From Callorhinchus milii (Eukaryota), in assembly GCF_018977255.1 (NCBI RefSeq), contig NW_024704746.1, positions 21,638,001 through 21,702,000 on the forward strand: a stretch of DNA of 64,000 bases, read 5' to 3'. The translations under genes were made by a program, and so were the position numbers. Every line of letters begins with the position of its first letter. The stretch's first letter is position 1. Shown in pieces: positions 1 to 64,000 of the stretch. Below the pieces are notes generated by a model. It made no database searches. It was not told where the DNA came from and worked only from the letters and a program-made list of their open reading frames with translations.

Positions 1-110
1 ATCGGCCATCCCCCTTCCCCTCCCGCGGCTCGGGTCTGAAATGCTGTACACTGTCCAGCACCTTGGGGCGTCTTCCCGACTTGAAAGGCACAATACAAAT
101 GTATTCTTGA
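1..110 (+). mobile_element. L2-like LINE 3' end (partial)
   Basis: gggtctgaaatgctgtacactgtccagcaccttggggcgtcttcccgacttgaaaggc matches the reverse complement of 28905-28970. Confidence 0.8.
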
Positions 111-2459
111 TGTTGTATCTCAGTATTTGTCTGTCAAACGTCTTTGAGAACTTCACCATATTTATCCTTCAGTTTCTAAATCTGGATTATATCTCACCAT
201 TATTTGTTTTAGAAAAGCATACTTCATTGTGCATGGGCGGTATTGAATTTTGTTGTGGGATAAGAGAATTATGAAGACCTTTCCCTCCAGAGGTTATTAT
301 ACAGATGGAATGGAGTTAACAATAGGGTACTTTTTTTTCCCCAAAAAATTCAGTTTTCATTAATTGCACTTGACCATTGAAGTGGATGGTAAATGTGCAC
401 AGAAAAAGTTGAGAAATGTTGAATTCAATTGCAGAGGGCAAGATAAATGGGTCAAGGATACGAGTTCCAGAGGTTAGACATAGAATAGCTGAAAGTTCGG
501 CCAGTGATGGTGATTCAGAGAGGGGTGGGAAGAGTCGTGCAGGAGGCACGAGTAGAAGGGGTGAACATAAGTGGAGTGGGAGGGGGTCACAGAGATGGGG
601 AACTTTCAGTTCACAGGTGATCAGTACAACAATAATCTGACATTTCTCACCCCCCCCCACAACACTGATCCCAGAAGAAAAGACGACACAGCTTTTTTGA
701 CCGGATTGTGCTTACTGTTTGTTTCCTTCTTTACAGGAACGATCACTAGAAACTGAAAATCCCTCTGTAAACTGGCCAGCCAGGTTTGGCCCCTGCCAAC
801 GAGAAACAAAACACGGAAAGAGCAGACATTAGCTCTGCAAAATGGGCTTTCTGGGCACTCAGAGCGACCACAAACTGAGGAACCAAACCCACTGCATAAA
901 GGTAGGGCCAGTAATCCTGCTCAGGCTCTGCTTGGTCTCAGACCGGTTTTGTTGAGGAGTTAAGATTGAAATATTTCAATTTCAAGCTCCTTTTTAACTA
1001 AAAAATGGCCAAATTGCTCGCAAAGAGATGTGTGTGGGTTCACAGCAGACCAACCCCTGCAAACGGTTTCAAGCTGATTTCAGACACATTGAGATGAATT
1101 GGTGGCCTGAATTCTTGTCTCTCACCAGCACTCAGGTGGTGCACTCACTACTCACTGAACTCTCCACTCCCCTTGCTATCCATTCTAATGACTGTTTTGT
1201 TTGAGACAAATAGCATTGGAGGCAGCATCTAACAAGTACAACAAATACATGCATGTTGAAAAATGATAATGGCATAACTACATTTATACGACTGCCATCA
1301 CCCACCAAGGAGGAAAACAGAATGAACCCTTTATTCTTCCACAGTTGTTATTCCTCTCAACAGCACCAAGACAACAAAACACGCACACAAAATGCATTAA
1401 AACAATACGAGACGTCACTGTTTATTTCAATCAAGCTGGACACTTAGCTTGGAAGAGGGAGGGTGTTGAAAGCTGCTCAGGTTCAGCAATCGTACACAGA
1501 GTGATGAATAGATGGAGGCAGCCCAGTGTTTAACTGACTGAGGTATATGACTTGCATTTGTACGTGCATTTGGTAGCTAAGTAGGCTATATGAGCCAATG
1601 ACAACTGTCTCATAGACAGGAATCTCCCAAAGTGGCTGAAAGCGCCATCTGAAGACAATGCAATGGGGATATTAGTGCAATGTAGCACTACATAGTGCAA
1701 TTCAGCAAGCAGGATTCAGCCAAAGGATGGGTAAGTTGCTGTTCCAATTGTTGTGTTCTCCACTCTCTGCTCTGGTGGCAAAACTTTTCAGATGGAGCAT
1801 GAGAACCTGGGTCACTGATTAAAATAGGGGCGGGATGTCTGATAAGCAAGACACCACCTATTTTGAAGTGCATTTCGATGTCCAGGAGTGAAATTTCTCC
1901 CATCACGGGTTCTGGAAATTGCTCTGATCACATCTTCCAGCCCCTCTCGATCAGAAATAAGCCTGCAAGAGATGCTCTAACTAGGAATGAGTGCAGTACT
2001 TGCAGAACTTTGATGGAAACCTTAAAATAAAAGTTAAAAACTTGGGATTCAGTGCAATGAAAATTAAATTTGATTCATTCCGAGTTCTGTCAAACTAACT
2101 ATATTGTGGGTTCGTTTTTGAGGGAAATTTTTGCTTTTAGAAAAATCCAGTGCAGATCCATTGCCTTCGTTATGCAGTCATTTGCCTCCTAACGGGAAGG
2201 CAGCATACAAATATAATTTGTTGTTGTTGTTGTAAATATCCAGTCACTGCACTTCAGAGAAACCTTTGTGGGGCGCTTTGGGACACTGTGACACGATTAA
2301 GTCGAAAGAATATCAAACGTAAGCTTTATTACTTTTATCATCAACACTGATTGTATTAAACGTCAATGTTGATAGTCTACATTGGATTTTTGCAAAAATG
2401 CATAGAAAATATCCTCCAAAAAATCCCCACGCAATCCGTTTAATGCCGGATATTGGATC

Positions 2460-4361
2460 TTAGACCCCTAACTTAAACTCTGGCGAATATTGTTTTTGTT
2501 CCTTGTGCAGATCCCTTGCTCGATTTTTCAAAAGTTCAGCCTTTTCGTTATCTGTCTGCGTTCCTTCTCCTAGTTTGTACATGCGGCTGGCGTTCGCACA
2601 GGCCCAGATGTGCCCCTGGTCGCAGGCTCGAAGGGAATACTTTAGGGCCTGGCTCATATCCTTGGCTACTCCGGGTGCTCCCTGGATATATAAAGTACTC
2701 AGATTAAAACAGCTGGCTGTAAAATTTCCATTGCAGGCTTTGGTGTAATAATCTCTGGCCACCACGGCGTCCGATTTATCTAGTGCTCGTCCATCATGCG
2801 CCAACAGCCCAACGTTGTGGCAGGCATCGACCGACTTCTTGCCACCCTTCTCACAAGATTTAACAAAGCAATCGTAGGCAGCCTTCAGATTTTGTTGCAA
2901 TCCACCTAATTTCAAAGACAACAGTTAGCACCTGCTCTTGCATAAAAATCTGTGGACGTTCTAACTGTGTGGTGCAACACAGTAAGAATTGTCTCTTTTC
3001 AATCAGTAAACTTCACCCAAAAGTCACAAATAAAAGCTCTCAGCACTGTACCTTCAATTTCTAACAGAGGTCAAATTCTGTAATCATTACATCTGATACA
3101 GTCAGGACCTCATCACATCCAAACGTCTCAAAGCTCTTCACAGAGTTCTGTGAAGTGTAATGATTATTTGTAGACAATTGCAATAGACAATTTACACACA
3201 GCAATATCCCACAATCAGCAATGAAGTGAACAACCTTCTTTAATTTGGGTGGGAGGGAGATGCAACACAGTTTGCATTTACACGGCACCTTTCACGTCAG
3301 GAGGACGTATCAAACGGCTTGACAAAGCTGGATGGGCAACAAACAGAGTGTCGCCCAGGACACCAGGAGACACTCTCTTTTTCAATCGTGTCATTTTTTT
3401 TAATATAACATCCAACACGTTAACACTTGTATTTCCCTTGGTTTAGCACAACTGACAACTTAACACTCCACGACTCACGTTACTTTTTAAACACTGAACC
3501 AACATCCAGAACGATGAGTGAAGGAAGCCATACTGTACCTTTCCCACCAACATAGTAAGCGCCGAGCTTGAAGCAGCTTTCTCCATAATGGTTCTCCTCA
3601 CAGTTTTTCTTTAACACCTGAGCAGCCAGGTCATAGTTTTTCTTAATTCCTTCCAAATAATCAGCAAGTCGTTGACATCCTGCNAAAAAGGGAAATGGTC
3701 GGGGTTGAGTTGACAGACAAAAAAAAAAGTCACCCAACCTGTGCATAGACGGCTTTTTTTAAAAAAAACAAACGACCACATTAAAAAGTTAGTGCCAAAT
3801 CAACCCTTGGGTTCGCTGGGGGCGGCTTTGTCGTGTCTTCTGGACGTCTCAAAAGCGCTTCATAGAATATACTGTGAAGGGCATCGCCTGTTTTGTGGAC
3901 AAAATACAGCAATGCACTACGGTCATCCCTGAGGTACCGCACCAACTGTGTTCTGAAAATTCATATACATTATTATTATCATTATTATTCATATACAGTG
4001 GTGTATATTTACATGACATTCTCTTGGTTCCCTGACCCTGTGACTGCCTCTGGAGTTCAGTGACATGTGTCAGGTGTGGGGCCTCGCCCTGTGCACAGCC
4101 CCTTTGCCGCCGACTGACTGACTGACTGACTGTCCTTCACAAGTGAAAGGGACTCTTGTGTTTCAGAACCACCATTTTGCAGTTGGTGGCCGTCGCCGCT
4201 GTGCCCTCCGCTGAGCGCGGGTGAGAGTCCCAGATACCCGCTGCTCCGTCTTTACCTTCGGCGTCTCTTTCCTTGTGGCACTGGTAACTGTACTCGATGC
4301 CGAGGCTGTCGAGGTACGCCTTCACTTCGCTTTCGTTCTGGAAGTCCACGAGTCCGGCCAT
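2460..4361 (-). CDS. COA7: Cytochrome c oxidase assembly factor 7 (Sel1-repeat protein), 3 coding exons, 230 aa
   Basis: Exons 4361-4256 ([35 protein letters not shown]), 3679-3539 ([16 protein letters not shown]...[12 protein letters not shown]) and 2905-2460 ([14 protein letters not shown]...[14 protein letters not shown]...[20 protein letters not shown]). All introns GT-AG and phase-consistent; 693 nt. Cys-rich SEL1 repeats match COA7/SELRC1. AATAAA on the minus strand at 2325-2330. Confidence 0.96.
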
Positions 4362-4839
4362 CCCGGCACAGCCCAGCGGGGGGGGCGGCGGGTCTCTGCT
4401 CGGGTTAGGGTGGGGGGAGGGCAGGGGGGGGCAGCCGGACACTGACCCGCCGGCAGCGCAGTGCGGAGAGCTGCGGCAATGGGGGCTTTCGATTCCACCA
4501 AAACTGGTGGGAAAGGTCGTCTCGACCCCGACCGCCTCCCGCCTGACCCTGACCCTGACCTGGGGCCGAGTGAGGCCGGTGGGCGGGTGGACGCTCTCCT
4601 CTCCTCCCCCCACTCCCCCCCGGAATTCAGGGCGGTCTCTCTCACAAGGACCCAAAAGCTCAAACGGGAATTAACCCGAACGGGAGATCGGGAAAGAGAG
4701 AGCGAGAGAGAGAGAGAGAAAGAGAGGAGGAGTCGATGCCGCCAATTCCCACTGAAGGGCAGCGAGAGCGCCTCCAGTCTGATTGGCGACGCCGCTCGGG
4801 GCCGAAGGAAGAGGCGGGGCCACGCTGAGTGACTTCCCG

Positions 4840-5160
4840 CGCAGCCAATGGCAGAGCGAGAGCGACGGAGGGGGGTGGTGTCCGAGCGGCCGGTAGCCAA
4901 TGGGAGGGCCAGAAGGGCGGGGAGTCGGTGCGGCCGGCAGCCAATGGGAAGGACAGAGGGTGGGGAGTCGGTGCGGCCGGCAGCCAATGGGAAGGACAGA
5001 GGGTGGGGAGTCGGTGCGGCCGGCAGCCAATGGGAGGGCCAGAGGGTGGGGAGTCGGTGCGGCCGGCAGCCAATGGGGTGGGGCGAGTGTCAGTGCGGCC
5101 GGCAGCCAATGGGAGAGCCAGAGGGTGGGGAGTCGGTGCGGCCGGCAGCCAATGGGAGGG
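4840..5160 (+). repeat. 43-bp minisatellite, each unit carrying AGCCAATGG
   Basis: Unit ~GAGGGTGGGGAGTCGGTGCGGCCGGCAGCCAATGGGAAGGACA. CCAAT at 4845, 4897, 4941, 4984, 5027, 5070, 5106 and 5149. Confidence 0.93.
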
Positions 5161-5433
5161 GGGGGGTTGAGGTTGGGGGCGGGGCCGGTGGTGGGTTCTG
5201 GAAGCTGAGAGGAGAGGGAAAAAGAAGCGGTTCCGGGGCAACAGCGGCAGCGGCTCCCGTCGTCGTCCTCCCCCACCCCCCGCCCCCCGCCCTCCCCCCT
5301 CTCCGGCCCTGTCAGGCCGAGCAACTGCCCGTGAGGGAGAATTAATTTTCTTGGTGTTTATTTTGGGAGGAGGACGAAGGTGTTTAATTTGCATGTGTTC
5401 CCCCCTCTCACTCCCTCCCCCTCTCTCTGTCCG

Positions 5434-5472
<39 letters not shown>

Positions 5473-5744
5473 GCTCCTCCAAAAGAAAACGGCCGCTCTC
5501 CCACTCCTCTCTCCTCTTTCTCTCTCTTTGCTCTTCACCCTCTCCAAAAAGAAAAAGAAATAAAACGATGAGGCCCTGGTAATTTTTTTCGGGGGGGTAA
5601 GAAAGAAGTGCCTCTTCTCCCCCCCCCCCCCCCTCCTCCCCCCCCCCACCACCTCCACCCCTCCCTCCCTCCCCCCCCCTCTCTTTTCCAAGAAGAGCGG
5701 TTGCCGTGTTCCCAGCGGCTGCTCTGACGGCCGCCTCTCCAGCC

Positions 5745-5798
5745 ATGGTGGTTCGTGTCGCTGTCGTGGCCTCCGACTCCCCGCTCGCCTCCCGCTAG
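5745..5798 (+). other. Upstream ORF (MVVRVAVVASDSPLASR*) in the ZYG11 leader
   Basis: gccATGg at 5745 and TAG at 5796-5798; out of frame with the main ATG at 5815 and ending 16 nt before it. Confidence 0.55.
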
Positions 5799-5814
5799 CG
5801 GCCTCCTGTCAGCA

Positions 5815-19299
<13,485 letters not shown>

Positions 19300-20322
19300 A
19301 TCTCACCAGCTTGGGGGGCAGAATATGCAAGTAAGCTTTTTTTTAAAAAAAATGGTTCAGCTCTTGTGAAATTCACCTCCTTTCCCTTTCTGTGTTCCTT
19401 TGGAATTTCAGAATGCATGCAATCATGCAACAAAAAACTGGGAAGGGTAAGAGGGTGAGAAATCCAGGCATTGCGTCACCTCTGGACTCAGTGCTCTGTG
19501 TATATAGTGGTCGGCAAAGCACAATTTAAATGTTGGTTTGAGTAACTCGACCACAGTGGGCTGAACGGACTCCTCCTGTGCTCTGAACTTTTCTGTGCTT
19601 CCTCAACCAGGCCCAAGGTGGTTCGTGAAGGGGGAAAACGTCCAATGTGTTCACCTTTCGTTTCTGAAGATTAGGGACAGCGTTGCCACGGGATTTAACA
19701 GTGCGTCGGTTAAACATTTCTACAAACTAATCTAGATGCAGTAATAATATACCACAATGCGTACATAGTGTTGGTGTGGTTTGTAGTGTTTTTGCAAATG
19801 TCGTTCTGTTGATCTGTTCTACCGGAAGCAGCCTTTGCTTAAATAAATGCTGCTGATGAAACGTTTACTCGACCTGTATCATTTATGTGATTATTATATA
19901 AAAACAATCATTGTGTAACAGAGTTGGATTGTGATTAGCTTAGAAACTTGCTTTCTTATTTTGTACAAAATATTGAATGTTGTTGCCTTTGGGGGAGTGG
20001 ACAGAGATATTTGCATGTCAAATTGCCAAACTACCTTTATATTAAAATTCCTTTTGTGTTACATATATTGCTTGTACAGGGGAGAGTTTTGTAATTGAGT
20101 TCTGGTTTAAAGATGTTTTTCTGTCTAGGAGTCTTACTGGCTTTGGTATATTATAAAATCATCCTGTTGAAGAATCATGATTTAACATGGATTTTGTTTC
20201 CTATATATCTTCTGAAGTCTCGAATCCTGACTTATTTTAGGGATTCGATTTCAAACTGTTGAGCCTCGCTGGAATGGTCTGAGATAATGGCTTTTTTCAA
20301 CTAGAACAAGTCAACTGTTTCA

Positions 20323-20515
20323 GTGTACACAAAACACTGCAGATGCTGGAAATCTGAAAACAAAAACAGAAGTCGCTGGGAACTCTCAGCAGGTCAGGCA
20401 GCATCTAAAGTTCTAACGAAGGGTCGTGGACCCGAAACGTTGACTCACTTTCCTTTCTCCATAGATGCTGCCTGACCTGCTGAGTGTTCCCAGCGACTTC
20501 TGTTTTTGTTTTCAG
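20323..20515 (+). mobile_element. Foldback element, probably Penelope-like-derived, with a 54-bp inverted repeat and a hammerhead-like loop
   Basis: Arms 20354-20407 and 20462-20515 pair with one mismatch. Loop contains CTAACGA-A-GGGTC-GTG-GACCC-GAAACGTT. Flanked by the direct repeat CTGTTTCA (20315-20322 and 20516-20523). Confidence 0.75.
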
Positions 20516-20537
20516 CTGTTTCAATATTGTGTGTGTG

Positions 20538-21210
20538 CGTTTCGCCCACAAATATACGGTCAATTCACTTTACAGTCTATTCTGTGAAGCGCTTTGAGAT
20601 GTCGAGAAGACGTGAAAAAGCGCTATATCAAATGCAAGGATTATTATTATTATTATAATGCCAACGCCCTGCTTTTGGGCCTTGCCAACTCTTCTCTCCA
20701 CAAACTGCAGATCATCCAGAACTCTGCAGCTCGTGTTCTCTCCTGCACCAGGCTCCGTGACCACATCACCCCCATCCTCGCCGGTTCCTCTGACTCCCCA
20801 TCCCTCAGAGGATCGAGTTCAAAATTCTCGTCCTCACCTTCAAGGTCGTCCACGGCCTTGCTCCCTTCTACGTTTCTGACCTGCTAACCCCTTATCAACC
20901 TGTCTACTGCCTCCACTCAGCAGGCTCCATGTCCTCCGCCTGGTCCAGCCCACCATTGGCGGTCGGGCCTTCAACCTTTCTACCCCCCCACCGTAACTCC
21001 ATCACACATTCCCTTCGTCTCACTTCTTTGCCTCCTTCATGGCACACCTTAAGACCCTCCTCTTCGACTGTGCCTTCAGCCACCCTCTCTGCCCTCCACC
21101 CTCCCTGTTCTCAACCCTTCCCCTCGCAGATCCTAATCCCTGACTGTCTAGCACCTTGGGACGTCCTCCCGACGTAAAAGGCGCTTTACAAATGTAATAT
21201 TGTATTGTAT
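20538..21210 (+). mobile_element. SINE 3' half fused to an L2-like LINE 3' fragment
   Basis: SINE tail ...gcgctatatcaaatgcaagga(tta)n to ~20657. Then NALLLGLANSSLHKLQIIQNSAARVL..RLRDHITPIL (L2 ORF2 C-terminus) and the LINE tail ggacgtcctcccgacgtaaaaggcgctttacaaatgtaa. Confidence 0.85.
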
Positions 21211-22706
21211 TTACTGGTCCATGTTTGAGCTTGTATGCTGCCTAACGTTGAGAAAAGCTTTAGGTGGTTAATCGTTGCTGAAATCCCTTACCAGTAAACT
21301 ATTAACTCAGCAATAACTTGAAAAAAAAAACTAGAAAGGGCTGTTTCAGTGACCTCCACAGCTTACCTCCAGTGTATGGTAAGATTCAACAGAAATGGCA
21401 CTTAGTTATGCTTCAACTCAGGAAGAACCACAATAGGTATGGATTATCGATTGAATCCTGGCTTGGTATACATTAAATCAGCTTTCTTCCAGACAAACAA
21501 CTTTCTAGTAATACTGTACCCTTTATACAGTATAATGGCTGGTCTCAACTTTTATTTTTATTCTCACAGAAAAAAATCTCTATTCACAAACAGTCATTTG
21601 CACTGAGGCTGAAAAACACAACAAAGTGAATGTTTACACAACAACAAATTACGTTTGTATAGCACCTTTCACGTCACGAGTAGTCAAGCTTAAATGTAAT
21701 AAATGTGTGGAAGAGGGTTTTGCCAGCTTGAGGGAAGAGGCAGTGGTGGAGGAGGGCAATGCTTTGGAGGTGGGGGAAGGACAGAGCAGGTCATGGCACA
21801 GATGTGGGTAGAAAGGACAGTCGAGGGTCAAACAAGACGACGCCAAGTTTCAGGACTGGCTCAGTGAGGTGGAATGTGAATCTGTGGATGGTGATGCTGC
21901 CAGTGCCTGAGGTTTATGCAAATGGACCTCAAGTAAGTAATGGAAGGTAAGCATTCTAATGTATCTACTGCTTTTGAAATGATTGTTGCAGAGTTTTTCT
22001 CATTGAGTATAGTCTTTTGAGTAAGATTGCAACTGAACATGTACCCAATGCCCCGCTGTGCGCAGTTGACTGCCACATTTCCCCCACAAAATCCACGGTC
22101 AACCCATTTTACAGTATATCCTGTGAAGCGCTTTGACATGTCCCAACGACGTGATAAGGCGCTATAACAAATGCAAGCATTATTATAAAAATACATTTTT
22201 TTTACATAGAAAGTCAAATAATTCTTTGGAACTAAAGATGGTTTGTGCCCATCGTTTAAAGGACAATTTCCCTCCAAGAAGTGTAACTAAATGAAATTCT
22301 ACAATCAGATTCTGTCAAGGTCTTTAAGACATTTCGGTGCTGTGATCAGGTGTTTCATCAAATGCTTCATCTATCCTTCAGATGACTTGTAGCTGAACAT
22401 AAGTGCAATGTTAATTAATAGATTTGTCAAAAATCATGAGATTGTGCTGCAAAGTGCAAATATTCTGAAAAGGATCCATAACTAATCCTCTGGAATTTCA
22501 CTTGAACCCCAACTCCGCTCTGACCTATGTGAATTCTGACCTTCAAACTCGAGACACCCAGGGCTTTGTGAGTTATGAATCCTTTGCGACTCTTATTTGG
22601 ACGATTTAAAAAAAAAACACACAGAAGAGAGTCAGAAGTTCAGCAGCCACACGGGGGTTGATGTCCATTTTCCCAAAGGGTAGGTGTTGAGATCAGCAGT
22701 GATTTG

Positions 22707-27890
<5,184 letters not shown>

Positions 27891-28112
27891 CGAGCTGCAA
27901 ACACACCAACGGCCAAACTCCAGCTCAACTTGGCTCAACCCCAAGGCAGGGAGGAAATCCCGCCTTCTCCACCGGGGCTATTGGCTCACACACACTCTCC
28001 TTTGTCACTTTCCTCCCACCATCAATCTGACAGAAACAGTCTGACCAACTATGATCGTTGGGCAACTTCCCTTGTGCTGCAGGAGGCAGTTTGCTTATTG
28101 CGGGAAATGAAA

Positions 28113-28320
28113 TAATAACGATAATCATCATCATACTAATCCTTGCATTTTATATCGCGCCTCATCGAGACTTCTCAAAGCGCTTCACAGAATATACTGT
28201 AAAATGCGTTGACTGTATTTTCGTGGGTGAAACGCGGCAGCCAATTGCGCACAGCAGAGTCCAGCAAACAGTCGTGGATTGAGTGACCAAATGATTATTA
28301 TTTTATTTATTTATTATTGA
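28113..28320 (-). mobile_element. SINE 3' half, present only in duplicate copy A
   Basis: aatccttgcattttatatcgcgcc...aacgcggcagccaattgcgcacagc; absent at the homologous point 34561. Confidence 0.8.
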
Positions 28321-28881
28321 TGGGATTAATATCCCTGGAAAAGCGGTCGACTAACAACCAAGGTTCCTAATTACTGCTGGGTACACGAAGGCTCGTGGAG
28401 TAAAGAAACTTACCGACGTAAAGATTGGAGCTGGAGACTTTGGATGAAATGACAATTGAGCAGAATCCTGTTTTTTTTGTTATATATATTGTACAGTAAT
28501 GAAAGCTTCCGTACCTTTGTGAATCTTTCAGTAGAGTAACTGCATTTTGAAGGCATGTAATACCAGGTGTTAATGGAACTGGAAAACCTGGGAATGTTTC
28601 CTGAACAATCAGCTTGCAATATTTTATATGAAGAATAGATTAATTTATTTTCAAATCACAAATTACAATAAACATCAATCATAGTAAATAATGTCAATGT
28701 GTGCCCCTCATCAGGACACACAATTACATTCTTGAAATCAAACATGGTACACATTACACTTAAACTTTCTTCCCCAATAATTAATACAGGTTTTCAGACA
28801 CTGGAGCGCAGTACGTAGATCCTGACTAAATGTGTAGGACGGAGCCCTTTCTGTGTCTCACCCTCAGTCCTTTAGTTCTAA

Positions 28882-30835
28882 CAACAACAGCAAGATTACA
28901 TTTGTATAGCGCCTTTCACGTTGGGAGGACGCCCCAAGGCGCTGGACAGTGTACAGCATTTCAGACCCAAGCTGGAGTCAGGGGTTGAGGGGAGGGGAAG
29001 GGAGATGGCCGATGGCATGGTCGAAGAGGAGGGTATTGAGGTGGGACTTGAAGGAGGCTAAGGAGGGGGCGAGGCAGAGTGACTGGGGCATGAAATTCCA
29101 GAGTTTGGGGGCAGAATGGCTGAAGGCCCTCCCGCCAACGGTTGGGTGGTTGGGTCAGGGGACGTGGAGCAGCCAGAGCCGGCTGAGCAGAGGGAGCGGG
29201 CGGGTTGTTAGGGGGTTAGGAGGTCTCAGAGGTAGGGTGGGGCGAGGCCATAGAGGGCTTTGTATGTGAGGACCAGGATCTTGAAGGATAGGGAGCCAGT
29301 GGAGTCCGGCGAGAACGGGGGAGATGGGGTCACGGAGTTTGGTGCGGGAGAGGACACGGGCTGCAGAGTTCTGGATTATCCACAGCCGGTGGAGGGAGGA
29401 GTTGGGAAGGCCGACAAGCAGAGCATTTGCATAATCGAGTCTGGAGGTGGTGAAGGCATGAACAAGAGTTTCAGTGGCCTGAGGGGTGATGTTGTGGCAG
29501 AGTCAGGAGATGTTACGGAGGTGAGGGAAGGCAGAGCGGGTCATGGCTGGGATGTGGGGGAGAAAAGACAGTTGAGGGTCGAACAAGACCCCCAGGTTCC
29601 TGACTGGTTGGTGAGTTGTAGTGAGCAACCATGGAGGTTGATGCTGCCAGAGCCTGAGGCGCTGGCGTGAGCCAATCAGGAGGGCCTCAGTCTTGCTCAC
29701 ATTCAACTGTAGGAAATTTGCCCTCATCCAGAACTTGATGTCTGACAGGCAGTCTGTCTGGACAGCAGTGGTCCTGGAGTTGAGGGTGGAGACAGAAAGA
29801 TAGAGTTGGGTGTCATCCGCATACATGTGGAAGTTGACCCCATGTCTGCGGATGATGTCACCAAGGAGGAGCATGGAGTTATTAAAGAGGAAACAAGGAC
29901 AGAGCCCTGGGGGACGCCAGACGTGACAGTACGGGGGCTGGAGGAGAAACCGTTAGAGGTAAAAAAGTGGAGACAGTGAGAGAGATAGGAATTGAACCAG
30001 GCAAGGGCAGGTCCGCAAAGATTGAGTAAAGCGGAGAGGTGGTGCATGAGGATGGAGTGGTGGACAGGAGGACAAGGAGGCAGAGGGAGCCCTGATCACA
30101 GATGTTCAGAATGTCATTAGTGACTTTGACCAGGGCTGTTTCCGTGCTGTGGGCAGCGCTGAAGCCGGATTGGAGGGGTTCAAAGAGGGGATGGCGAGAG
30201 AGAAAGGAGCGGAGCTGGGACGCAATAACTCATTCCAGGATCTTGGAGAGGAATGGGAGGTTAGAGATGGGGCGGTAGCTGGAGAGGAGGGATGGATCCA
30301 GGGTAGGTCATTTCAAGATGGGGGTGATGACGGCTGTTTTTAGGGGGGGTGGGAACTGAACTGGTGGACAAGGAGAGGTTGATGACGTCAGACAGGAGAG
30401 CGTCCAGAAGGTGGAGCTGGGAAATGAGGTGGGGATGGGATCGAGGGAGCAGGTGGTGGGTTTGAGTTTGCAGACAGACGTGGTGAGGGAGGAGGGAGAT
30501 AGGGTCGAAGGAGTATAGGGGAGGATGGGTGGGGTTGTGTCACAAGGGAGCGGTGATGTGGGGGTGGCTGTGGACGGGGCTGAGGTGGCTGAACATATCC
30601 CCTCGATTTTAGATTTGAGGAAATCCAGCATCTCCTCACAGTTGGAGTTTGAGGAGAAGATGGGTGAGGTATGGGAAGGTGGACGGAGGAGATGGTTAGG
30701 GGTGGAAAAGAGAACCCTGGGGTTGTCCTTTGCCTCCAAGATAACCTTGGAGTAGAAGGAGGATTTGGCGGAGACAAGAACGCAGCGGTAGGTCTTGGTG
30801 TGGTGAAGCCAAATCTGCCGATGGACCGTTAGTTA
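28882..30835 (-). mobile_element. 5'-truncated L2-clade LINE (degenerate reverse transcriptase) with a 10-bp TSD
   Basis: Frameshifted RT motifs GVPQGSVL, FHMYADDTQLY and FLQLNVSKTE; 3' tail with (TTG)n. TSD TTAGTTCTAA at 28872-28881 and 30836-30845. Empty site TTAATTCTAA in the paralogue at 35450-35459. Confidence 0.92.
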
Positions 30836-31100
30836 TTAGTTCTAATGTCCTCACTTTCATCTTTTTTTTAATAATAAGGGCTAAGCTTCTGAGTGTTCTG
30901 TCAAATCTTCCAGTGTATATTTCTGAGGAATATATCCACCTAATGGCTGGTTCTTTTGATCAACACACTGACCAGAAGACATTTCTCCTTCAATAGCGCT
31001 GACCCAATCATTCTGTTCAAATGCTATGGAACCTTAGACTCTGAATGAGCCCGGTACATTTCTAATTATCACTATTGACAGTCAGTATCCTGGAAGACTA

Positions 31101-31305
31101 AATAATAATCCTTGCATTTGATGCAGCGCGTTATCACGTCTTCGAGACGTCTCAAAGCGTTTCACAGAATAATAATAATAATCCTTGCATTTGATATAGC
31201 GCTTTTCACGTCGGGAGGACGTCCCAAAGCGCTTCACAGAACACACTGTAAAGTGAATTGACTGTAATTTGTGGGCAAAACCCGGCAGCCAATTGCGCAC
31301 AGCAG
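31101..31305 (-). mobile_element. Two tandem SINE 3' tails
   Basis: aataataatccttgcatttgat... occurs twice (31101 and ~31170); the second extends into the Deu-type core. Confidence 0.82.
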
Positions 31306-31615
31306 TATCAACAACAACAATGTGAATAACTTTGGTTTATTTCTCTACATAGCATTCAACTTTCTCCCAATTAAATAAATGTGGCCGGTACTCTAAATAG
31401 TTCAATTAATACTTCACCAGCAGTAATACAATTAGCAGACTTGCATATGATGGGTGAATATTACATGACCAGAGTGTGAGATTACATGAAAGGCTGGTTA
31501 CTTTTATATTCAATGTTACAGTCACCACCATCTCCCATTAAAATATGTAACCTCTTTGGAGGATTGCAAAAGACTTTTCAAAACGGAGTGCAGACATTCC
31601 CTCTCTGAAGCTTTA

Positions 31616-33280
31616 TTACATTGGTAAGTGTTTTTTGCCAGACCTTCCAGTACCAGTTGATTGCCCAATGCATTGCTTGAGGAAACTGAGGACCCTGATG
31701 GAATATTTCTCTGGGAATTCTCTGAAATGGTTTACATGTTGTGATGTGCCAAAGTCCACAGATTCCACCCGAACACGTAACTGTTTTCTGGCTCTGATCA
31801 TATTTTCTATGTCCTTGTAGGAAATAACCTTGTCTGATTTGGAATACAAGTAAAGTTGGGGCCACCGAGATGGATCCTGCTTCAGACTGTCATAGAGGGA
31901 CAGGGACCAAAACTTGGACGCTGGGTAAAGCATAAACCTAATGAGCGCAACGAAGACAAATGTGACAGTAGCAAATATCTTTATGAAAGGATTGTTGGAT
32001 GGCCTCAGGATTGAATGGAGTGCTCGGATGCCCCCCTGAAAGTTCTTGTCTCCAGGTCCGCTGTCAAAAATAGTACCGACTACATTCAACTTCCTGTACC
32101 GAGTTGCACCTCTGTCATATTGCAGCTCAATGATGTAGCGGTAGAGCATACACCCTCCGTTACTGAAGACATGGAATACAATTGGATGCTCTTCAATGCC
32201 AATATCAAACAGCAGGTCCAGCAATTTCTTAGCAGTGCCATGGAGGGATCTTGTGCATAGTGAGATTAAAAATATATCTTCCCAGGGAGCAGTATAACTG
32301 ATAACTATGCAACCCTGAAACGATAGGAAAGCATATTTGAATAATGTTAATACAGCTTTTACCATCAGCTCAAAGAGAAGATACCACCGTGTAGATAAGG
32401 AAGACAAGCAACAACATCAAAATCCTTGCATCGGTTTTCCTTGCTTTTGACATTTGGACGTGTGATAATCAGGATTTTGAATCCTTTGGAGGAAAAATGG
32501 ACAGGTCAGGAATTTCTACGAGTGACATCTTTGTAAGAAAACACGCTAATAATGGCTAATATAAACTAAGGTTTGTGATGGCTCCCTCCCCCCCCCCCCG
32601 CCCCCCCCCCCCCACACACACACACAATCAGTCTTACTCTGTCCCAACAGAACCAATTAATTTGGTTATTTTCTCAAATCTAATCTTCATTTTCATAAAG
32701 GAACAGCATGGAGATTTTTGCAAAATTGAATTCCACAAGTTCTTCCTGTGTAGTTCTTGCATTTAGTCAGTAGTATAGAGGCTTAAGATAGAAACAAACA
32801 TTGATTGAAAGAATAATAATAATAATCCTTTCATTTGATATGGCACTATTCACGTCTTCTCGACGTCTCAAAGAGCTTCACAGAATAGACTGTAAAGTGT
32901 AAAAACTTTAAGTGTAAAAAGTGTAAAACTGTAAAGATATAGACTGTATATTTGTGGGTGAAACGCGGCAGCCAAGTGTGCACAGCAATGTCCCACAAAC
33001 AGCCGTGGATTGAAGTGACCAATTTATTATTGTTTTTCATCTGGAGGGATTATTATCAGGCGTGTGGAGTAAGGAAACTTGCCCAAGGTTTCGCCCTGCC
33101 CGGAATCGAACCCAGGTCTCTCGCTTGCAAAGTGAGCGCTCTAACCACTGAGCTACAGGACTCCAAAGCCATGTTACTTGGTACCAACCTTTTTTTTGTA
33201 GATGTGACTGTATTTTGCTAAATGCTTTTCGCGACAGCCAGCCCAACCCAACAAGATTACCACAGGATCATCTTCAAAAT
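31616..33280 (-). CDS. TMEM53: TMEM53 paralogue (copy A): intact exons 2 and 3, no own TMEM53 exon 1
   Basis: Exon 33280-33189 ([30 protein letters not shown]) and exon 32314-31616 ([11 protein letters not shown]...HVFSNGG...TIFDSGPG...[12 protein letters not shown]...SQHVNH...*). Splice sites intact and frame open. Confidence 0.85.
32812..33164 (-). mobile_element. Full-length tRNA-headed SINE in the intron of TMEM53 copy A
   Basis: Head ggagtcctgtagctcagtggttagagcgctcactttgcaagcgagagacc at 33164 and tail at 32812. Absent from the paralogous intron (~37745). Confidence 0.87.
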
Positions 33281-33579
33281 CTAGAATACACAAAGGTAAG
33301 GCGTACCATAGTCCAGTTATAATGTATGATACTCATAAGCAAACTTTGTGTTAAGACTGCCCACCTGTTGGAAGTTAATTGCAGTTTAACATCTATTGAA
33401 AGAAGAAAGGGTTTATTATTATGCAAGTTGTTGTGTACTATACAGTATTCAACAAACAATGTATCATCTAAAGCAGTTTTCGATGGAGGTTAGAGAGTAT
33501 GTACGCAATACTGTATTTATTTTGGCTTTCTTAAGTTAGAGAATAATACTGTACTGTCCACCACAATGAGTCAACAGTT

Positions 33580-33840
33580 AACAACAACAACTTGCATTTA
33601 TGTAGAGCCCACCACGCAGGATAGCGTCCCAGACCGCTTGACAGTGGTGGAGCACGCCATTGAGCCGGGCAGAGGGGAGAGGGAACCAGAGGCACGGTCG
33701 AACAGAAAGGTCTTCAGGTGTGATCTGATGATGGGAGAAGGAAGGGGCAAGGCATAGGGATAGAGGAAGAGTGTTCCAAAGTTTGGGGACTTAGTGACTA
33801 AAAGTGCAGCCACCCATGGTGAAAGGGAGGGCAGGAGGGA
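33580..33840 (-). mobile_element. L2-like LINE 3' fragment in the duplication junction region
   Basis: (caa)n cttgcatttatgtagagccc...; encodes IRSHLKTFLFDRA, an L2 ORF2 C-terminus. Confidence 0.7.
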
Positions 33841-33977
33841 AATGTAGGAGGCCTTGAGATGTCTGTGATCCCAACATCTGCAAAGGACATTACAACTTGC
33901 ATTATGATTTGCAGATCCTCACAAGAGCAACTTTTACTTTTGCTTTTGAAAAAAGAAAAAGACAAAGTTATTAAAAA

Positions 33978-36900
33978 AAACTTAGGGGTGGCAGGGAGGG
34001 GAGGAAAGTTGCCCCTATTTGCAGACCCTGCAGGCGATTTACCTTTAGGATTCACAAAGGGGTTTAACGTATTCCTCTCCACAGACGAGAGATAAACACA
34101 AAGCTGGGCAGCAATTGCCCACTTACCCGAGCTGGCTCCTTGCAAACGGTGGATTTGGATTTGGGGAGCCTGAGGGACTGAGGAACACGATCTCCTGGGC
34201 ACAGGAAACAGAGCACTCCTCGCCTGGGGTAAATAGATGGACTTGATGGTTGAGCTGAGCAGAGGGTTTGTGATCCCAGCTCTGCCGCCCGCACAGAGCG
34301 GAGCAGCCACACAAAGGAGCTTCCTCAGCACTGCCATCGAGCTGCAAACACACCAACGGCCAAACTCCAGCTCAACTTGGCTCAACCCCAAGGCAGGGAG
34401 GAAATCCCGCCTTCTCCACCGGGGCTATTGGCTCACACACACTCTCCTTTGTCACTTTCCTCCCACCATCAATCTGACAGAAACAGTCTGACCAACTCTA
34501 TGATCGTTGGGCAACTTCCCTTGTGCTGCAGGAGGCAGTTTGCTTATTGCGGGAAATGAAACACAGCCAGGGATTGTAGCTGGAAACTTTGGCTGAAATG
34601 TCAATTGAGCGGAATCATATTTTTTTTCGTTCTATACATTTGACGATAAGGAAAGCTTCCCTGCTTTTTCGTGAATCTTTCAGTAGATTGGTTTGGGGAC
34701 GCTGTCTGGGATGCCACCCTGCGTGAGGGGCTGCTGTTGTTGTTGAAACTCTTAAACATGACCAAGGGTTTCCGCTTGTGTCGGACTCCGCTGAGCAAAA
34801 ACACATTGCAGTGCGGTTTGGGATCAGTGTGAGGTCACAATGCCACATACACCAAACCTGCGTGTCTGGAATTCAGAGCTGATCCATTCCCACGTGTGTG
34901 TGTTTGTGTCGATCACTCTCCCGGCACAGCACTCCCGCCTCACTGTCCTCGCTGGCCTTCAGTGGTCAGGGATATCGACTTTAACTCAAACTGAGTAATT
35001 ACAGTAAACGCTGGAGTCGTTTCTAAATAGAGTAGCTACATTTTGAAGGCGTGTAATACAGGTGTGAATGGAAGTGGAAAACCTGGGAATGTTTTCTGAA
35101 CAATCAATTTGCAACAATTGATTTGAATAATAGATGGAATTTATTTTCAAACCACAAATTACAATCCTGTAATTAATGTCAACACGCGCCCCTCACCAAT
35201 ACGCACAATTACATACTTGAAATCAAAAATGGTACACATTACATTTAAACTTTCTTCCCCTGTATCTCCCAAGCCTGAGGTCAAACAAAACAAATATTTA
35301 ATATTATACAGTTTGAAAAGGTGCTTCTCTCTGTTTGGACAGGCCCTCCAGCCTAATTAATACATGTTTTCAAACACTGGAAGGCGGTACATAAATCCTG
35401 ACTAAATGTGAAGGAAGGAGCCTTTTCTCTGTGTCTCATCCTCAATCCTTTAATTCTAATGGCCTCACTTTCACCCAATTCTTTATTGATAAGGACTAAG
35501 TTTCCGAGTGTTCTGTCAAATCTTCCAGTGTATATTTCTGAGGAATATAACTACCTAATGGCTGGTTTTTTTTGATCACCACATTGACCAGAAGACATTT
35601 CTCCATCAATAGCACCGACACAACTGACACAATCATTCTGTTAAAATGCTATGGAACCTTAGACTCTGAATGAGTCCTGTATATTTCTATGGATCACTAT
35701 GGACAGTCAGTATTCTGGAAGGATGAGATCAAATGAGCCAAAGGGCCTTCTTCATCCAATTCTCTCTTCAACCCCTCTACTCTGACTATGATAATCACCA
35801 CTGCTTCCCAAAAGGGAGATTCCTTAGGAAACTGATGCTAAATACAATTTTGACCAAATTGTCCACCACATACCTTCTAACCGCCAAAGTACTTCTCTAA
35901 ATTGCAAGTATTCAAATTGCTGCCAATATGGTTGTTCAGCAAAAAGTAATTTCCAAAGTAATAATCCCTTTGTACATAAAGAACAAACCCTTCATAAATA
36001 AACAGCACATTTGCAGGATGGATATAAAAAAATACATTGGTTGCTGAAGGTATGGAATGAAACATCAATTGTCAGATTGTCAGTCACTGCTCTAACTGAG
36101 GTGTTGTTCACGTAATTTAACTAGGAACATGTGCTTCTCTTCAGTATCAAAGAATATATGACATTGCGAGTTCACATAACAGTAGACTAAGAGATGTGTT
36201 ACATTGAAAGCAATATACACTAATTTGTAGGAAGCAGGAGAAAACTACTATGAATGATAGGAAATGAGATATACAGTACTGTCTGCACAAGACTACATAG
36301 GCAGTGAGAGCAGAGATGGCTTACATGGCTACAAAGTTCTAAGGAAGGCAATGCTTTCCCTGCTTGGATTATTACTTTAATAATTAATTTAAATAATAAT
36401 AATTAATTTATTCATGCGTAGAGTATGAATGACTTCGGTTTATTTCCCAACTCAACGTTCTCCCAATTAAATAAATGTGGCCGGTACTCTAAATAGTTCA
36501 ATTAATACTTCACCAGCAGTAATACAATTAGCAGACTTGCATATGATGGGTGAATATTACATGACCAGAGTGTGAGATTACATGAAAGGCTGGTTACTTT
36601 TATATTCAATGTTACAGTCACCACCATCTCCCATTAAAATATGTAACCTCTTTGGAGGATTGCAAAAGACTTTTCAAAACGGAGTGCAGACATTCCCTCT
36701 CTGAAGCTTTATTACATTGGTAAGTGTTTTTTGCCAGACCTTCCAGTACCAGTTGATTGCCCAATGCAATGCTTGAGGAAACTGAGGACCCTGATGGAAT
36801 ATTTCTCTGGGAATTCTCTGAAATGGTTTACATGTTGTGATGTGTCAAAGTCCACAGATTCCACCCAAACACGTAACTGTTTTCTGGCTCTGATCACATT

Positions 36901-37875
36901 TTCTATGTCCTTGTAGGAAATAACCTTGTCTGATTTGGAATACAAGTAAAGTTGGGGCCACCGAGATGGATCCTGCTTCAGACTGTCATAGAGGGACAGG
37001 GACCAAAACTTGGACGCTGGGTAAAGCATAAACCTAATGAGCGCAACGAAGACAAATGTGACAGTAGCAAATATCTTTATGAAAGGATTGTTGGATGGCC
37101 TCAGGATTGAATGGAGTGCTCGGATGCCCCCCTGAAAGTTCTTGTCTCCAGGTCCGCTGTCAAAAATAGTACCGACTACATTCAACTTCCTGTACCGAGT
37201 TGCACCTCTGTCATATTGCAGCTCAATGATGTAGCGGTAGAGCATACACCCTCCGTTACTGAAGACATGGAATACAATTGGATGCTCTTCAATGCCAATA
37301 TCAAACAGCAGGTCCAGCAATTTCTTAGCAGTGCCATGGAGGGATCTTGTGCTGAGCAGTGAGGTGAAAAATATATGTTCCCAAGGAACAGTATAACTGA
37401 TAACTATGCAACCCTGAAACGATAGGAAAGCATATTTGAATAATGTTAATACAGCTTTTACCATCAGCTCAAAGAGAAAATACCACCGTGTAGATAAGGA
37501 AGACAAGCAACAACATCAAAATCCTTGCATCGGTTTTCCTCGCTTTTGACATTTGGACGTGTGATAATCAGATAGGATTTTCAACCTTTGGAGGAAAAAT
37601 GGACAGGTCAGGAATTTCTGCGAGTGACATCTTTGTAAGAAAACACGCTAATAATGGTGGATATAGTCTAAGGCAGAATTCCTGTGCACTTCTTGCATTT
37701 AGTCTGAAGTATGTAGGCTTAAGATAGAAGCAAATTTGATTTAAAGAAGCCATCTACTTGGTACAAACCTGTTTTTTGTAGATGTGGCTGTATTTTGCTA
37801 AATACCTGTCTCGACAGCCAGCCCAGCCCAGCAAGATTACCACGGGATCATCTTCAAAATCTAGAATACACATAA
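33978..37875. repeat. Tandem segmental duplication, copy B
   Basis: See copy A. Carries segments missing from A (~34688-35027 and ~35721-36420). Confidence 0.92.
34127..34337 (-). CDS. Duplicate ECHDC2 exon 1 (mitochondrial presequence-like), candidate first exon of an ECHDC2::TMEM53 chimera
   Basis: Identical to 27680-27890, including the ATG and the phase-1 donor G|gtaagt. The next recognisable coding exon on this strand is TMEM53 copy A exon 2 (ag|AT, phase 1). Confidence 0.7.
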
Positions 37876-39127
37876 GTATTGGTCCATTGTAGTGGGGCAT
37901 GCTCAAGTTCAGTATTACCTCCTACAATTTGGGTCACACAATTTACCCTTTAGCTTCACGCCCCAAGATTTTGCATTTGTATAGCATATCAAAGTGCTTA
38001 ACTGGTGATCAGCAGCAGAGAATGCATTCCTAGATGGACCTCAAGTCATGATCCCACCCCCTGATCCACCCCCAATCCTCCCTCTGTTCATATTCAGTCT
38101 TTGGACTTGATAAAAGATAACAACCTCGATTAGGCAAGTTCTTGGACTACAGATAACCTCGCAACAGCATTTTTGTAAAGGGATGTACGTGTGTGGATCA
38201 GCAGATTGGATCAAAGTGTGGACTGAAATAGATCCATACGCACAAACACAGATTATGGTCTCATTTGTGATGACATGCGGTAAAGGTTGTGCCTCTCCCT
38301 CTGAATATTTGGGAAGAGAAGGAACATGTGCGCGACAGCATGTAATAACCTTCCGGGTAACAACTTGCATTTACACAGCGCCCTTCATGCGGGGTAGCGT
38401 CCCGGAGCGCTTGACGGCGGCGGAGTCTGACGCCAAGCTGGGGGGGGGGAGCGGGACAGGTGACCGTCAGCACGATCCCCCCCACCCCCCCCAAAAAAAG
38501 GAGATAAACCGGGAGGAGGTGAGGGTGGGAATAAGGTCGGGCCTCGCCGCGACCTGGGGGGCAACGTTCGGTTCGGTGATCGGAGGTGGAGTCCTGTAGC
38601 TCGCGGGAGCGAGAGGCAACCCCCGGGTTCGGTTCCCGGTCGGGGTGGGGGGCGAAACGTTGCGAGTTTCCTCCCACCACACGCACACGCACGCGCACAC
38701 GCACGCGCACACGCACACGCCTCTGTTTACCGGCAGTGAGTAAGAACCCGGTTGTTAGTCGATTGGCGGACGGCTTTTCCGGGGGTGGTGGGGGGGGGGA
38801 GGCAATAAATCGTTCACTTCAACCCACGCCTGTCTGTGGGCGCCGCCGCCGCGTTTCGCCCGCAAAGCGCCCGGTCACTACACTTGACGGTACGTCCCCC
38901 CCCCCCCGCGAAGCGCTTTGAGGCGTCTCGAAGACCTGACCGGGGGGGGGGGTCAAATGTCAGTCAGGGTTATTATTATTATTTGTTTCTTGACGAATTA
39001 TTAACGGATTATTAACGAATTAATGAATTGATAATCTATTAATTATGATTAGTGTTTATTAGACGGACAAACCCGAGTCCTGGAGATTGGGGAACACGAC
39101 GGTGTAGTCCAGCTCGGCCTCTCCCAT
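36712..39127 (-). CDS. TMEM53: Transmembrane protein 53 (DUF829 alpha/beta-hydrolase fold), complete copy B, 3 exons, 282 aa
   Basis: Exons 39127-39073 ([18 protein letters not shown]), 37860-37769 ([30 protein letters not shown]) and 37413-36712; 849 nt in frame. Head-to-head with ARMH1 as in human. Confidence 0.94.
38589..38982 (+). mobile_element. Degenerate, GC-shifted SINE copy in TMEM53 intron 1
   Basis: gagtcctgtagctc head, gccgcgtttcgcccgcaaa core and aagcgctttgaggcgtctcg...(tta)n tail, with an internal (CACG) microsatellite. Confidence 0.75.
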
Positions 39128-39636
39128 CGCGTCGGCGGTTGGCGAACACCCGGTGTCCCGGTGTCTCCCTCTCTCTCCCTCTCCCACCCTCTGAGGGGCT
39201 CTGTCCCTCTCTCCCCGGCGACACCGACCGACGCCGACGCCGACCCCTCGCGCGCGCGCGCCGCTCAACAGCCGAACCGGAAGCGCCTCGCGCGGAGCGG
39301 CCACTGACTTCCTTAGCAACCGCTTCCAACCGTCAACAGGCGCGCGGGCGTGTGTGTGGGCGGGGCGAGGGGGCGGGGCGGCGGCGGAGGAGGAGCGCAC
39401 GTGATGGCACACACAGTCCCGCCTACAACCCCGCCCCCGTCCGCGTGCGATTGGCTCGCGCGCGCCGCTTCCGTCCCGAGGCGCCCCCGCTGGTTGGCTG
39501 TGCGGCACGTCAATCATCCCGCCGCGCGGGGGGGGAGGTGGCTCGCGGTGTCGTGATCGCTCGTCACAATCCGCCCCTCACGAGCTGTTCATTTGAGCGG
39601 TCTCTGACCCGTCCCGAAACGGTTTGAAAAGTTCAG
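39128..39636. promoter_or_regulatory. CpG-island bidirectional promoter TMEM53/ARMH1; probable non-coding ARMH1 exon ending at 39636
   Basis: CpG-dense, with GC boxes (GGGGCGGGGC), an ETS-like CCGGAAG (~39277), E-box CACGTG (~39398) and ATTGG (~39450). Candidate donor CAG|gtaaaa at 39637 and acceptor ccccag| at 40267. Confidence 0.72.
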
Positions 39637-39695
39637 GTAAAAGTTCCAGCGGACAGCAAAAGGGGCGGCTTTGTGTGGACCCTTTGCGGTCCACA

Positions 39696-39943
39696 CCCTG
39701 ACCATTCCCCCCCTCCTCGCTCCCTCCCTTCCCTCCCCTCACCCTGACCATTCTCCCCCCCCTCCTCGCTCCCTCCCTTCCCTCCCCTCCCCTGACCATT
39801 CCCCCCCTCCTCGCTCCCTCCTCCCTCCCCTCCCCTGACCATTCCCCCCCTCCTCGCTCCCTCCCTCCCTTCCCTCCCCTCCCCTGACCATTCCCCCCTC
39901 CTCGCTCCCTCCCTTCCCTCCCTCACCCTGACCATTCCCCCCC
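39696..39943 (+). repeat. ~45-bp polypyrimidine minisatellite (6 unit starts)
   Basis: CCCTGACCATTC at 39696, 39742, 39790, 39833, 39882 and 39926; runs directly into an L2 3' tail (39944-40040). Confidence 0.9.
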
Positions 39944-40271
39944 GATGCTCGGGTCCCGACCCAACTGTCCGGCGCCTTGGGACGTCCTCCTGACGTGAAA
40001 GGCGCTTTATAAATGCAATCTTGTTGTTGTTGTTGTTGTTGAATGTGAATCTTGTCTGATTCCCCCCCCACCCCCCACTCTAGCTCAGAGGCAAGAAGAC
40101 GCTAATTGTAAAGCATTCCCGTACTGGTCGCTCCAGCTGAGGTCAACCAACTTAAACTTCAGAAACTACGTGTGGCCAAATTTTGTTCTGGGCAAAGCTG
40201 CCATTTTTAACATTTGAATTGGAAAAGGGTGTACAAATGCAAACAATGATATTTTTTCCCTCCCCAGTTGA

Positions 40272-48137
<7,866 letters not shown>

Positions 48138-49647
48138 AATATGATACAAAACTGTTTTTAGTTAATATTTTGATAACTTTTAGCTATTCAGCCAACTTTC
48201 AGCTTGGCTCAGCATTCTCTGCTCTGACTAAGGTGACACCCCCAACACAGTACTGGGGAAGTCTTGTGCTGTCCTTTGCGAATATGATCTGAAACTCTGA
48301 GCAAACTTTGATTAGCAAACTGTAACCCCAGCAAGAAACAATAATAAACCAATTGTCTATGATAGATTTAATTTTTTTTCTGAGAAATAAAGATAAAGAT
48401 ATCAAGATGTCTCAAAGATGTGGTAAAGTGCTATATCAAAATGCATATGCAAGAATTATTATCAATAGTATACTATTTCTGGTTTTAAAATTAATCTGTA
48501 CCCATTGAGTGACACTGAGAATGCATTGGAATTGATTGAATACAATGCTTGATTTTATGATCTGAGCATGGAACAATCCTTCCTTGAACAAAATTGTAAA
48601 TTTAATTTTATGTTTAATGAGATTACTCCACATGGTCGAAAAAAACATTTAAATAGTAATTGCATCTTCGCTGTTCTTCAATGTTTCTTCCAGGAAAATC
48701 AATATCAAAATTGTTAGTAGTCCTTTTAAAAACAATTTGGTTATTACAAACCACAAAGCTCTTTAGCTTTCATTCAATACAGTAACAAATATTAACAATC
48801 ACTTTTGAAACTCAATAAGCAAGTGGTTGTTTAAATATGTAAATGAATTATTAGCTATAAAGTAATCATTTCAGAAAACTTTTCTGAGCAAAATAGTTCA
48901 TAACCATTTGCAAGTTTTCTTTTTAAGATTATTTTATTTTTTGAATGTCTTAAAGGATGAATTTTGTAGATTAAAATATGAACAATTTAAATAATTGATT
49001 TTGTGTTTGGTATGAACATGTTCCCTTATCTAAAGAGGCCAGATTACCTACCATCCGTAGAGGGTGCTAGTATCAACAAATATCTCAGACTATTATAATA
49101 ATATTTACAATGATATTTTTTCGCGTTGAGAGGACATCTTCACAGCACTGTATAGCGGGTAAATTTTGAAATGTATGTTGACATGCCAAATGATAATAAT
49201 AAATCATATCAAACTGAAGACTCACAGAAAATGCAACCACTATCAAAGGCCATTCAACCTGTTCTTCCGTTTTATCTGGTCATGATAGATCTTTTGATCC
49301 CATTTCCCTGCCTTTATCCATTTGTCCTAATTAAATCACTTCCCAAATATCAATTTCCATTTTAAACAGCTAACTGATTCCACATAAACGACCTTCAGTA
49401 CCGGTGAATTCCACATTTGACGATCCTTTTTGTAAAGAAATATTTCCTGATCCTCACTTCTGCCTTAGCTCTATGAAAATGGTCTCCCTTTTTTGGGTCC
49501 TCCCTCAACTAGAGTAAAATAGTCCACTATCTAGAATATAATAATAATAATCCTTGCATTTGATATTGCGTCACATCACGTCTTTGAGACGTCTCGAAGC
49601 GCTTCACGGAATTCTGTGGTGTGGTGACTGTATGTTTTATGTATGTA

Positions 49648-49973
49648 GAGTCCTGTCGCTCAGTGGTTAGAGCACTCGCTTTGCAAGTGAGAGACCTGAG
49701 TTCAATTCCAGGCAGAGGGCCAAACCTCGGGCAAGTTTCCTTACTCCACACAGAGCCTAATAATAATCCCTCCAAAACCAAAAACAATAATAAATTGGTC
49801 ATTTTCAATCTACGACTGTTTGTGGGACATTGCTGTGCGCAATTGGCTGCCGCGTTCGCCCACAAATATACAGTCAATTCACTTTACAGTGTGTTCTGTG
49901 AAGCGCTTTGGGACGTCCTCTCCCGACGTGAAAAGCGCTATATCAAATGCGAGGATTATTATTATTATTATTA
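49648..49973 (+). mobile_element. Full-length tRNA-headed SINE, preceded by an inverted SINE tail (49541-49630)
   Basis: Nearly identical to 26816-27139. Confidence 0.88.
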
Positions 49974-50139
49974 TGCATATCTGGCTTGCAATTCCCATCA
50001 TTATTCTTAAATGGTGCACAACTTTTATCATTCATTCATTCCAATATTTATTTGACTCCCTCACCCCCCAAAATGGGAAAGGAGTCTCAGTTCACATTGG
50101 AACGACTCCCCTTTAAGAGAAATCAGCTCTGTTGAAAGG

Positions 50140-51383
50140 CGAGGTCACGTGCCCGCGACAATGATTGACAGCAGTGGACAACCAATCAGAGGAAGGCCGC
50201 CGCCAGGCTGTGCCCGCCCCCTTTACGCCGTGCCAAAGTGGGGTTGGGGGGGAGAGGAGGAGGAGGAGGCGGCGGCGGCCGCAAGCTATGCCGGGAAATG
50301 AAGTCTTTACCCGCTCCACGCATGAACGAGTTTCCTCCGACCGCGGCTGAGGAAACTACAACTCCCAGGATGCCGTGGAGCGGCCGCCAGTATCCCGGTT
50401 CCGTTGCGCCGAGCGTGCCCCTCCCCGGCGACTGCGCGCTGACCGGTTGAGGGAATGCCGGGGTTTGTGAATGGTGTCCGGGGACGGTGTTGAGAGCGCG
50501 CGGGCCTTAAACCGCACACCACACGCACACACCTATTTAATGTGTGTGTGAGTGAGTTCGCGCGTTTAATCCTGGTTTTATTTATTTATTTATTTAATAT
50601 AAACCCCAAAAGGTAATAATTAACGGAACCGGTGGGGGAGGGGTTTACACACACACACACGTACACACACACACACACACAGCCGTCTTTCGGGCCGCGA
50701 CGACCCGCCTCGGTTTGAAGTGACGACGGCGGCGGCGGCGTCTGAGGCGACAGACATTTCAAACTGAGAAGATCGCCAACCGCCTCCATCCCGCCCTCGC
50801 GCTTTTTTTTTTAATCTCTCTCTCTCCTTTCCTCTTTCTTTCTTTCCTTCCTTCCCTCTCTCTCTCCTCTTCTTCAAACCCTCCCCGCGGAGTCTTGAGA
50901 GCCGTCACCACGCCATGAGGCGCCGCCCGGTCGTTTAGCGGCCGCCGTGAGGAGCGAGAGAGGCGGGGGGCGGGGGGGGGGGGGGAGAGTGCACAAAGGA
51001 GAAGGTCCCCGGGGAGTGGGGGTGGGGGGAGAGGAGAGGGGGAGGGGAGGGCTGCAGCAGCAGCAGCTGTAGCTGTCGTTGTGAGGCGGAGGGAAGGCGA
51101 GGAGCTGGTACAGGGCTTATCCCGACTGTCGTCAACTCTCCCTCCTCCCTCTCTCCCTCTCTCCCTCTCTCTCCCTCCATCATCACCACTGTTGCTGCTG
51201 CTCAACCGAAAGGAAGCATCAATACCGAGATCATCCTTCACTTACCCCCTCCTCCTCCCCCCCTCCCCGGACCCCACACTCCCCCCCCCCCCCCCCCAAC
51301 CCCCAACACCCCCCTCTCCTCCTCCATCTCCATCTCTCTCTCTCTCTCCCATCCCCTCCTCCTCCCGCCCGTGTGTAAAAAAA
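50140..51383 (+). promoter_or_regulatory. IPO13 CpG-island promoter/5' leader
   Basis: GTCACGTG at 50144-50151, CCAAT ~50182, GC box ~50212 and a ZNF143/SBS-like ACTACAACTCCCAGGATGC at 50355-50373; CpG-rich. Confidence 0.72.
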
Positions 51384-51458
51384 ATGGATCGCCAGAGAGG
51401 AGAGGGCGAAGACAGTTTAGACTACTCCGTGGAAAATGTGGAAAAGGTAAAAAAAAAG

Positions 51459-51489
<31 letters not shown>

Positions 51490-54400
51490 GTTTTTTTCCC
51501 CCCAAAAAAGTCCGCGTTTGTTGTACCTCTCTCATCGCGTATAGGAAGGTGGGAAATCCAAGGAGAAGATCGCGAACCGGAGCGTAAATCCGTTGGTGGG
51601 GGAAAAAAAAATCAGCGATTTCTGCTTCACGTAAGACGTCAACTTAACAATAATAACTTCACCGGTCAATAGGGGCCGAACAGTACCCGAACACTGTGGC
51701 TCTTTAAAAGGCTTCAATTCGAGACGGTCGTTCAATCCTATCCACTGCCCTCTCTTGTCGGAGATGTGTTGCTGTTTTATTTCGTAGTGTGTGTGTTCCG
51801 CTTCGCGAAGCTTAACGCGTCGCGACGGATATTTTGGGGTATGTCTTTGCAAAGGATACGTGGCGCAGAAATTAATTTCTCCAAATGAAATGATCATTGG
51901 CGCAATGGAATCGCACAAGTTTAAATACCTGCTGCTGTCTCTCTCCTCTCCCCCCCCCCCCCCCTCTCCCCCCCACCCCCGTTGCTACCCATTTCTGACG
52001 CCGAAGTAAGAATAAATTCAAAAATATTTCGTTTAGATTCCCCATGAAAATACAAAATTGCCTTTTGCGAATGCTTTAGATTAGATATTCCACATCGTAC
52101 GTTTTAAACACATTTTTTTTGACACACACACACACACACAGACACACGCGCAGCAGTTGTGTTGTGCAGGAAACATGCTGCCCCCCCCCCCCCCCCCCCC
52201 CCCATTCAATTTGCGCCCTGAAGTGGTGTAGGTTTGACATTTGTTAAAAGAGACGGAGGCAGGTGATCTTTCTGGATATTAACCACTCCTTGGAATGATT
52301 CATTGGAAAACGCTGACTGACGCTGTTGAAGCAGTAATCGTTGGTTTCGAATCGCCTCAGAGTTTGGTAGTTCGACTCTGCAGTAACAATTGGGCTGTGT
52401 GGCAATACCCATTTTCATAAAACATTGCTGCTGTGAAACCAACGAAGCTTTGAAGCCCTCCCTGCGAAGCAGCTATAGCTGGTGGGACGAGCAAGGCTGT
52501 GGCCAGGAAAGGTTAAAGCAATGTGAAATTCAGGTTGGGAGACTCTAATTTGGGATAGTTTAAAGTATAATTGGGTCAGAGTACAGCTTCAAAGTGTTTT
52601 TCTTTTAATGTTTTGCATTTGGAGCTCTGTGGAATGAATAAATCTGAAGGTTTGTTACACCCCGAGGGCAGGATGCCTCCCCTTCAACAAGCTGGTCTTG
52701 TTGACTGACTAATGCCAGATCTCATTCGCCATATGGTATATCTATTTCAGATTTGACCCTGGATCTTGCCCCAGTTGACATTAGGTGCTTATGTTCTGTT
52801 CTAATCTCCTTTTTATTCAGTTAGTTGATGGATTTTGAACATGTGTATAATCCAATCGCAACCGTTAGATTTGTAATTAGCAAACAAGTAACCTGATTTT
52901 AGATGACCATATTATGTCAAAGACCTTTTACCCTGTAGAGCAATGCTGTTTGTGCCAACCATAATTTCATTGAATTCACAAATTTAGAATGGCCTGTTTC
53001 TATGTGTATGTTATTCTAGGATTTGTATCTGTAAAAGAGTTTTGAGAGAAGAATGGTTTAGGCATACTCGTTCCTCTTCCAATAATTTAATTTCTTTCTC
53101 TACTGAATGTGCTGACTCATGTTGCTATGTGGATTTATTCGAGCTAAAGGCTCTCTGATATCTCACCGTAGTGGCTTTGTGTTCTATGTCTAGCCAGGAA
53201 GAGTTAGCAGATGATACACATTTGGAGGCATCACCACAGAGTTTCATCCTGTTCTTGACAGACAACCATAGCTTTTGATCAAGCAAGGGTGCTTCAGTCT
53301 TGAAGAGAGACATCTCAGAGGGGACATTATAGAAATATATTTTCAATGAAATTGAAAAAGTAAACTCAGAAGAATATGTTTTCTTGCACTCAAGACAGCC
53401 AAAGAAGATGACACAGATTTAGGGATACAGATGGCAATTTCTAAACAGACAGGAAGAATATTTCTTTATCTTGAGGATAATTAACAGCTGGAACAGGTTA
53501 CCAGGAAGGTTTATTAAAGGCCTCAAGCCTGGACTTTTTTTTAAAAAAAGCTTAATGCTGTGATGGAGCAATTTGTTGATGTTGTTGGGTATGCTGGTAG
53601 GATGAAATCAAATAGGCCAAAGGGTTTTCTTCATCCAAGCCAGTTTTGTAATGCACTTTAAAGCTAAAGTCAATGGATAGCCTTAGCAGTAGAGATTCTG
53701 AGGGTTTGTTTAGTTGTCTGAATTTTTTTCTTTTTGTTCTGAGAGTAATTTTGGTGGTGTTACGATTGTGTCTCCAATTAAATCTAGCACTTCAGCACAG
53801 ACCAGGGATCTTGAGCTCAGTATCACATCTAGTATCTGGTCCAACAACTTATGTGAACTTGTGCATTTTATTTGTAGAATTGTGTTCTAATGTAAGGGAT
53901 CCTGCTGTAGTCTGTGCCTAATGTACAGCCCTATAATTATTTGGTGAGCTATTTGGAATAAACGATGAATTCATATTTACTCCCTTCCAATTGTTCTCAC
54001 CAGAAGCTTGGTGCTGTGTTCCATTAACTGATGTTAATTTTTAATGGTAAAAAGCTGATAGTACGATCCATGATTTAGATTGTCCGACAGCTTTTTAAAG
54101 ACCATTTTTGAGCGGAGGTCAAATCCATTTACTCCGCCTGCATTTTATACTGCAGCGATGCAAATTGATATCCTGGCAAAACCACCTCTTCAAAGTGGTC
54201 TCAGCAGCTGAGCTCCAGCCGGAATTGTTTTGCAATGACATGTCTCAAACCAGATTTAAATCGGATTGTTTTTTTTCCAATGAATCGCTATCGAAAACAG
54301 AATATAACCCAATCATAAGTAGCACAAATACTGTTGTAATGGATTTGCTACATTACTGAAAATTAGTTTAAACTGTCCAATAATGTGTACTGGAATAGAT

Positions 54401-57400
54401 AGCATCAGACTGAAGAATATAATAGCACTGTGGAATCCCAATTTCTTTATTATATAAACTAATAATATTATAAACCCTCTTGTTACTTTTCTGTTGACTA
54501 TAGCACAGCATTTGATACTCTGGGACAGTGGAGGAAAGATTGATTTTAAATCTTTAATTCTTTCCTCAAAGTTAAATAGCCTATTTTTATCTACATTGGT
54601 AATGGTGCACAGTGTTTTAAAGATCTGAATTATGTTGCCTTATTGCTTTCCCCATCCCCATTCATTGTTTCTCCTACGAAGAAAGGTTAACTCTGCCAGT
54701 TTCCCTGATAAATTATTAGTTGAAATTTCTGGATTTACCATTTCACTGATGCCTGCTCCAACTTGCCCTTTGAAAATTGAATGTCCAAAACAGCACATAG
54801 TGTTGGCCACCTTTGGCCTACTGAGTTAATATAATTTATTTTGATTTTCAGTTAAATGCCCTTGAAGTAACCAAGTATTTGATTTGCTTTGTTCATAATG
54901 GCTTTAGATTGACTAGAAGCTGATCAATAATTGCACGCAAATCATTTCCCTTCTGCACCTTTGCTAATGGATACTCTATATACCTTCTGTTTCCTATTCC
55001 AATATGCATTAGCTTGCATTTATTTACTTTGAAATCCATATGCTTAATTTGTTAATTTTTTTTTGAAGGGTCTTTATTTGCTTTTGCCGAAATAGCTTGG
55101 TGTCAACCTGGGTCAGTTGACGGCTCTCATCTGAGTTGGAAGACATTGGGTTCAAGTCCCACGTTGGGACTTTGAATTCACTGTTTAAACTGACATGCCA
55201 GTGCTTTGGGAATGCTGCATTCTTGAAGGTGCTGTTCTTTCAATGAACCAAGTCCCACCTGCCTGTTCAGATGGAATTTAAAGCTTCCATGGCAGTATAG
55301 CATGAGATACCAACTTAAATTTCAGGTAACCTGGAGACGATCATTCTACTGAAAGGCACAAAATAACTAAGTTGTTTCCGTTACATATGGCCAAAATGCC
55401 ATATAGAGCTAAATTATTTTCACAAGCGTTGCCTTATTTAAAAAACGTGCATGAGTACACGAATACTGAGCTGGTACCTTTCCTACGGTTGGGGAGCTCT
55501 GTATCAGCTATAAACTGTTAGTATAGAGCCATTCTGGAACCTTCCGTGCTCATCTTAATAATGTATATTGCTGGAGTACCCTGGCAGTTAGAAGAAGCAG
55601 GTTCTAACTCTTCACATCAGCGGTGGGTGTGAGTTTTACTTTGCAGTCCTATAATCCGTCCTTTGGTAACATTACTTTAAAGGAAGTATTTTTTCGTACC
55701 TCCAGTTGTGCACTTTCAAAGTGATGGTCATATGCCGATGAAGGCATTACGACATTGTTAATGATGGTGAGCTCTTCCCATCTATTTACACAACACTAAA
55801 ATTCCAATTCTAACCTTAATTAGCACCATCTTAAGTGTTGTTGAGGAGTGGAATTGGTTAGATGTTCAGCATCTTCACTCTTCACTGGAATGCTTGTATG
55901 AGATTCTGCTTGAATTGCAGGCAATTTGGAAAACAGGTTGGTCTGAAAAGATTAGATTTCCCTCCCCAGATATTAAATTGACATTGTTTTTCAAAGATTG
56001 TGACTTGATGATATGGGCGTTCTTGGTCTCGACACCATACATAGCAAGAACTTAACTTTAGTGATTCTATATTGAATGAAGAACACTGGATCTCATTTCA
56101 TACTGACCTTTTAGACATAGACCAACATTCTTCTCTTTTGTTCCTGTGATGATTCCTAATTCAGCAAAAAAGGCCAGATGGCTGGCTCTCGCTCAAATTA
56201 AGTTTTGTGTTCTGTTTCACCAGGCTGCTTTGATGCAACTTTTCTTATATACTCTTGATGTAGAGGCATATATGAAACTTTTTTTTGAAAATGTTTGGGA
56301 CCTAATCTGATTTTATATCTAGTTGGTATTGCCAGTATTTTATGTAATGTATGTTCTGTGAACACAGGTGGAGTAACGTCACATTTTGGAAAATGTGCTG
56401 TTCATAAGAAATTTGATGAAGAAGTCCCATCTTCTTAAAGTTTGAAGCGCTTTGGGACGTCCTTCCGACATGAAAAGCGCTATATCAAATGCAAGGATTA
56501 TTATTATTATTATCTTTGGCCCTGTACTATGTATTTTTCTTTTACTGTTCTCGTTTGCACAGTCTCAAATTTATTGGCGCTATGAAAATCTTTTTCAAAA
56601 TAGATCTTTTTGCTGATTAATGACTGAAAGTAGTTTGCAGATGAGAAATGTCAGGTGTATAGTGTTGCGTTACATGTAATTTGAATTGTCTTCCACAAAG
56701 TATTTTAAACTATTATAACAGTGAGTAATTTCTTTTCAGCATTTGGATAACCTGCTCTAAGCATTTTTGTAACCTAACATGGTTGGTACTGATAGCATAG
56801 TTCACTGCGTGATGCCCAAATGTTCATTGAAACTATTTGCACGTAGAACCCTGTACACATTAAGATGATATCTTCATTCTTTTGAACCTTTCAGTGTCTG
56901 AGTTACTGGTGGGTTATTTATAGCTGTTTCTAAATACAGCGTGGGTGAGTTCCAGCATGTTCAGTTGTAAAATTGTGTAACTGCACTGATAGGTTTGATT
57001 GTAACAGTTTCATAGTTTACTTCATAGAAAATTAATGTATCCTTTGGTGCAACATGAAGTCAGGCAATATTTTCTGGGTGAAGGGATAAATATTAGGGAA
57101 GGGAATTACGAGGTGGCACCAGTGGGCTAAAACACATGAGCAAAGAGATGATGGGTAATAGCAATTTATATTAAACTCGCTATGATTTATTATGATAATT
57201 AGCTAGAGAATCACTTACTGAATTATTAGAGATTGTCTGAGGGCTAGTGCCAGAGGGTACAGACAGCTAAAAGGTAATACATTCAAAATATCAGTTTTGG
57301 GCCATTTGATCTCTCTGTATGGATGTCAGTGCCATTAGTTTTAAATTAATCTAATTTCCTGGCCACAATGCTATTGGTAACCAATGACAAATGCTGCTTT

Positions 57401-60400
57401 CCCTTTGAGTAAGGGAATATTTACTTTCCTGGACCTGTTCTTCACAGCCCTGAACCTGTGACCTATTTTTACAGGAATACTGTCTCGATTCCATTTAAGC
57501 ATGTTGTGCATCGCCATAAGATTCTCCTGAGACTTTTCTCTTTCGAGGCTGAAAAGCTTTGCATTGTCTTGTTTCTCGTAGCTCGTGGCTCTTAACCCTG
57601 GATTTCGGACATGTTTGTTCATCCTTACACTGACTTTAGGCCCTGAATGGCCCTTTCTGTGGTGATATGGCAATAGTCAAGGTGTAGTTTGATTAAACTG
57701 CTGTACAATTTCATCATGACTTCTGGGAATTTGCACTGAATTTGCACTTTGGTAATGTTAACTCGCTTCCTACTTGCTTTGATTGCTACCTCACTTTTTG
57801 GGGTATGGTTAGTAAACAAGTTGCATATGAACCCTAGGCCTCTTTCAGTTTCTCCCTTGAAGTTCTAACCCATCAAGGCAGTAAATGTGGTACGAATCTT
57901 TATTTTTCATTATGCAGCAAGGTGCCATTAACCATATTATAATAATCCCTACATTATTATAATCGTAAAGTATCTTAATGTCAGGAGGACGTCTCAAAGC
58001 GCTTCACAATGTCATATATTGAACTTTGTTGGCGAATGATCAGCCCAGTTGCAAGTGGGTATCTTGGTTGCTTGCTCTGATGCCTTGGCATCCAGTTCTC
58101 AGGCCTCTGCCAATGTTGCTGGCTCTATGCAAGTGTGATAGTGATGACTTACCACCCAAGTCTTTTTCATTCTTTCACTTGTATTGTCACCCAAGTCTTT
58201 TTCTTTCTTTATATAATTTCTAATGCTGACTGGCAACATCTTAGTCCCATGTTTGCACGTCACGAAACCTGTATGAAGACATTCTTGAAAGATGAGATGT
58301 CACAATAAAAGGGATGTTAAAGGTTGCACTGTAGCAGATGCACCACAAACGTGCCGTTGTGGCCAGCATGGGTAGGTCTTCTGCTGATTCAGGAAGAGCA
58401 TGTTTTAGCAAGAAAACTTATTCTAGACTTCTAATTAAAGTACCTATTTCTAAAATTTACTTAGAACAAGCATTGGGTTTCAGCATGGCCCAGTTAGAGG
58501 CAAGAATGCTACCAAGTCAGAAGGCTGTGGGTTCACGACCTGTGTTGGGACATTGAACTCTCAGTCTAGGCTGACACTCCAATGCAGTGGTGGGGGGTGT
58601 TCTGCATAGCGAGAGGTGCTGTTGTTCAGATTGTTGTTAAACCAAGTTTTGTCTCCTGTTCTGGTAGAAATTAAAGACCTCATGGAACAATACACCCAGA
58701 GAAGGGAGTTTATCCTGGTGTTGTGGCCAACAATCTCCCAGATAAAATTGATCGTTTCACTTTATGGCTACTCGTGGGACATTGCTGTGTACAAATGGGT
58801 TGCAGTATTGACAGACAAAATAGTGTTTTACTTGACCTCTTGGAGTCGTCCTCCTGATGTGAAAGGTGTTATATCTGATACAAGGATTATTATTTTTTTT
58901 AACGAGGAGAAATGTTGTGAATATGCTATGTTAAACTGCATGATCACCAAAAGCTACTGACTCTCTTCAGATTTTCAATTCTTATTTCATTCACAAACAG
59001 ACAATCTTTCAGATTGTTCCTAGAGAGAACATTCTTCTGAGCTTGTGTTTTTATCAGTCTCTTTGGTTGACTTTTATTGATCAGTCGTGTTTATTGTGAA
59101 CATTTCCATGTTCAGTCTATTCTTGTGAAAGAATATTAATCTGCACCTGTCATTTCCAGGGCACAGTATGTGTTTGCTGAAGCACATTCTTGCCTTCAGT
59201 CACTGCAGCAAAATGGAAACTGTCATGTAGCACAGCCAGGCAACGTGTTTAGTCTTGGATCGAATGGTAGATGCAGAGATGTGAAGCTAATATTTTTTTT
59301 GCCAAATCATACTGACTTTATTCATTTCACTACCAAACGTGACTGTGGGACTGTGCACAATTTTGCTACTGTGTTTGCCTATAAGTACAGTTGCTCCATT
59401 TCACAGTAAATGCTATGAAGTGCTTTGAGACGTCTTTCCGACGTGATATGGTGCAATAGCAAATGCAAGCATTATTATTTATTAAATTCAGCTAAGGTGC
59501 CATCTGCCTGTTCAGGTATTATAGAATACCATGACACTACTCAAAAAGAGCAGAGAGCTTCTCCCAGCAACTTTGCCAGTAATTCTCCAGAGGCCTCAAC
59601 CACCCTTCCTGAGAACCTGCTCTGACTGTCTAAATTGTAACTCCAGCAGAACTGCTGGGTAAGGTTAGGTTGTGTTGAGCTGTTTGAATTTTATTTCTGT
59701 CTATTGTTGAAGCCTTAAGGACACTGTAGCATTATTGTTTAATTTGTTGTGTATTATGGAGATTAGATGAACTCGACACTAAACAATAATTAATTTTAAA
59801 TACTGTAAAGACAGCCTAGGAGGCATTTCCTATAAATCCATTATGACCTCATTTGAGTACAGTTTTTTTTATCATAGAATCATAGAATTGTACAGAACAA
59901 AAAGAGGCCATTCGGCCCACCGAGTTTGTGCCGGCTCTTTGAATAGAGCAAATAATGTCAATCCTACTCCCCAGCCCTTTCCCCATAACTCTGCAAACCC
60001 GTTTTTTTCAAATACCCGTCCATTGGGTTTTTAAAAGTAGTTATCGAATCGGCCTCGACCACCCTTTCAGGCAATGCGTTCCAGTCAAATCAAATTATTA
60101 TCAAATTATGAAGCCTTTTGTTTTAACAGCCCATTTGGAAGCATCAACTCACAGATGCTGCATGGCTCAGGTGCTTGTGAGTTATTTTATGTTTTTATTT
60201 TTAAATGAAAAGGAACACTTCAAATTTTTTTATCATTTAGATTCAAAAAGACAGATTAATTTTGATGGTGAAATTTTAAGTCTGAACTATTCAATCTCCC
60301 CTTAAATCTTAATTCAAATCAATTTATTTGACTTGCCATTTCTCTTAGTTCCATTTTGGGGTTTCCAGCATTTGCCTTTTTTGTCTCAACTGTTTTTTTT

Positions 60401-61934
60401 CATCTGAGTGAAGGAAGTTTATATTGCATTGGTCACTGGGAGCACTTTTTCATTATTCAAATATTTTTAAAGCAGAAAATGAGCATTGCAACATTTGTAG
60501 AGATACCAATTCTGCGCCAGACTTTACCATCTTAACAGTACATGCACATAATTATCCTTGAATTGGATGCACTATGTAGTTAATGAGACTTGTGGCTGCT
60601 AATCTTGTGGCTGCTGGAGTGGTAGCTTTGATTGAACAACTAAATTTTTAATAATTTAGGTGATTGCAGTCCTGCTAATGGAGGCCTTTTTTCAATGATT
60701 CTTTTGGCATCGGAAGCTGATGAAGGAGAAACTAATCATGGAAAATTTAAAAGAGTTAGAAGAGCCAAGTCTGAATGTAGTGGAATGAAACCATAAATGG
60801 AGCTTGTATGGACACCTAATAACCAAATCAAATTGCCTGATTGAATTGATCACTAAATATTAGGGTCAGCAGGACAAGTCTTCTAAGATTTAAAATCTGA
60901 TACTGTTGGCTACACAGTGTTTCAAAAGGAACACTGTTTTAAGATTGATACCAGTGTGTCATTGCGTAATTACCATCTCTTCAGAAGTCTTTAAATATTA
61001 GCTTCATTTGAAATTGGATAAGCATGTCGTGCCCTTTTATTGTGTGGAATCTCCACTGAATCTTGGTTTATACAGATTGTAGACATTATGAGTGGAGAAA
61101 TCTAGCTAAACAAAATGTCACATTTATCTTCTGTTATTATAAACTGCTGCTACAGTTAAAGGCATTGTTTTTCATTTTTCTTCCCCTCTTGTTTCTACAG
61201 GCATTGCACCAGTTGTACTATGATCCAAATATTGATAACAAAAACTTGGCACAGAAATGGTTGATGCAGGCACAAGTCTCCCCTCAAGCTTGGCATTTCA
61301 GCTGGGCATTGCTCAGCCCTGACAAAGTGCCTGAAATCCAGTACTTTGGAGCCAGTGCCCTTCATATCAAAATCTCCCGTTACTGGAATGACATCCCATC
61401 AGATCAGTATGAGACTCTGAAATCTCAGCTTTTCAACCAGATTGCACGTTTCGCTTCTGGATCCAAGATCGTGCTGACCAGACTGTGTGTGGCGTTGGCA
61501 TCGCTGGCGCTTAACATGATGCCAGAGAGATGGCCAAATGCGGTGGGTGACATGGTGAAGATGTTCCAGACTGAAAGTTCGGATGTGGATGGGAAAGCTA
61601 GATGTATGGCTTTGCTGGAGCTGCTAACTGTCCTCCCCGAGGAGTTCCAAACCAGCCGTCTGCCACAATGTAGGAAAGGCCAAGTGCGAAATGCCTTAGC
61701 ACAAGAGTCTGGTGCAGTCTTCCCTCTTCTACAGCAACTCTTACAGCCAGATTCCCCTGTGTTCATCAGTCAAAAGGCTCTCAAGTGTTTCTCAAGCTGG
61801 GTGCAACTGGATGTTCCCCTCTTGGATTGTGAGTGCTTGATGCAGGCCTCCTTCACATCTCTACGGAATGCTGAGCTTTTTGACACAGCAGTTGAAGCGC
61901 TTGTTAATGCCATCTCCCAACCTGATGCACAAAG
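51384..61934 (+). CDS. IPO13: Importin-13, first two coding exons (gene continues beyond the window)
   Basis: Exon 51384-51446 (MDRQRGEGEDSLDYSVENVEK|gtaaaa) and exon 61201-61934 (ALHQLYYDPNIDNKNLAQKWLMQAQVSPQAWHFSW...LLTVLPEEFQTSRLPQ...NAISQPDAQ, AG|gtaagg). Importin-beta N-terminal region. Confidence 0.96.
53190..53660 (+). mobile_element. Decayed CR1-like LINE 3' end
   Basis: cttcagtcttgaagagagacatctcagaggggac...tggaacaggttacca...aaataggccaaagggttttcttcatcc, resembling CR1 3' ends. Confidence 0.55.
57340..57900 (-). mobile_element. Decayed CR1-like LINE fragment
   Basis: Minus-strand remnants MKLYSSLIKLHLDYC and LFSLEREK, resembling CR1 ORF2 (LY.SLVRPHLEYC / LFSLE.RR). Confidence 0.6.
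59872..60085 (-). mobile_element. CR1-like LINE 3' tail
   Basis: atcatagaatcatagaattgtacagaacaaaaagaggccattcggcccaccgag, i.e. a (TTCTATGA)n tail on the minus strand. Confidence 0.7.
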
Positions 61935-63144
61935 GTAAGGAATTTGTGAAGTCAGGTCCTGTACGCTATAACTTATCAAATGTTAGAGATTACCAGACCA
62001 GTATGAGCACTGTACAAAAGCTGGAACCTTAATATATTTTTTAACAGTATGATAATGGCTATTCTTGAAAGAGGTAAGCAGGAATCTTTTTGGAGCTAAA
62101 CTGGCTCCCAAGGTGATGTGCTTGGCAATGGAATGTTGGAATCGAGTCAATCCTCGGTGGCAGATCTGGTAGCCAGTATTCCTGGCACTGCTGATGTCAC
62201 ACCAGCTATCCTTGTTCATCGGCAAAACTTGGAGGGGATGAGCTGGGATTCTTCCCGCTGAGCTCCTGTTAACCTCACAAGCCAAAGCCCTAACTTGTAG
62301 GATGGTTTTAGCTGGACAAGTAGTGAGAAACCTGCCAAACAGTGCTCTCAATGGCAGACTATGTGGTTTTAGTACAGTACCCCAAACATACTCTGGGTGC
62401 TCTGAGCCTTAGTTCTTGCCAACCTGTGCCAAATACTATCCAGAATTAGGTAAGCATGATGTTTCCTGCCAGGTAGAGTGTGCGTTCCATTCCAAACGAG
62501 AGGAAATTTCCATGTGTAAATGATATATGGTTGTGGGTTTCCACATGTCAGATACCTAGACGAATAAAACAAAATTCCAATGACCCATTTGTATCAAGAT
62601 ATTGAGTGAGCTTTTGAATGGTATGAATTCCCCCTAGATTTTTTTTTCCACATTACCTGTTCCTGCTTCCTTTTTGTGAAGAATGCAGCCTTGCCACTAA
62701 ATCTCCTGTATCTGAAAAAGAATAAAAGCTTTTAAATGTAATTAAGACACTCTGTCAGTGGAGCAAATGAACTAAAGGGGCAGTCTTCCATTGATCTGCA
62801 CTTAATTGCTCCTTATAGAGGAAACACTAATCGATTTGAGTTTTCACTAGAGGTGAGTATTAGTTACAAATGTGGTCTTATTTTCAATTATATGTAAGTA
62901 AAGTGGAACTTTGGAGTTCCCTCTAAACTCTTTGAGTTCACTACTTTTACAAGAACGTTATTTTGAATGTGTATTTTTTCTTTTATAAAATATGTCCATT
63001 CAATCTTGATTTTTCTCGAGGTAGGCACGCAGAACAAAAAACCCTCAGTTTTGTTGACACTGAGTTAAAGAAAGTTGAGACTAATCTGGCATTTAATGTC
63101 AACCCAGTGTCCCTGGAGTTGATGCTGCAGACAGTAATAATAAC

Positions 63145-63790
63145 AAATGTATTGTTATATATTGGCCTTTTACGTCGGGAGGACGACTCAAGGTGATGCA
63201 CAATCAAGGGTTTGCACCTGAGCTGGAGGTTGGAGTCAAGTGGGGTGGAGGGCAAAGAGGGTGGAGATAGGCTGATGACCAAAGGTACTGTCAAAGACAG
63301 GTGGAAGCCGGTGTTCTCCAGGCATAAAGAAGTAGACCCATACTTGCGGAAGACGTAGATTAGTTAAAGGAGAGGACTGAGGAACACTGTAAGTGCTATC
63401 TGGGGCAGGAGGAGAAGCTCTCAGAGGAGAAGTCTTGAAGATGCTGGGACAGGGAGGAATGAAACCAGGAAAGTGCAGAACCAGGGAGGTGAGATCATGG
63501 AGAAGAAATAAGTGGTCAACAGGATCAAATTTGGTAAAGATCGAGTAGAACAAAGACGCACAGGGAACCTGGTCACAGACAGATAGGATGTTAGTGACTT
63601 TCGGGGTTATCTCTTGGTGCTGCAAGGGGGAATAAATCAAGATTGGAGGGACTTGGGCAGGGAGTGGTGGGAGAGGAATGAGTGAAGCTGGGAGGTGGTG
63701 ATGAGTTTCAGCATCTTGGACAGGAACAGCAGGTTGAATAAGGGGTGAAAATTGGAGATATTCAGGGTGGGTATTTAGAAAAAGGAAGTA
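63145..63790 (-). mobile_element. Decayed L2-like LINE fragments
   Basis: Tail ccttttacgtcgggaggacg at ~63170 and RT-region remnants (KVTNIL..CDQ, FDPVDHLFLLH) similar to 30030-30300. Confidence 0.7.
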
Positions 63791-64000
63791 ATGACAGAGG
63801 ATTGAAATAGGCTAAACTGGTGAGTTCAAACTGGGTCTGTATAATGTACACGGATTATTATTACCATTAGGCTTGAATAAGTGTGGTAGATCACAAATTG
63901 TGATCGAAGAATGGCATTTCTGTATATCATCCATTCATAGAATTGTGAGCAATATTATTCTGGTGAAGGCATTTGATATTAAAAGTTCAGTAATGGGAAT

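Follow-up and report, generated by a model that had tools for sequence, protein, structure and literature searches.

A chimeric gene between its parent genes

The analysed window is a 64,000-nt stretch of Callorhinchus milii DNA, and all features described here lie on its minus strand. Two adjacent genes, ECHDC2 and TMEM53, have contributed parts to a chimeric gene, and the intact parents lie on both sides of it. Its exon 1 (34127..34337, 211 nt) is a copy of ECHDC2 exon 1 with an ATG, 70 codons plus 1 nt and the donor GTAAGT, and the encoded residues are identical to the N-terminus of C. milii ECHDC2 (P0131). It is followed by an 846-nt GT-AG intron in phase 1 (33281..34126), of which the 5' 149 nt correspond to ECHDC2 intron 1 and the last tens of nucleotides to TMEM53 intron 1. 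Exon 2 (33189..33280, 92 nt, with an AG acceptor and a GT donor) and exon 3 (31616..32314) are a second copy, termed copy A, of TMEM53 exons 2 and 3; exon 3 encodes S152, D262 and H294 as well as a hydrophobic helix (residues 212-230). The three exons join into a 1002-nt open frame of 333 aa. The ECHDC2(exon 1)::TMEM53(exons 2-3) arrangement proposed in the initial annotation was reproduced in its exon coordinates, intron length and reading frame. A CCAAT box (34431-34427) and a GC box (34411-34406), both read from the sequence, are located a short way ahead of the probable start at about 34389; RNA-like contigs from two studies stop at 34387 and 34389 while a DNA-like run continues past, a weak hint that the ECHDC2 copy shares. 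The sequence alone gives a candidate polyadenylation hexamer at 31336..31341.

The parent TMEM53 consists of exon 1 (39073..39127; 18 codons plus 1 nt, phase 1), which encodes a conserved N-terminal strand, and of exons 2 (37769..37860) and 3 (36715..37413), termed copy B. The joint 37860-39073 between its first two exons is present in two runs. According to the tblastn exon map, exon 1 of the parent ECHDC2 is located at 27680..27890, and the remainder of the gene extends to about 22710.

The chimera arose via tandem duplication across the TMEM53/ECHDC2 boundary, which supports the origin by duplication suggested earlier and left the two flanking parent genes intact. TMEM53 exon 3 and the exon-1 tract each occur exactly twice in the genome. 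The duplication is old, since the paralogous flanks are 12% diverged (95 differences in 780 aligned nt), and its age can be bracketed within a factor of ten. Copy-A-private insertions were found in intron 2, past the 3' UTR and in intergenic DNA, in agreement with the gain of transposable elements noted for the flanks. For example, a decayed LINE fragment (28882..30835, RVT_1 match below the cut-off) splits the homologous intergenic DNA and entered unit A after the duplication, and intron 2 of copy A, but not that of copy B, contains a SINE-type repeat (32809..33163) that is 77% identical to other copies within the window. The ECHDC2 promoter and exon 1 would have come to lie before TMEM53 exons 2-3 through unequal crossing-over of the first introns of TMEM53 and ECHDC2, which are both in phase 1. 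The breakpoint could not be placed within the chimeric intron, where, beyond both parental ends, one repeat fragment aligns at 74.5%; with so few alignable parts (the 149 nt, the last tens of nucleotides and this fragment), a repeat-mediated crossover is not demonstrable.

Two sharply bounded tracts are far closer to the parents than the flanks are (1/582 and 4/635 versus 95/780 differences, P about 1e-30) as a result of gene conversion. The first (33978..34561, matching 27531-28112) covers the ECHDC2 promoter, exon 1 and the first 149 nt of intron 1; over its 584 bp there are 1 substitution and one 2-nt indel, that is, 99.5% identity versus about 88% in the flanks. The second (31360..32560, matching 36459-37662) is about 1.2 kb long and covers the end of intron 2, exon 3 and the start of the 3' UTR, with 22 differences in 1208 columns and 4 in 635 in its core. 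The promoter, exon 1 and most of exon 3 have therefore been homogenised with the parent genes, while exon 2 is unconverted. Inside the second tract lies a divergence island (32257..32289) with 8 differences in 33 nt, namely 7 substitutions and one 3-nt indel, which mostly change amino acids between copies A and B. None of 20000 random placements was as tightly clustered, and the divergence of the island is at the level of the flanks (P=0.35). Exchange appears to be ongoing, as suggested by mosaic haplotypes across seven database proteins; one of the fusion proteins carries the B-type island.

Transcripts and database entries

Three RNA-like runs (X1, X2 and X3) and one DNA-like run (X11), among 14 listed, were compared with the locus. 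Ten of the 14 had shares of 0.10-0.26, and two of these ten were among the four compared. Note that the runs are available as contigs, that the RNA status of the RNA-like runs is a guess and that depths were not used for expression or for ranking the copies. The predicted 34127-33280 junction was found with GT-AG ends in one of the three RNA-like runs (X1), and in X3, from another study, copy-A exon 2 is joined to an A-type exon 3. Exon 2A is uncovered in X2, and X3 lacks cover of exon 2B and of exon 2A over its 5' third; these gaps are possibly filter holes. The chimeric intron is tiled by X11. The fusion junction is not among the joints listed for the other two RNA-like runs. Overall, we have hardly any doubt that the chimera is a real, spliced gene.

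The fusion is also present in three database proteins, RefSeq XP_042191581.1 and two UniProt entries, all named just TMEM53. Two of the three differ in letters from this assembly, and RefSeq X1 was not taken as independent DNA evidence. No publication on this fusion or on a mitochondrial DUF829 protein was found in our search of the open literature. The chimeric nature is so far unrecognised, although the protein is already in RefSeq/UniProt and the type of event is itself known. The RefSeq entry 'TMEM53 isoform X1' of C. milii corresponds to a chimeric gene of its own, and 'X2' resembles a mosaic of the two copies.

The fusion was not found in the other species searched, and the searches returned no other holocephalan protein. 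Shark 'ECHDC2' entries with a TMEM53 domain were considered as the same fusion and ruled out, being ordinary TMEM53 or opposite-order read-through. Read-through splices between TMEM53 and ECHDC2 occur in sharks (P0134, P0278), and in bamboo sharks the annotation includes the reciprocal splice.

The ECHDC2-derived leader and the predicted hydrolase core

The 70 residues from exon 1 contain no Asp/Glu, 6 Arg, 2 Lys, 9 Ser and 9 Leu, so that the initial description of an acid-free, Arg/Lys/Ser/Leu-rich leader agrees with the counts. Its start is amphipathic (hydrophobic moment 0.51; 8 K/R). Presequence cleavage commonly follows an Arg-based rule, and a cleavage-type motif of the R-x-[Y/C]-S type at residues 48-52 is common to all six elasmobranch ECHDC2 sequences tested, with cleavage predicted near residue 51/52. 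By sequence, the leader is the genuine N-terminal part of ECHDC2 and carries presequence features common to shark ECHDC2s. Rat ECHDC2 is described as fractionating with mitochondria (PMC3835224).

The remainder of the protein matches PF05705 (DUF829) over the whole profile (1-242 of 242; chimera residues 76-313; 198.5 bits, above the cut-off). S152, D262 and H294 are invariant in an alignment of 58 sequences and correspond to S113, D220 and H252 of human TMEM53, for which a Ser-Asp-His triad has been proposed (PMC8317215). Hydrolase activity of TMEM53 is likewise only proposed (PMC8317215, PMC11878206), and the parts of the literature covered contain no demonstration of it. The native TMEM53 model (pLDDT 88) is an alpha/beta hydrolase that matches esterases and lipases in a fold search, which was run with this model only, and the chimera model shares its core elements.

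In the native model, exon 1 supplies the strand at residues 8-11. This conserved N-terminal strand is absent in the chimera, with ECHDC2 sequence in its place. Past the predicted cleavage site lies the first strand of ECHDC2, IQIH (residues 60-63), separated by 16 residues from the proline at which the next strand begins, which equals the native spacing; this comparison was made without alignment A3, which placed the TMEM53 strand on the leader. The swap of strands is unproven, because residues 1-66 of the folded chimera are mostly below pLDDT 50, the bridge comprises two residues (62-63) and a rival strand is present at residues 30-35.

Taken as a whole, the locus encodes an in-frame, spliced ECHDC2::TMEM53 chimera that is likely imported into mitochondria and predicted to be a membrane-bound ester hydrolase, a reading to which we assign a probability of about 0.55. 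The mitochondrial import machinery would read the leader and cut it near residue 51/52, ECHDC2 residues 52-70 would replace the 18-residue exon 1 of TMEM53 with IQIH as the N-terminal strand, and the hydrophobic lid helix would attach to a mitochondrial membrane and not to the ER/nuclear envelope. At least part of the chimeric protein is probably imported into mitochondria. As an observation on the other side, the hydrophobic segment of TMEM53 could outcompete the leader.

Selection, alternative explanations and known systems

Copies A and B differ at 9 of the 92 nt of exon 2, with 5 synonymous and 4 non-synonymous differences; our recount gave the same values as the initial annotation. The dN/dS of the pair is about 0.15 (Fisher P=0.012), and the total divergence does not differ from that of the flanks (P=0.63). 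Polarised by shark sequences, the four amino-acid differences split evenly between the copies, so that on the copy-A branch alone 2 changes were observed versus about 5.0 expected, which is not significant (P=0.12). Intact exons 1 and 3 are weak evidence of selection, because gene conversion can keep both intact; only exon 2 yields an independent signal. As regards the earlier inference of a retained gene, conversion from the parents largely explains why exons 1 and 3 are intact, and the signal in exon 2 holds for the pair of copies but not for the copy-A branch taken alone. We lean slightly towards the chimera having been kept by selection for mitochondrial import, with conversion keeping its address label and promoter matched to ECHDC2.

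The gene could instead be transcribed and spliced as a neutral passenger, with its promoter, exon 1 and exon 3 repaired by conversion from the parents. That conversion can repair copies without a function and so preserve them has been described (PMC3924837), and here the tracts span nearly all of the coding sequence, so that chance had to spare no more than exon 2, with its 92 nt, and four splice sites. The mosaic haplotypes, the non-significant test on copy A and the junction missing among the listed joints of two of the three runs are consistent with this. However, the frame of exon 2A and both unconverted splice sites have outlasted 12% flank divergence and several insertions, the dN/dS is low with no excess of changes in copy A, and the tracts coincide with exons, as would be expected if selection had held the exons alike while the flanks decayed. 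We consider a neutral passenger rather unlikely.

A promoter swap might also have been what was useful, TMEM53 coming under ECHDC2 control while the protein remains mainly in the ER/nuclear envelope or is divided among compartments. The chimera keeps helix 212-230, the hydrophobic segment needed for nuclear-envelope targeting in human TMEM53 (PMC8024261). Moreover, its promoter is held identical to that of ECHDC2, and the presence of the junction varies with the sample. On the other hand, N-terminal presequences usually dominate targeting, and the entire ECHDC2 leader is in frame, conserved cleavage-type motif included, which makes this explanation quite improbable.

It is very improbable that the pieces serve the parents, with copy A providing an alternative TMEM53 3' end or the additional exon 1 a second ECHDC2 promoter, the fusion then being a side splice. 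The shark read-through splices are in its favour, as is the fact that every exon combination is in frame because all first introns are in phase 1; ECHDC2 exon 2 lay outside the compared stretch, and the joints compared were the 15 best supported, ahead of a further 47 rows. Among these 15, however, there is no 39073-33280 joint, and each of the three database proteins that include exon 2A begins with ECHDC2 exon 1. Finally, polishing can homogenise near-identical tracts, and a 2177-nt X11 contig runs unbroken through the exon-3 tract of copy B with no separate A-type contig listed (exon 3A lies outside the compared stretch), but an assembly artefact, the last objection foreseen in the initial annotation, is scarcely credible given the 12% diverged flanks with private insertions, the X11 contigs that overlap across 33170-34561, one of them stopping exactly at the border of the 584-bp tract, and the junction and A-specific variants in RNA-like runs, all of which speak for a real duplication.

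As a probable mitochondrial TMEM53, the chimera may be compared with known systems. Sdic of Drosophila melanogaster arose from a duplication across the adjacent genes sw and AnxB10 (PMC7475035). Like the chimera, it is described as lying between intact parents after a neighbour-boundary duplication, with parental gene conversion continuing; unlike it, Sdic has an age of no more than about 1.4 My, forms an expanded array and starts with a de novo first exon, whereas C. milii has a single old copy with an unchanged coding exon 1 bearing a putative organelle address. Duplicates have also been neolocalised via a gained N-terminal mitochondrial signal, e.g. TOP1MT and SIRT3 (PMC2790464). There, too, a paralogue acquires a presequence and switches compartment, as the chimera would, but in the events as described the signal donor is unidentified and most are ancient, whereas the chimera, whose localisation is predicted, has as donor a neighbour's exon that is still sequence-identical. 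GLUD2 and Par17 are reportedly further examples. To our knowledge, clear vertebrate cases with a still identifiable, adjacent and sequence-identical donor of the import signal appear to be uncommon.

In plants, genes transferred from organelle to nucleus borrow a host gene's first exon, and potato cytochrome c1 is said to have obtained its presequence from GAPDH exons by exon shuffling. In both settings the import signal comes from a first exon whose following intron is phase-compatible; the plant captures restore the targeting of an already mitochondrial protein, whereas in this vertebrate a nuclear-envelope protein would be newly imported. The locus also illustrates phase-matched first exons of adjacent genes as swappable modules. 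Compared with TMEM53/NET4 (PF05705) itself, the chimera shares the full Pfam match, the three-exon core, the invariant S/D/H and the hydrophobic lid helix, but has a 70-residue basic leader instead of the acidic N-terminal exon-1 strand.

Seven DUF829 relatives (P0106, P0368, P0393, P0394, P0403, P0405, P0415) carry leaders that resemble presequences, along with a comparable short strand, and the arrangement of the chimera thus has a natural counterpart. Of 147 newly listed rows, 80 began with Met and contained the GW motif, of which 15 passed a crude leader rule; 51 sequences were hand-picked from the rows and from earlier matches for a quick tree. On the core domain alone, the seven form their own clade (SH-aLRT 100) on a long branch away from vertebrate TMEM53, while the chimera nests with C. 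milii TMEM53. The clade resembles the chimera in its basic, acid-poor leader, short hydrophobic strand and DUF829 core, and differs in being separate; like that of the chimera, its localisation is presumed. We tentatively raise the possibility that C. milii has re-invented a mitochondrial DUF829 hydrolase, in which a neighbour's exon would provide both the import signal and an equivalent first beta-strand, promoter and label would be locked by conversion, and the substrate-side island would be selected apart. If so, the DUF829 family would have a recurrent, undescribed mitochondrial role. TMEM53 underlies a human sclerosing bone disorder, and we know of no enzymatic substrate shown for it; a mitochondrial version, together with the leader-bearing clade, would suggest a lipid-hydrolase activity independent of the compartment and offer a second handle on it. 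The idea that the chimera stands in for a lost mitochondrial paralogue was unsupported: a second DUF829 gene of C. milii would have an open frame of 284 aa once a SINE is spliced out, and it may possibly be of the leader-bearing type.

The chimeric gene and its proposed origin

On the minus strand, the locus reads TMEM53 exon 1 (39127-39073), exons 2B and 3B, a copy of ECHDC2 exon 1 (34337-34127), exon 2A (33280-33189), exon 3A (32314-31616), ECHDC2 exon 1 and the remaining ECHDC2, where A marks the chimera's TMEM53 exons and B those of the parent. The coordinates, phases, lengths and counts given for the chimera in the initial annotation were all confirmed on recheck. Exon 3 and the exon-1 tract have two matches each genome-wide, all inside the window. 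Exon 3A matches the C. milii 'TMEM53 isoform X1' (XP_042191581.1, P0001 among our working handles for database proteins) at 100%, and this entry of 333 aa is identical to the proposed fusion in every letter, although as a RefSeq model derived from the same assembly it is not independent DNA evidence. The chimera sequence is already in the databases, labelled there as an isoform. Its N-terminus is also present in UniProt V9KZ73 and V9KXN9, presumably originating in transcript submissions, with an exon 3 different from this assembly. RefSeq 'isoform X2' (XP_042191582.1, P0108) joins a copy-B 5' part to copy-A tail variants; the window has no such combination, and this entry is likely a mosaic gene model.

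We propose that an unequal crossover between two phase-1 introns gave rise to the spliced chimera, that its product would enter mitochondria and act there as a membrane-bound hydrolase, and that selection may have maintained it; the joint probability is put at about 0.55. Presequence capture is known from plants. The chimera is like Sdic in origin (PMC7475035) and like duplicates neolocalised through presequence gain in effect (PMC2790464). Judged by listings, with closed journals and supplements beyond reach, no paper was found on a TMEM53-ECHDC2 fusion, TMEM53 in mitochondria, TMEM53 in Callorhinchus or a mitochondrial DUF829 protein.

Gene conversion and possible selection

Unit A differs from the parent by one substitution in 582 nt of the exon-1 tract, and copies A and B by four in 635 nt of the exon-3 core, versus 12% flank divergence (P about 1e-30 for both tracts); as judged from these comparisons, both have been homogenised by gene conversion. 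Therefore, the promoter, ATG, donor and exon 3, though intact, are weakly informative on selection for the chimera, which could instead be a neutral passenger repaired by conversion, an alternative that we regard as unlikely while taking it seriously. Exon 2 is probably too short to have been converted, and its copies show five synonymous and four non-synonymous differences (dN/dS 0.15, Fisher P=0.012). When polarised by shark sequences, the amino-acid changes number two per copy, against about five expected on copy A if neutral (P=0.12). For the retained gene claimed in the initial annotation, the exon-2 pair gives a selection signal that is not significant for copy A alone; the exon 2 data are no more than suggestive of selection on copy A.

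In seven C. milii database proteins, exon-3 variants occur in mixed combinations, which fits ongoing exchange, while transcript-assembly or gene-model mosaics could look identical. Eight A/B differences remain unconverted in an island at 32289-32257 (0 of 20000 random placements were equally clustered). Divergence peaks within converted tracts can signal selection (PMC3924837); here, however, the island diverges at flank level (P=0.35), and P0112, a fusion entry, carries its B-type form.

Predicted product and its relatives

Chimera residues 76-313 form a full-length PF05705 match, in which S152, D262 and H294, invariant in a 58-sequence alignment, coincide with the triad put forward for human TMEM53 (PMC8317215). 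A hydrophobic lid of two helices is described in PMC11878206, where membrane esterase/lipase roles are suggested. TMEM53 has been reported from the outer nuclear membrane/ER (PMC3077400, PMC8024261, PMC10336727, PMC3925691). The native protein is predicted to be an alpha/beta hydrolase.

The chimera's leader is the entire ECHDC2 N-terminus, acid-free to residue 70. It starts with an amphipathic stretch, has 8 basic residues in all and carries at 48-52 an Arg motif that occupies the corresponding place before the first strand in all six elasmobranch ECHDC2 tested. Presequence cleavage follows an Arg-based rule; cleavage near 51/52 would leave about 19 ECHDC2 residues replacing TMEM53's 18. Fractionation places rat ECHDC2 in mitochondria (PMC3835224). 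In the native model, TMEM53 exon 1 provides strand 8-11, and the chimera's IQIH lies at an equal distance from the next strand. At 62-63 the chimera model, with its core folded, shows just a bridge of low confidence, and it places a rival strand at 30-35; substitution of strand 8-11 by IQIH is therefore graded no higher than plausible.

Upstream of 34387 and 34389, where contigs of two studies stop, there is no cover, a weak hint that transcription starts at the duplicated promoter and does not reach this place by read-through. A promoter swap without real relocation of the protein is considered rather improbable.

The ECHDC2 leader occurs in 3 of 129 fetched TMEM53-motif proteins, all three from C. 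milii, and no other holocephalan protein appeared in database protein searches. Judging from consecutive accession numbers and from read-through models, TMEM53 and ECHDC2 are adjacent in sharks and rays. Among the automatic RefSeq models that join the two genes in the order opposite to the fusion (P0278, P0134, P0251), those of Heptranchias continue from TMEM53 exons 1-2 into ECHDC2 exon 1, and those of Chiloscyllium splice TMEM53 exon 1 to ECHDC2 exon 2, a reciprocal swap with leaderless ECHDC2.

In a profile search for DUF829 relatives, 15 of 80 usable proteins passed a crude leader rule. Seven with presequence-like leaders (P0106, P0368, P0393, P0394, P0403, P0405, P0415) form one clade when the tree is built on the core domain only (SH-aLRT 100, quick tree). 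The chimera lies far from them and groups with C. milii TMEM53; a DUF829 protein with such a leader therefore occurs elsewhere, via another route. As a lead only, a feature search placed the chimera closest to arthropod-rich DUF829 clusters of 307-331 aa. A second, distant C. milii DUF829 gene (plus strand, L009 5494-6899, another genome stretch; G000:C5, about 68,241,494-68,242,899) falls beside the leader-bearing clade with weak support and a long branch. Its coding region holds a 351-nt SINE-type repeat with GT and AG ends, removal of which as an intron leaves an open 284-aa frame, a candidate intron gain from SINE insertion.

Transcripts and age of the duplication

Three RNA-like runs (X1, X2, X3) and one DNA-like run (X11) were compared over 33170-39300. 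The 34127 to 33280 junction, proposed for checking in the initial annotation, was found in X1 with GT-AG ends at a contig depth of 24.5 (22.2 for the ordinary TMEM53 joint), depth serving solely to exclude a single-read event. X2 shows the ordinary joint but leaves exon 2A uncovered; X3 splices exon 2A to A-type exon 3, its upstream piece lying outside the comparison, and the chimeric junction is not among the joints listed for either. The junction is thus seen in one of three RNA-like runs and copy A is spliced in two of three, from two studies. The chimera is real and expressed. That its exons are accessory to the parent genes is very improbable; no joint from TMEM53 exon 1 to exon 2A is among the best 15 of 62.

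In X1, TMEM53 exon 1 is also joined straight to exon 3B (39075-37415), skipping exon 2 and shifting the frame; a resembling human variant has been described (PMC8024261). Exon 2A is also joined there to a site within intron 2 (37571/33188). RNA-like contigs (35145-36711) lengthen the parent TMEM53 3' UTR. The extension, of about 1.55 kb, stops close to an AATAAA at 35145, some 750 nt ahead of where the chimera likely starts; its homologue in unit A is interrupted by a LINE fragment.

The duplication is real and old. Over five non-coding blocks, units A and B show 95 differences in 780 aligned nt (12.2%, corrected 0.133), and SINE and LINE insertions are private to unit A. Because of this corrected divergence and the two rates of PMC4422223, the mammalian rate and a tenfold lower one assumed for C. 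milii, its age would be roughly 30-300 million years, a bracket and not a date. The assembly artefact named in the initial annotation is scarcely credible with such flanks, since X11 contigs overlap through 33170-34561, one stopping exactly at the 584-bp tract border. On the other side, a single X11 contig spans copy B's exon-3 tract unbroken, and an A-type one is absent from the listing for 33170-39300; simplification by the assembler can account for this, and exon 3A itself lies outside that stretch.

Pfam matches place in the neighbourhood a Sel1-repeat protein (2463-4670), a Zer-1-type LRR protein (10249-19366), a DUF5578 protein (41449-46306) and an importin (61060-61935), which we take to be COA7-like, ZYG11-like, ARMH1-like and IPO13-like, respectively. 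The bidirectional promoter regions at 39696-39943 and 4841-5162 contain GC-rich tandem repeats with units of about 45 and 90 nt.
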